DNA of 55,143 nucleotides from an uncultured Alphaproteobacteria bacterium (GCA_949297665.1 CASFTO010000076.1:1-55143), one strand, 5' to 3'; numbered from the stretch's first letter, positions 1 through 55,143 are shown. The notes: a model not told the origin generated them from the sequence alone. Translations and numbers: made by a program.

Positions 1-2
1 AA

Positions 3-872
3 GCAGCTAGACACTACAATATTCCGGCAGCAGGCACTATGGCTCACTCTTTTATTATGAGTTACGAAAAAGAACTTGATGCGTTTAAGGCGTATATGCG
101 ACACAATCCATCTAATACCACTTTATTGGTTGATACATATGATACAAGACAAGGTATCCAAAATGCTATTCAAGCCTCACTTGATACAAAAATTCCGCTT
201 ATGGGTATTCGTATTGATTCCGGCGATTTGGCTTATTGGGGAAAAGAGGCGCGTCGGATGCTGGATGATGCAGGTTTTAACAAAACAAAACTGGTGGCTT
301 CCAATGATTTGGACGAGCATTTAATTGAAAATCTATTGTTGGTTCAGAAAGCACCTTACGACATTATGGCAGCCGGTACCAAACTGGTTACCGCTTATGA
401 CACCCCTGCCCTTGGTGGTGTTTTCAAAACAAAATCTTATTTAGGTAAGCCTAAAATTAAAGTCGCAGAAGGAAAAACTACTATTCCTGGTGCTACAAAC
501 GTTATCCGTATTGAGAAAAACGGACAATTTAACGGTGACATCATCTGCAAGGCTGAGGACGAAATTATTAAAGACGGAGAAATTTCTCGTAATCTCACTT
601 CGTATACGTTAGGTAGCACTAATCAATCTCGTATTACATTTGCTAAAGGAGAAAAAGCGCATTTACTCTTATCTCCGGTGGTTCGTGATGGAAAAATTAT
701 TGTCGAGCCTGAATTGGATTTACGCCTTCTGCAACAGCGAGGACACACTAATCTGGCAAAATTTGACGAGGCTTATAAAAGACTTGTTAATCCGCATGTT
801 TACGGCGTTGGTTTGGAAGCGGGATTATTTGCTCTGCAACAAAATTTAATTCAGGCGCATCGTACGATGTAA
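3..872 (+). CDS. pncB: Nicotinate phosphoribosyltransferase (5'-truncated by window edge)
   Basis: Frame is open from position 3 (..YNIPAAGTMAHS..); motifs GTMAHS, LVDTYD, GIRIDSGD, SNDLDE; adjacent to nadE. Confidence 0.9.
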   Translation, partial: AARHYNIPAAGTMAHSFIMSYEKELDAFKAYMRHNPSNTTLLVDTYDTRQGIQNAIQASLDTKIPLMGIRIDSGDLAYWGKEARRMLDDAGFNKTKLVASNDLDEHLIENLLLVQKAPYDIMAAGTKLVTAYDTPALGGVFKTKSYLGKPKIKVAEGKTTIPGATNVIRIEKNGQFNGDIICKAEDEIIKDGEISRNLTSYTLGSTNQSRITFAKGEKAHLLLSPVVRDGKIIVEPELDLRLLQQRGHTNLAKFDEAYKRLVNPHVYGVGLEAGLFALQQNLIQAHRTM

Positions 873-891
873 TATTTTAGGAGATTATACT

Positions 892-1671
892 ATGGAAAAT
901 ATTTGGAACAAACTTAAGCTTGGTTTGAGTGATTATTGTCAGAAAAATGGGTTTCATCAAGTTATTTTAGGACTTTCCGGTGGACTTGATTCCGCTATTA
1001 CCGCCGTATTGGCAGCTGATACGCTGGGTGGAAAAAACGTTAAGGCGGTCATGATGAAAACATGCTATACTTCTGATTTAAGCCTTAAAATTGCACGAAA
1101 AATTGCAGAACTCAATCATCTTGATTTTCAAGAACTTGACATTGAACCACTCATTCAAACAGAAACCTCTTTTCTAGAGCAAGCCTTTGATGATGATGTT
1201 AAAGGGCTAACTTTAGAAAATCTACAAGCAAGAATTCGGGGGCAAATTCTTATGGCTTTTTCTAATCAAACCGGCGGATTGGTTTTAGCTTGTGGCAATA
1301 AATCTGAGGCTTTAACCGGTTACTGCACTTTGTATGGTGATACATGTGGAGGTTTGATGCCTATCGGAAATCTCTACAAAACTACTATTTTTGAATTGGC
1401 TAAGTGGCGTAACAGCTTAAATATGGTTCTTCCTGATGAGGTTATTACACGAGCCCCTTCCGCCGAACTTGCCGAAGGACAGAAAGATGAAAACACTCTT
1501 CCGCCTTATGCTGTTTTAGACCGCATTTTGAAACTTATGGTTGATGAGCAAAAATCTGTTGAAGAAATTTGTTCTCTTGGCTTTGAACCTGCAACCGTGC
1601 AACGCGTTCAGCAACTTGTACAACGTTCAGCTTTCAAACGTAAGCAAATGGCGGACGCTTTACCGCTTTAG
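892..1671 (+). CDS. nadE: NAD+ synthetase (synthetase domain only, no glutaminase domain)
   Basis: GLSGGLDS P-loop, ENLQARIRG, GNKSE, GYCTLYGD, PSAEL, FKR motifs; SD AGGAGA upstream. Confidence 0.93.
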   Translation: MENIWNKLKLGLSDYCQKNGFHQVILGLSGGLDSAITAVLAADTLGGKNVKAVMMKTCYTSDLSLKIARKIAELNHLDFQELDIEPLIQTETSFLEQAFDDDVKGLTLENLQARIRGQILMAFSNQTGGLVLACGNKSEALTGYCTLYGDTCGGLMPIGNLYKTTIFELAKWRNSLNMVLPDEVITRAPSAELAEGQKDENTLPPYAVLDRILKLMVDEQKSVEEICSLGFEPATVQRVQQLVQRSAFKRKQMADALPL

Positions 1672-1684
1672 GGCTTCTTATTTC

Positions 1685-1718
1685 AAAAAAGCACCTCCTT
1701 TCATTGGAGGTGCTTGGT
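1685..1718. terminator. Bidirectional intrinsic terminator
   Basis: Stem AAGCACCTCC/GGAGGTGCTT between convergent genes, A-tract on the left. Confidence 0.75.
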
Positions 1719-1719
1719 T

Positions 1720-2568
1720 TTATTCCAGTTCGCTTTTTAGAATTTTCAATGCTTTTAATCCATTCGGAAATCCTATGTATGGCATACATTGTATAATCGC
1801 TGCGGCTACTTCTTCCGGCTTATTTCCGGCTTTTAGACTTCCTTTTATATGGCTTGATAAAGTATCCCAGTTGCCTGAGGTTACCAATATTCCGATAGTC
1901 AGTAATTCTCTGGTTTTCATATCTAGCACGCCTCGAGTGCAAAAATCTCCGAAATATACTTCTGTCAATAAGCGAGCTGCTTCATCGCCCATATTTTTAG
2001 GTAGTCCTTCTAACATGTCCTTTATCTCAGTGCCATACAATGGTTGTTGCAAAGCCAGGCCTTTTTCGTGGCGATTTTCTTCAGTTACTTGGTTTTGATT
2101 TTCTAATGGTAATTTAATTCCATTTTCGGTAAACACCTCATTTATCGTATTGAGTGCGTTTAATGTTTTCGGAAACCCTATAAATGGAGCACACTGATAT
2201 ACGGCCTCTCTTAACTCCAATGGTGTCACCCCGACATTTAACGCAGCTTGAGCATGCGCTTTTAACTGCGGTAATGTTTGTTGCGTGCTTAAAGATATAA
2301 CCGTCAACATCTCTCTGGTTTTCATATCCAATTCACCAATGGTGAAAACTTCTCCGAATATATATTTTTGCAAAATTTGCATCATTTCCGGATCTGTTCC
2401 CGTATTGGTTAAGGCTTCTCCGTTAAATAAGGTACGAAAATTTCTTTTACATATCTCGGTTCTATTCATATTATTTTCTCCCAATGTTTGATTTGCCGCT
2501 TGTGTTGAAAATGATGCAAACATCATTATACCTAAGGCGACACCGTATAATACCCTATGTTTACGCAT
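1720..2568 (-). CDS. Carboxymuconolactone decarboxylase (CMD/AhpD-like) family protein with two CMD domains and a signal-peptide-like N-terminus
   Basis: Duplicated motif LDMKTRE(M/L)LT ... H...(A/S)L..G...E ... QC.P(F/Y)IGFP. Confidence 0.85.
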   Translation of the reverse strand: MRKHRVLYGVALGIMMFASFSTQAANQTLGENNMNRTEICKRNFRTLFNGEALTNTGTDPEMMQILQKYIFGEVFTIGELDMKTREMLTVISLSTQQTLPQLKAHAQAALNVGVTPLELREAVYQCAPFIGFPKTLNALNTINEVFTENGIKLPLENQNQVTEENRHEKGLALQQPLYGTEIKDMLEGLPKNMGDEAARLLTEVYFGDFCTRGVLDMKTRELLTIGILVTSGNWDTLSSHIKGSLKAGNKPEEVAAAIIQCMPYIGFPNGLKALKILKSELE

Positions 2569-3043
2569 GTTCTATTCCTACCTTTTGCTTTATTATCTCT
2601 ACGACTGTTTTTTCATCATCTTCTGATAAAATCCCATACAACGGAACAGCAAACGGAGTAAATTCGCCATTGTGTTTTTGTAAAAAATTGTAGTGATAAT
2701 CTATATTCTCTTTAGGATGTAAAATCAGAACTTTGTATTTTTTTAAGCAACAACAAACCTCTTTTTCTTCAATGCTCTTTATATCAGACCACTTCAACTT
2801 ATCACTTAAATCTAATTTTATCCCCTCTTCATCCACCATAATAGCTTGATGTTTGAGGATGTATTTCCAAATCCACCCCAGCCAAGAAATCACACATAAA
2901 CCTATCAAAATTTGTGTTTGTATCCAATATAGCAGGCATACACACTTAATGCTCCAGTAGCTTAAGGTTATGGTTAATGCCAAATTTAAAATCAGCCACG
3001 CATTTACCTTATTAAATTTATAGTAAAATATTTGTTTTTCCAT
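2561..3043 (-). CDS. Hypothetical membrane protein (2 TM plus PH-like beta domain)
   Basis: Two hydrophobic segments, then VDEEGI...LKWSDIKSI; SD GGGAGA; overlaps the CMD gene start. Confidence 0.7.
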   Translation of the reverse strand: MEKQIFYYKFNKVNAWLILNLALTITLSYWSIKCVCLLYWIQTQILIGLCVISWLGWIWKYILKHQAIMVDEEGIKLDLSDKLKWSDIKSIEEKEVCCCLKKYKVLILHPKENIDYHYNFLQKHNGEFTPFAVPLYGILSEDDEKTVVEIIKQKVGIEHA

Positions 3044-3185
3044 TATTTTCTCTCCCTTGTTATCGATTCTGATTTTAGTGTAACTCTTAGAGTTTGCTCT
3101 AAGTCAAGTATTTTCTTATAATTTCTTTGCTTGCTTCTTTCTTTTTCTATGTTATGCTGTTTTACAAATTATAGGATGTTTTCAT

Positions 3186-3746
3186 ATGCTCTATTCAACA
3201 ACATACATTTCACCTTTAGGAACACTCTTTTTAGAAAGCGACGAAACTCATATAATCGGTTTGAGAAATAATTATTGGAGACAACATTCTAAAACTTTTC
3301 ATCCATCTTTTCCTGATGGTTCAACACTTACATGTATGCAACAAGCTAAAAATTGGTTAGATATTTATTTTTCAGGACAAAAACCTGATTTTACTCCTCC
3401 ATTATCTCTTTTGGGTTCAGATTTTCAAAAACAAGTTTGGCGATTGTTGCTTGATATTCCTTACGGAACTCTTATAACTTATGGTGAAATTGCAAAGAAA
3501 ATTGCGCAAATACGCCATTTAAAATCTATGTCTGCACAAGCTGTCGGTGGGGCGGTTGGCGCTAATCCGATTGCGATTATTATTCCATGCCATAGAGTTA
3601 TTGGTAAAAATAATAGTCTTGTAGGGTTTGGCGGTGGTTTAAAGTTTAAATCTAAACTATTGGAATTAGAAAATATTTCCACACAATCTTTGATTATACC
3701 TAAAAACAGTCGTTTTCTTGAAACTTCGTCTGATGCCTTTGATTAA
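3186..3746 (+). CDS. ogt: Methylated-DNA--protein-cysteine methyltransferase
   Basis: FQKQVW, IPYG..TYGEIA, AVGGAVGANP, active-site PCHRV. Confidence 0.93.
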   Translation: MLYSTTYISPLGTLFLESDETHIIGLRNNYWRQHSKTFHPSFPDGSTLTCMQQAKNWLDIYFSGQKPDFTPPLSLLGSDFQKQVWRLLLDIPYGTLITYGEIAKKIAQIRHLKSMSAQAVGGAVGANPIAIIIPCHRVIGKNNSLVGFGGGLKFKSKLLELENISTQSLIIPKNSRFLETSSDAFD

Positions 3747-3781
3747 ACGACATAAATCTTTTATTTTGCTTAAAAGAATTA

Positions 3782-3810
3782 TTGACATCTGTAAAACCTT
3801 ATTATATGCT
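3782..3810 (+). promoter_or_regulatory. Sigma70-type promoter
   Basis: TTGACA-N17-TATGCT, 45 bp upstream of the ATG at 3855. Confidence 0.65.
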
Positions 3811-3854
3811 GTAAAGCGTGTTTAATGTATTTGAGGTAGTTCAAAAATAATCAT

Positions 3855-5186
3855 ATGAGTCCCGTTTATGGATATATCTTTAATTTATTTTTAGTTTTAT
3901 TTTTAGTTTTTTGTAATGCTTTTTTCGTTGTTTCTGAATTTGCGATTGTAAAAATCCGTCGCACTAAACTTGAAGAGTTGGCGCACGGAGGTAATAAATC
4001 TGCAAAAATCGCCCTAAAAATTAACGAACATATGAACACTTATCTAAGTGCAATTCAACTTGGTATTACTCTTGCCTCGTTGGGCTTAGGTTGGTTGGGT
4101 GAACCGGCAGTTTCGCGCTTGTTGGAAGATTTGTTCTCCGGTTTCTTTGCCGATAATAAAATCTTATTGCACTCTTTAAGTTTTGGTATTGCCTTTACCT
4201 TTATTACTTTATTGCACGTTGTGTTTGGTGAATTGGTGCCAAAGTCTATGGCTATTCAAGATACAGAACGCTATGCTTTGATTATTGCTCGTCCGCTCTA
4301 TACTTTTAATAAAATCTTTGCTCCGTTCATTTGGGTTTTTGACCATGTTACTATGTGGATTTTGAAACTTATGGGCGTTAAACAAGCTGACGAAAATGAA
4401 GATGCTCACTCCGAAGAAGAAATCAAATTAATTATTGATGCTTCGCAAAAAGGCGGCGTGATTGATGATACTGAAAGCGAAATTATCCAAAACGCTATCT
4501 GCTTTTCCGAAATTTCCGCTCACGAAATTATGATTCCTCGTCAGGAAATGAAATGTATTTATCAAAACAGCAGCTATAACGAAATTATGGAATTTGTTAA
4601 ACAACATAAACACACTCGTTTTCCGCTTTGCAATGGTGATAAAGACCAAATTATCGGTATGATTCATATTCGTGATTTGTTGGAGTGCAAAAACTCTCCG
4701 CACAAAGATATTTTGAGCAAAATTGTTCGTAATATTTTGTTTGTACCGGAAAATAAATCCATTTCAGAAATTTTACATGAAATGATGAAGAAGCGCATTC
4801 ATCTGGCCGTGGTTGTTGATGAATATGGCGGAACTGCAGGGCTTCTTTCTATGGAAGATATTTTGGAAGAGTTGGTTGGGGATATTCAAGATGAACATGA
4901 TGAAATCACAGATACTCCGGTTAAAAAAATCAATGAGAAAGTTTGTGAATTTGATGGTTTATACCTTGTTGAAGATGCCTACGATTGCTTAGAATTGCCT
5001 TATTGTGAACATGAAGAAAGCACTATGGGAGGATACGTTTTCAATCTTCTTGGGCGCGAACCGGTTGTCGGTGATCAGACCGAAGATGATTATTGTATCT
5101 ACGAAGTTCTTGAAGTTGATAATATGAGAATTACGCGTGTTAAAGCAACTGTTAAGGAATCTTGTGCTATGATTAGTGCAGAATAA
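3855..5186 (+). CDS. Hemolysin/CNNM-family protein (DUF21-CBS-CBS-CorC/HlyC), putative Mg/Co transport
   Basis: NAFFVVSEFAIV, QLGITLASLGLGWLGEP, GELVPKS, HSEEE, VVDEYGGTAG...EDILEELVGDIQDEHD. Confidence 0.92.
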   Translation: MSPVYGYIFNLFLVLFLVFCNAFFVVSEFAIVKIRRTKLEELAHGGNKSAKIALKINEHMNTYLSAIQLGITLASLGLGWLGEPAVSRLLEDLFSGFFADNKILLHSLSFGIAFTFITLLHVVFGELVPKSMAIQDTERYALIIARPLYTFNKIFAPFIWVFDHVTMWILKLMGVKQADENEDAHSEEEIKLIIDASQKGGVIDDTESEIIQNAICFSEISAHEIMIPRQEMKCIYQNSSYNEIMEFVKQHKHTRFPLCNGDKDQIIGMIHIRDLLECKNSPHKDILSKIVRNILFVPENKSISEILHEMMKKRIHLAVVVDEYGGTAGLLSMEDILEELVGDIQDEHDEITDTPVKKINEKVCEFDGLYLVEDAYDCLELPYCEHEESTMGGYVFNLLGREPVVGDQTEDDYCIYEVLEVDNMRITRVKATVKESCAMISAE

Positions 5187-5213
5187 AGTTTATGTTTCTG
5201 CAATCGTGGAGGG

Positions 5214-5756
5214 ATGATGATGCACTATAAGTCTGTGGGTATTTTAGCATTGGGAGCATTGGGGGTTCTTATTTCAAATGCTTTGGCTGTCGATAATGTT
5301 AAGACCAAAATGAAATACGGCGCTGAACGTTCTGCCATAGGGCAGATTAAAGCGACAATCGTTGCGCCGGTTTCCGCAACATCATCCAACGATTTACGCT
5401 TTGGTATGATTGTAAAAAATAATGCGGGCGATGTTACCGTTGATGAAGAAGGGAATCGGACAACAACCGGCCCAGGCTTGGCTACAAGCGGTTATTCTGC
5501 AGGCTCTATTCAACTAAGAGGACCTCGCGCGCAAGCTGTTTCTGTCGATATTCCCGAAGCGCATATTTATAATAACGATGATAACACCGTTAATGTGCAT
5601 TCTTTTACAACTAATCAAGATAACAGTAAGCTGATTACTCTAGATGCACAAAACGGCAAAGCCGATATTGATGTGGGTGCTTCGCTTAATATTTCTGATA
5701 CAGATACTCAAGGCGGGGCGCGTATGGGCGTTTATCGCGTACAGACTTCTTATTAG
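5214..5756 (+). CDS. DUF4402-type secreted pilin-like subunit (putative minor)
   Basis: Signal peptide; KATIVAPVS..DLRFG, VGASLNI, C-terminal Y; paralogous to the next two genes. Confidence 0.75.
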   Translation: MMMHYKSVGILALGALGVLISNALAVDNVKTKMKYGAERSAIGQIKATIVAPVSATSSNDLRFGMIVKNNAGDVTVDEEGNRTTTGPGLATSGYSAGSIQLRGPRAQAVSVDIPEAHIYNNDDNTVNVHSFTTNQDNSKLITLDAQNGKADIDVGASLNISDTDTQGGARMGVYRVQTSY

Positions 5757-5855
5757 GTAAAATATTTCCTTTTCTTTTGTTTTTTAAACTTATTTTTAAC
5801 ATTTTTTCTTTATAGTTACAGGTGAAATTATTTATTGCTTTTAGGGGAAAATGTT

Positions 5856-6359
5856 ATGAAAATGAATTTACTTTTAACGGTTGCCGTTTCCGTATTAGCT
5901 CTGGGCAGCTCGTCAGCTTTGGCTGCACAAGCAACAGGAAACGGAACTGTTACTGCGAAGATTGTTGCTCCGGTTAGTATTACGCAAGACCAAGGGCTTG
6001 ATTTTGGCACTATGATCTCACCTAGTAGTGCGACAACGGTAACCATTGCAGCCAGCAACGGAGCTCGTTCGTCATCTGATCCATCAATTTTGGTCGGAAC
6101 AAGTGAAGGTGCTGCCGGTAGTTTTGAAATTACTGGAGCAGATGGTCAAAGTGTTAATGTTACTTTGCCAAGTCAGGTTAAATTAACAGGTACCCCGGAT
6201 GGGGAGATGACTGTGGATAATTTTGTTTCTAATAAGGGGACCACGTTTACTCTTGAGGGAGGATCAGCTATAATGCAAGTTGGTGCTGATTTGAATGTCG
6301 GAGCAAGTCAAGCAGAAGGTGATTATTCTGGATCTTACGAGGTTACGGTCAGTTACTAA
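5856..6359 (+). CDS. DUF4402-type secreted pilin-like subunit (putative major)
   Basis: SD AGGGGA; signal peptide ..ALA-A; TAKIVAPVSI..GLDFG, VGADLNV, GDYSGSYEVTVSY end; rich in G/S/T/A. Confidence 0.8.
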   Translation: MKMNLLLTVAVSVLALGSSSALAAQATGNGTVTAKIVAPVSITQDQGLDFGTMISPSSATTVTIAASNGARSSSDPSILVGTSEGAAGSFEITGADGQSVNVTLPSQVKLTGTPDGEMTVDNFVSNKGTTFTLEGGSAIMQVGADLNVGASQAEGDYSGSYEVTVSY

Positions 6360-6391
6360 TTTTGATTTAGTTTATTATTAGGTTGTTGCAA

Positions 6392-6548
6392 AAAAAATGA
6401 CCCTTTTTTATCAATATAAATAGATTTCTCCCCAAAGCAATTAAGATTAATTTTTTATTAACAAGAATAACTACTTATTCTAATTGACTTAAAATCACTT
6501 TCTAAACTGTTTCAACGAGACCCTGCTGATAAAAAAGGGTCGTTTTTT
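6392..6548. repeat. 22-bp inverted repeat pair (6392-6413 and 6527-6548) flanking a 113-bp spacer
   Basis: AAAAAATGACCCTTTTTTATCA versus TGATAAAAAAGGGTCGTTTTTT: 21/22 complementary, the mismatch being a U-G wobble on the + strand. Confidence 0.9.
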
Positions 6549-6558
6549 GTGTGTCGAT

Positions 6559-7500
6559 ATGTTTAGAAAATGTGTTAGTTTTTTTATATTTTGTGCCTTT
6601 TTTAAAGCCTCTGTCGCGTGGGCGGCTGTCGGTACGTCTGTATTACAGAATATAAATTTTGGGACCTATATTCAAACAAATAATGTTTCCAATGTTGTGC
6701 TTTCGACAGATAATAATATCAATTACTCCTCTTTAACGTCCGTTTCATCGGGAAATTCCGGTTTAATTAATTTTCAGGGTGATATTGATGATTCTGCTAT
6801 CGGACAATCTGAAAATATTACTATTCAGGATATTGGGCAAATTACGTTTCCTGATGCAAATGGTTGTACAATTACTTTATCTAATCTAACAGCCAACCCT
6901 AGTACTTTTCAGTTTTCTCGTGAAGGAGGTTGGTATGGGACTTCTCAAGATGTCTATTTCGGAGCGACAATCTCGATTGAAGGTTTTTGCAAAGAGGGAC
7001 AATATAATACTACAGTTGCATTACCTTTTGAGGTTTATCGACATGGCCTTATCGGTGGTGGTGAAACTACTACAGAATATGTTTCCCTTACCTTTTCTGT
7101 TGCTTTTCAGGATATTATCGGCATTACAAAAAAAGCTGATTTAGACTTTGGCTCAATGATTTCTCCTTCGTCCGATGTTACAGTTAATGTTTCCTATAAT
7201 GGACAGAGATCATCATCCGGAAATATTTTTTTATTAAATGACACACCTGTTTCAGCTGCCCTTTTTACAATCGATGGACAAGTCGGAAGAACAGTTTATC
7301 TCGAACTTCCAAGTGATGTTCTTATCTATAATGACCAGGGCAGTTCTTTGACTGTGAATAATTTTGAATCCAGTACAGGTAAAACTTTTGTTTTAGATGC
7401 AGGTTCAGTTGATGCTTATATCGGTGCGACATTAAATGTTATCGGAAATGCTGATGCAGGTGAATATTCCGGTACTTATACGGTGAGGGTTTCTTATTAG
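6559..7500 (+). CDS. Two-domain DUF4402-type protein, putative tip adhesin
   Basis: Signal peptide ..AWA-A; N-domain with a Cys pair (INFG...FGATISI); C-domain DLDFGSMISPSS...GEYSGTYTVRVSY closely similar to the 5856 subunit. Confidence 0.75.
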   Translation: MFRKCVSFFIFCAFFKASVAWAAVGTSVLQNINFGTYIQTNNVSNVVLSTDNNINYSSLTSVSSGNSGLINFQGDIDDSAIGQSENITIQDIGQITFPDANGCTITLSNLTANPSTFQFSREGGWYGTSQDVYFGATISIEGFCKEGQYNTTVALPFEVYRHGLIGGGETTTEYVSLTFSVAFQDIIGITKKADLDFGSMISPSSDVTVNVSYNGQRSSSGNIFLLNDTPVSAALFTIDGQVGRTVYLELPSDVLIYNDQGSSLTVNNFESSTGKTFVLDAGSVDAYIGATLNVIGNADAGEYSGTYTVRVSY

Positions 7501-7521
7501 TGGTTTGAAAGGAAGGCTATT

Positions 7522-8301
7522 ATGATTAAAAAAATTATAAAACTTAATTTATTGTTGATGCTTATTCCTCAGTTGGTTTGGGCGAATATTTCCGTCTTTC
7601 CGTATAGTATCGATTTTGATGCTAATTCTAATAAACGCGTCCAAAATATTCGTATTATAAATACTTCTCAAGAAACGCAAACTTATCGCGTCTCCTTTGT
7701 GAATTTTACACAAGATGATAATGGAAAACTTACTGAAGTAAAAGAAAATTCTCCCTTTTACGCTGATAAATATTTGTCGTGGTCGCCACGTCAGTTTACT
7801 CTGAAACCTAATGAAGTGCAAACTATCAATGTTGCTCGAAAAAGTTTGGCGCAGGCTCCTGACGGCGAATTTGTTTCTCACTTGAAAGTGAGCGAGGTTC
7901 TATTGGGGGCTCCTAAAATCAAAAATAAAGAAGGATCTCAATCTGATACGATATCTATGCAACTGCGCGCTCTGTTTGCTATTACTATCCCTGTTACAAT
8001 TACTAAAGGGGATAATCTCTATAGCAAAACTGAGGTGCTTAGCTATAAGTTGCTCCCTGATAATAAACTTAATATCGTTTTCAAACGGTTGGGTAATAAA
8101 TCCTCGCGCTTTAACGTTGTTATTGCTGACGAAAAAGATAAAAATATCGGACGCGTCAATGGTATAAAAATCTATATGTCGACAGATACTCTTTCTGTTA
8201 ACATACCTTTAGATAAAAATGCTCAAACTCATAATGCGGTCTTGAAATTGGAAGATGCTAAAACGAAAGAAGAAATATTGCGGAAGGCTTTACATATTTA
8301 G
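7522..8301 (+). CDS. Periplasmic fimbrial chaperone (PapD-like fold)
   Basis: Signal peptide; ISVFP, IRIINT...TYRVSF, SPRQFTLKPNEVQTI, DGEF.SHL, ITIPVTI, RLGN.S. Confidence 0.82.
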   Translation: MIKKIIKLNLLLMLIPQLVWANISVFPYSIDFDANSNKRVQNIRIINTSQETQTYRVSFVNFTQDDNGKLTEVKENSPFYADKYLSWSPRQFTLKPNEVQTINVARKSLAQAPDGEFVSHLKVSEVLLGAPKIKNKEGSQSDTISMQLRALFAITIPVTITKGDNLYSKTEVLSYKLLPDNKLNIVFKRLGNKSSRFNVVIADEKDKNIGRVNGIKIYMSTDTLSVNIPLDKNAQTHNAVLKLEDAKTKEEILRKALHI

Positions 8302-11242
8302 TTTTGTTCTTTTGGTCTTTGCTTTATTCGGTATTGCTCCGGCAAGAACTCAAGACTTAACTGATTATAGTAATGATCCTTTGATTTTGGAACCAATTAT
8401 CCAAGGATTTAATTTGGATGATTATGCTTACGTTTATGAAAAAACTAATAAGCAATATATTTCTTTGCCACAGATTTCTGCTTATCTCGGTCTAAAATAT
8501 GTCTTAAACCAAAATACGCTGAAACTCTGGTGGGTTAATGATGAAGATGCGCCGTTCGTTATTGATTTGGGGCAAAAAACTGTTGAGTATAACGGACTTA
8601 AAACACCTTTCGCTTCTGATGAAATGCTGGTTGTCGATGATACGATCTTCTTTGCCGCGGATTTTTATATTCAGTATCTAGATGTCAAAATTAAAATCGA
8701 TAGACTTAATATGCAACTCGTCGTAACCGCTGATAAAGATTTGCCGACGACGGTTAAACGTAGAGCCGAAAAAAAGAGAGGGAAAAATAATTTTTCGTTT
8801 AAACGCGATAGTTTTAAAAATTATGAATTCGATAATCGTTGGTTCGGAGAACCGGTTGTCGATTTGACACTCGGTAAAGGATGGAATTATTATGATTCTA
8901 TCGGGAAGTCTTCTAATAGTGATTCTTATTCCGTCAATGTGGCTATGCTTGCCGCCGGACTTGATGTTAATGCTTATATCTTTGGGGATTCTTATAATGA
9001 TAGGAATCCAAGGGTTAGATTAACCGGAAGCCGAACTTTTTTGGATGAACCGGGGAATGCTCTTAATCTTAAAACATTAAAGGTCGGTGATATCAGCGGG
9101 TTGAGCTCGTCTTATTTTGCTGATGCTTCTTTTGGTCGCGGTGCCGCCGTCAGCAGCTTCAAAAACTTGGTTATGTCTGCTAATAAAACAATTGATATTA
9201 CTGGTCCGCTTCTGGATGGGTGGCAAGTTGAACTCTATTGGAATGAACAGCTCGTCGGTTATCGCCAAAGCGGGGTTAATGGACAATATAACTTCCCTGA
9301 TATTCCGGTTTCTTATGGCTTAAATACTTTTAAACTCGTATTTTATGGACCTTATGGTGAAACAAGAACTGAATATGAACGCTATTACTCCGGTACAAGT
9401 CCGGTGAAAAAAGGTGAATTTGGTTATACCGCAGCGGCTTATCAGCCTTATCGCTATTTGATTGAAGACAATGAACCTTTTACTTATAGCGGTGATGATA
9501 CCCCTATTCTCGATTTTACCGGTTATTACGGTGCTACGGACCACTTAACGCTTATGGGTGGGTTTACGCAAACACCCGATGCGGAAACCGGTACGGAAAC
9601 TCAACAATTTGCTATGGCCGGTGCTCAATTGGCTGTTAAAGGTAGCTCAATTCAATATAACTTGGAACAAAATCTGGATACCGATGATTTTGCTCATCAC
9701 GCCGAATGGCAAGGCGATGTCTATATCGGTACAATTTATGCAGGCTATGATAAATTTAACGGAATTCATTCGCCTATCTCTTTTTATGGTGATGAATATT
9801 TGGATGAACAATTTGAAACCAGATTATCCGGTATGTTGCCTTGGCGCGTCCCTTATTATTTAAGTTGGAGACAAGGAACGCTCGAAAGTGATGAAACTCC
9901 CTTTAATAATGTTACGGCTCGACTTTCTAAACAATTAATGAATAGCCTGAATTTGACTTTGGAAGATAGCTATTATGATTACAATAATTCACAAGGCGCA
10001 TATAATGCCGTCCGCTTGGGAGCTTATAAATGGTGGGGGGACTTCTCTTCGGAATCTTGGCTGACCTATGAAACTTCTCCGGAAAGTCGCTTTACGGAAT
10101 TTTCTACTCGCTTGGATTGGAGAACCGGTCGTAATACTTATCTTTCCGGTAAATATACGCGCAACTTGATTGAAGATATGGATTATTTCTCTTTTTCCGG
10201 TGGGCAAATCTTTCCTTTTGGCGGTCTTACGGCTACGCTTGAGTTTGATAGAGATTTTAATATAAGCTCTTATCTCACTTATAATATCAGTCTTGCTAAA
10301 GCTCCAGATGCAATGGATGTTATTACTTCCGCTAATTCAAAATTGAGCAATACCGGTACTATGTATGTTAAATTAACGGATGAAGAAGGCGAACCTCTTG
10401 AAGGTATCGGGCTTAATGCGAACGGATTGGAAAAAGAAATTTATACCGATGAAAATGGGGTGGCTGTTTTAACGGATTTGCAGACTTATGAAAAAACCGT
10501 TCTTAATGTTGACACCGAAACTCTTATTGATGTTGCTTTGCAACCCCTTTATGATGAGAAAAAACTGGTTTTGAGACCGGGTACTATTCGGACGGTCGCT
10601 ATTCCCTTTATTCATCGGGGGGCTATCGAAGGAAAACTTGCAAATGCCAGCGATAGCAGAATGTTTGGCTACCAAATCTCCGCCTTTGATAAAGATAATA
10701 AAGAAATTGTTTCAACTTTTGCCGATATTGAGGGGTCCTTTATTTTAGATGCTATTCCTTATGGAAATTATAAAGTAATTGTATCTAAAGACGGACATCA
10801 GTTGGCAGAGCTCCAAGATATTAAAGTTGATGATGTATCGGTTTATATAAAAGATGAAATTGAATTAGATACTCGTGCTTTTGACTTTTTTGAAGCGCAA
10901 GATAGTCAAAACGAACTGGATTATTTTGAAGAACAGCATGACCTTGGATATAATAATGTTGATTATAGAAATAGAGATTTTCCAATCGATATTCCTCAGG
11001 CTGTGCTTAACCCTCAGGACGAAACGCCTCGAATTCAAATTGAAGAAATTGAGAAAGATATCTTTGTTCAAACTAAAGCTCCTGTATACGCTTCAGTTGC
11101 TTCGATACAATCGTTCGAGCGCTATTCTACCATACAAGATATTGAAGGGGATATTTTTTCACCTGCTGAAGGTAATTTGACTACGGTACTTCGTGATCTG
11201 CAGTACAATTCTTCGGCTTTATCCGAAGTTTTAGAGCATTAG
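8255..11242 (+). CDS. Large outer-membrane usher-like protein with C-terminal carboxypeptidase-regulatory-like Ig domains
   Basis: 995 aa with signal peptide; plug-like segment GWQVELYWN..L.....NGQYNF.DIPV.YGLN.F.LVFYGPYGE; amphipathic beta strands; C-terminal TDENG and ADIEGSF..DAIPYGNY; follows chaperone gene; start uncertain. Confidence 0.75.
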   Translation: MLKRKKKYCGRLYIFSFVLLVFALFGIAPARTQDLTDYSNDPLILEPIIQGFNLDDYAYVYEKTNKQYISLPQISAYLGLKYVLNQNTLKLWWVNDEDAPFVIDLGQKTVEYNGLKTPFASDEMLVVDDTIFFAADFYIQYLDVKIKIDRLNMQLVVTADKDLPTTVKRRAEKKRGKNNFSFKRDSFKNYEFDNRWFGEPVVDLTLGKGWNYYDSIGKSSNSDSYSVNVAMLAAGLDVNAYIFGDSYNDRNPRVRLTGSRTFLDEPGNALNLKTLKVGDISGLSSSYFADASFGRGAAVSSFKNLVMSANKTIDITGPLLDGWQVELYWNEQLVGYRQSGVNGQYNFPDIPVSYGLNTFKLVFYGPYGETRTEYERYYSGTSPVKKGEFGYTAAAYQPYRYLIEDNEPFTYSGDDTPILDFTGYYGATDHLTLMGGFTQTPDAETGTETQQFAMAGAQLAVKGSSIQYNLEQNLDTDDFAHHAEWQGDVYIGTIYAGYDKFNGIHSPISFYGDEYLDEQFETRLSGMLPWRVPYYLSWRQGTLESDETPFNNVTARLSKQLMNSLNLTLEDSYYDYNNSQGAYNAVRLGAYKWWGDFSSESWLTYETSPESRFTEFSTRLDWRTGRNTYLSGKYTRNLIEDMDYFSFSGGQIFPFGGLTATLEFDRDFNISSYLTYNISLAKAPDAMDVITSANSKLSNTGTMYVKLTDEEGEPLEGIGLNANGLEKEIYTDENGVAVLTDLQTYEKTVLNVDTETLIDVALQPLYDEKKLVLRPGTIRTVAIPFIHRGAIEGKLANASDSRMFGYQISAFDKDNKEIVSTFADIEGSFILDAIPYGNYKVIVSKDGHQLAELQDIKVDDVSVYIKDEIELDTRAFDFFEAQDSQNELDYFEEQHDLGYNNVDYRNRDFPIDIPQAVLNPQDETPRIQIEEIEKDIFVQTKAPVYASVASIQSFERYSTIQDIEGDIFSPAEGNLTTVLRDLQYNSSALSEVLEH

Positions 11243-11340
11243 AAAGCAAATAAATTATATTTTGAATACAAATAGCTCGTTTCATGTTATACAACGAATA
11301 TCTTATAACCCATAAGCTCTATTTTAATTTTGTTTTCATA

Positions 11341-11370
11341 AAGAAAGCAGGAAAACCTCCTGCTTTCTTT
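11341..11370. terminator. Bidirectional intrinsic terminator
   Basis: AAGAAAGCAGGA/TCCTGCTTTCTT stem between convergent genes. Confidence 0.75.
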
Positions 11371-11388
11371 GATTTTATGGTTGATACC

Positions 11389-12132
11389 TTATTCCGGTAA
11401 CAAAGGTGTTGCATATTCCATATACGGATCGTCTTGATCTGAAGTTAGCGTTAAACTGCCGTCTTCATTTTTCTCCTTTGCGTTGATTTGGTTATATGCA
11501 TATTCTTCAAAATTATTTAAATCAGCCTTCTGGGCGCCATCCAAATAAATGTTCTTAATTGTAACTTTTCCGGGATTGGAATCAAAGTCTATGCGAACTC
11601 TATATACTTTATCCGATGGGATTACAATACTGTATTTGTGCGCTCCGGCTTCACCTTGATATTCTACAACATGGCTCGCATCATACCAAACTTCGCGTTC
11701 TACCGTATAGAAAATTTGATAATTAAGAGCTTTGTCTGTTGTGGTTTCAAAGGTTAATACAGAATTTTGGGGCTCAATTTCAATAACTTCTTTGGTTATC
11801 TCCGGCTTACTTTCCCCAACAACAACTTCTTCAACCACTTCCTCTTGAGGTGTTGTTTCCTCCGCTGTAACAGATGGTTGAGGTTCTTCTGTTTCTGCTT
11901 TCGGTTCCTCTGTTATTGCTGCTTCTTCTATTTCAGCTTTCGGAGCTTCCTCTTTAGCTTTCATATCCTCCTTTATCGGTAATTTTTCTTCTACCTTAAT
12001 AGGTGCAGTAGGCTTTTGGGTTTCCTCTTTTTTACCACCAAATACAGATGCCAGCAACATAATTGCAACCAAAACAATTATTCCGGCTACAATTTTTTGC
12101 TTCTTGGTAATCTTAACTTCTTTATCTTTCAT
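11389..12132 (-). CDS. Hypothetical membrane-anchored protein (TM, E/P/T-rich linker, beta-sandwich domain)
   Basis: N-terminal TM, acidic low-complexity linker, C-terminal YQIFY...RVRIDFD..PG.VTIKNI (carbohydrate-binding-module-like). Confidence 0.75.
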   Translation of the reverse strand: MKDKEVKITKKQKIVAGIIVLVAIMLLASVFGGKKEETQKPTAPIKVEEKLPIKEDMKAKEEAPKAEIEEAAITEEPKAETEEPQPSVTAEETTPQEEVVEEVVVGESKPEITKEVIEIEPQNSVLTFETTTDKALNYQIFYTVEREVWYDASHVVEYQGEAGAHKYSIVIPSDKVYRVRIDFDSNPGKVTIKNIYLDGAQKADLNNFEEYAYNQINAKEKNEDGSLTLTSDQDDPYMEYATPLLPE

Positions 12133-12204
12133 AAAATCTCTCCCTTTCTTTTGTTAACTTATGAAAGTTTATGTAATAAAATTGTTATTTTCAATACTTT
12201 TATT

Positions 12205-12238
12205 AAAAAACTCTCTTTTTTTATGAAGAGAGTTTTTT
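12205..12238 (-). terminator. Intrinsic terminator after pyrG
   Basis: AAAAAACTCTCTT/AAGAGAGTTTTTT hairpin. Confidence 0.7.
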
Positions 12239-12240
12239 CT

Positions 12241-13884
12241 TTATACCAAGCGACTTTGTTTAATTGATGCTTTTATAAATTCAACAAACAATGGATGTGG
12301 CGCAAATGGTTTCGATTTCAATTCAGGATGGAATTGAACGCCGATAAACCACGGATGATCCGGACGCTCTACTATTTCTGGCAATTTTCCATCCGGCGAT
12401 GTTCCCGAAATAATCATCCCGCCTTTTTCCAGTTGGTCTTTGTATTTTATATTTACCTCATAACGATGGCGGTGCCTTTCTGATATGTGCTCACAGCCAT
12501 ATACTTCAGCCACCTTAGATCCGCTCTTTAAAACAGCTTCATACGCGCCTAAACGCATAGTGCCTCCTAAATCTCCATCTTTATGGCGTATCTGTTTCGC
12601 GCCGTCTTTATCCCATTCTGTCATTAGCCCAACGACGGCTTCGCAATTTTCATCCAATTCCGTCGTATTTGCATTTTGGATACCCAATACATTGCGCATT
12701 GTTTCAATGACTGCCATTTGCATACCAAAACAAATTCCTAAAAACGGTATTTTATGCTCTCGCGCATATTTGACCGCGGCTATTTTACCGGCCGTTCCGC
12801 GTGATCCGAAACCTCCGGGAACAAGAATGCCACTTACATCTGAGAGTATTGTATCAACCTCGCCTCTCTCCAAATCTTCCGCGTCTATCCACTTGATTCT
12901 TACTTTATATTTGTTGGCTATTCCTCCATGTGTCAGAGCTTCCCCTAGTGATTTATAGGCTTCCAACAACTTTACATATTTACCAACAACGGCGATTTTT
13001 ACTTCTCCTTCCGGGGCTTTAAGAGTTTCGACTATCTTTTCCCAACGGCTTAAATCTGCATCCGGACAATGTAATTTAAAGTGATCACACACTGCTTTGT
13101 CCATACCCTCTTTTGAATAGGCCAGTGGTACTTGGTATATGTTGCTTACATCCAAGGCTTGTATAACGTTGCTTTCTTTTATATTACAAAACAGTGCTAT
13201 CTTCTTGCGCTCATTTTCGGGAATCGGCATTTGTGAGCGACACAGCAACATATCCGGTTGTATACCATATTCTTGAAGTTTTTTAACGGAGTGTTGGGTC
13301 GGTTTGGTCTTTAACTCTCCGGCGGTCGGAATATAGGGTAATAAGGTCAGATGCAAAAACATTGTCCGCTCACGACCTAAGTCATAGGCCAACTGACGAA
13401 TCGCCTCTAAATATGGTTGACCTTCAATATCACCAACCGTTCCGCCTATTTCACACAATACAAAATCTTCATCCTCCAAATCACTTACAATAAAGTTTTT
13501 AATTTCATTTGTTACATGCGGAATAACTTGTATTGTTGAGCCTAAATAATCTCCATGACGCTCTTTATCTATCACCTTTTGATATATTTTGCCTGTCGTC
13601 GTACTGTCACTTCTTTTAGCCGATACACCGGAAAATCTTTCGTAGTGACCTAAATCCAAATCCGCTTCCGTTCCATCATCCGTAACAAAAACTTCTCCGT
13701 GTTGAAAAGGACTCATTGTCCCCGGATCTACGTTTAAATAAGGATCTAATTTTCGTAATCTTACCTTAAAGCCGCGACATTGAAGAATCGACGCCAATGA
13801 GGCCGATGCCAGCCCTTTGCCTAATGATGAAACAACACCGCCGGTTATAAAAATAAATTTTGTTTTCGGATTTAATTCAGACAT
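12241..13884 (-). CDS. pyrG: CTP synthase
   Basis: [46 protein letters not shown]. Confidence 0.99.
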
Positions 13885-13916
13885 TTTTCTTCCCTTTTAT
13901 TTCAGTTTTTGCAGTG

Positions 13917-13945
13917 AAAAAGGCACCTCCTTGAAAAGGTGCCTT
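13917..13945 (-). terminator. Terminator/attenuator hairpin between secG and pyrG
   Basis: AAGGCACCT/AGGTGCCTT stem followed by a U-tract on the minus strand. Confidence 0.55.
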
Positions 13946-13969
13946 ATGTTATTTTGCTTTTCTATCATA

Positions 13970-14416
13970 TTATTCCGCCGTCGGTACCGTCGGAGTTTCA
14001 GCAGCTTGCGCTTCCGTTGGAGCACTTGCTCCCGTTACCGGGGCAGCAGGTGTTGTGCTCGTTGTCGGTTCTGTTACTTCATCCTCTAACACCTTATTCT
14101 CGGCTGCCGCATCCGGTACGCTCGGTACCGTGGGTGCCGTTTGTACTAACGGAGCTATATCTGTTATAGATTCAGGTTTCCTTGTTTCACCCTTGTAATA
14201 TAGCGATAATAGTATTGATGTGATAAAAAATATTGTCGCAAGGATGGCCGTTGTTCGGGTCAACAAATTTCCCTTACCGCGCGCCGACAGAAAACTATCC
14301 GCACCATTGCCGCCACCCAGTCCACTAAGAGCATTGCCGGAATTTCGTTGCATCAAAATCAAAATAACCAGCAATAATGCTACCATTAAATGAATTACTA
14401 ACAATACTGATCCCAT
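13970..14416 (-). CDS. secG: Preprotein translocase subunit SecG
   Basis: ILMQR..G..L.GLGGG, RG.GNLLTRTTAILAT.FF; tpiA-secG-pyrG synteny. Confidence 0.95.
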   Translation of the reverse strand: MGSVLLVIHLMVALLLVILILMQRNSGNALSGLGGGNGADSFLSARGKGNLLTRTTAILATIFFITSILLSLYYKGETRKPESITDIAPLVQTAPTVPSVPDAAAENKVLEDEVTEPTTSTTPAAPVTGASAPTEAQAAETPTVPTAE

Positions 14417-14433
14417 TTTTATTTCCTTATTTC

Positions 14434-15195
14434 TTATTGTTTACTTGCTTCACCGATAGCCATAAAATCTGCGACTTTCAAACTTGCTCCGCCGATTAAA
14501 CCGCCATCGACATCCGGTAATGCCAACAATTCTTTTGCATTTGACGGTTTCATACTTCCACCATACAAAATACGCATCTTATTAGCATTGGCTCGACCTA
14601 ACTTCTTTGCTATCACTTTACGAATTGCAGCATGCACTTCTTCAACTTCTGTTGTTGTCGGCGTTCTGCCAGTACCGATTGCCCATACAGGTTCATATGC
14701 TATTACGGTATTTTGACCATTCGAAATTTCAGGAACAGATCCTTCTATTTGCGCGCTGCATACAGCAATTGTTTTTCCGGCGTCTTTTTCTGCTTCCGTT
14801 TCTCCGATACAAATGATTACCTTTAATCCGGCATTAATCGCCGCTTCCGCTTTTTGCTTAATCAATTCGTTGGACTCATAATGATTCGTACGGCGTTCCG
14901 AATGCCCAACTATAACATATTGACAGCCGATATCTTGCAACATCTTAGCGCTGATGTCTCCCGTATGTGCTCCCTTCTCTGCATAATGACAATCTTGCGC
15001 GCCCAACATCAGTTTCGTTCCTTTGATTGCTTTTTTGGCCGAACTCAACAGCGTAAACGGTGGGCATATTAAAAACTCACAATCTTTTCTTCCCGCTTTC
15101 TTTACTTCTTGCGCAACACCTTTTGCTAATGCAATGCCATCTTCTAAAAGACCATTCATTTTCCAGTTGCCGGCAATTAAAGTTTTTCTTATCAT
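14434..15195 (-). CDS. tpiA: Triosephosphate isomerase
   Basis: AGNWKMN, GHSERR, AYEPVWAIGTG, YGGS, GGLIGGASL. Confidence 0.99.
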   Translation of the reverse strand: MIRKTLIAGNWKMNGLLEDGIALAKGVAQEVKKAGRKDCEFLICPPFTLLSSAKKAIKGTKLMLGAQDCHYAEKGAHTGDISAKMLQDIGCQYVIVGHSERRTNHYESNELIKQKAEAAINAGLKVIICIGETEAEKDAGKTIAVCSAQIEGSVPEISNGQNTVIAYEPVWAIGTGRTPTTTEVEEVHAAIRKVIAKKLGRANANKMRILYGGSMKPSNAKELLALPDVDGGLIGGASLKVADFMAIGEASKQ

Positions 15196-15392
15196 CTTTA
15201 TTTATCCTTACCTCTAATTAATTTAACTTCTTCTTTTTTATCACGCACTTTTTTATTTTCCACATAAAAAAAAAGTTGTTTACAGAATTTTCTACCGCTT
15301 AAAAAAATATGAACATGTTTATATTTGAGATTGCATAAATTTTTTTGACCTTTATAATAAGCGCAATTACACTGTTTTGGGGATGGAAAAAA

Positions 15393-17276
15393 ATGATAAG
15401 TAAATTAGCTAAAGCTCATGAAAGTTGGATTTTTAAATTTATTTCGGCAGCCGTTGCCGTTAGCTTTGTTTCGCTTTTCGGTGTCACGGGGTATATTAAC
15501 AGCGCCAGCCAAAACCAAACTGTTGTTGACGTGGAAGGTCTTAAGACGACACAGAGCGAATTTTCTTATAGAGTTCAGAAAGAATTGAATGCGCTTAAGA
15601 ATCTGACAAGTGACGACTTTGAATTAACCGACGATATGCGTAATGCTATTACTGAAGGTGTGTTAAAACAGATTATTGATGAAAGCGTTTTGGATCAGAC
15701 TATGCTTTCTTATAACATCTATTTCCCAAAGGCTTTCATTCAACAAGTTATTTTTTCTCAACCAGAATTTGCTAATCCATTAAACGGTCAGTTTAATCCT
15801 GATATATTTAAACGTTATCTTTCCACAGCTGGTTTAAGTGAAGCTGAGTATGTTAATATGATTAAGCGTTTAATGGCTCAAAAAATGTTGGTAACAGATT
15901 TGGTTCAACCTTTTGCTGTTCCCAGTGTTTTAAGCAATGCTATTCATAAAATGGATAATCAACGTAAATCCTTTAGATATGTTCTTGTATCTCCTCAGGA
16001 TGTTAAAATTGAACGCAAAATCACAGATGATGAAGTTAATCAATACTTTGAAGATTTTTCTGAAAACTTTATGCTTCCTGAAACAAGAAATGCTCAAGTG
16101 GTATTTATTCCAAACGATGTTGTTTTGAAAAAATACGCTGCAACTGACGAAATGGTTGCTGATTATTATAAGCAAAACGAAAAAGACTTTGACCAACCTG
16201 AAAAAAGAGAAGTTTTGCAGATGGTCTTTTTAGATGAAGCTACTGCTCAAAAAGCTTTAAATGAAGTTATTGCTGGAAAGGCTTTTGATGATGTTGCTAA
16301 AGAGTTAAAAGCTGAAAATGCCGAAGAACCGACACTTGGCGTTGTTGCTCAAGATGAATTAGCTGATGATTTGGCTTATGACACATTTGAAATGGCTATT
16401 AATCAACCAAAGCTTTTACAAGTTGCAGATACATGGCAAGTTGTTAGTGTTAAGCAGATTATTCCGGCTAAGAAAATGACTTTTGAAGAAGTTAAGCCAC
16501 AAATTATTGAACAGCTGAATAACGACAACCTATATGATGCTTTACGTGATGCAAGAGCTGACATTGATGATGCTGTTAATGGCGGAAAGGCTTTGAGTGA
16601 TGTTGCACAAATGTTTGGTGTTGAAATGGTTAATGTGAATAACATTCCAGAAACATCTGCTATTACAAATTTACCGGCAACATTAAAATCTTTATCTAAT
16701 TCTTTGGATTTAAATGAACTTGTATTTTCTTATGGCGTTGGGGAAATCAGTTCTGCCGAAGAATTTGATGACGGAATTGTTGTTGCTCAAGTTACGGCAA
16801 TTAATGACGCTCACTTACCTGAAGTTGCTGATGTTAAAGATAAAATTATTGAAATGTGGACTGTTCAAGAAAAAGATGCTTTGGCAAAAGAAATTGCGGA
16901 CGGCATTGTTGCTGATGCAGAAAACGGAAGTCAGCTTGGTGACGTTGCAAAAGCCAGAAACTTGGAAATGTTCCGTTCTGAACCGATTAGCAGAAATGAA
17001 ACTTTCGCTAATTTAACACCTGCCGAAATCAGCGATCTATTCTTAGCTCAAAATGATGAAGTTAAAATTTATGAGCATGTTGGTAATAGTTTTATTATCG
17101 TCACACCTTTTGAAACAGTTAATTATGATGATGAACTTGATCCTTCTATTCTTGAAGATGTTAAAAAGCGTGCTGAAGCCTTGATGCTTTCGGATATGAT
17201 GAAGAGTGCATTGGATGCTTATGCCGAAGGTATGAAGATTGAAGTTGATTATAAACGCGCAGGATTTTCTGAATAA
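15393..17276 (+). CDS. ppiD: PpiD/SurA-N-domain periplasmic chaperone
   Basis: N-terminal TM, SurA-N-like region (F...GQFN...F), rotamase-like segment PEKREV.Q; divergent from tpiA as in Alphaproteobacteria. Confidence 0.8.
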   Translation: MISKLAKAHESWIFKFISAAVAVSFVSLFGVTGYINSASQNQTVVDVEGLKTTQSEFSYRVQKELNALKNLTSDDFELTDDMRNAITEGVLKQIIDESVLDQTMLSYNIYFPKAFIQQVIFSQPEFANPLNGQFNPDIFKRYLSTAGLSEAEYVNMIKRLMAQKMLVTDLVQPFAVPSVLSNAIHKMDNQRKSFRYVLVSPQDVKIERKITDDEVNQYFEDFSENFMLPETRNAQVVFIPNDVVLKKYAATDEMVADYYKQNEKDFDQPEKREVLQMVFLDEATAQKALNEVIAGKAFDDVAKELKAENAEEPTLGVVAQDELADDLAYDTFEMAINQPKLLQVADTWQVVSVKQIIPAKKMTFEEVKPQIIEQLNNDNLYDALRDARADIDDAVNGGKALSDVAQMFGVEMVNVNNIPETSAITNLPATLKSLSNSLDLNELVFSYGVGEISSAEEFDDGIVVAQVTAINDAHLPEVADVKDKIIEMWTVQEKDALAKEIADGIVADAENGSQLGDVAKARNLEMFRSEPISRNETFANLTPAEISDLFLAQNDEVKIYEHVGNSFIIVTPFETVNYDDELDPSILEDVKKRAEALMLSDMMKSALDAYAEGMKIEVDYKRAGFSE

Positions 17277-18193
17277 TGAAAATTGTTTTTATGGGAACAC
17301 CGGATTTTTCTGTTCCGGTATTGAAGGCTTTAATTAAGGAGCACGAAGTTGTTGCTGTTTATACTCGTGCCCCTAAAGAAAGTGGACGCGGTAAAAAAAT
17401 TAACAAAACACCTATTCACTTATTAGCAGAGGACGTCGGAGTTCCTGTTTATACGCCGCGCACCTTAAAAAATGATGAAGAGCTTGCTATTCTTAAATCG
17501 TTTAATGCGGATATTGCTATTGTGGCAGCTTACGGCTTGCTTTTACCTCAGACTGTTCTTGATGCTTTTCCTAAAGGTTGCATCAATGTTCACGCCTCTC
17601 TCCTTCCTCGTTGGAGAGGAGCAGCGCCAATTCAACGTGCTATTGAAGCTGGAGATGCGCAAAGTGGAATATCTATTATGAAAATGGCGCTAGCTCTGGA
17701 TGCAGGCGATGTTTTAAGTATAGCGATTGTTCCTATTACTGAGGAAATGACAGGTGGAGATTTGCATGATGCACTTTCAGAAATCGGAGCTGCTTTATTA
17801 TTGCAAACGCTTAGCCGCTTAGATGAAATTACTCCTGTCAAGCAAGATGAAACTTTGGTTACTTATGCTGAAAAATTAGATAAAGCAGAATGTTTACTTG
17901 ATTTTAGTATAGATGCTACGGCACTCATTAATAAAATTCGCGCATTTTCTCCGTATCCAGCGACTTATTTTACTTACCATGGAGAGCGTTTCAAAATTTA
18001 CCAAGCATCTATTATAGATGGTGTTGGAGCTCCCGGTGAAATTTTGGAAGGACACAGTAATTTGGTTATAGCCTGTGCTAATAACAAGGCTTTAAGAGTA
18101 AAAAAAATTCAAAGAGAAGGCAAGCAACCTATGGATATTGAGGACTTGTTGCGAGGCTTTGTCTTTAATGAAGGTGAGAGGCTTAATTCTTAA
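17276..18193 (+). CDS. fmt: Methionyl-tRNA formyltransferase
   Basis: MKIVFMGTPDFS, AAYGLLLP, INVHASLLPRWRGAAPIQRAI. Confidence 0.98.
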   Translation: MKIVFMGTPDFSVPVLKALIKEHEVVAVYTRAPKESGRGKKINKTPIHLLAEDVGVPVYTPRTLKNDEELAILKSFNADIAIVAAYGLLLPQTVLDAFPKGCINVHASLLPRWRGAAPIQRAIEAGDAQSGISIMKMALALDAGDVLSIAIVPITEEMTGGDLHDALSEIGAALLLQTLSRLDEITPVKQDETLVTYAEKLDKAECLLDFSIDATALINKIRAFSPYPATYFTYHGERFKIYQASIIDGVGAPGEILEGHSNLVIACANNKALRVKKIQREGKQPMDIEDLLRGFVFNEGERLNS

Positions 18194-18274
18194 ATAAATT
18201 CTGTATATATCGTTTTTTTGCTTGATTATATAAAAATGTTGTATATACTTGTGGCAAATTTGTGGTTGTAATCC

Positions 18275-18358
18275 GCGGGCGTGGTGAAATTGGTAGACAC
18301 GCTAGACTTAGGATCTAGTGGCTTTGCTGTGAGAGTTCGAGTCTCTCCGCCCGCACCA
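18275..18358 (+). tRNA. tRNA-Leu (anticodon TAG)
   Basis: Acceptor GCGGGCG/CGCCCGC-ACCA, anticodon arm CTAGA-CT-TAG-GA-TCTAG, variable arm, GTTCGA T-loop. Confidence 0.96.
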
Positions 18359-18401
18359 TTTCGTTTCTATGAAATGGTCTTTTTGGAAGAGATTTAATAA
18401 A

Positions 18402-19730
18402 ATGAAGTTTAAAGAATTAAAAGCAGATGGCTTGTGCCGTGAATATGATGTTACAATCAGCGCAGCAGATTTTAATGCAGAAGTTGAAAAAAAATTACAC
18501 TCTATTGCTAAAAATGTTAGCATGGCAGGTTTCCGTGCAGGTAAAGTTCCTTTTGCTATGGTACAGAAAAAATATCAAGCAAACGCTATGAGCGAAGCTT
18601 TGGATGATATGGTACGTGACGGTGTTAATGAACTTTTGAAAGAAAAAGAATTACGCCCTGTATTCACTCCTGATGTAGAATTGAAGAAATTTGAAGAAGG
18701 CAAAGATATTGAATTCAAAGTTTCTATGGAAATTATGCCTAAAATCGAATTAAAAGATTTCTCTTCTATTAAACTTGAAAAAGTTATGGCTGAAGTTCCA
18801 GCTGAGGAAGTTGAAAAGGCTTTGAATTATATGGCTGAAAGCCGTCGTGATACTATTAAAGTTGAAGAAGATCGCGCTACAGCTAAAGGTGATATTGCCG
18901 TTATTGATTTCGTTGGCTCTATTGATGGTGTTGAGTTCCCTGGAGGTAAAGGTGAAGCATATCCTCTTGAACTCGGTTCTAACTCCTTTATTCCGGGTTA
19001 TGAAGATCAACTTATTGGTAAAAAAGTTGGTGATGTTGTTGATGTTAAAGCAACCTTCCCTGAAAACTATCATGCAAAAGATTTAGCTGGTAAAGAAGCT
19101 CTGTTTGTTACAACTATTAAAGAAATCAGAGAAATCAAAAAAGCTGAAATCAATGATGAATTTGCTAAATCTATGGGTGAAGAAAATTTGGATAAACTGA
19201 AGGAAACAGTTAAATCAAAAATCGCTCAAGACTATGAAGCCGCTTCTAAGATGAAATTGAAACGTGCTTTGTTGGATGCTTTAGACAAAGCTTATAAGTT
19301 TGATGTTCCTGCTAAATTGGTTGATATGGAATATGAATCCATTGTTAAACAATATGAAAATGCAAAGAAGAACAATCAACTTGACGAAGAAGAAAAAGCT
19401 AAAAAAGAAGAAGATTTACTCAAAGAATATAAAGAAATTGCTGTTCGCAGAGTTAAATTGGGCTTGTTGTTGGCAGAAGTTGGTAACGATGCTAAAGTTG
19501 AAGTTACTCAAGAAGATATTAACAAAGCTATTATGGGTGAAGCTCAACGTTACCCGATGCAAGCTAAAGCTATCTTTGACTTCTATTTGAAAAATAAAGA
19601 GGCTATTGAACGCTTACGTACTTCTGTTTATGAAGAAAAAGTTATTGACTATGTTCTTTCTAAAGTTGAAACAAAAGAAAAGAAAGTTTCTGTTGAAGAA
19701 CTCTATAACTTTGATGAAAAAGCTGCTTAA
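18402..19730 (+). CDS. tig: Trigger factor
   Basis: GFRAGKVP ribosome-binding motif, FKBP domain (IDFVGSIDG, FIPGYEDQL, FPENYHAKDLAGK); downstream of tRNA-Leu. Confidence 0.98.
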   Translation: MKFKELKADGLCREYDVTISAADFNAEVEKKLHSIAKNVSMAGFRAGKVPFAMVQKKYQANAMSEALDDMVRDGVNELLKEKELRPVFTPDVELKKFEEGKDIEFKVSMEIMPKIELKDFSSIKLEKVMAEVPAEEVEKALNYMAESRRDTIKVEEDRATAKGDIAVIDFVGSIDGVEFPGGKGEAYPLELGSNSFIPGYEDQLIGKKVGDVVDVKATFPENYHAKDLAGKEALFVTTIKEIREIKKAEINDEFAKSMGEENLDKLKETVKSKIAQDYEAASKMKLKRALLDALDKAYKFDVPAKLVDMEYESIVKQYENAKKNNQLDEEEKAKKEEDLLKEYKEIAVRRVKLGLLLAEVGNDAKVEVTQEDINKAIMGEAQRYPMQAKAIFDFYLKNKEAIERLRTSVYEEKVIDYVLSKVETKEKKVSVEELYNFDEKAA

Positions 19731-19757
19731 TGAGTATACTTTCACTCTAGAAAGTGT

Positions 19758-19787
19758 AAGCCCTTGCTATTGCAGGGGCTTTTTTTT
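19758..19787 (+). terminator. Intrinsic terminator after tig
   Basis: AAGCCCTTGC/GCAGGGGCTT stem plus T8. Confidence 0.85.
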
Positions 19788-20246
19788 ATTAATAACCTGC
19801 CCAAAAACGAGTTTGCTAGGAGATGAATACCACGATGTTATTGGATCAACATCGTTCCACGCAAATTTGCATGATCAAAACGAAGATTTATGGATGATTT
19901 AGCCATTGATTTATTGAAGATATCTCTTCTTCAACGCATCTAAAAACTTTTTTTTTGCGATTTATTTGAATTTCACCTTGTTTTCTATATTTTCTATCAC
20001 ATCCTTTTTCTTCAAAATAAATTGCTATAAACGACTATAAACACGAAAAATTTAATCTCTCCCTGTTTCTCTATGCAAATATACACATCTAATTCACTTT
20101 TTTATTTTATCGTATTTAACAAAATTTTCCAGTCATAAACTTTCTTCACTCTGCAATATAACGTCCTTTTATTTTTGTCTAATTAACTATTGCATCCTTT
20201 ATATTTTTGTGATATCTGTAAAAGGTAAATTTTAAATTATTTAGTT

Positions 20247-20825
20247 ATGAAAAAGTTATGTATTTTTGTTGCATGTATCACAGCGTTATGTTCTTGTGAA
20301 CCAATATTTAACGGTAGTAATGAAATCGCTTCCAGTAATACAGATAAAACCACTCAAAAGGACATACAGAGTAGCACAAGCATATCTCGACAAGATTTCA
20401 GTATTTCCAACATTGTGAACAATGACACAGTTGTTGCGTCAATGCTCGTACAAGGCCGTAATTCAGGTTCTTCTCCGAGTGTTGCTTATGTACTTCTTGC
20501 CAGCGGTAGAGTATTGTGTTTTGACAAAGCTGTTACTTCTGCACCATTTACGCTAAAAGAAGCCAAAATCCTTTTGGAGGCACAAACACCGAATAATCGT
20601 GCTTATAAACATTTATCTTCACACAAAGGTTCTGTTGTGGAGACATTGATTGCTCATGGACGTAATTCTTCTGCTTCTCCAAGTGTCGCTTATGTTCTCT
20701 ATTCAAATGGTCGTGTAGTGTGCTTTAGCAAAGCTGCTATTACAAAGCCATTTACTCTTGAAGAAGCTAAAATCCTCTTAAAGGCTAAGTCTCAAGGTAA
20801 ATTAGTCTATAATAGCGCTGATTAA
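20247..20825 (+). CDS. Hypothetical lipoprotein with an internal two-copy domain
   Basis: MKK + hydrophobic stretch + LCSC lipobox; residues 61-113 and 129-181 are duplicates. Confidence 0.8.
   Translation: MKKLCIFVACITALCSCEPIFNGSNEIASSNTDKTTQKDIQSSTSISRQDFSISNIVNNDTVVASMLVQGRNSGSSPSVAYVLLASGRVLCFDKAVTSAPFTLKEAKILLEAQTPNNRAYKHLSSHKGSVVETLIAHGRNSSASPSVAYVLYSNGRVVCFSKAAITKPFTLEEAKILLKAKSQGKLVYNSAD
20427..20789 (+). repeat. Intragenic duplication (20427-20585 and 20631-20789; 68-codon period)
   Basis: GRNSGSSPSVAYVLLASGRVLCFDKA..PFTLKEAKILL versus GRNSSASPSVAYVLYSNGRVVCFSKA..PFTLEEAKILL. Confidence 0.9.
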
Positions 20826-20964
20826 TGTTTTATCCTCTTTATTTCTACGGTTCTTTTTAACCGTCGTTTTATTTGAGATAATTCTTTTGTTGACAAAGGA
20901 TTTTTTCTGCTTTATATGCTTTTCGTTTTTTTAATTATTTTGTTTTTTCTAAATTAATACTATT

Positions 20965-21108
20965 ATGAGTAAAAGTGAAATGATGATTGTCGGAAAAATC
21001 ATTCTGGCATTTTCGGTGTTTTTTATTATCGTTATTTTGGCTATTCTTTGCGTGCGTTGTATGTACAACACACCTCTCCCGTATAATTACGGTTATCATT
21101 TATGGTGA
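20965..21108 (+). CDS. Small single-pass membrane protein (47 aa, not in ORF track)
   Basis: MSKSEMMIVGKIILAFSVFFIIVILAILCVRCMYNTPLPYNYGYHLW*; TTGACA at 20890 upstream and a terminator directly downstream. Confidence 0.6.
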   Translation: MSKSEMMIVGKIILAFSVFFIIVILAILCVRCMYNTPLPYNYGYHLW

Positions 21109-21125
21109 AAAAACGATATACTTCG

Positions 21126-21165
21126 CAAAAGACTGTTTGAAAAACTCAAACAGTCTTTTGTTTTT
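21126..21165 (+). terminator. Intrinsic terminator
   Basis: Perfect 15-bp stem CAAAAGACTGTTTGA/TCAAACAGTCTTTTG plus T-tract. Confidence 0.85.
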
Positions 21166-21181
21166 GTAAAAACTTTTAAAT

Positions 21182-21210
21182 TTGACAAATATCCTTTTAT
21201 TTTTTATGAT
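21182..21210 (+). promoter_or_regulatory. Sigma70-type promoter
   Basis: TTGACA-N17-TATGAT upstream of the ATG at 21253. Confidence 0.75.
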
Positions 21211-21252
21211 TGCGTTAGTTTAATATTATTGTTTCACTTAAATTTTACAATT

Positions 21253-21807
21253 ATGGATAAGGATAAGATTAAAGATTTTTTTGAATCATTCATAGGTACA
21301 TGTCGTATAGTTGTCCCTGCGCTCATTTTTACGTTTGGGTTTATTTATCTAGATACTAAACTGAAAGAGCAACGAGAGATTGAAAATCCAGGGTATTATA
21401 TCTTTGCAGTTAAAGAAAATCATAAATCTGAACGTCTGTTAGATTGGGCGCCCATGGATTCAGTAAAATCCTATTTTGAAGCATCGGCTATTTCTTCTAG
21501 TGGATATTCCCATTCTCTTTTTTATTGTTTGTTAAAAAGCGGAAATGTGGCTATTTTCTGCCAGAAAGGCATAGATTTTCTTGATATATTACCATATACT
21601 CCTGAAGTAGCTTTTCTTATTTTAGCTACAAAAAATGATTCTACTTTAGTGAGTGTTGAGGATTTTTCTGAACGGGTTAAACAATCTGTTTTATCTTCAG
21701 CTTCTGAAAAAAAAGAACCTTTGCCTCAGCAAGACGATGAAGATGACGCTGTTGATATAATTAGGACTTATATGCAAACTACCGGAAATGGCAATGTTCC
21801 TTTTTAG
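21253..21807 (+). CDS. Hypothetical membrane-anchored protein with one copy of the domain duplicated in 20247-20825
   Basis: TM near N-terminus; SHSLFYCLLKSGNVAIFCQKG...PYTPEVAFLILA; own promoter and terminator. Confidence 0.7.
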   Translation: MDKDKIKDFFESFIGTCRIVVPALIFTFGFIYLDTKLKEQREIENPGYYIFAVKENHKSERLLDWAPMDSVKSYFEASAISSSGYSHSLFYCLLKSGNVAIFCQKGIDFLDILPYTPEVAFLILATKNDSTLVSVEDFSERVKQSVLSSASEKKEPLPQQDDEDDAVDIIRTYMQTTGNGNVPF

Positions 21808-21822
21808 TCTTTTTCGTATGAT

Positions 21823-21856
21823 AAAGCCTGTTCTCTTTCTGAGTGCAGGCTTTTTT
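21823..21856 (+). terminator. Intrinsic terminator
   Basis: AAAGCCTG/CAGGCTTT stem plus T-tract. Confidence 0.7.
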
Positions 21857-22010
21857 GATACCTATTTTCATTTTACAGGCAAATATTTTTTATTTCTAAG
21901 CATTTGTATGTGACAACTTTTTCTTGATCTATAAACTATTTTTTAGTTGAAAAAATATCTTGCTTTTGATAGATGTACTCTTAGTTTGTTTTATTTTTCA
22001 AGAGGTTGCT

Positions 22011-22874
22011 ATGCTAAAAGTCGGTATGGATATATTGATGGATTCATTGTATGAAACATTGGCATTGTTTCCCTACCTATTTCTGACATATTTAGCATTA
22101 GAGTTTTTAGAACACAAAATGTCCAAAAGAACTCTGGCATACATCAAAAAATCCGGAAAATACGGACCATTTATCGGGGGTATCCTTGGGCTTATTCCTC
22201 AATGCGGTTTCTCCGTTGCAGCGGCTAATCTCTACACTACTGGAATTATTACTTTAGGTGCTTTGCTCGCTATATTTCTTTCTACATCCGATGAGATGTT
22301 GCCTATTCTAATCTCTGGCGGAGTTAGCATGTCGCTTATTTCTCAAATACTCTGCATTAAGGTCTTTTTTGCTATTGTCTGCGGTATTATGATTGATTTA
22401 TTTTTACCGCAGAAATTCATTCGGCACAAACGTGAACCAGAAATTGAAGCCTTTTGTAAACGTGAGAAATGTCAGTGCGATGACAAAGATAATATCTGGC
22501 ATTCAGCCTTTAAGCATACCGAAAAAATCAGCTTGTTTATCTTTTTCTTCTCTCTGATTATTAATGCTGTTTTTGTATTATGGGGAAGAGAAACTATTCA
22601 CGATATATTGATTGGTGCTCCGATTTTTAGCAAATTTATTGCTGCCGGTGTAGGACTTATTCCCAGCTGCGCTCCTTCTGTTTTATTATCGCAGCTTTAT
22701 GTTGATAATGCAATTTCTCTGGGAACTATGCTTGCAGGTACCCTTAGCAATGCCGGCTTAGGTTATTTCGTTCTTTATCGGGTTAATCCGAATAAAATTG
22801 AGAATTTCCGCATTCTTATCCTTTTATACGGATTAGGCGTTGGATGCGGTATTATCTCAGAAATCTTATTTTAA
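22011..22874 (+). CDS. Putative manganese/metal transporter (ArsP-related permease family)
   Basis: LGLIPQCGFS...LY..G.ITLG.L.AIFLSTSDE and GLIPSCAPSV..SQLY repeat motifs; Cys/His central loop. Confidence 0.8.
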   Translation: MLKVGMDILMDSLYETLALFPYLFLTYLALEFLEHKMSKRTLAYIKKSGKYGPFIGGILGLIPQCGFSVAAANLYTTGIITLGALLAIFLSTSDEMLPILISGGVSMSLISQILCIKVFFAIVCGIMIDLFLPQKFIRHKREPEIEAFCKREKCQCDDKDNIWHSAFKHTEKISLFIFFFSLIINAVFVLWGRETIHDILIGAPIFSKFIAAGVGLIPSCAPSVLLSQLYVDNAISLGTMLAGTLSNAGLGYFVLYRVNPNKIENFRILILLYGLGVGCGIISEILF

Positions 22875-23714
22875 TCATTCTTGATAATGCTTACGCAACA
22901 GCTCTATTTCTTTTGCATATCCGTCTAATTCATTTGGAGTTTCTAAATTGATAGGTATTCCTTTTAAGGCCGGATGGTTTACAAAACGAATTATAGCATT
23001 CTCTCCTAAACTTCCTTTACCTAAGCACTCATGACGATCCTTATGAGAATTAAACTCGGTCATACTGTCGTTTAAGTGAATTGCTTGCAGACGATTTAAT
23101 CCAATTATCTTGTCAAATTCTTCCAACACTTCATCTAAACGGTTAACTATATCATAGCCGGCGGAATAAACGTGACATGTGTCTAAACATACCCCCAACT
23201 TTTCCGGCGCATTGATTTTTGCTTTGGCAATAATCTCTGCAAGCTCCTCAAAGCGAGAGCCGACTTCACTCCCTTTGCCGGACATTGTTTCTAGCAACAC
23301 CGTCGTATTTTTTGCCTCAGGCATAACTGCATCCAATATTTCCACTATTTGAGGAATCGCAATTTCTAATCCCTGCCCGACATGTGATCCAGGATGAAAA
23401 TTATATAAATTTCCGGGGATATTTTCCATCCGCCTTAAATCATCGGCAAATACATTTTGCGCAAATTCTCTGGTTGATGCATCTTTTGAGCATGGATTTA
23501 ATGTATATGGTGCATGGGCTAAAATTTTCCCAAACTTGTTCTCAGATGCGATTTTTTTGTATTCTGCTATATCTTCTGACTTTATGTCTTTTGCCGCACC
23601 ACCACGGGGATTACGTAAAAAGAATTGAAAAGTATTCGCTTTTAATTTTACCGCAGTTTTCCCCATAGCTGCAAAACCGCCTGCTGATGATAAATGGCAT
23701 CCGAGATATAACAT
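22875..23714 (-). CDS. nfo: Endonuclease IV
   Basis: [43 protein letters not shown]. Confidence 0.97.
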
Positions 23715-23848
23715 TTTTCCCTCTTCTTTTTAATTAATTCTCTTTATTGCTATATCTTTTTACTTTTATCGTCAATTTTTTTTGTGAACATATCAAAAAA
23801 AGCTTGTAATCTTATTTTTTTTTGTGTAGATATATTGTCGTTGAACAT

Positions 23849-23925
23849 CGGAACGTAGTTCAGCCTGGTAGAACGCTGCGTTCGGGTCGCAGAGGTCAGT
23901 GGTTCGAATCCACCCGTTCCGACCA
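23849..23925 (+). tRNA. tRNA-Pro (anticodon CGG)
   Basis: CGGAACG/CGTTCCG-ACCA acceptor; CTGCG-TT-CGG-GT-CGCAG anticodon arm; GTTCGAAT T-loop. Confidence 0.95.
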
Positions 23926-24026
23926 TTTTTTGTCGCTCTTCCGAGCGGCTTTTTTTTATATTTTTTGCCCCCTATAGTGAAAATGCAAAACTATTGATTA
24001 TATCTTCTTTGTGAGGAGTTTTGTTG

Positions 24027-24443
24027 ATGGTTAAAGTTTTTGTTTCCGGTTGCTTTGATGTTTTACATAGCGGGCATATTCGTTTTTTTGAAGAAGCAGC
24101 GCAGTATGGAGATTTATATGTTTCTATCGGTTCTGATAAAACTGTTGCAGAATTAAAGCATCGCCCGACACTTTATAACGAACAAGAACGTCTTTATATG
24201 GTTTCGGCCCTTAAATATGTTAAAGTCGCTTTTATTGCAAAGGGTACCGGAAAATTAGACTTCTTATATGAACTTAAGGAAATTAAACCGGATATATTTT
24301 TTGTTAATGCTGATGGTGATTCTTCTGAAAAAAGAAATGCTGTTGAGGCTCTCGGTATCCGTTATATTGTCAGTAATCGTATTCCCAAAAATTTACTCCC
24401 TATTCGCTCGACAACTTCTATCCGACAAATTTTACATCAATAA
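24027..24443 (+). CDS. Cytidylyltransferase/adenylyltransferase-like protein (TagD/RfaE-domain-II family)
   Basis: GCFDVLHSGH (HxGH), ER..MV..L.YV, C-terminal RSTTSIR; SD GAGGAG. Confidence 0.85.
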   Translation: MVKVFVSGCFDVLHSGHIRFFEEAAQYGDLYVSIGSDKTVAELKHRPTLYNEQERLYMVSALKYVKVAFIAKGTGKLDFLYELKEIKPDIFFVNADGDSSEKRNAVEALGIRYIVSNRIPKNLLPIRSTTSIRQILHQ

Positions 24444-24455
24444 TTTTCGGAATAT

Positions 24456-24491
24456 AAAAACCCCGCTTGATTACTGCGGGGTTTTGTTTTT
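24456..24491. terminator. Bidirectional intrinsic terminator
   Basis: AAAACCCCGC/GCGGGGTTTT stem between convergent genes. Confidence 0.8.
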
Positions 24492-24506
24492 CCTATGAGC
24501 TATGCC

Positions 24507-24890
24507 CTAGTCTGCATTCTTTTTGGTTTGTGCAGACAAATCGTCTGCAATACGTGCAGAACGACCACGCAATGCGCGCAAGAAGTACAATTTTGCTCTT
24601 CTTACTTTACCTACACGAGTAACTTCGATTTTGGCTACGTTTGGAGAGTACAACGGGAATACACGTTCTACACCTTCACCAAATGAAATCTTACGAACCG
24701 TAAATGATGAATTTAAGCCATCATTCTTACGGGCAATGCATACACCTTCGTAAATTTGGATACGTTCACGATCGCCTTCTTTTACTTTGGTGTGAACTTT
24801 AAGGGTATCACCAGCTTTGAAATCTGGAATGTTCTTTCCTTCAGTCAATTTGGCTACTTGCTCTTGTTCAATATTCTCTAAAATATTCAT
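24507..24890 (-). CDS. rplS: 50S ribosomal protein L19
   Basis: [46 protein letters not shown]. Confidence 0.98.
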
Positions 24891-24929
24891 CAGTTTTACC
24901 TTTTTATAAAATTTTTTAACTTTATACAC

Positions 24930-25622
24930 CTAACTATTTTTAGAATCAAGATATTTCTTAAATAGGTCAGGCCGTTTAGCTTTCGTTGCGATTTCGGCTT
25001 GTTCTCTTCGCCAGGATTCAATTTTTTGATGATGCCCCGATAACAATATTTCCGGAACGCTCCGACCTTTCCACTCTATCGGTCGAGTGTATTGCGGATA
25101 TTCCAATAAATTGCTCTCGAAACTCTCATCTTCTATTGATGCTTCATTTCCTAACACACCGGGCAATAATCTTATCACTGAGTCTAACATTATTTGCGCC
25201 GCCTGTTCGCCTCCGGTCAAAATGTAATCGCCGATACTTACTTCTTCCACTTTGTATTCTTCAATGATACGCTCGTCTATACCTTCAAATCTTCCGCATA
25301 TTATCGTTATGTTCTCTTCTTTTGAAAGTTCATGACTTAATTTTTGTGTCAGAGGTTTTCCTCGCGGGCTCATATATATAATCCGTCCGCCTTGGTAATT
25401 CGCTTCTATCGCTTTTCCCAATATATCCGCACGCATTATCATGCCGGCACCTCCGCCACATGGTGTATCATCGACCGATTTGTGTTTATCTTCAGCATAA
25501 TCGCGAATATTTATGGCTTCAATTTGCCACTTCTTTTCTTCCAGTGCCTTTCCTGTCAATGAATAGCCCAAAAAGCCGGGAAATATTTCAGGAAACACCG
25601 TCAGAACTTTTACACTTAGCAT
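24930..25622 (-). CDS. trmD: tRNA (guanine-N1)-methyltransferase
   Basis: VDDTPCGGGAGM, SPRG, CGRFEGIDER, SIGDYILTGGE, LLEYPQYTRP. Confidence 0.98.
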   Translation of the reverse strand: MLSVKVLTVFPEIFPGFLGYSLTGKALEEKKWQIEAINIRDYAEDKHKSVDDTPCGGGAGMIMRADILGKAIEANYQGGRIIYMSPRGKPLTQKLSHELSKEENITIICGRFEGIDERIIEEYKVEEVSIGDYILTGGEQAAQIMLDSVIRLLPGVLGNEASIEDESFESNLLEYPQYTRPIEWKGRSVPEILLSGHHQKIESWRREQAEIATKAKRPDLFKKYLDSKNS

Positions 25623-26152
25623 TCTTTAGAACCTTCTTCGTCTTCTATGAATACCATACCGGTTGACGCAACAATAATATAGCCTTCCTCCAGATTTATT
25701 TCCGGTACATACCCTTTGTTAAAAGGCAGCATCTCCGAGCGCCCGCTTTTTAGCTTTATTTCCAAAATATCTCCGGCGCCGAAATTATAAAATCCCGTTA
25801 CCTTCGCTACTTCCTTCTTTTCGGCATCAAGTACTTTTAATCCCACTAAATCGGTTTCATAATACTCTTCTTCCGCTTTGATTTCAGGAAGAACGCCTCT
25901 TGGCGCATAAAGCTCTGTTCCTATCAGGGTTTCAGCCGCAGTACGGTCTTCAACTCCTAAAACTTTGACGCGAAGCAAATCTTTTGAATGGCCGGTAACC
26001 TTTAAGTTAAAATGTTTTGTCGCAGTCTTATCTTCCAACGTTCCATAGCTCGCTATGTCTTTGTCTACAACTGTATAGCTTTTGACTTTGACTTCGCCCT
26101 TTATACCATGTACGCCGACTATTTTGCCTAAACAAACGCGTTTTTCACTCAT
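25616..26152 (-). CDS. rimM: Ribosome maturation factor RimM
   Basis: GKI.GVHGIKGEV, DR..AE.L.G, NFGAGDILEI; rpsP-rimM-trmD-rplS operon. Confidence 0.96.
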   Translation of the reverse strand: MSEKRVCLGKIVGVHGIKGEVKVKSYTVVDKDIASYGTLEDKTATKHFNLKVTGHSKDLLRVKVLGVEDRTAAETLIGTELYAPRGVLPEIKAEEEYYETDLVGLKVLDAEKKEVAKVTGFYNFGAGDILEIKLKSGRSEMLPFNKGYVPEINLEEGYIIVASTGMVFIEDEEGSKEC

Positions 26153-26201
26153 CTGATTACCTATCGCAACATATTCTTATTTTTTACAAAAGAATTTCAG
26201 A

Positions 26202-26594
26202 TTAGGCCTCAGCTGATGTTTCTTCAGCTGCTACGGCGGCTGCTTCCGCTGCGGCTTTGGCCTTTTCTTCTTTTTCTTTAATTCTCTCTAAAGCCTTAGC
26301 TTTCGGAGCAGATTTCTTTGGTTGATTGTGAATTTTCGGTGCTTCACAAATTCCTAAATTCGCAAACAATTTTTGCAATCTTTCTGTTGGTTGTGCACCT
26401 TTAGCAAGCCAAGATCTTACTTTTTCAATATCAAGAACTAATCTGTCTTGATGATCTTGCGGCAATAATGGATTATAAGAACCCAATTTTTCAATAAATC
26501 TACCGTCACGAGGTGCTCTTTGATCGGCAGCTACTACGCGATAGTATGGGTGCTTCTTTGATCCACCGCGAGAAAGTCTAATACGAACTGTCAT
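26202..26594 (-). CDS. rpsP: 30S ribosomal protein S16
   Basis: IRLSRGGSKK.PYYRVV.AD.R.PRDGRFIEKLG.YNP, WL.KGAQPT. Confidence 0.98.
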   Translation of the reverse strand: MTVRIRLSRGGSKKHPYYRVVAADQRAPRDGRFIEKLGSYNPLLPQDHQDRLVLDIEKVRSWLAKGAQPTERLQKLFANLGICEAPKIHNQPKKSAPKAKALERIKEKEEKAKAAAEAAAVAAEETSAEA

Positions 26595-26634
26595 TTTTTT
26601 CCTTTCCAGTTATTTATTTGTTTCGTTCTTCCGC

Positions 26635-28017
26635 TTAAAACGGAAATTTGTTGTTAAACCCGCCAAAGGTATTGCCTCCAAACGGATTATTTTTCATAAA
26701 ACGGGTTGCAAGAGTGCTCATGCCTCCTAACTTTCCCATTCTTTTCATCATGGTTGACATTTGCTCATAGGATTTAAGCAACTTGTTCACTTCATGAACC
26801 TCTACTCCGGCTCCGGCCGCTATTCTTTTTTTACGAGATGCTTTTATTATATCAGGATTGCGGCGCTCGCCTTTGGTCATCGACAAGATTATGGCTTCTT
26901 GCCTTTTCATCATCGCATCGGCATTGGCCGCTTCTATTTGTTCTTTATATTTACTTAATCCGGGGAGCATTCCCATAATATTGGATACGGAGCCCAATTT
27001 CTTCATCTGGCGAATCTGATTGAGCATATCCTCCAAATCAAATTTGCCTTTCATCATCTTTTTGGCCATAGCCTCTGTTTCTTCTTTATCCAGATTTTCT
27101 ACGGCTTTTTCTACAAGACTGACGACATCACCTTTATCTAATATTCTTCCGGCAAGTCTGTCTGCATGAAATTCTTCTATATCTTCTAATTTTTCACCGG
27201 TTCCTAAAAACTTCAAAGGAGCTCCTGAAACCATCTTCATTGATAATGCGGCACCGGCACGAGATGAACCATCTATTCTAGTTAATACCAATCCGGTAAT
27301 ACCGACTTTTTCATTAAATTCTTTGGCGACATTACAAGCCTCCTGCCCTATAAGAGAATCGGCAACCAGTAATGTTTCGGTCGGGTGTGCCAACTTTTTA
27401 ACGGCGGCAACCTCATCCATCAATTTTTCATCTATTTGCAGACGGCCAGCCGTGTCTAAAATCAATACATCATAAACACCTTTTTGACCAGCAGAGATAG
27501 CGCGTTTGGTTATTTCCAAAGGCTTTTCTCCGGCAACTATCGGCAAAACATCCACATTGATTTGTTTACCTAATTGAGCTAGTTGCTCTTGCGCAGCAGG
27601 ACGATAAACGTCTAATGATGCCATTAATACACGTTTATTCTTTTTTAATTTCAAAGCTATTTTTGCCGAGGTTGTAGTTTTACCAGAACCTTGCAAACCA
27701 ACCATCAAAATAACTGCCGGTGGAACTGCTTTGAAATTTAATTCTGTGCTATTGCCTCCCAATAATTCTATCAACTCATCATAAACGATTTTTACGAGTT
27801 GTTGGTCAGGACGGATAGACTTGATAACTTTTTCGCCAAGAGCTTTTTCTTTTACTCTGGCCATAAATTCTTTAATAACGCTCAAGGAAACATCTGCTTC
27901 TAACAAAGCTAAGCGAATCTCTCTTAACCCCTCTTCAATGTCCTTTTCTTTAAGAACACCGCGAGAGCCTAAACGACCGAATATGTCACTCAACTTTGTT
28001 GTTAATGCGTCAAACAT
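26635..28017 (-). CDS. ffh: Signal recognition particle protein
   Basis: GLQGSGKTT, DVYRPAA, DTAGR, Met-rich M domain (SRKKRIAAGAG). Confidence 0.99.
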   Translation of the reverse strand: MFDALTTKLSDIFGRLGSRGVLKEKDIEEGLREIRLALLEADVSLSVIKEFMARVKEKALGEKVIKSIRPDQQLVKIVYDELIELLGGNSTELNFKAVPPAVILMVGLQGSGKTTTSAKIALKLKKNKRVLMASLDVYRPAAQEQLAQLGKQINVDVLPIVAGEKPLEITKRAISAGQKGVYDVLILDTAGRLQIDEKLMDEVAAVKKLAHPTETLLVADSLIGQEACNVAKEFNEKVGITGLVLTRIDGSSRAGAALSMKMVSGAPLKFLGTGEKLEDIEEFHADRLAGRILDKGDVVSLVEKAVENLDKEETEAMAKKMMKGKFDLEDMLNQIRQMKKLGSVSNIMGMLPGLSKYKEQIEAANADAMMKRQEAIILSMTKGERRNPDIIKASRKKRIAAGAGVEVHEVNKLLKSYEQMSTMMKRMGKLGGMSTLATRFMKNNPFGGNTFGGFNNKFPF

Positions 28018-28055
28018 TTGTTTCCTTTTGTTTTTCCTTCATATTAGTAAAAAAA

Positions 28056-28104
28056 ATTGCGCCAGTGTGCGAACCCTCGCTGACTGACGGCACTCCGTAG
28101 AGTG
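28056..28104 (-). ncRNA. Alphaproteobacterial ffh leader RNA motif
   Basis: Minus-strand GCCGTCAGTCAGCGAGGGTTCGCACACTGGCGC, a GC-rich island in the ffh 5'UTR that resembles the Rfam 'ffh' cis-element. Confidence 0.7.
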
Positions 28105-28284
28105 TTATTTTTTACTTAAATCTGTCTAGATACTATGGATTTTTTCCCAAGAGTCAAGTCTTTTTTTAGAACTTTTCCTTTTTTAAATTGCCAACCCTTC
28201 TCTTGAAATTTGTACTTGCATATTCCTTTTTATTTGTTATTATACGCTTAATTTTAATGTATTATCCTTTTTTTGAGAAAAATC

Positions 28285-29874
28285 ATGCCTGAAAATATTG
28301 TGAATAAAAGAAAAACTTTTGCGATTATTTCGCACCCTGACGCCGGTAAAACCACTTTGACAGAAAAACTCCTTCTTTTCGGTGGAGCTATTCAACAAGC
28401 CGGTGCTGTTAAAGCTCGCGGTGAAAACAGACGCGCACACTCTGACTGGATGAAAGTGGAACAGGAACGTGGTATTTCCGTCGCTTCTTCCGTGATGACT
28501 TTCGAATACAAAGATATTACATTTAATCTTCTTGATACTCCGGGACACGAAGACTTTTCAGAAGATACATATCGCGTGCTTACCGCCGTTGATTCCGCTG
28601 TGATGGTTATTGACTCCGCTAAAGGTATTGAAACACAGACTAAAAAATTGTTTGAAGTTTGTCGTCTGAGAAACATCCCTATCCTCACTTTTATTAATAA
28701 AATGGATAGAGAAGGTCTTGACCCGTTTGTACTTCTTGACGATATTGAAAAAACTTTGGCTCTTGATGTCTGTCCGGCAAGCTGGCCTATCGGTAGCGGT
28801 AAAGATTTTCTCGGTTGTTATGACTTACTTAACGACCAACTTATTCTTATGAATAAAACCGGAAATAAAGGACAAATCAATTCCGTTATTGAAACTTGCA
28901 AAGGACTTGATGATCCTAAATTAGATGAACTTCTCCCTGCTCATGCCGTGGCTAAATTGCGTGAGGATGTTTTGATGATTAAAGAACTTTGTCCGCAATT
29001 TGACCTTGATCTTTATCTTGCCGGCGCCCTCACTCCCGTATTTTTCGGTAGCGCTATTAACAACTTTGGGGTTAAAGAAGTCTTGGAAGGTTTGCACTCT
29101 CTTGCGCCTACCCCAAAACCGCAACCGACTGCCGAACGTGAAGTTTCTGCCGATGAGAAAAAAGTTACCGGTTTCATTTTCAAAATTCAGGCAAACATGG
29201 ATCCGAAACATCGTGATAGAATTGCTTTTATGCGTATTTGTTCCGGTCACTTTAAACGTGGTATGACACTCTCACAAATTCGTACCGGTAAACCGATTAA
29301 AATTCCAACTCCGGTTATGTTCCTTGCTCAAGAGCGCGAGTTAGCTGAAGATGCTTACGCCGGTGATATTATCGGTATTCCAAACCACGGACAACTGCGC
29401 ATTGGCGATACACTCACAGAAGGTGAAAAACTACACTTTACCGGTATTCCAAGTTTTGCTCCGGAATTGCTTAAATCCGTACGTGCGCTTGATCCGCTTA
29501 AATCCAAACATCTTGGTAACGCACTTCAACAAATTGCTGAAGAAGGTGGAGCTAGCGTATTCAAGCCGGTTATCGGTTCTGAATGGATTGTCGGTGTGGT
29601 TGGTGTTTTGCAATTTGAAGTTATGGCTGACCGTATTCGTACCGAATTTAATATTCCGGTGGTATTTGAACCAACTCAATACTATACGGCTCGTTGGATA
29701 TCTTCTACCGATAAAAACGTATTGGCTAAATTTATTGATGCTAACCAAGCAAATATTGCACAGGATCACGACGGAGAAACCGTCTTCTTAGCGCGTAATG
29801 CTTGGCACCTTAATAAGGCTAAAGAAGATTTTCCGAAAGTTGAACTGAAAACAACGCGTGAACAAGTTTTTTAA
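28285..29874 (+). CDS. prfC: Peptide chain release factor 3
   Basis: FAIISHPDAGKTTLTEK, ERGIS, DTPGHEDFSEDTYR, FKIQANMDP.HRDR. Confidence 0.99.
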   Translation: MPENIVNKRKTFAIISHPDAGKTTLTEKLLLFGGAIQQAGAVKARGENRRAHSDWMKVEQERGISVASSVMTFEYKDITFNLLDTPGHEDFSEDTYRVLTAVDSAVMVIDSAKGIETQTKKLFEVCRLRNIPILTFINKMDREGLDPFVLLDDIEKTLALDVCPASWPIGSGKDFLGCYDLLNDQLILMNKTGNKGQINSVIETCKGLDDPKLDELLPAHAVAKLREDVLMIKELCPQFDLDLYLAGALTPVFFGSAINNFGVKEVLEGLHSLAPTPKPQPTAEREVSADEKKVTGFIFKIQANMDPKHRDRIAFMRICSGHFKRGMTLSQIRTGKPIKIPTPVMFLAQERELAEDAYAGDIIGIPNHGQLRIGDTLTEGEKLHFTGIPSFAPELLKSVRALDPLKSKHLGNALQQIAEEGGASVFKPVIGSEWIVGVVGVLQFEVMADRIRTEFNIPVVFEPTQYYTARWISSTDKNVLAKFIDANQANIAQDHDGETVFLARNAWHLNKAKEDFPKVELKTTREQVF

Positions 29875-29900
29875 TTTGTTCTTCTAACCATTTAAAAACG

Positions 29901-29940
29901 ACAAAGCCTCGTCAGTATTTCACTAACGAGGCTTTGTTTT
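29901..29940. terminator. Bidirectional intrinsic terminator
   Basis: ACAAAGCCTCGT/ACGAGGCTTTGT stem between convergent genes. Confidence 0.8.
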
Positions 29941-29951
29941 AGAGCGCTTAT

Positions 29952-30392
29952 TTATTCATAAAACTTGGGGTGAAAATTTTGGGCAAATACCTTTTTATCA
30001 ATTCCATTAATTGTAGTAATATTCGGATTTTCCATTATTTCTTGTAACTCTGTGGTACAAAATGTGCTGCGTTCATCTGCCCCCTCTACAAAGGCATTAA
30101 TATTGCCTTTTGCTGCTTTGATATATCTTGACGAGGCTATTTTCCAAACTTTGGTTATTTCTTCCCCAACTTCATCCACTCGCCCATCTAGCCCTAATCC
30201 GATTAGCGCTTGTCCGCAAGGAGTATTATCCAACATTTGTGCGTCTTGATGTTCGCGAATATAGTTTTTTGCATCTTCTTTATTTTTTGAATTTGGCATA
30301 AAGCTGACACTATAAACAACTGCGCTATTCGGTTTGGTCGCAACGCTTTCGTTTTGCGCAATTCTATATGCTTCCGCTATCAGATTATTCAT
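29952..30392 (-). CDS. Hypothetical protein, candidate ADP-ribosyl cyclase/NADase-like (CD38-like) domain
   Basis: AVVYS...MLDNTPCG...WKIASSRYIKAAKG...STFCTTEL..I.NP.I motif order; overlaps the upstream phosphoesterase gene by 8 nt. Confidence 0.55.
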   Translation of the reverse strand: MNNLIAEAYRIAQNESVATKPNSAVVYSVSFMPNSKNKEDAKNYIREHQDAQMLDNTPCGQALIGLGLDGRVDEVGEEITKVWKIASSRYIKAAKGNINAFVEGADERSTFCTTELQEIMENPNITTINGIDKKVFAQNFHPKFYE

Positions 30393-31611
30393 CTTTCTTA
30401 TCTTCTTCTACAGTTTCCGGTTCGTTGGCTGTTTCCTTCTTTTTTTCGCCTTTTTGAACTTCTTTGCTTGGCGAAAAATTAAACACCGTAATCTCAGATG
30501 GTGCAAAAATTCTTATCGGAGGCCCCCAATATCTGGTTCCTCTGGATACATACATTTCTACACCGTTTTTGTTATAAAATCCGGCAAGAACTCCATCATT
30601 CGCACGCTCGGTAAAATAATGGAACGGGTAAATTTGTCCGCCATGCGTATGACCGGATAATTGTAAATCAACATTATCTTTCGTTACGCCCTCTGCTATT
30701 TGCGGAGTATGCGACAACAATATCACATAATCATCTTTTTCTGCTTTATACAGAGCATTGCTTACATTTACTTTCATCTTAGCCATTTCAGCGGCTCGGA
30801 TATCCGGAATACCGGCAATATAAATTCCCGTATTTCCTAATTTGGTACCATAATTGTTTAAAAACTCAAAACCAAGTTGCGCAAAGCCAATGCCCCATTG
30901 CATTGCTCCTGAATAAAATTCATGATTGCCTAGGACAACATATACTTTATCCGTCGGGGATAACTGTTTGAGCTCCATCATCTGCGCAAATAACTTTCCG
31001 GGGGTGTTATCTATAATATCTCCAACCAGTACAACCGCATCCGGTTTTAGAGAATTCACTTCATCTACTATTTTTTTTATAGACTTTGGTGATGTATCTG
31101 CATCTATGTGCAAATCAGACAACATTACCACTTTGGTTGCTTCTTTTATTTTTGGGGAACTGATATCATACGTTTTTATTGCCGGCATCTTTTCTGCTTC
31201 ATATAACCCATACAAGCAAAATAGCAGACAGAAAACGATTGTTCCCAGATTTATCTTATTTAATAATGCATTGTTTTTTAAATCCGATACAGGAACTCTT
31301 CTGATAAAATCAATTAAAGCCCACAGCATATCTCGTATGATGGTTATGGCAAATAAGAAAAATACAAATCCAAACCAAAAATACATTATCTTTGTTATAT
31401 AAACAAAACTATCCTCTATCTCCGTACGGTGAAGAGCAAATCCTATTATCGGGGCAAACCACCCGCATGAAACAAACAGAAAACATCCTAATTTGGTATA
31501 CCAATGATACTCCCCATATCCGACATAGGTCTTATATGTTATCGCAATGGCTGCCAATGCCACAACTAAAAAGGCTATTTCTACCGGCATGAATATTCTC
31601 CCTCTTTTCAT
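30385..31611 (-). CDS. Membrane-anchored calcineurin-like metallophosphoesterase (YkuE/YaeI-like)
   Basis: 4 N-terminal TMs; SDLH, GDIID, GNHE, LSH, GHTHGGQ, SRG..YWGPP.R. Confidence 0.92.
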   Translation of the reverse strand: MKRGRIFMPVEIAFLVVALAAIAITYKTYVGYGEYHWYTKLGCFLFVSCGWFAPIIGFALHRTEIEDSFVYITKIMYFWFGFVFFLFAITIIRDMLWALIDFIRRVPVSDLKNNALLNKINLGTIVFCLLFCLYGLYEAEKMPAIKTYDISSPKIKEATKVVMLSDLHIDADTSPKSIKKIVDEVNSLKPDAVVLVGDIIDNTPGKLFAQMMELKQLSPTDKVYVVLGNHEFYSGAMQWGIGFAQLGFEFLNNYGTKLGNTGIYIAGIPDIRAAEMAKMKVNVSNALYKAEKDDYVILLSHTPQIAEGVTKDNVDLQLSGHTHGGQIYPFHYFTERANDGVLAGFYNKNGVEMYVSRGTRYWGPPIRIFAPSEITVFNFSPSKEVQKGEKKKETANEPETVEEDKKDE

Positions 31612-31615
31612 TATA

Positions 31616-32185
31616 CTATTGCGCTTCAGCTATCTTGTCATTTTCCTTTTTGGGTTTACGAGGCGTCGTTGTTCTTTTTCTGGTTACTCGCTTAGGTTTA
31701 TCTCCTTCTTCAGGCTTCATTTCTTCGGTAATTTCAACAACTTTGAAATTCTTTGCCATGGGCTTTTCTACAGCCGGCAATGTTTCTACATAACCGTTTG
31801 CTTCAGGAATCGGCTCTATCGGCGTTTGTGTTTCTTTATTTTCAGATACGTCTTCTTCCGTTGAGGTTTCGTTACTACCGTTTTCTTCCTCGGCTGTTTC
31901 CGTATTTTCCTCAGGACGATTTTGCGGCTCTTGTCTAGATTGACGCCGCTCGTTTATTTCGGTTACAATCTTTCGATAGTGTTCGGCATATTGTCGATAT
32001 ATTTCCATATCTACATAATTTCCACCGGCTTGGGCTTCTTTGGCCAAATCATTATACTTTCTGATTAAATCCAACGCTGTGCCGCTTATCTTTCCGGCTA
32101 TGCTAACGCTGTCAAATTTATAGTTCAGCGTGTAACCGTTATTGTTACCGCCGTTATTACGAAATCTGTTATTTTGCTTTTTCAT
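31616..32185 (-). CDS. DUF4167 domain protein
   Basis: FDS....KI.GTA..LI.KY..LA.EA...G..V..E.Y.QYAEHY.KI with a disordered tail; downstream of prmC as in Alphaproteobacteria. Confidence 0.85.
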   Translation of the reverse strand: MKKQNNRFRNNGGNNNGYTLNYKFDSVSIAGKISGTALDLIRKYNDLAKEAQAGGNYVDMEIYRQYAEHYRKIVTEINERRQSRQEPQNRPEENTETAEEENGSNETSTEEDVSENKETQTPIEPIPEANGYVETLPAVEKPMAKNFKVVEITEEMKPEEGDKPKRVTRKRTTTPRKPKKENDKIAEAQ

Positions 32186-32324
32186 ATATTCCTACATTCA
32201 TCATAGAGCGCTTTGCTCTTTACTATTGATTATCAAAAAAAGGAAACTTTCCGATATGCCTTACTCAAAAAATCGCATATCGCTCACAGTGGTTTATATT
32301 AATTGGTTATTTTTTTTTTGCAAC

Positions 32325-33155
32325 TTATTTTTTTAATATCACACATCTGTTTATTCCGCCTAAATCTTTTACTGTTTTTTCTAAAATTAATCCTTCCTTT
32401 TCAAATATTTCTCCGATTTTTTGAGCTTGTCTTATCCCTGCTTCAATTAAAATATACCCACCTCTTTTTAATAAATTCGGCGCTATTTGCGCTATTTCTT
32501 TATAGCTTTTATATCCATCTTCGCCACCATCCAATGCTACTCTCGGATCGTAGTTCTTGACTTCTTCATCCAAAGTTTCTATTTCTTGACTGGCTATATA
32601 TGGCGGATTGGTCACAATCATATCTATACTTTCTTTTTCTATTTCCAATTGCAGCCATGAGCAATTTTTTAATGCGCATCGCTTTTCTACCTCTAGTCTT
32701 TGTGCATTTTCTTGGGCTACTTTTAATGCTTTCTCTGATATATCCACCCCAATTCCTTTAATGTCAGGGCAATCTTTCAATATTGATAATAGAATACATC
32801 CGCTCCCTATTCCTAAATCCATCACTACGACGTCTTCTCTTCCTTCCAGCAGTTTTATCGCCTCTTCTACTAAAATTTCCGTATCCGGTCGAGGGGTTAA
32901 TACATCTTGGTTGACCTTAAAGACTGATTTATAAAATTCTCTTTCCCCGATTATCTTGTCTAACGGTTCATGATTTAGTCTTCGTTGCAGCATCGCTTTG
33001 ACTTGTTCTTGCTCTGATTGAGTAATTTGGGGATATCGGGGCGCGGCTTGCTTTAGTATAATGTCCGTTTCCAATCGCGGTGACCTTATTCCGCCTTTTA
33101 TTAATGCGGCAATTAATTCTTCCCGTAAATTTCTTTGGCTGTCTTGTTTAAACAT
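32325..33155 (-). CDS. prmC: Release factor glutamine methyltransferase
   Basis: EP...I.G.REFY, L.PRPDTE.LVE, DLG.GSGCI, NPPY, ALDGG.DG. Confidence 0.96.
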   Translation of the reverse strand: MFKQDSQRNLREELIAALIKGGIRSPRLETDIILKQAAPRYPQITQSEQEQVKAMLQRRLNHEPLDKIIGEREFYKSVFKVNQDVLTPRPDTEILVEEAIKLLEGREDVVVMDLGIGSGCILLSILKDCPDIKGIGVDISEKALKVAQENAQRLEVEKRCALKNCSWLQLEIEKESIDMIVTNPPYIASQEIETLDEEVKNYDPRVALDGGEDGYKSYKEIAQIAPNLLKRGGYILIEAGIRQAQKIGEIFEKEGLILEKTVKDLGGINRCVILKK

Positions 33156-33156
33156 T

Positions 33157-34053
33157 CTACGCCGCCATCACTTTTTTGACTTCTGCCGATAATTTATCAA
33201 ATGCTTTCTTTTCAATCTGGCGGACGCGCTCACGGCTGATATTGAAATGAGCGCCGATATCATCCAATGTTATCGGATTTTCCGTCAACATACGGTTCTT
33301 TATGATATATTGCTCGCGTTCATCCAGCTTCTTCAAACATTGTGCCAAAATCTTAGCCTTATATGCTTGTTCCTGACGAGCGGCTAATTTACCCTCTATA
33401 TTTTCGCGACCGTCTATCACCATATCAATTTTTTCGCGACCGTCTTCATCGTCACCGACATTGACATTCAGTGAGCTATCTCCGCCAATACGTCGGTTCA
33501 TCTCGGTTACATCTTTTTCATCAACAACCAATTCTTTAGCTATGGCTTTAACAACCTTTGGCTCTAACTCTTTATTTTCATATATTCCCAAACGAGCTTT
33601 AATGCGGCTTAAGTTATAAAATAGCTTTTTCTGCGCAGCAACCGTACCTATTTTAACCAATGACCATGAACGCAAAATGTAGTCGTTAATTGCAGCTTTT
33701 ATCCACCAAATTGCATAAGTTGCCAAACGAACTTTTTTATCTGTATCAAACTTTTTTACCGCCTGCATCAACCCTAAATTTGCTTCTGAAATTACGTCTG
33801 ACATCGGCAATCCATAACGGCGATATGTTAAAGCAATTTTGGCCGCTAGACGTAAATGTGAGGTTATCAATTTCTGTGCTGCCAATAAATCCCCTTTGGT
33901 TTGAAAATCTTCAATTAATTGTTTTTCTTCACTTTCGCTCAAAACCGGAAAACGCTTAATCTGTTCTAAATAGGTATATAATCCATTTTCCTCAACTACC
34001 ATGGGCAGTTGCGGTTTTGGTTTTACGACAACTAAATTCTTATGTTCACTCAT
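33157..34053 (-). CDS. rpoH: RNA polymerase sigma-32 factor
   Basis: SHLRL, YGLP..D.ISE.N.GLMQAVKKF, ILRSWSLVKIGT, RpoH box QKKLFYNL, SRERVRQIE. Confidence 0.95.
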   Translation of the reverse strand: MSEHKNLVVVKPKPQLPMVVEENGLYTYLEQIKRFPVLSESEEKQLIEDFQTKGDLLAAQKLITSHLRLAAKIALTYRRYGLPMSDVISEANLGLMQAVKKFDTDKKVRLATYAIWWIKAAINDYILRSWSLVKIGTVAAQKKLFYNLSRIKARLGIYENKELEPKVVKAIAKELVVDEKDVTEMNRRIGGDSSLNVNVGDDEDGREKIDMVIDGRENIEGKLAARQEQAYKAKILAQCLKKLDEREQYIIKNRMLTENPITLDDIGAHFNISRERVRQIEKKAFDKLSAEVKKVMAA

Positions 34054-34122
34054 ACCTTTTCCTTACAGACCTTTTCACCAGTTTTGTTTATTTAGGTGCT
34101 GTCTTTTATTTTCGCAAGCCTT

Positions 34123-34629
34123 TTATTTATACAAAAAGGATGTTTCTTTTCCCGTAGGCTTTAATTCTAAATTTATCACTTCAACGCGATAGCTATCCGA
34201 CTCCGGATATACCAAAAGAAACAACTCACCGGCCTCTTTATTCTGACTTTGATTTTTGCATAATAGCATATTTTCTTCTGCAATACTTTTATTTATCTTA
34301 CGGTCGGCAATAATATCCGATACCGGCTTTGTGGCTTCCGTTTTGTAGTTTGCTATATTTTCTTTAGAAAATTTATCAAGATTGTGTGTCAAAAAATAAC
34401 GATGACGACGCTCTTTTACATTTTTATTCGTGTCATCTTTATAAAATTCGGAAATAAACTCTTTAGTTGCTGATATCAATTTTTCATCTTGACATGTTGG
34501 CATCGGAATTATTTGCTTTTCCACCTGATGAACGATGACTTCTTGTACACCTCCATCTGTCTCTTCAGCATTTACGTATGGTGCAAATAAGCACGCAATT
34601 GCTATCAGTCTAAAGAATTTATTTCTCAT
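34123..34629 (-). CDS. Hypothetical exported protein
   Basis: Signal peptide ..VNA-E; two mature Cys; SD AGGAGA. Confidence 0.7.
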   Translation of the reverse strand: MRNKFFRLIAIACLFAPYVNAEETDGGVQEVIVHQVEKQIIPMPTCQDEKLISATKEFISEFYKDDTNKNVKERRHRYFLTHNLDKFSKENIANYKTEATKPVSDIIADRKINKSIAEENMLLCKNQSQNKEAGELFLLVYPESDSYRVEVINLELKPTGKETSFLYK

Positions 34630-34638
34630 GTGTTTCTC

Positions 34639-36027
34639 CTAAAAGTTTAATGACTTCGGGGTTCTCGGGAACGGGATAACGTCACGAATATTTGCAATAC
34701 CCGTTAATAACATCATCATACGTTCAAAACCCAATCCAAACCCTGCGTGAGGGACAGAACCATATTTACGAGAATCTAGATACCAACCATAATCTTCTTC
34801 ATGCATACCTAACTCTTCAATACGTTTTTTCAACAATTCGTATCTTTCCTCTCTTTGTGAACCACCGATTAATTCACCAATCCTCGGAACCAAAACATCC
34901 ATAGCCGCAACCGTCTTATTATCATCATTCATACGCATATAAAACGCTTTAATCTCTTTAGGATAATCGCGGACTATTACCGGACGCTTAAAGTGTTCTT
35001 CCGCTAAAAAGCGTTCATGTTCCGTTTGCATATCTATTCCATATTCCGGCTCATACTCAAACTTCTTACTCGATTTTTTCATTATCTCTATCGCTTCCGT
35101 ATATGTTATGCGGGCAAAGCTGTTGTTTTTGATGGTATTCAAAGTATCCATCAATGTCGGATCTACGAATTTTGAAAACAGTTCAATATCATCATGGCAT
35201 TTTTCCATAACTTCCGTTACGCAATAACGTACCATATCTTCCGCTAAATCCATATCATCATGTATATCCGCAAAGGCCATTTCCGGTTCTATCATCCAGA
35301 ACTCCGCCGCATGACGTGCCGTATTCGAATTTTCAGCTCGGAATGTCGGGCCAAAGGTATAAATATCGCCTAATGCACAAGCGTACATCTCGCCATTTAA
35401 TTGTCCCGATACCGTTAAATGCGCCGGCTTGCCGAAAAAGTCTTGGCTGTAATCTATTTCTCCATTCGGTAAACGAGGCGGATTTTTCATATCCAGTGTC
35501 GTTACTTGAAACATCTCGCCAGCGCCTTCACAGTCCGAACCGGTAATAATCGGTGTGTGAACGTATTTAAAACCGCGTTCTTGAAAAAATTTATGTATTG
35601 CATATGACAGCGCCGAGCGAACCCTAAAGGCAGCTCCGTATTTGTTCGTTCTAGGACGAAGATGGGCAATCGTGCGCAGATATTCGTCCGAGTGTTTCTT
35701 CTTTTGCAACGGGAAATCTTCCGGCGCTAAACTATATATTTCAATCTTCTCGGCAACAACTTCGTACTTTTGATTTCCTCCTTGCGACTCTACCAATGCT
35801 CCGGTAATTGCTACAGATGAACCTGTTGAAAGATTTTTAACTTCATTATAATTGGGGAGATTATTATGAGCGATAATTTGCAAATTTTTTAAACATGAAC
35901 CGTCGTTTATTTCTATAAATGAAAAATCTTTGGAATCTCTTCTGGTTCTAACCCAGCCTTTAGCCAAAACTTCCGGTTGTGTTGTTGTTGATTTTAGTAA
36001 ATCTACAATTTTTGTTCTTCTTAACAT
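34639..36027 (-). CDS. asnS: Asparagine--tRNA ligase
   Basis: [65 protein letters not shown]. Confidence 0.98.
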
Positions 36028-36132
36028 TTTAAATAATTCCCCATTTGTTTAATGTTGTTTTTTAAAGCAATCAGGAGCTTAAAACATTTTGTTTTAAATG
36101 TAAACAGATTTATCCTTTTTATGTTGTTATTG

Positions 36133-37296
36133 CTACTTTCTTTTTTGATTGGCAATATGTTGCAACCATTCGGTTACGGTTAATTCCCGACTTTGCGGCG
36201 ATAAACTTTCATAAGCCTTTTGCGCATAGCTGCGATAGTATTTTTTATCTTGAACCTTTGTTGCTTTTTGTTCTGCTTTGCATACAGCCAGAATACTTTT
36301 ATATAACGCATTTTTGCTGTGTGTTTTTATACATAAATTGTCGAAACATATTTCGGCTTTAGTTATTTCTGCAATTTGCTTTAATACAAACGGCTTTATC
36401 ACCTCATCCGCCGTATTTAAACAATAGCACTGTTGCGCATAGCTTTGACGCCGCACTACTATTTTCACCTCGCTGCCATTGGGTAATTTCACCTGATTTA
36501 ATTTTGGATTATTGTATATATATTCAAACCATTGCGCTAATTTCTCCGATGTATATTTCTTATATTCTTTACCGTAATTTTCTACTTTATGAAAAATTCG
36601 AGCACATTCTCGCGGCGTTAATTCTCCCTCTTGTTTTTCTTGCAATTTTTCCGCATCTTCCTTTTCCGAACAATATTTGCAGTCCGCCCATTGGGCAAAT
36701 GCTGACAATATTTCTTGGCGATGTTCCGAACTGTTTAAACAATACATCGTCTTATTATTTATTCCTAATCTCTCTACAATTATTGGCTGTTTCTTGCCGG
36801 CTATCTCACATATATTATCTTCAGGCCTTTCATATAATTTGCGAAATAAACCGTTTAGTCGGTCTTGTTTCTTAAAACCGGATAACTTTTTTCCTTCTTC
36901 CGATTTTACATTATCGAATAAATGTTTGACGTCACTGACGATTAATTCTCCTATTTTTTTTGCTTGCGGTCTTTCGTTTTTGTATGTAATTCCGGTTTGT
37001 TCGGCAAAGGCTTTTAATATTATTTCTTTGGGAACTCGCGCCGTGTTCAAATAATATGCCGGCGCGCGCCCTTCTTGGCGACGATGAACCACTATCGGAA
37101 CTATCTTTCCTTTTGGTAAAGTACAGCGATTTTTAGCTTTGTTTTGGTATAGTTTTGTAAATAGAAAACGCAGACGACCACGTTTCTCGCTCTGCGTTAG
37201 TTTTTCTCCATTTTCATTTTTCACGTTATCAAAAAATTTGACAACCTCGGCTGCGTTTAATTCGCCTTCTTGTTTTAACTCTATTGCGTCCGTCAT
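36133..37296 (-). CDS. Hypothetical basic protein with three tandem ~105-aa repeats
   Basis: Three units: K..GEL....(F)..V ... L..(L/W)F...Y ... (P/K)I(V/I)V.R ... Y(Y/C)LN(T/S) ... (I/V)L..(F/I)A. Confidence 0.8.
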   Translation of the reverse strand: MTDAIELKQEGELNAAEVVKFFDNVKNENGEKLTQSEKRGRLRFLFTKLYQNKAKNRCTLPKGKIVPIVVHRRQEGRAPAYYLNTARVPKEIILKAFAEQTGITYKNERPQAKKIGELIVSDVKHLFDNVKSEEGKKLSGFKKQDRLNGLFRKLYERPEDNICEIAGKKQPIIVERLGINNKTMYCLNSSEHRQEILSAFAQWADCKYCSEKEDAEKLQEKQEGELTPRECARIFHKVENYGKEYKKYTSEKLAQWFEYIYNNPKLNQVKLPNGSEVKIVVRRQSYAQQCYCLNTADEVIKPFVLKQIAEITKAEICFDNLCIKTHSKNALYKSILAVCKAEQKATKVQDKKYYRSYAQKAYESLSPQSRELTVTEWLQHIANQKRK

Positions 37297-37372
37297 TTAT
37301 TTGCTCATTACCTTATTCAATTTGTATCAATATAGCACATTTTATTCTATAAGGCAATACGATTTTCATGAC

Positions 37373-37708
37373 CTAAAACATAAAGCGCATCAACTGTATC
37401 CAATAAGCATAAACGGCTATGGCTATGATTTTATAAAGCACAGCCATACTCATTAAGGCGCCCCCTAAAACAACAACCTCAATGATTATCGCTGCGATAA
37501 CGGCAACGCCCAGCATTTCCAGCCAATAATATTTTTGCTTTATCAATAACAATGACGCTATTACCGCGGTTAATGCCAGATACATATTCTGCATTGCTGC
37601 AAAAGTATGTGTTACCGGCGTGGTTACCGTACTAAAATTCAACACAAACGACGTCATCATTACAATCGAGGCTATTATGAAAATGATAAAACTACTTCTT
37701 TTTGACAT
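37373..37708 (-). CDS. Small 4-TM membrane protein
   Basis: 111 aa, almost wholly hydrophobic; overlaps the upstream methyltransferase gene; SD AGGAGG. Confidence 0.75.
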   Translation of the reverse strand: MSKRSSFIIFIIASIVMMTSFVLNFSTVTTPVTHTFAAMQNMYLALTAVIASLLLIKQKYYWLEMLGVAVIAAIIIEVVVLGGALMSMAVLYKIIAIAVYAYWIQLMRFMF

Positions 37709-38450
37709 TTTTTCCTCCTTTTACAGTTGCTTTTGCGGTTTTACTTGAGGCTACTTTACTTGATACTGTTTTACTTGAGGCTTTTGTTTTCGTCACTGTT
37801 TTTGTCTTGAGCGTTTTAGACTTTACGGGGGATTTCTTTTCTGCTTTATCTTTTGGGGAAGCCTTTTTATCTGTTTGGGGCTTTTTATATACAAATATCT
37901 TTTCCGGAACGCCATATATTGAAGAATCTATTTGCTTTATCTCTTCAAGATGCCCCAGCGGAAACATCTCTGATATCACCACGCAGCTCTCTTTGATATT
38001 AGTGGCTAAAATTTTGCCTAGCGGCTCGCCGGTTACTTTCAAAACATAACACATGATTAAATCCATATCGTGATAATCTTGCTTCATGTAATCACCTTTA
38101 ATAAAACTAATGTTCTTTAAGCCTGCCGCTTTGATTTTTCCCATGGTCAACGGAACAATGTCCCATTCATAACCAATGAATTCATGCTCGGGAAATTCTT
38201 TTGCCAACGGCAATAATAATGCTCCGCTGCCACAACCTAAATCGGTTACTTTCATTTTGTGTTTGGCTTTTTTTAATACTGCCCGCGCCTCTTCTATCAT
38301 ATCTTCTTTTATTTTTCCGTATGACGATACAAACGGTCCATATTGACCACAACCGCATTTGATGTATGAATATGTTTGGTACATTAGATATATAATCGCC
38401 GCAAATCCTATCACCAATGCCAATATCACAATTATTCCGTTACAGCACAT
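37692..38450 (-). CDS. Membrane-anchored class I SAM-dependent methyltransferase with a Lys/Ser/Thr-rich tail
   Basis: N-terminal TM, PFVSS, DLGCGSG, GYE; ~60-aa basic C-terminus. Confidence 0.82.
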   Translation of the reverse strand: MCCNGIIVILALVIGFAAIIYLMYQTYSYIKCGCGQYGPFVSSYGKIKEDMIEEARAVLKKAKHKMKVTDLGCGSGALLLPLAKEFPEHEFIGYEWDIVPLTMGKIKAAGLKNISFIKGDYMKQDYHDMDLIMCYVLKVTGEPLGKILATNIKESCVVISEMFPLGHLEEIKQIDSSIYGVPEKIFVYKKPQTDKKASPKDKAEKKSPVKSKTLKTKTVTKTKASSKTVSSKVASSKTAKATVKGGKNVKKK

Positions 38451-38562
38451 TATTTGTTCTCCGTTCTATAAAAAAAAGTTTGCATCTTGCTATTGGTGTC
38501 ATATATATTGAAAATTGTTTAAGAAAACATTTAATTTTTTATTCTTTACGGGAGTAACTTCG

Positions 38563-39282
38563 ATGGCTAAAAAATATAATCGTATTCTCTTTCTTACCGG
38601 CGCCGGTATCTCTGCAGAATCCGGATTAGCTACCTTTCGTAGCGAAGATGGTTTATGGAACCATCATCGTGTTGAAGATGTCGCCACCATTGAGGCTTAT
38701 TACCGTAATCAAGATTATGTTCACGATTTTTATAATAATATGAAGCCAGAATTGTGGAACGCCAAGCCAAACGCCGGACATCTCGCTATTACACGATTGC
38801 AGCACGAATATCCGGCTGAAGTGAATATTGTTACACAGAATATCGATACTCTTCATGAAAAAGCTAAAAGCAATAATGTTTTTCATATTCACGGACAAAT
38901 CAATCAGGCGGTTTGTATGAATTGCGGACATATTCTTGAAACTTGGGGGGATGTTACTTCCGAAACTTGTTGCGAAAATTGCCACATTATGGGTATGATG
39001 AAACCCAATATTGTCTTTTTCGGAGAAAATCTGCTTTATATGGATAAAGTTGAAAACTTACTCAAAGCGTCCGATTTATTTGTTTCGGTCGGGACTTCCG
39101 GCGTGGTTTATCCCGCTGCCGGTTTTGTTCAAACTGCAAAATATTACGGCGCCGACACCGTAGAATTTAATTTGGAACCAACCTCTAATAATTTCTTTTT
39201 CGACAGACATGTTATGGGGAAAGCCGGTGACACTTTGCCTTCGTTTGTTGATGAGCTTATTGCTCAACTTAAGGACAATTAA
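38563..39282 (+). CDS. cobB: NAD-dependent protein deacylase (sirtuin), paralog 1
   Basis: GAGISAESGL.TFR, TQNID.LHE, HG, C..C...C..C, PNIVFFGE, GTSG.VYPAA. Confidence 0.93.
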   Translation: MAKKYNRILFLTGAGISAESGLATFRSEDGLWNHHRVEDVATIEAYYRNQDYVHDFYNNMKPELWNAKPNAGHLAITRLQHEYPAEVNIVTQNIDTLHEKAKSNNVFHIHGQINQAVCMNCGHILETWGDVTSETCCENCHIMGMMKPNIVFFGENLLYMDKVENLLKASDLFVSVGTSGVVYPAAGFVQTAKYYGADTVEFNLEPTSNNFFFDRHVMGKAGDTLPSFVDELIAQLKDN

Positions 39283-40126
39283 TCTTTAATAAATTTTCAT
39301 AAAAAGGTGCGGTAAAAATTTTTTTATCGCCGAGCATCTTTATTTTTTCACAAGCATCGGCGTGGTAAAATTTTTGCGTATCTGCGGGGAAGAGTTTTTT
39401 ACCGATTTTTTCTCTCACGGCTATATTTCCCTCTTCATAACTCATGCCATAATGCTTTTCACTCATACCGTTTCTCTCCAATACATCATCCGGTATCGAG
39501 GCCATTTTAGCTCCCGAAAACAGCATATTAATCCAAAAGTCCCAATCTTCGCAAGCTCTTAAATTCTCATCGTATCGTATCTGTTTTTGCTTAGCAAACG
39601 CGTTTCTATACATAATATTGGCATTACCGAAATTATTATACTGTATTAAACCTGCCGCAATATCATCATGATTTTCAGGTATGCGCGGAAGCCCGCTAAT
39701 CTGACCGGCAACAGCCGTTATCTCTTTGTTTTTATCTAAGAACGCAACTTGTTGTGCCATTCTCTCCGGTAAACTTTTATCATCGTCATCCATTATCATT
39801 ATATATTCTCCGCGTGCTAAATCCGCCGCTTTGTTGCGCGAATATGCTATTCCTCGATTTTTATCATTCTTGTAATAGCGAATACGCTTATCTTGATAAC
39901 TGTTTACCACTTCTTCCGTCTTATCCGTTGAGCCGTCATTAATGATTATCAATTCGAAATCTTTATAGGTCTGGCCTAAAATACTATCTATTGCTCGCGG
40001 TAATATTTTTTCCCGTTGATATGTCAACATGACAACGGATACCTTCGGCTTACTCGGCCAAAGATATCCGATACATATTCCTGCTGTTAACAGTATAACA
40101 GCTATAATTCTTTTTTTTACATTCAT
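39269..40126 (-). CDS. Glycosyltransferase family 2
   Basis: VSVVM.TY, SIL.QT..DFELIIINDGSTD, N.G...SRN, DDDD, EDWD; N-terminal TM. Confidence 0.92.
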   Translation of the reverse strand: MNVKKRIIAVILLTAGICIGYLWPSKPKVSVVMLTYQREKILPRAIDSILGQTYKDFELIIINDGSTDKTEEVVNSYQDKRIRYYKNDKNRGIAYSRNKAADLARGEYIMIMDDDDKSLPERMAQQVAFLDKNKEITAVAGQISGLPRIPENHDDIAAGLIQYNNFGNANIMYRNAFAKQKQIRYDENLRACEDWDFWINMLFSGAKMASIPDDVLERNGMSEKHYGMSYEEGNIAVREKIGKKLFPADTQKFYHADACEKIKMLGDKKIFTAPFYENLLKINCP

Positions 40127-40573
40127 CTATTGAGCGATAACGCGGTTAGTACTTCCAAATAAAACTAAACAACGTTGCCCTATTCCCAATGCTTGCCCCG
40201 TTCCTTGTGTTATACTGATAACTTGACCGTTATCCAATTTTACAATATACTCTAATCCGGTTTGCGAGGTTAATCCTCTTTCTGCCGCATCTCCTACTAA
40301 ACCGCCCAATAACGCACCGCCTACAGCACCTAATGTATGTGCCGTACTGCCGCCGCCGATTGTTGATCCAGCAACTCCGCCGGCAACTCCGCCGATAAGA
40401 GTACCTGCACCGCTGTCGCTGTTGACGCCAACTTGACGTACACTTAATACCGTACACTGCGCAACAGTTGATACTTTCCCTGTTTGATTGGTGTAGTAAT
40501 GATCCGAATTGATATTGTCCGCACAACCCGACAATAATAATGCTAAACTTGCCATTCCCAATATTTTATTCAT
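40127..40573 (-). CDS. Glycine-zipper 2TM outer-membrane lipoprotein (SlyB/17-kDa antigen-like)
   Basis: Lipobox LSGC; GGVAGGVAGSTIGGG...GAVGGALLGG; EY.VKLDNG..I.I.Q. Confidence 0.9.
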   Translation of the reverse strand: MNKILGMASLALLLSGCADNINSDHYYTNQTGKVSTVAQCTVLSVRQVGVNSDSGAGTLIGGVAGGVAGSTIGGGSTAHTLGAVGGALLGGLVGDAAERGLTSQTGLEYIVKLDNGQVISITQGTGQALGIGQRCLVLFGSTNRVIAQ

Positions 40574-40665
40574 CGTAAATCTCCTCATATATTGTTTATT
40601 CATAATTTAGTGGATTATTTTCTGTTGTCAATCTTTTTCAATAATCTCATTTGACCTGATATTTT

Positions 40666-41598
40666 TTATACTTGCTGTTTTTGCAATTCCTCCATAATCC
40701 GTTTTTCGTGTTCAGGCTGATCTTGCTTAGCCTCTATCACGTCTTTGCGAATCTTTTGCGTGCGCTTAAACAAATCAAACATTTTATCGCCCTCATCCCA
40801 CCGGATATTCCTTTCCAGCGCTACTAAATCTTCAATAAATCTTTGTATCAGCTCCAATACGGTTTGTTTGTTGGTTAAAAAGATATCTCGCCACATCGTC
40901 GGATCTGAGCCGGCTATACGCGTAAAATCGCGGAAACCTCCTGCGGAATATTTGATTATTTCTTTGTGCTCATATCCTTCCAAATCGGCTACCGTTCCTA
41001 CAATCGAATATGCAATTAACTGCGGTAAGTGTGATACGGCGGCCATAACCTTGTCGTGATGTGTTGCCGTCATGATGTCTACTTTCATATTGCAACTTTC
41101 CCACATCTCGGTTATTCTCTTTATGGCTTCTTCCGTCGAATTTTCATCCGGTGTTAAAATACACCAACGTCCCTTAAATAATGAGGTAAAACCATTTTCC
41201 GGACCGGATTTCTCCGTACCGGCAACGGGATGTCCTCCGACAACAATGCTTCCATTGTTTTTATTTAGATATTTTTCTATTTCTCGCAGGCTATATTGCT
41301 TGACCGAACCGACATCTGTTATTATGACGCCTTCTTTTACATACGAACTCATGTCCTTGGCTAATTTTCCAAATGCGCATACCGGTGTCGCAAAAATAAT
41401 CACATCGGCTTCACTTACTCCTTCTTTGATGTTATCGGTATATATATCTGCTATGTCTAAATCTTTTGCCTTTTTTAAATTTTCTTGATTTTTATCATAC
41501 ACGGCCAATGTTTTGACCAATTTTTTTTCTTTTAAATTGCGCGCCAGTGACGAACCGATTAAACCGATACCTAAAATCAGAGCTTTGTTAAACAGCAT
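40666..41598 (-). CDS. tyrA: Prephenate/arogenate (cyclohexadienyl) dehydrogenase
   Basis: GIGLIGSS, TDVGSVK, GHPVAGTE.SGP, HD......SHLP, GGFRDFTRIA.SDP.MWRDIF. Confidence 0.95.
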   Translation of the reverse strand: MLFNKALILGIGLIGSSLARNLKEKKLVKTLAVYDKNQENLKKAKDLDIADIYTDNIKEGVSEADVIIFATPVCAFGKLAKDMSSYVKEGVIITDVGSVKQYSLREIEKYLNKNNGSIVVGGHPVAGTEKSGPENGFTSLFKGRWCILTPDENSTEEAIKRITEMWESCNMKVDIMTATHHDKVMAAVSHLPQLIAYSIVGTVADLEGYEHKEIIKYSAGGFRDFTRIAGSDPTMWRDIFLTNKQTVLELIQRFIEDLVALERNIRWDEGDKMFDLFKRTQKIRKDVIEAKQDQPEHEKRIMEELQKQQV

Positions 41599-41795
41599 GG
41601 TAATTTCCCCTTTGATGAATTTGCGCATTAATTTATCAATATCCTTATTTTGTGTCAATATCTTACCTTGCTCTATCCTCTTTTCTTTCTTGACAGCTTT
41701 GACTTGTACGCTATTATACTTTTACTTCATTAACTTTATGTCTTATTATTTTGAGGATTAGGAAAAGGACCGAACCTCATTAAAAAAATTGTTTT

Positions 41796-42500
41796 ATGCT
41801 TAGAAAATTTCATAAAATTGTTTTTTTGACCGGTGCCGGTATTTCCGCGGAATCCGGTTTGGCTACTTTTCGTGATCCTTCCGGTTTATGGAATAATTAT
41901 GATGCTGAAATTGTTGCCTCTTTATGGGGGCTTCAGTCTAACCCTACTTTAGTTCACCAGTTTTATAATGAATTGCGAAAACAGATGGCTTTGGCGCAAC
42001 CTAATCAGGCTCACTGTGCTCTAACTTATTTGCAACAGAATTCTTCTGCCGATATCCATATTATTACCCAAAATATTGATACTTTACATGAAAAAGCTCA
42101 TACGCAAAATGTTTGGCATATTCATGGGCAAATCAATCAATTAAGGTGTGTTAAGTGTGGGAAAATTACAGAAACTTGGTTACCTTGGACCGAACATTGT
42201 CTTTGTTACTCTTGCCATGGTAAGCTCAGACCCAATATCGTCTTTTTTGGCGAGGAAATATTTTTTTCTTCTCAAATTGAACGACTTCTTGCTGATGCTG
42301 ATTTATTTGTTGCTATTGGTACTTCGGGAACTATTCCTCCGGCCTCGTCTTTTGTTCAAGATGTTCGCAAGCATTCCAGTTTAACGGTCGCTCTAAATTT
42401 GGAAAAACCTGCCAATTATCGTGACTTCGACATCGTCATTGAGGGAAAAGTTTCTAAAACATTGCCGTGCTTTATTGAAAAATTGCTCTGTTATCAATAA
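41796..42500 (+). CDS. cobB: NAD-dependent protein deacylase (sirtuin), paralog 2
   Basis: GAGISAESGLATFR, TQNID.LHE, HG, C..C...C..C, RPNIVFFGE, GTSG..PPA. Confidence 0.9.
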   Translation: MLRKFHKIVFLTGAGISAESGLATFRDPSGLWNNYDAEIVASLWGLQSNPTLVHQFYNELRKQMALAQPNQAHCALTYLQQNSSADIHIITQNIDTLHEKAHTQNVWHIHGQINQLRCVKCGKITETWLPWTEHCLCYSCHGKLRPNIVFFGEEIFFSSQIERLLADADLFVAIGTSGTIPPASSFVQDVRKHSSLTVALNLEKPANYRDFDIVIEGKVSKTLPCFIEKLLCYQ

Positions 42501-42533
42501 AAAAACAGGCTCTCTTTTGAGAACCTGTTTTTT
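42499..42533. terminator. Bidirectional intrinsic terminator
   Basis: AAAAAACAGG/CCTGTTTTTT stem between cobB2 and tsf. Confidence 0.75.
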
Positions 42534-42553
42534 TCTTTTTTCGCAATATAAAA

Positions 42554-43486
42554 TTATGCGGTCTTGCCTAATTGGGCAGCAACTTCTGCGGCGAAGTCTT
42601 CCTCTTTCTTTTGTAAGCCTTCTCCAAGTTTGAAGCATACAAAACCGCCGAGTTTTACTTCTGCATTGTTTTCTTTTGCAAATTCCGCAACCACATCTTT
42701 TACTTTCTTATCCGGATCCATAATATATGCTTGTTCTTCAAGAACTACTTCTTCGTAATATTTACGGATGCGGCCTTCTACCATTTTTTCAACGATATTG
42801 GCCGGTTTGCCAGATGCTAAAGCCTGTTCGCTGAAAATGTTCTTTTCACGTTCTACGGCTTCTGCCGGTACTTCGGCGATTGTCATCGAAATCGGACCGG
42901 TGGCGGCTATGTGCATTGCAATATGCTTGCCCAATTCTTGCATCTTAGCTTTGTCGGCATTACCTTCAATGCTTACCAATACACCGATTTTACCAACGTT
43001 CGGACGTACGGAATTGTGTATGTATGAGCATACAACACCATTATTTGCACTAATATATGCAGAGCGACGCAAATTCATATTTTCACCGATTTTTGCAATC
43101 ATATCTGTCAATATTGTTCCCATCTCTTTGCCGCATACCGGGCATGTATATGTTTTTAATGCTTCTATATCTCCTTTGACAGCTAATGCTGCTTTTGCCG
43201 AATTTTCTACATAATCTTGGAAAATATCATTCTTTGCAACGAAATCTGTTTCAGAGTTTACTTCAACAACTGCACCGGCATTACCTTCTACATATACGGA
43301 AACTAATCCTTCAGCTGCAATACGACTTGCTTTTTTAGCGGCTGACGCTAATCCTTTTTTACGAAGCCAATCTATTGCGTCTTCCATATTTCCGTTTGTT
43401 TCAACCAGCGCTTTTTTGCAATCTAACATGCCTGCACCAGAGGTTTCTCTCAAACTTTTTACCATTGCTGCGGTAATTTCTGCCAT
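42554..43486 (-). CDS. tsf: Elongation factor Ts
   Basis: ITAAMVK.LRE..GAGM.DCKKAL, AAEG, EVNSETDFVA, AMHIAA, EDFAAEVAA. Confidence 0.99.
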   Translation of the reverse strand: MAEITAAMVKSLRETSGAGMLDCKKALVETNGNMEDAIDWLRKKGLASAAKKASRIAAEGLVSVYVEGNAGAVVEVNSETDFVAKNDIFQDYVENSAKAALAVKGDIEALKTYTCPVCGKEMGTILTDMIAKIGENMNLRRSAYISANNGVVCSYIHNSVRPNVGKIGVLVSIEGNADKAKMQELGKHIAMHIAATGPISMTIAEVPAEAVEREKNIFSEQALASGKPANIVEKMVEGRIRKYYEEVVLEEQAYIMDPDKKVKDVVAEFAKENNAEVKLGGFVCFKLGEGLQKKEEDFAAEVAAQLGKTA

Positions 43487-43572
43487 TCTTTTTCCCCTTG
43501 TCTTGATAATCTTTGTATACATCAACTCGGCGGCAGCTGTTGCCACCGCCGACTTCTTTACTTAATTGCTCA

Positions 43573-44340
43573 TTAAGCGTTTTCTACATTTTCAAATGTT
43601 TCTTCAGATGATGCAACTACATCTTCGACTTTTACGCCTTGTGCTGCAACTTCTGCCTGCATACCATCCAAAATGGCTGATGATATTAATTCACAATACA
43701 ATTGAATTGCGCGAATTGCATCGTCATTGCCCGGTACAGGATAATCGACTTCATTCGGATTTGCATTTGTATCGGTAATACCAATTACAGGAATACCCAA
43801 TTTCTTAGCTTCTTTAATAGCTAATGATTCTTTCGGAGTGTCAATTACGAACAATAAATCCGGTTGGCCTCCCATGTTCTTAATGCCGTTCAATGAAAGA
43901 GCAAGTTTCTCTTGTTCTTTCTTAATGTTCTGCATTTCTTTTTTGGTGTATCCTTCGTATGCGTTCTTTTCTTCCATTTCGTTTAACTTAACGAGACGGC
44001 TGATTGACTTGTTAACCGTCTTCCAGTTAGTCAACATTCCGCCTAACCACCGATAGTTAACATAGTACTGTCCACATCTTTCTGCACTTTCTTTAACAAT
44101 GTCTTGGGCTTGACGCTTGGTGGCTACAAACAAAACTTTGCCGCCTTTTGCTGCGACATCACGAGCTACTGCCAAAGCGGTGTAAAGCATCGGATATGTT
44201 TTCTGAAGATTGATAATGTGCACATTATCTTTTTTACCATATATGTATGGTGCCATTTGCGGATTCCAACGACGTGCGTGGTGTCCGAAGTGTACGCCCG
44301 CTTCAACAAGCTGACGTAATGTAAAAGTAGGAAGTGTCAT
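43573..44340 (-). CDS. rpsB: 30S ribosomal protein S2
   Basis: EAGVHFGH..RWNP, RWLGGMLTN, DTN, PGNDDAIRAI. Confidence 0.99.
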   Translation of the reverse strand: MTLPTFTLRQLVEAGVHFGHHARRWNPQMAPYIYGKKDNVHIINLQKTYPMLYTALAVARDVAAKGGKVLFVATKRQAQDIVKESAERCGQYYVNYRWLGGMLTNWKTVNKSISRLVKLNEMEEKNAYEGYTKKEMQNIKKEQEKLALSLNGIKNMGGQPDLLFVIDTPKESLAIKEAKKLGIPVIGITDTNANPNEVDYPVPGNDDAIRAIQLYCELISSAILDGMQAEVAAQGVKVEDVVASSEETFENVENA

Positions 44341-44357
44341 ATTTTATTTTTCCTTAT

Positions 44358-44462
44358 TTTCCGGTTAAACCTCCGCAGAATTTCGGCCCGAAATATTTCG
44401 GACACCGGAGCGTGAAGCACCGTTCATACTTAAACGTTGCCGACGCTTTATCTGCGTGTGAA
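44358..44462 (-). ncRNA. rpsB leader (t44/S2 autoregulatory RNA)
   Basis: Minus strand CACACGCAG...CCGGTG...CTGCGGAGGTTTAACCGG just upstream of the rpsB SD, the hallmark ends of the S2 leader. Confidence 0.8.
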
Positions 44463-44500
44463 TTATATTTAAAAACAGCTCACTCGCTGCTTTCGCTTGC

Positions 44501-44529
44501 TTTATAATCTAAATTTATTTATTTTGCAA
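44501..44529 (-). promoter_or_regulatory. Putative rpsB-tsf promoter
   Basis: Minus strand TTGCAA-N17-TATAAA upstream of the leader. Confidence 0.55.
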
Positions 44530-44573
44530 CTCTTTTTTAACTTTTTATTCAATTTTTTCTTAACCTTAAATAC

Positions 44574-44611
44574 AAAAAAACCGCATTTGTCTTTATCGGA
44601 CAATGCGGTTT
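44574..44611 (-). terminator. Intrinsic terminator
   Basis: AAACCGCATT/AATGCGGTTT stem; A7 on + is a U-tract on -. Confidence 0.75.
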
Positions 44612-44632
44612 ATTTGTGCGTGGTTTACGAGA

Positions 44633-45307
44633 TTATTCTCTCTCGTATTTAGAGATAAAATCGTGAATCTTTTGGTGATTTTCTCCATGCAATGTTGCTA
44701 ACATCAAAATTTGACGCAGCTCTCGTTTACGCGGATGTTCCAAATCCCCATCGGCTAAAGCCAGATTTACCAACGAATCGGCTATTTGAACCGAAACGGC
44801 GGAGATTTTTTCTCCCAGCAAATCACGTAATGTTTCCAAACTAACCGAGAACAGTGCATCTATGGCTTCAGGATCTTGCGACATGCGCAAAATATTCAAA
44901 GCCTCTTTTGCAAAATCTTCCCGCTTTCCATAATATGCCGATAAACTCAGCAAAATTACGATAACGCGAGGAAGCTCGTTTTGTTCCAAAACCTTCTCCA
45001 ATGCGGGAAGTTTTTCTCCTTTGGCTATCCAAAACACCTTTGATGATTGAGATGCATTTCCTTCACCTTTTCGTGAAAACAAAAGAACAACTCTTTCTTC
45101 ATCTGTTTGTTCCATTGAGCAGATTTCTTGCTCGTCCGCACGATAATAGGTAATGATGTCATCATTCTTCAGCTTTTGAATATCCGCCGAAATAGGAAGA
45201 ACTACTAAGTCTTCTTTTCCTGAAATAATATTCTTCACTTTAATTGAATGGAAACTGCCAGCGGTGTCAATATTGATGACACGGGCTGTAATAGGACCTT
45301 TTGACAT
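44633..45307 (-). CDS. Hypothetical protein (beta-rich N-terminus, helical C-terminus)
   Basis: 224-aa ORF with its own terminator; no recognisable motif. Confidence 0.65.
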   Translation of the reverse strand: MSKGPITARVINIDTAGSFHSIKVKNIISGKEDLVVLPISADIQKLKNDDIITYYRADEQEICSMEQTDEERVVLLFSRKGEGNASQSSKVFWIAKGEKLPALEKVLEQNELPRVIVILLSLSAYYGKREDFAKEALNILRMSQDPEAIDALFSVSLETLRDLLGEKISAVSVQIADSLVNLALADGDLEHPRKRELRQILMLATLHGENHQKIHDFISKYERE

Positions 45308-45534
45308 GATAATAATAGTTTTAAAGTTAAAAAATAATACAAAATTCTTTTTGCTTATACCCCACTTTTTGACAAAACGCAAGTTTTTTTGTTTGTTTTC
45401 CGTATGATTTTTTTCCATCCCCTTTTTTGGTATTTTTCTGTTTAAGATTTTTAGTTTTTACTTGTGTCTGCACTTTTCTTTTTATATATTTCTTCCAGTT
45501 TATATATGTTTTTTGTCTTATATCTGAGGAAAAT

Positions 45535-47523
45535 ATGAGTGATTTGTTTGAAAACTCCGCAACGGCAGTTAAGGAAGAATATTCTGCTCGCGACATTGAA
45601 GTTCTTGAAGGATTAGATCCTGTCAGACATCGTCCGGGGATGTATATCGGTGGGACCGATGAGCAAGCCTTGCATCATTTGGTTGCGGAAATTTTAGACA
45701 ACTCTATGGATGAAGCCGTTGCCGGTTATGCGTCCAGAATTGATATTTCTCTTAATGCCGACTACTCCGTTACTATTACAGATAACGGACGCGGTATTCC
45801 AGTTGATGACCATCCTAAATATCCGGGAAAATCAGCTTTGGAAGTTATCTTGACCACTTTGCACTCCGGCGGTAAATTCGGCGGTAACGCTTATAAAGTA
45901 TCCGGCGGTCTACATGGTGTTGGTTCGTCCGTGGTTAATGCTTTATCTGTTAAACTCGTTGTTGAGGTAGCGCGTGACAAAAAACTCTACCGCCAGGAAT
46001 ATTCTTGCGGGAAGCCTGTTACTCCGTTAATGTTGGTGGGAAATGCTCCGAACCGTCGCGGGACAAGCATTACTTTCTTACCTGACGCCGAAATTTTTGG
46101 AAGCGATAATAAATTTGTTCCGGCAAAAGTTTATCGTATGGCTCGTTCTAAAGCTTTCTTGTTTAAGGGGATTAAAATCTTTTGGAAATGCGCTCCAGAA
46201 CTTTTAACTGAGGGCGACGGAATTCCTCAAGAAACGGAATTTAATTTTCCAAACGGCTTATTGGATTTCTTAAATTATCAAATCGATACTCGTACTACTA
46301 TCAATCGTACTCCTTTTTCTGGAGAAGCTGATCTTGCAGGTGATGAGGGAAAAGTTGAATGGGCTATTACCTGGCCTGATGATGAAAAAGGCTTTTGTAC
46401 ATCTTATTGCAACACGGTCATCACTCCTCAGGGTGGAACACATGAACAAGGTTTTCGTACGGCTTTGCTTAAAGGATTAAAAGAATACGCTGATATGGCT
46501 AATATCAAAAAAGCTGCAGGTATTACTGCGGAAGATTTCTTGAGTGATGCAGCAATTATGCTTTCTGTGTTTATCCGTGATCCGCAATTTCAAGGACAAA
46601 CAAAAGACAAACTCACATCAACGAAAGCAGCTTATCTGGTTGAGAAAGCTGTTAAAGATTCTTTTGACCATTGGCTTTCATCAGATAAAGAAAATGCAAG
46701 CGCTTTGATTGAATATGTTATTGACCGAGCAGAACTGCGCAAAAAGAGAAAAGAAGAAAAAGTTCAAAATCGTAAATCTCCAACTAAAAAATTACGTCTT
46801 CCGGGCAAACTTGCCGACTGCTCTAAATCTGCTGCCGAAGATACTGAAATTTTTATTGTTGAGGGTGATTCCGCTGGTGGTTCCGCAAAACAAGGACGCG
46901 ACCGTATGACACAGGCCATTTTGCCGTTACGTGGGAAAATTCTGAATGTTGCCAGTGCCAGTCTTGATAAAATTACCCAAAACCAAGAAATTAAAGATAT
47001 GATTGAGGCTTTGGGTTGTGGCACCAAAGATAATTATAAGGAAGAGAATTTGCGTTATGAAAAAATCATCATCATGACCGATGCTGATGTTGATGGTGCG
47101 CATATTACATCTCTTTTAATGACATTCTTTTATCAGTATATGCCAAAACTTATTGAAAACGGTCACTTATTTATTGCGACTCCGCCTCTGTATAAAATCG
47201 TTTTTGGCGGAAAGAACTATTACGCTCTTGATGATGATGAAAAAGATAAAATTTTAAGTAAAGCAAAAGCTAATCAAAAACCTGATATCAGTCGTTTTAA
47301 AGGTTTGGGTGAAATGAGTGCCTTACAGCTTAAAGAAACCACTATGGATAAAAATAATCGTGTTTTACTTCGTGTTGTTATTCCTACGGCAAATACAGAA
47401 GAGGCTCGTGATGAAGCTTTTGAAACCAGAAGACAGGTTGAACGCCTGATGGGTAAAGATCCAGAACAACGCTTTAAATTCATTATTGAACGTGCTAAAT
47501 TTGCAGAGGATTTGGATATCTAA
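45535..47523 (+). CDS. parE: DNA topoisomerase IV subunit B
   Basis: IEVLEGLDPVR.RPGMYIG, EILDNSMDEAVAG, GGLHGVG, VEGDSAGGSAKQ, PLRGKILN, MTDADVDGAHI; no GyrB insert; alpha-type N-terminus MSDLF. Confidence 0.93.
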   Translation: MSDLFENSATAVKEEYSARDIEVLEGLDPVRHRPGMYIGGTDEQALHHLVAEILDNSMDEAVAGYASRIDISLNADYSVTITDNGRGIPVDDHPKYPGKSALEVILTTLHSGGKFGGNAYKVSGGLHGVGSSVVNALSVKLVVEVARDKKLYRQEYSCGKPVTPLMLVGNAPNRRGTSITFLPDAEIFGSDNKFVPAKVYRMARSKAFLFKGIKIFWKCAPELLTEGDGIPQETEFNFPNGLLDFLNYQIDTRTTINRTPFSGEADLAGDEGKVEWAITWPDDEKGFCTSYCNTVITPQGGTHEQGFRTALLKGLKEYADMANIKKAAGITAEDFLSDAAIMLSVFIRDPQFQGQTKDKLTSTKAAYLVEKAVKDSFDHWLSSDKENASALIEYVIDRAELRKKRKEEKVQNRKSPTKKLRLPGKLADCSKSAAEDTEIFIVEGDSAGGSAKQGRDRMTQAILPLRGKILNVASASLDKITQNQEIKDMIEALGCGTKDNYKEENLRYEKIIIMTDADVDGAHITSLLMTFFYQYMPKLIENGHLFIATPPLYKIVFGGKNYYALDDDEKDKILSKAKANQKPDISRFKGLGEMSALQLKETTMDKNNRVLLRVVIPTANTEEARDEAFETRRQVERLMGKDPEQRFKFIIERAKFAEDLDI

Positions 47524-47555
47524 ACTTTGCTACTTATAGCTTAAATAAAAAAATA

Positions 47556-47586
47556 AAAGACAGTTATTTTTATTAACTGTCTTTTT
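47556..47586 (+). terminator. Intrinsic terminator after parE
   Basis: AAAAGACAGTTA/TAACTGTCTTTT stem. Confidence 0.75.
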
Positions 47587-47866
47587 CGTTTACATACAGC
47601 CTATGTGCACTAGGGGTATGTTTGGGATTAACCCTTCATGTTTTCGTACGTTCAAACACTTTTACAATAGAATATTCTTTTTTCCTTTGAGAATATTCCT
47701 CACTCTTGCATAACCGAATAATTTTCAGGCTTAGTCTGCATATTAAAAAGATAAGCACTGTTGCTATCATACCAAATAATTTTTTAAGACCTCATAATTA
47801 ATTTTACGGTCTTAACCTAATCAATCATTTGGTATTCGTCAAGTTTTTCTGTTTGATATTGAAGGA

Positions 47867-49384
47867 TTAATCATACGCGTGGTAATAGCGTTTTTTATAA
47901 TCAAAGTCGCATTTTATATGACTGAATTCCGGCTTTAATATGTATATTACATCCGAATTATCAAACGGCTTGTAATATTGATTAATTAAATTCATATCCG
48001 GCACGTGCACAAATTTTTCAATACCACGTTCGGCTGAATATTTATCTTTATACGGTGCAATGTATATAATTTTTGGCTTATATGTTGCTATTACCTTATT
48101 TATATCCATCAGTGGATGTATTCCAACTTTGGCTCCAATTACATCCAATTGTCCTAATAAATTCCAGTAGTAGTGAGGATCTCGATTATACAGATTGTAC
48201 AAATTTCCATCTCCATTAATAACATAGTCACAAGGGGTTGTTACACGTACAATCTTTTTATTCAGCGGATCATAAAAGCGCCCTACTCTATCCCCAAGAT
48301 TACCTTCATACACTGCAGGTTTATACATACAAAAAGCCAGAGCCACCACTAATACATATATAAGAGCAAAATGTTTCTTAAAGATTTTTTCTTCCAAAAA
48401 CATAGCACTCAAAATAGAGGCCAAATATATCAGCAAATAAAAATAATACGCAAAGGCTGAAAAATACAACAAACGTTGCGCCAACTCTGTTAAAAACAAA
48501 ATGGTTAGTATGTTAAAATATATATTTTTCTGGCGAATAAAGCAGATAATCGCCAAAAAACTCCCAAGCAGAAGCATCTTTAATTCCGGCCAAATTATTC
48601 CATGTCGGCGCTCTTCTGCAAATAGTTCAGGTATGTGCAAATTAAAGATAAAATTGGAACGATACCATGTTTCTAAGATGTCATGATGCCATAAGTAGAC
48701 GGCATATCCTAAACTCAAAACTATCGGTAATAACATTGCATAAGCCAAAGCATCAACTTTTATGACTTTCTTATGCAGCAGATAAAATGTTATCAACGCC
48801 AATATAACAAGGGCAAAAATAATTTTTTGCAAAAACATAAATGACGCCCAGAATAACAACATGGCTAGACTTAATTGGCTTACTTTTTGCTCCTTTATAT
48901 GTTTAAAGTAAAAATACAATCCGGCAAAAAAAGCGGTCATCATAAAATTATCGGGACGAAAGTTTACCACAGATACGACGACATACGGCGTCAAAGCTAT
49001 TGCGGCGGCAATTATACCTCCAGTTTTATTGGTCAAAAAGCGTGAAGCAATCAGATATAAAAGATAGTAGTTCAAAAATGAACTTAGTATAGAGCAACTT
49101 ACGACGGTTGCTGTAATGATATTGTCATCTAATCCGTGCGTGTGTAAACCGACAAATGGTGCAAACAAGTACCACAGTAGAGGATTATGGTGTTGGAAAA
49201 AATCTTTGTATGGGATAAAATTTGCATAAACCAACCACGAGGAGTGTATATGCTCCAATGTATCTCCCCCCAAGGTGTTCGTTTTCCATGCAATATATAG
49301 GCAAAATATAAGTCCGGCGCATAAATGCCCAATCAGAAAAAATGCCGGAAATTTGTGATATATTTTTTGCAATATTAACGGCAT
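47867..49384 (-). CDS. Polytopic GT-C-fold (ArnT/PMT-like) membrane glycosyltransferase
   Basis: ~11 TMs; periplasmic-loop D..EH, PY.DFF.HH.PL, RPD motifs; soluble C-terminal domain. Confidence 0.7.
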   Translation of the reverse strand: MPLILQKIYHKFPAFFLIGHLCAGLIFCLYIAWKTNTLGGDTLEHIHSSWLVYANFIPYKDFFQHHNPLLWYLFAPFVGLHTHGLDDNIITATVVSCSILSSFLNYYLLYLIASRFLTNKTGGIIAAAIALTPYVVVSVVNFRPDNFMMTAFFAGLYFYFKHIKEQKVSQLSLAMLLFWASFMFLQKIIFALVILALITFYLLHKKVIKVDALAYAMLLPIVLSLGYAVYLWHHDILETWYRSNFIFNLHIPELFAEERRHGIIWPELKMLLLGSFLAIICFIRQKNIYFNILTILFLTELAQRLLYFSAFAYYFYLLIYLASILSAMFLEEKIFKKHFALIYVLVVALAFCMYKPAVYEGNLGDRVGRFYDPLNKKIVRVTTPCDYVINGDGNLYNLYNRDPHYYWNLLGQLDVIGAKVGIHPLMDINKVIATYKPKIIYIAPYKDKYSAERGIEKFVHVPDMNLINQYYKPFDNSDVIYILKPEFSHIKCDFDYKKRYYHAYD

Positions 49385-49396
49385 CTCTTTTTCTCC

Positions 49397-50449
49397 TTAG
49401 GGCATGAATATCGTTTGCTTAAATACGTTTTCCATAAAAAATAATAATATAAAACTTAAAATAAAGGCAATAACCGGTGTGGCAACCCAACCCGATACAA
49501 CGCGCAAAATCAGACTCCATTTTATACCTTTTCCCCCTTTTACCAAACCTATTCCTACAATTGCACCTATTACGGCTTGGGTACTGGAAACAGGAACCGC
49601 CGGTAATGGAGGTAAATTCATTGATATTAGGAAGTTTTCCAGATTTTCCGAGGAAAACAATATCAAAACCAGTGATTGCGATAAAATCACAATCCATGCC
49701 ACGGTCGGAGAAAATGACAATACATTCTTGCCAACCGTCTTAATGGCTTTTTGCGAATATGTGAATACCCCGATGCACGCCGCAACCGCTCCTAAAAAAA
49801 AGAGAACTTGCGTACTGCTTAAGGTGTAAAAATTACCTAATTTAAGCGGTGACAAGACATTTGAATCAATGAATACTCCGACGACATTTGCCATATTGTT
49901 GGCGCCTAACGCAAAGCCGCCCAGCGCCGTTGTCAGTATCATTCCGACTCTTACCGCCATGTCTTGCCATAGGATATGTACTTTACTGTGATGCAGCAAT
50001 TTTTTAACGCAGATATATAATCCAACAGCAATCACTCCGGAAATAATCGGACAAAATATCCATGTCGCGCAAATATTCGTTAATGTTTCGGTATCCGTCG
50101 GTTTATGATTGTACACGTTCCACCCGATAATCCCTCCGACAATCGCTTGTGAAATTGATACGCTTATCCCTGATTTTAACATCATCAGAACAGCCAATGC
50201 CGATGACAATGATACCGTAAAAGCTGCCGGCAGAGTATTGACTTCACCTAACGCATTTAAGGTTTCTGCCGTGTTTTGACCGCTGAATACCGCTCCCAAA
50301 ACCAAAAATATGCTTGCGATTATCGCTGCTGTCGTAAAACGGAGCATCTTTGTTCCAACTGCCGTCCCAAATATATTCGACGCATCGTTAGCTCCTAGTG
50401 ACCAACCTAAAAATAATCCACTTGAGAGAAAAAATAAATATTCGAACAT
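49397..50449 (-). CDS. PiT-family inorganic phosphate transporter
   Basis: GANDASN.FGT and GANNMAN repeats, PVSSTQ..IGAIVG.G, W..TP. Confidence 0.93.
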   Translation of the reverse strand: MFEYLFFLSSGLFLGWSLGANDASNIFGTAVGTKMLRFTTAAIIASIFLVLGAVFSGQNTAETLNALGEVNTLPAAFTVSLSSALAVLMMLKSGISVSISQAIVGGIIGWNVYNHKPTDTETLTNICATWIFCPIISGVIAVGLYICVKKLLHHSKVHILWQDMAVRVGMILTTALGGFALGANNMANVVGVFIDSNVLSPLKLGNFYTLSSTQVLFFLGAVAACIGVFTYSQKAIKTVGKNVLSFSPTVAWIVILSQSLVLILFSSENLENFLISMNLPPLPAVPVSSTQAVIGAIVGIGLVKGGKGIKWSLILRVVSGWVATPVIAFILSFILLFFMENVFKQTIFMP

Positions 50450-50452
50450 TGA

Positions 50453-51112
50453 TTAAATTTCCCTCTTTATTGCGAAAATAAGCAGTGCATCAATGCAGTC
50501 TTCGGCTAAATCCGCTATATCCGCTACTTCTTCTATAAAATTATTGATTTGCATTTTGCGGGCTAAATCTAAATCGGAATCAAATACTTCATTACGCAAT
50601 TTGGCCGCTGTCTTATCACTCTGATGCTCCAACAAATATACTTTTTTAGAATAATCGCGCAAGGTTACCAAATCTCTGAAAAATGCACGCGATGCTATGG
50701 CCATATTTTCCGCACAGTCGGCTACTTGATTGACCAATTCTCGCAATTGTTTGTGATATGCTTCCGGTATGTCGGGACGTTCTATGTAAAATTTATGCGC
50801 AACCTCATCAAATAAATTGATAACTCTATCCAGATTTTCTACTAATTCCAAAATGTTTCCGCGTAAATCCGGTATCAGATTTTGTTCATATAATTTGCTC
50901 TCTATTTCCCGACGCAATGTATCCGAATCGTGCTCTATTATCTTTATCTTTTTACTGGTTTGGCGATATTTTTCGCTGCGCATCTCTTGCAAATATATAT
51001 CCACAGCTTCCTTAAAAACCATGGTCATTTCTATGATCTTATCATGTAGACTGTCTATGTTATGCTCCAAATCTCTGGTGCGGGCAAATAATGATATCTT
51101 TACGTTAAACAT
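50453..51112 (-). CDS. DUF47 / PhoU-like phosphate transport accessory protein
   Basis: EH.SD..RR and LEH.SD, IAD.AED repeats; directly upstream of the PiT gene. Confidence 0.9.
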   Translation of the reverse strand: MFNVKISLFARTRDLEHNIDSLHDKIIEMTMVFKEAVDIYLQEMRSEKYRQTSKKIKIIEHDSDTLRREIESKLYEQNLIPDLRGNILELVENLDRVINLFDEVAHKFYIERPDIPEAYHKQLRELVNQVADCAENMAIASRAFFRDLVTLRDYSKKVYLLEHQSDKTAAKLRNEVFDSDLDLARKMQINNFIEEVADIADLAEDCIDALLIFAIKREI

Positions 51113-51273
51113 TTATACTCATTTCCCTTCTCTTTTTCAGAATCGTTTTTCTTTTGGTGTTATTTGATTTTAAACTTACACACTTTGTCAACATATTTTT
51201 ATTTTTGGCTTGCATTTATTTTTTTATTCTCTTACTTTTTAGTGGTTATATAACATTTTTAAGGATGGGAATT

Positions 51274-52020
51274 ATGCAAAAAGATAATATTATTACCGTT
51301 TTGGTATCTGTTATTGCGAGCGTTGTTGTTTCTGTTGCTCTTTGCTCGACAGTTTCTGATTCTAAAACTACAACTTCTTCTACCGCTGGTCAAAATGTAA
51401 ATCAAGCTATTGAAGATTATTTGATGAATAATCCTAGCAAAATTCGTGAAGCTTTGGAATTAGCTGCTCAACAAGAACAAATTGCTGAACAAAAACGTAT
51501 TGCTGAACTCTATAAAGCTAATTGGAAAGATTTGAGCTCTTATGAAGGTTCTCCTTTTGTCGGACCTAAAGATGCTAAAGTTACTATTGTTGAATTCTTT
51601 GATTTCAACTGCGGTTACTGCAAACGTTTAGCTCCTGAAATGATGAAGATTATTAAAGCTAATAAAGACGTTAAAGTTGTGTTCAAACCCGTAACATTTT
51701 TAGGCTCCATGCCGGCTGCCAAGGCTGCTATGGCTGCTAATAAACAAGGTAAATTCTTGGAAGTTTATGAGGCTTTGTTAACTCATAATGGTCAAATTAC
51801 CTCCGCCGTTATTGATGAAATCATCAAAAAGGCTGGGCTTGATGTTGAGAAAACTAAAAAACTAAGGGATAGCGACGAAATTGCTAAAGAAATTTCTGCT
51901 ATTGCCGACCTTTCTCAAAAGGTTCAAATTCGTGGCGTTCCGACTTTGATTATGAATGGTGAAGCATTGCAAGCTATTGACGAAGCAACTATTCAGAATG
52001 CCATTGACAGCGTTAAATAA
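51274..52020 (+). CDS. DsbA/Com1-like thiol-disulfide oxidoreductase, paralog 1
   Basis: YL..NP..I.EA, G..DA.VTIVEFFDFNCGYCK, GVPT. Confidence 0.9.
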   Translation: MQKDNIITVLVSVIASVVVSVALCSTVSDSKTTTSSTAGQNVNQAIEDYLMNNPSKIREALELAAQQEQIAEQKRIAELYKANWKDLSSYEGSPFVGPKDAKVTIVEFFDFNCGYCKRLAPEMMKIIKANKDVKVVFKPVTFLGSMPAAKAAMAANKQGKFLEVYEALLTHNGQITSAVIDEIIKKAGLDVEKTKKLRDSDEIAKEISAIADLSQKVQIRGVPTLIMNGEALQAIDEATIQNAIDSVK

Positions 52021-52043
52021 ATAGTTTTCTTTTAACGGTTTTC

Positions 52044-52072
52044 GGTCCATCTCTTTTGAGATGGACCTTTTT
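52044..52072 (+). terminator. Intrinsic terminator
   Basis: GGTCCATCTC/GAGATGGACC plus T5. Confidence 0.85.
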
Positions 52073-52165
52073 GTTGTTAAAATTTGATGATTATGCTTAA
52101 AAATTCTTGCATATACTTTTATCACGCTTTAAGCTAGCTTTAGTTTTAATATTAGTGAGGGCGTT

Positions 52166-52960
52166 ATGAAAATCTTTTTTAAATATTTTGCTGTTTTAGT
52201 TGTTGCCGCTCTTGGCGCCGGTGGGGTTATTTATCTTGATGCGCATTGTCCAAAAAAACAGGCTGAGCAGTCGCAACTTATTAATCAAGCCATCGAATCT
52301 TATGTTCAAAATAATAAGGAAACTTTGGCTAATCTTGTTTTGGAAAGCGATACTTTTAAGAACTCTTCTTTCCAGATAAAAATGAGTGGTGAGTCCGAAC
52401 AGCAACCTGAAACCGAAAATGTAGCAGATGACAATCCTAATAAAACTTTCTTAAAACATTGGGATGAAATGAAAAATAGTGAGGTGGCTCCTTATGCCGG
52501 ACCTAAAGAGGCTAAAGTTACCGTTGTCGAATTTTTTGATTTCGCGTGTGGCCACTGTAAAGCATTGGCTCCGGTTATGGCTCAATTGATTAAAAATAAT
52601 CCAGATGTGAAATTTGTGTTTAATCCGCTTTTCTTCATGAGTGAACATTCTCCTTATGCTGCGAAAGCCTCTCTAGCGGCTTTTCAAAAGGGTAAATTTG
52701 TAGAAGTTTTTGAGGGAGTTATGACGCTACCTGAAATGAATGAGGATACTATTAACCAAATTCTTATTGATGAAGGTCTTAATGTCGATGAAATTAAACA
52801 AATGATGGAGCAAAAAGAAATTCGGCGTGGAATTCAGGATATTGACGCGCTTTCTCAAGTTTTGGGTATTAACGGCGTTCCTATGCTTATCATCAACGGC
52901 GAACCTTTTTATGGGCGTAGTCTTGATGACTTGCAAAATAAAATCAATAGCTACAAATAA
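52166..52960 (+). CDS. DsbA/Com1-like thiol-disulfide oxidoreductase, paralog 2
   Basis: VTVVEFFDFACGHCK, GINGVP; N-terminal TM. Confidence 0.9.
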   Translation: MKIFFKYFAVLVVAALGAGGVIYLDAHCPKKQAEQSQLINQAIESYVQNNKETLANLVLESDTFKNSSFQIKMSGESEQQPETENVADDNPNKTFLKHWDEMKNSEVAPYAGPKEAKVTVVEFFDFACGHCKALAPVMAQLIKNNPDVKFVFNPLFFMSEHSPYAAKASLAAFQKGKFVEVFEGVMTLPEMNEDTINQILIDEGLNVDEIKQMMEQKEIRRGIQDIDALSQVLGINGVPMLIINGEPFYGRSLDDLQNKINSYK

Positions 52961-52984
52961 AAAATAGTTTTTGGGTAAAAAATT

Positions 52985-53018
52985 ATCCCCTGAAGCCATA
53001 AAGCTCAGGGGATTTTTT
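52985..53018. terminator. Bidirectional intrinsic terminator
   Basis: ATCCCCTGA/TCAGGGGAT stem flanked by A- and T-tracts. Confidence 0.8.
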
Positions 53019-53030
53019 GGTTTGGATTAA

Positions 53031-54077
53031 TTAAGGTTTGAATACTTGTCCGTCTGCACCGATTATTTCGCCATCTTCAAATAAGACACCGAAAATTGCA
53101 CCGTCGTACAGTTTATCCAAAGTTTTTGTTTTTGGGTTGAAACGGCGGATTGTTCCGTATACCCCTTTATATCCTTCCTTATCATATACCTCACTAATCA
53201 AAGTAGTTGATTCTCTGCCAAGTGAGTACCCTCGGTATAGTTCCGTGTACTCAAAGTGTTGACCTAGAAGAATGACTGTATCGTTTCCTTCATGGAAAAT
53301 GACAGATGATACCGATAATATATAGCAACGAGGATTATTTTTTTCATTGCAATAAATTCACCAGACCTGATATTTATCTTCATTCTTTATTATCAAATAT
53401 TCATTTGGCGTGGAAACTTGGACAATTTTTCCGTTATATACACTCTCTATCTCATTCTCTTGCGGGACTAAGATATTTTCACAAGTGTATCTATCGGCGG
53501 AAATTTCCGTATACCCGTCATCTTGCAGGATATGCAGGACAACCTTATCCTTTTCATGCTGATTTGGAGATACAAATATGTAATATCCAACACGTTGCCC
53601 GAGCACTTGAGCGTCGTCACTGTCTTTATTCACAAGCATCCACGTTTCTACACCATCATCGCTTTTAACACAGTAAATAAACGCGTTTTGACTTCCCGAG
53701 TAAATCTTCCTATCGTATGCGGCTGCAATGACCATAAACTCAGCATCTTTGGTTCTTAGGAGAATTTCATATGTACATGGGCTATATTTATGCTCTATTT
53801 GATAAACATAAACCTTGCACTTTTTGTTTCCCATCAGCACTGAAAAGTAATCATCTGCGCGCAATACTTGCGCCACCCCTTGTAAAAAGAAAAATGTTCC
53901 ACAACAGAACATCAACCAAGCAAAACTCTGTTTTTCTTTATCCGGTATAGGTGCTACTGTGTATGCAATACAGAGTATGAAACCTAATACAGCTAAAAAT
54001 CCATAAATACTAAGTAATTTTTTCCATGCGGAGCGTTCACCTATACGCGACCATCTCCAAGACATTAATTTATCCAT
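53031..54077 (-). pseudogene. Hypothetical 2-TM protein interrupted by one in-frame TGA (53358-53360): nonsense pseudogene or readthrough
   Basis: After ..KYQVW-TGA the same frame stays open for 108 codons (IYCNEKNNPRCY...IIGADGQVFKP) to TAA at 53031, next to the terminator. Confidence 0.75.
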
Positions 54078-54176
54078 AAAACATTATAATTTAGTGATAC
54101 AATAATTGTTAACTGGCGAGTATTGTATCTATTTTTGTTTATTTGTCAAATATTTTGTAAGGGCAAATAACGCTTA

Positions 54177-55142
54177 CTAATTTATTGTTTCACTTAGCTC
54201 CATCCACTTTTCTTCTGTTGCGGTTATTTCTTGTTCTAGGTTATATAGCTCAATTTGCATTTTGGCGACTTCACTACCGGAAACTTGAGCAAATTTTTGT
54301 AATAATTCCGCTTTTTTAGCCTCTAATTTACTTAACTCTTGTTCAATTTGGCGCAACTCTGCTTTAACTTTACGGTCTTGTTTATTATTCGATATATTTT
54401 TTTCTATTGGTGGGACTAGCTTTACTTGTTCTTTTATTTCTTTTTTTTCAGGCTTTTCTTCTTTTTTTTTCTCTTTATTGAGCAAAAAAGCGCGATAATC
54501 TTCCAAATCTCCGTCAAATGCCGTACAAGTATTATTGTGTACTAACCACAAATTATCTACAACCATTTCCAATAAATGAAAATCGTGCGAAATCAAAATA
54601 ATCGCGCCATTATATGCATTTAACGCTTCGGCTAAAGCGGTTCTTCCCTCCATATCCAAATGGTTGGTCGGTTCATCGAATATCAGTAATTCCGGTTTAT
54701 CTATTGATATTCTCGCAAACAGTAATCTTGTTTTTTCACCACCCGATAACGCTTTAATTTGCGTAACCGCCTTTTCTTGTTCCAAACCGAAATGCCCTAA
54801 ATGAGCTCGGATGTTTTTCTCCGGTGTATCCGGCTCTATGCTTTTCATATACTCGGTTGGCGTTAGCTCCAGCGGCAATTCCTCGGTCTGATTTTGATTG
54901 AAATATCCGATTTTCAGTTTACCGCTTTTTTTCATAAGCCCTTCCATCATGGGAAGATGTGATGACAGCATTTTTACCAACGTTGATTTACCATTACCAT
55001 TCTTCCCCAATAACGCAATTCTGTCATCTTGGTTAATGTAAAAATTGAGCTTCCGTAGCACAACCTTATCACCATAACCGACAACACCGCCTTCTACGGT
55101 TATCAGAGGCGATGGCATTGGTTTTATGTCAGGAAAAGTAAA
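54177..55142 (-). CDS. ABC-F family ATPase (5'-truncated by window edge)
   Basis: GKNGNGKST, LSGGEK.RL, DEPTNHLD, ISHD, C-terminal coiled coil ending ..EEKWMEL. Confidence 0.93.
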   Translation of the reverse strand, partial: FTFPDIKPMPSPLITVEGGVVGYGDKVVLRKLNFYINQDDRIALLGKNGNGKSTLVKMLSSHLPMMEGLMKKSGKLKIGYFNQNQTEELPLELTPTEYMKSIEPDTPEKNIRAHLGHFGLEQEKAVTQIKALSGGEKTRLLFARISIDKPELLIFDEPTNHLDMEGRTALAEALNAYNGAIILISHDFHLLEMVVDNLWLVHNNTCTAFDGDLEDYRAFLLNKEKKKEEKPEKKEIKEQVKLVPPIEKNISNNKQDRKVKAELRQIEQELSKLEAKKAELLQKFAQVSGSEVAKMQIELYNLEQEITATEEKWMELSETIN

Positions 55143-55143
55143 T

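Follow-up and report, generated by a model that had tools for sequence, protein, structure and literature searches.

The DNA of an uncultured alphaproteobacterium of the gut contains a five-gene operon whose product is the question addressed here; the operon lies within a 55,143-nt stretch called the window below. A preliminary description made from the sequence of the window had read the operon as a non-canonical chaperone-usher (CU)-like system with genes for pilins, a two-domain subunit, a chaperone and an usher. The open reading frames and Pfam matches agreed with its inventory of five co-oriented exported genes, two single-domain and one two-domain DUF4402 paralogs among them (Table 1), and its assignment of roles was supported by the usher fold, the usher tree and the subunit model described below. 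For the two-domain gene, ATG 6559 is the likelier start than 6547. All five proteins have a basic/hydrophobic N-terminus resembling a signal peptide, as judged by eye. The grouping of the genes exceeds chance: homologues of the chaperone and usher genes adjoin in 51 of 55 related loci; of these 51, 49 also have a DUF4402 ORF, which is of at least 240 aa in 43. The gene order on a Polaromonas plasmid is identical to that of the operon.

Table 1. Features of the five-gene operon and domains of the predicted usher (nucleotide positions are those of the window)
Feature	Position	Strand	Remarks
Five-gene operon	5214-11242	+	all genes co-oriented
DUF4402 subunit 1, single-domain, 180 aa	5214..5756	+	ORF; PF14352 E 1.2e-17
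DUF4402 subunit 2, single-domain, 174/167 aa	5835/5856-6359	+	PF14352 E 2.9e-29
Left arm of inverted repeat	6389..6413		25 nt; the only exact copy in the 1.9-Mb genome
Candidate invertible segment, 113 nt	6414..6526		orientation opposite to five related genomes
Right arm of inverted repeat	6527..6551		25 nt; ends 8 nt 5' of ATG 6559
Two-domain DUF4402 protein, 317/313 aa	6547/6559-7500	+	two PF14352 stretches, E 2.6e-33
PapD-like periplasmic chaperone (by family), 259 aa	7522..8301	+	family profile matches
Predicted outer-membrane usher, 995 aa	8255..11242	+	AlphaFold model, Foldseek, hhalign
Usher NTD	residues ~43-159
Usher barrel strands 1-6	residues 201-300
Usher plug	residues 312-379
Usher barrel strands 7-24	residues 389-682
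Usher CTD1	residues 701-772
Usher CTD2, CarboxypepD_reg-like	residues 777-858
Usher acidic low-confidence tail	residues 866-995		pI 4.05
Terminator-like hairpin, 3' of the usher gene, between convergent genes	11339..11371	+	14-pair stem then T-run

Pfam gave a single match in the 995-aa protein, to CarboxypepD_reg (residues 791-860), and none at E<=0.1 to the Usher family (PF00577), for which the best match in the whole genome had an E of 0.03 over 32 positions; PF00577 matched 3 of the 34 members of the usher family, with a best E of 1.9e-6. In the AlphaFold model (pLDDT 75.6; pTM 0.58, which is low), with strands counted from the DSSP line, six long strands are followed by six short ones (residues 312-379), 18 long ones and then two beta-sandwich domains. 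In PapC and FimD, which have 24 strands, the plug is inserted between strands 6 and 7. When the model was compared with the PDB using Foldseek, FimD and PapC accounted for all 16 matches listed at ranks 1-17 (E 1.9e-28 to 3.5e-14; TMt 0.48-0.58 over 510-940 aligned columns), and the best non-usher match had an E of 8.9e-10. For profile comparison we used a reference set of 10 SCPU loci of the archaic type, whose profiles matched CupE (8cio, 1.4e-32), CsuA/B (2.4e-24), CsuC (1.9e-52) and FimD (2.4e-52). The usher family aligned by hhalign with 10 Csu-type ushers at 96.2-96.9% over about 600 columns, including the plug motif region, against 0.1% for the reversed control.

The predicted fold identifies the protein, at first described as beta-rich, as an outer-membrane usher with an NTD, a barrel and two C-terminal domains, and the modelled barrel contains the inserted plug that had been anticipated, with FimD and PapC ranking first. 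The preliminary claim that this usher does not look like FimD or PapC holds for its sequence, as the PF00577 result indicates, and fails for its predicted fold, which is clearly FimD/PapC-like. Because of this fold, the system is better described as a very diverged CU machine than as a non-canonical architecture. The usher is diverged so far that standard annotation overlooks it.

The usher tree was built from 46 rows, including 18 of the 34 members of the window-type usher family and 10 archaic ushers; two of the classical sequences, L091 and L092, are on very long branches and could be ORFs that were called in error. The window-type ushers grouped in a clade of their own, with support 100 and a stem of 2.82 changes per column, outside the archaic ushers (support 97), and the usher nested in neither the archaic nor the classical clades, in agreement with its proposed standing as a class of its own. 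The window family aligned with 12 classical ushers at 94.0% (E 1.4e-7) and archaic with classical ushers at 100% (E 8.7e-61), indicating that the window family is further from both groups than they are from each other. From these sequence comparisons, we take the locus to represent a branch of the chaperone-usher pathway that is deep and apparently unstudied. No study of DUF4402 (PF14352, IPR025514) was found among the open-access papers searched, and within that scope the search agrees with the earlier statement that such a system is not experimentally characterised.

In the 259-aa protein, Pfam found a sub-threshold match to fn3_5 only and none to PapD_N, although PapD_N matched 44 of the 64 members of its family at E<=1 (best, 1.4e-8). 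The family aligned with Csu-type chaperones by hhalign at 98.1%, or 97.5% without signal peptides, over 205-212 columns (reversed control, 0.1%). Residue P89, present in 63 of the 64 relatives, aligns with the 'sPP' motif of the reference and is by alignment the counterpart of a proline that PMC4654587 gives as invariant in the chaperone superfamily (Pro59 of CsuC). According to the profile alignment, the equivalent of the carboxylate-anchoring Arg89 in strand F1 of CsuC is N103 here (R in 48 of the 64 family members, N in 9 and K in 5), and that of Tyr116, at the donor position P0 of CsuC, is F117 (Y in 58 of the 64). The PapD_N and hhalign matches place the protein in a family related to the PapD/CsuC-type periplasmic chaperones.

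All three DUF4402 proteins pass the curated cut-off of PF14352 (25.2 bits), with scores of 65.2, 102.8 and 115.9 bits. When 30 single-domain relatives were aligned, F50, G51, G143, L146, G155, G159 and Y167 were invariant and A34, I36, P39 and L48 at least 90% conserved, which confirms the shared features noticed earlier: an N-terminal 'A.IVAP' strand, an 'L.FG' motif and a C-terminal 'G.Y.G.Y.V.V.Y' strand. Cys is absent, as had been noted, from both single-domain subunits, and 28 of the 30 relatives are Cys-free after residue 25. In subunit 1, which has a longer N-terminal extension, the A.IVAPVS and L.FG motifs and a C-terminal ..Y.V..SY motif are present. Its conservation exceeds that of subunit 2, with 90% identity to the counterpart in the related locus L035 (dN/dS 0.12), and by analogy it would be a minor subunit of the fibre, perhaps a minor pilin, an adaptor or a terminator. 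Subunit 2, whose identity among relatives ranges from 83% down to 56%, is the probable major pilin forming the shaft, because of this variability and its position. Its mature form begins at about residue 25, and we propose that the first 16 mature residues are the donor strand.

In the model of subunit 2 (pLDDT 92.7), residues 1-16 are unpaired and the first strand is at 17-22. The fold reached a Z of 7.7, a middling value under the 8 counted as common for such structural matches, both with the PapG pilin domain and with CsuA/B, which ties for the top structural match (rmsd 2.9 over 106 residues); 49 of the 50 VIA rows were CU subunits. Of the 41 Foldseek matches listed, 39 were CU pilus subunits, with a best E of 1.9e-3 and none reaching 0.001. 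In line with the preliminary description, the monomer model predicts a DUF4402 subunit with a pilin-like beta-sandwich core and about 16 conserved N-terminal residues lying outside it. When mature sequences were compared by hhalign, DUF4402 and SCPU pilins showed weak kinship, aligning at 53.9% over 32 columns of the C-terminal strand only, and at 10.4% for the core alone; values of 95-96% obtained with signal peptides included are inflated. The two-domain relatives aligned with SCPU at 88.6%, also in the C-terminal strand only. SCPU (PF05229) had no match anywhere in the genome and did not rank within the top 25 families by frequency for the 30 single-domain or 40 two-domain relatives, and the Fimbrial family (PF00419) matched one of the 30 single-domain relatives, at an E of 0.26 only. 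In the Atlas without DUF4402, the nearest named clusters were all SCPU (score 0.88), which we treat only as a lead towards a possible distant relationship.

A hair-like fibre on the cell surface is very probably the product of the operon, and we consider it likely that the locus is a complete, very diverged CU fibre system combined with a site-specific inversion switch. The candidate switch lies between the genes of subunit 2 and the two-domain protein, where two 25-nt arms, 92% complementary, stand 113 nt apart; only four inverted-repeat pairs of such kind were found in the 1.9-Mb genome. Local alignment with the segment of L035 gave 22 forward and 102 reversed for the window segment, against 62-113 forward and 20-22 reversed for the five relatives, and the reverse complement of 6389-6551 agrees with the five relatives at a mean column identity of 89%. 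In this comparison across species-level genomes, the segment has the opposite orientation in one of six, with collinear flanks, which suggests an on/off switch of the operon. Inversion of the 113-nt segment would cause phase variation of the adhesin, chaperone and usher genes just downstream. A sigma-70-like pair (TTTAGA-18-TAGAAT, 9 of 12 consensus matches) is present on the minus strand at 6506..6477, and the window may represent the OFF state because this pair points away from those three genes. Its -10 hexamer is not conserved in three of the five relatives, and the region has 25 promoter-like sites against 20.5 expected.

No recombinase gene is present adjacent to the segment or within the window, so the recombinase would have to act in trans. 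The genome has 13 matches to the Resolvase family and 7 to the Phage_integrase family, and a small serine recombinase (G000:C90:114252-114878) occurs once in each of the six genomes that have the candidate switch, with an identity of at least 90%; its orthologues also occur in eight genomes of the genus in which no usher was found, and thus co-occurrence does not single it out. The same element might instead be a fixed RNA hairpin or attenuator, its opposite orientation reflecting a single old inversion fixed in the lineage. The transcript of 6355-6560 has a strong predicted fold (-48.6 kcal/mol, z -5.95) and a T-run follows the right arm in both orientations; that a single genome of the six differs, that no recombinase is nearby and that the promoter evidence is weak would also suit such an element. 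However, the signature of site-specific recombination is seen in the exactness of the inversion and in its 21-25-nt repeats, which are conserved across six species-level genomes. In another related locus (L036), this intergenic position is taken by a 25-nt repeat pair of non-homologous sequence, and the genome of the window encodes many small serine recombinases. We therefore regard a fixed hairpin as unlikely, though not negligible, and favour an invertible switch.

The first gene downstream of the segment encodes the two-domain protein, with a Cys pair in its N-terminal domain and a pilin-like C-terminal domain; a DUF4402 match was found in 40 of its 40 relatives. Its L.FG motif begins about 12 residues past the signal peptide, compared with about 26 in the single-domain subunits, and there is no N-terminal donor strand. 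Without this strand the protein would be the first to enter and take the tip position, and by analogy it is a putative tip adhesin. Variability within the locus is also highest in this protein: it is only 37% identical to its counterpart in L035, whose usher retains 94%, and 37-45% identical across relatives with ushers that are 81-94% identical. A CU-like machine could also produce a thin flexible polymer or capsule-like coat, on the models of Caf1/F1-type polyadhesins and the Myxococcus protein U coat, rather than a tipped adhesive pilus, with the two-domain protein as an ordinary polymer unit. Caf1 provided the best Foldseek matches of the subunit (E 1.9e-3 to 6e-3), the subunits are Cys-free, and archaic relatives make thin zigzag filaments according to PMC9452303. 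This explanation seems improbable, however, since a protein lacking the N-terminal strand could take only the first, distal position in a donor-strand polymer, and since high variability of that protein fits a tip adhesin.

For the tipped fibre that we favour, the Csu, Fim and Pap systems offer an analogy for assembly. Once exported by Sec, each subunit would be capped by the chaperone through strand donation; the N-terminal strand of a newly arriving subunit would then displace the chaperone strand at the usher, and this strand replacement would join the subunits head to tail and extrude the fibre. The two-domain protein would enter first as the tip adhesin, followed by a shaft of subunit 2, with subunit 1 as a minor component. 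That the locus is instead a decaying or silent remnant without present function is very hard to believe: it is present in only 16 of the 36 genomes of the genus and its chaperone is substituted at two family-conserved positions, but all five reading frames are intact, dN/dS against the five relatives is 0.05-0.09 for the usher and chaperone, and the gene order is retained in 49 of the 55 related loci.

In comparison with the classical type 1 (Fim) and P (Pap) pili, the predicted fold of the window usher best matches FimD and PapC, and structural matches of the subunit core include FimG, FimA, PapA and the PapG pilin domain (Z 6-7.7), whereas the window subunits fall outside the Fimbrial family (PF00419). 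Like fimS and the invertons of gut bacteria, the window segment is short, bounded by inverted repeats and found in either orientation in a fimbrial operon. According to PMC11316696, fimS of E. coli type 1 fimbriae is a 314-bp segment with 9-bp repeats and the fimA promoter, and its inversion is catalysed by two tyrosine recombinases, FimB and FimE. The window segment, by contrast, has 113 nt and 25-nt repeats, lies inside the operon (3' of two pilin genes and 5' of the putative adhesin gene) and not upstream of the major pilin gene, has no adjacent recombinase gene, and carries only a candidate promoter.

Similarities and differences were also seen with the archaic (sigma) systems, Csu of Acinetobacter baumannii (CsuA/B-A-B-C-D-E) and CupE of Pseudomonas aeruginosa. 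PF00577 finds all 10 archaic reference ushers but not the window usher, which differs from the Csu type in its CarboxypepD_reg-like CTD2 and its extra acidic tail of 130 residues. The window subunits are DUF4402 proteins instead of SCPU and lack the two Cys invariant in the SCPU reference set. In the Csu gene order, the two-domain gene is located 3' of the usher gene, whereas in the window it precedes the chaperone gene. The kinds of parts are nevertheless the same: small subunits that are Cys-poor or SCPU-like, a two-domain subunit for the tip (putative in the window), and an usher with a PapD-like chaperone. The subunits have in common a C-terminal aromatic strand and an N-terminal donor strand, the latter proposed here for the window, and the window families match the Csu-type set at 96.2% for the usher and 97.5% for the chaperone.

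The preliminary description placed five co-oriented genes at 5214..11242, and ORF calls together with Pfam searches bore this out (see the table below). Two single-domain DUF4402 subunits, the second of which is the probable major pilin, are followed by a two-domain DUF4402 protein (the putative tip adhesin), a chaperone-like protein and a 995-aa protein, which is an usher. Housekeeping genes flank the operon: upstream lie those for Ogt and a CNNM/CorC transporter, downstream those for CTP synthase, SecG and TIM; no recombinase or mobile-element gene was found within the 55-kb window, and Rfam gave no match at E <= 1 in the region 5000-7000. Convergent with the usher gene is an ORF at 11389-12132 (-) for a 247-aa protein whose N-terminal membrane anchor is joined by a linker rich in Glu, Lys and Pro to a C-terminal domain without a Pfam match, and this gene occupies the same position in nine related loci. 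Elsewhere in the window, two adjacent ORFs (20247-20825 and 21229-21807, both +) each encode 192 aa without a Pfam match.

Features of the operon and segments of the usher model (usher strand counts are taken from the DSSP line only)
Feature	Location	Strand	Basis
Subunit 1, single-domain DUF4402, 180 aa	5214-5756	+	ORF + Pfam
Subunit 2, single-domain DUF4402, 167 aa	5856-6359	+	ORF + Pfam
Likely switch, 25-nt arms	6389-6413 / 6527-6551		
Likely switch, 113-nt core	6414-6526		
Two-domain DUF4402 protein, 313 aa counted from ATG	6559-7500	+	ORF + Pfam
Chaperone-like protein, 259 aa, no above-threshold family match	7522-8301	+	ORF + Pfam
Usher, 995 aa, sole Pfam match CarboxypepD_reg (residues 791-860)	8255-11242	+	ORF + Pfam
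Terminator-like hairpin, 3' of usher gene	11339-11371		sequence scan
Usher, N-terminal alpha/beta domain	residues 43-159		AlphaFold model
Usher, 6 long strands	residues 201-300		AlphaFold model
Usher, 6 short strands	residues 312-379		AlphaFold model
Usher, 18 long strands	residues 389-682		AlphaFold model
Usher, 2 beta-sandwich domains	residues 701-772, 777-858		AlphaFold model
Usher, acidic tail, low confidence, pI 4.05	residues 866-995		AlphaFold model

In sequence searches alone the identity of the usher is barely visible, because PF00577 is nearly silent and neither the protein itself nor the profile of the usher family (34 homologues) retrieved an usher from the PDB sequences. PF00577 gave no match to the 995-aa protein at E <= 0.1; across the whole genome of the window organism its single match covered 32 positions (E 0.03) within the gene of this protein, and it touched just three of the 34 homologues (best E 1.9e-6). 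We compared profiles with a reference set of 10 SCPU loci of Pseudomonadota, whose ushers all match PF00577 (10/10) and whose chaperones all match PapD_N (10/10), and whose profiles match the structures of CupE, CsuA/B, CsuE, CsuC, FimD and PapC. Against the 10 reference ushers the window usher family scored 96.2-96.9% over about 600 columns (reversed control, 0.1%; cross-controls, 0.0-4.6%). This alignment pairs W323-E369 of the usher with the reference motif '..VdlYvNn.....v..GPF.i..lP', which we take to be the plug. In PapC and FimD the barrel is built of 24 strands, and the plug lies between the sixth and the seventh. In a Foldseek search with the AlphaFold model (pLDDT 75.6, pTM 0.58), FimD and PapC accounted for every one of the 16 rows listed among ranks 1-17 (E 1.9e-28 to 3.5e-14), and the next fold followed at E 8.9e-10. 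Among the homologues, two from Elusimicrobiota (P0057 and P0062) carry a peptidoglycan-binding OmpA domain in place of the acidic tail of the window usher, and 9/34 have a match to a copper-amine-oxidase N-terminal-like domain.

The chaperone belongs to a family of 1531 representative clusters at E <= 0.001. PapD_N touched 44 of its 64 aligned members at E <= 1 (best 1.4e-8), and the profile-profile comparison with Csu-type chaperones gave 98.1%, or 97.5% with the signal peptides removed. Against the PDB the family profile gave just weak rows for PapD, FaeE, FimC and WxLIP, the PapD row aligning signal peptides in part. PMC4654587 describes one proline as invariant across the chaperone superfamily, and CsuC Arg89, Tyr116, Arg174 and Tyr196 as non-classical anchor and donor residues. 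By profile alignment, the counterpart of this proline is P89, which 63 of the 64 members have; the position equivalent to Arg89 is R in 48/64 members and N in the window chaperone, and that equivalent to Tyr116 is Y in 58/64 and F in the window chaperone.

As for the subunits, the shared motifs reported earlier were confirmed among 30 single-domain relatives, which show no variation at F50, G51, G143, L146, G155, G159 and Y167 and conservation of 90% or more at A34, I36, P39 and L48. PDB searches with single proteins and with the single-domain profile retrieved no solved relative of DUF4402 by sequence. A strong profile match between DUF4402 and SCPU pilins (95.2%, 96.3%) was withdrawn, as it consisted mostly of aligned signal peptides; the mature sequences gave 53.9% over 32 columns at the C-terminal strand, the DUF4402 core alone gave 10.4%, and the mature profile of the two-domain family gave 88.6% over 36 columns. 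In the protein Atlas with DUF4402 excluded, the nearest named clusters were all SCPU (0.88), a match that the tool itself rates as no more than a lead. The model of mature subunit 2 (pLDDT 92.7) has no strand in residues 1-16, a first strand at 17-22 and a last short one at 140-142. Foldseek returned no row at E <= 0.001 for this model, and chaperone-usher pilus subunits made up 39 of the 41 rows listed; they also made up 49/50 rows in VIA-align, where the PapG pilin domain (rmsd 4.0, 105 residues) and CsuA/B (rmsd 2.9, 106 residues) were joint best at Z 7.7, a value below 8 being middling by the note of the tool. Most of these alignments begin at model residue 13-15. Together, the results support a subunit whose core is pilin-like and whose N-terminal strand is free and conserved, and from this we infer strand exchange. 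The distance from the signal peptide to the L.FG motif is about 26 residues in the single-domain proteins but only about 12 in the two-domain protein, which consequently has no candidate donor strand and in this respect resembles tip subunits.

The 25-nt arms form inverted repeats (92% complementary) that enclose 113 nt in the gap separating the gene of subunit 2 from that of the two-domain protein. The genome contains no other exact copy of the arm, and comparable repeat pairs (arms of at least 20 nt, spacer 40-600) number just four in 1.9 Mb. The same element was found in five related genomes (L035, L039, L032, L056 and L059), with arms of 21-25 nt and a core of 102 or 113 nt, and in all five the core lies in the orientation opposite to that in the window. 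The window core aligned with that of L035 with a score of 22 forward and 102 reversed; the scores for the cores of the five relatives were 62-113 forward and 20-22 reversed. When 6389-6551 was reverse-complemented, column identity with the five relatives was 89%, and the flanking genes were collinear. In the relatives, a sigma-70-like hexamer pair in the core (9/12) points toward the genes for adhesin, chaperone and usher; in the window it points away from them. As promoter evidence this is weak, since promoter-like sites are not in excess in this region and the -10 is variable. The operon likely contains a phase-variation switch. A leader-like motif that is shared with the region upstream of subunit 2 was rejected as not specific, and a scan of metagenome contigs for the repeat arm gave just four unrelated single matches. 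Four sequencing runs of one study, flagged as probably DNA, contained only short contigs of relatives. In another related genome (L036, 6095-6240), a non-homologous 25-nt inverted-repeat pair with a 96-nt spacer lies at the same intergenic position before the two-domain gene, and elements resembling a switch may have evolved repeatedly at this site.

Matches to the Resolvase family number 13 in the genome and those to the Phage_integrase family seven, none of them on the window contig. A candidate recombinase, the small serine recombinase G000:C90:114252-114878, occurs once in each of the six switch-bearing genomes, with an identity of at least 90%, and no inverted repeat was found beside it. 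Assignment of the recombinase through genus-wide co-occurrence was not discriminating, since orthologues were also present in genomes in which no usher was found. With paralogues on contigs C38, C43 and C51, small serine recombinases (about 196-212 aa) number five copies in this genome, and the five relatives have 1-4 copies each; the copy number is high for a 1.9-Mb genome and suggests several DNA-inversion systems. The other three long inverted-repeat pairs (G000:C57:42055-42183, C73:2313-2578 and C74:1971-2541) have arms of 21-29 nt and spacers of 71-529 nt, and a tyrosine-recombinase match (C74:199-723) lies some 1.2 kb away from the C74 pair.

In comparison with the five relatives, the usher and chaperone genes had dN/dS values of 0.05-0.09, that of subunit 1 values of 0.10-0.21 and that of subunit 2 values of 0.25-0.37. 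The two-domain protein was only 37-45% identical where the usher was 81-94% identical, with identity down to 27-35% in its N-terminal domain; dS is saturated for this gene, so the finding is the identity contrast and the dN/dS ratio is not trusted. The two-domain protein, the putative tip protein, is hypervariable. The chaperone-usher locus is genuine and complete and is maintained by selection, its mechanism being read from homology. On contig C38 of the same genome, a second two-domain DUF4402 gene (L003, 1498-2472, -; 324 aa, 27% identical to that of the window) is an orphan adjoined by neither chaperone nor usher, with a tRNA-Phe gene (L003, 1295-1370) as its neighbour; the contig also has matches to the Resolvase family (three) and to an integrase family (one), and the gene may be part of a genomic island and provide an alternative tip adhesin.

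Most relatives of the usher belong to uncultured gut and rumen Alphaproteobacteria, and further ones to Elusimicrobiota, a mayfly Rickettsiales endosymbiont, a tardigrade Hepatincolaceae symbiont and Marinobacter; distant relatives (22-29% identity) are on plasmids or chromids of Polaromonas, Pseudoalteromonas, Novosphingobium and Sphingopyxis. On plasmid pE5SP1 of Polaromonas sp. E5S, the RefSeq labels read, in order, DUF4402, hypothetical, DUF4402, 'molecular chaperone' and 'carboxypeptidase-like regulatory domain-containing protein'. This strain and Marinobacter xestospongiae JCM 17469 are cultured bacteria with distant homologues. The chaperone adjoins the usher in 51/55 loci, 49 of which have DUF4402 genes and 43 a long (two-domain-size) one. 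The usher is present in 16 of the 36 genomes of the genus, and in an even phylum sample (n = 121) DUF4402 was above the cut-off in two genomes, including that of the window organism, SCPU in 10 and PF00577 in 15. A second DUF4402 locus was found in G119, a genome from the phylum sample that is unrelated to that of the window organism; its 965-aa usher matches the family profile at 7e-75 and was missed by the PF00577 search that did retrieve the archaic usher of this genome.

Chaperone-usher pili are textbook adhesion organelles of Gram-negative bacteria, and pilus surveys rely on the Usher and PapD Pfam models. Because the usher family escapes these models and the chaperone family is large, such pili are possibly undercounted in censuses that cover gut, rumen, insect-symbiont and marine bacteria. 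The locus is a candidate host-attachment organelle of an uncultured gut alphaproteobacterium with a small genome, and its combination of a hypervariable, putative tip protein with a likely DNA flip-switch is what one would expect of a surface structure exposed to pressure from phages or the immune system. Open-access full text yielded nothing on DUF4402, PF14352 or IPR025514, and open-access searches on chaperone-usher classes listed nothing that could be tied to the DUF4402 family.

The reconstructed tree covers 46 ushers, namely 18 of the 34 homologues in the window family, 10 archaic, 14 classical and four with intermediate PF00577 scores; two classical sequences have very long branches and may be mis-called ORFs, and the tree as a whole carries a warning that long branches meet. 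The window usher family formed a single clade (support 100; stem 2.82 changes per column) outside the archaic clade (support 97). Three 'intermediate' ushers (L099-L101) joined the window clade weakly (support 82-85, with the long-branch warning), but their gene neighbours are archaic-type, and they form no bridge between the two groups. Profile scores agree with the tree in setting the window family apart from archaic ushers: it matched archaic ushers at E 2.2e-9 and 12 classical ushers at E 1.4e-7, whereas archaic and classical ushers matched each other at E 8.7e-61. By sequence comparison, the ushers of the window family sit beyond the archaic-plus-classical span, and a structure could tell ancestral usher features from later ones. 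The chaperone-usher branch of this locus is deep and unannotated, and apparently unstudied. Our joint reading is tentative and somewhat doubtful as a whole: in the gut lineage, an intra-operon inversion switch would uncouple the synthesis of pilins from the expression of tip adhesin and assembly machinery, the gene for the adhesin would be swapped rapidly among close relatives with the orphan second gene as an alternative tip, and DUF4402 systems would form a further deep chaperone-usher class, with ushers that pre-date the split between the archaic and classical ones.
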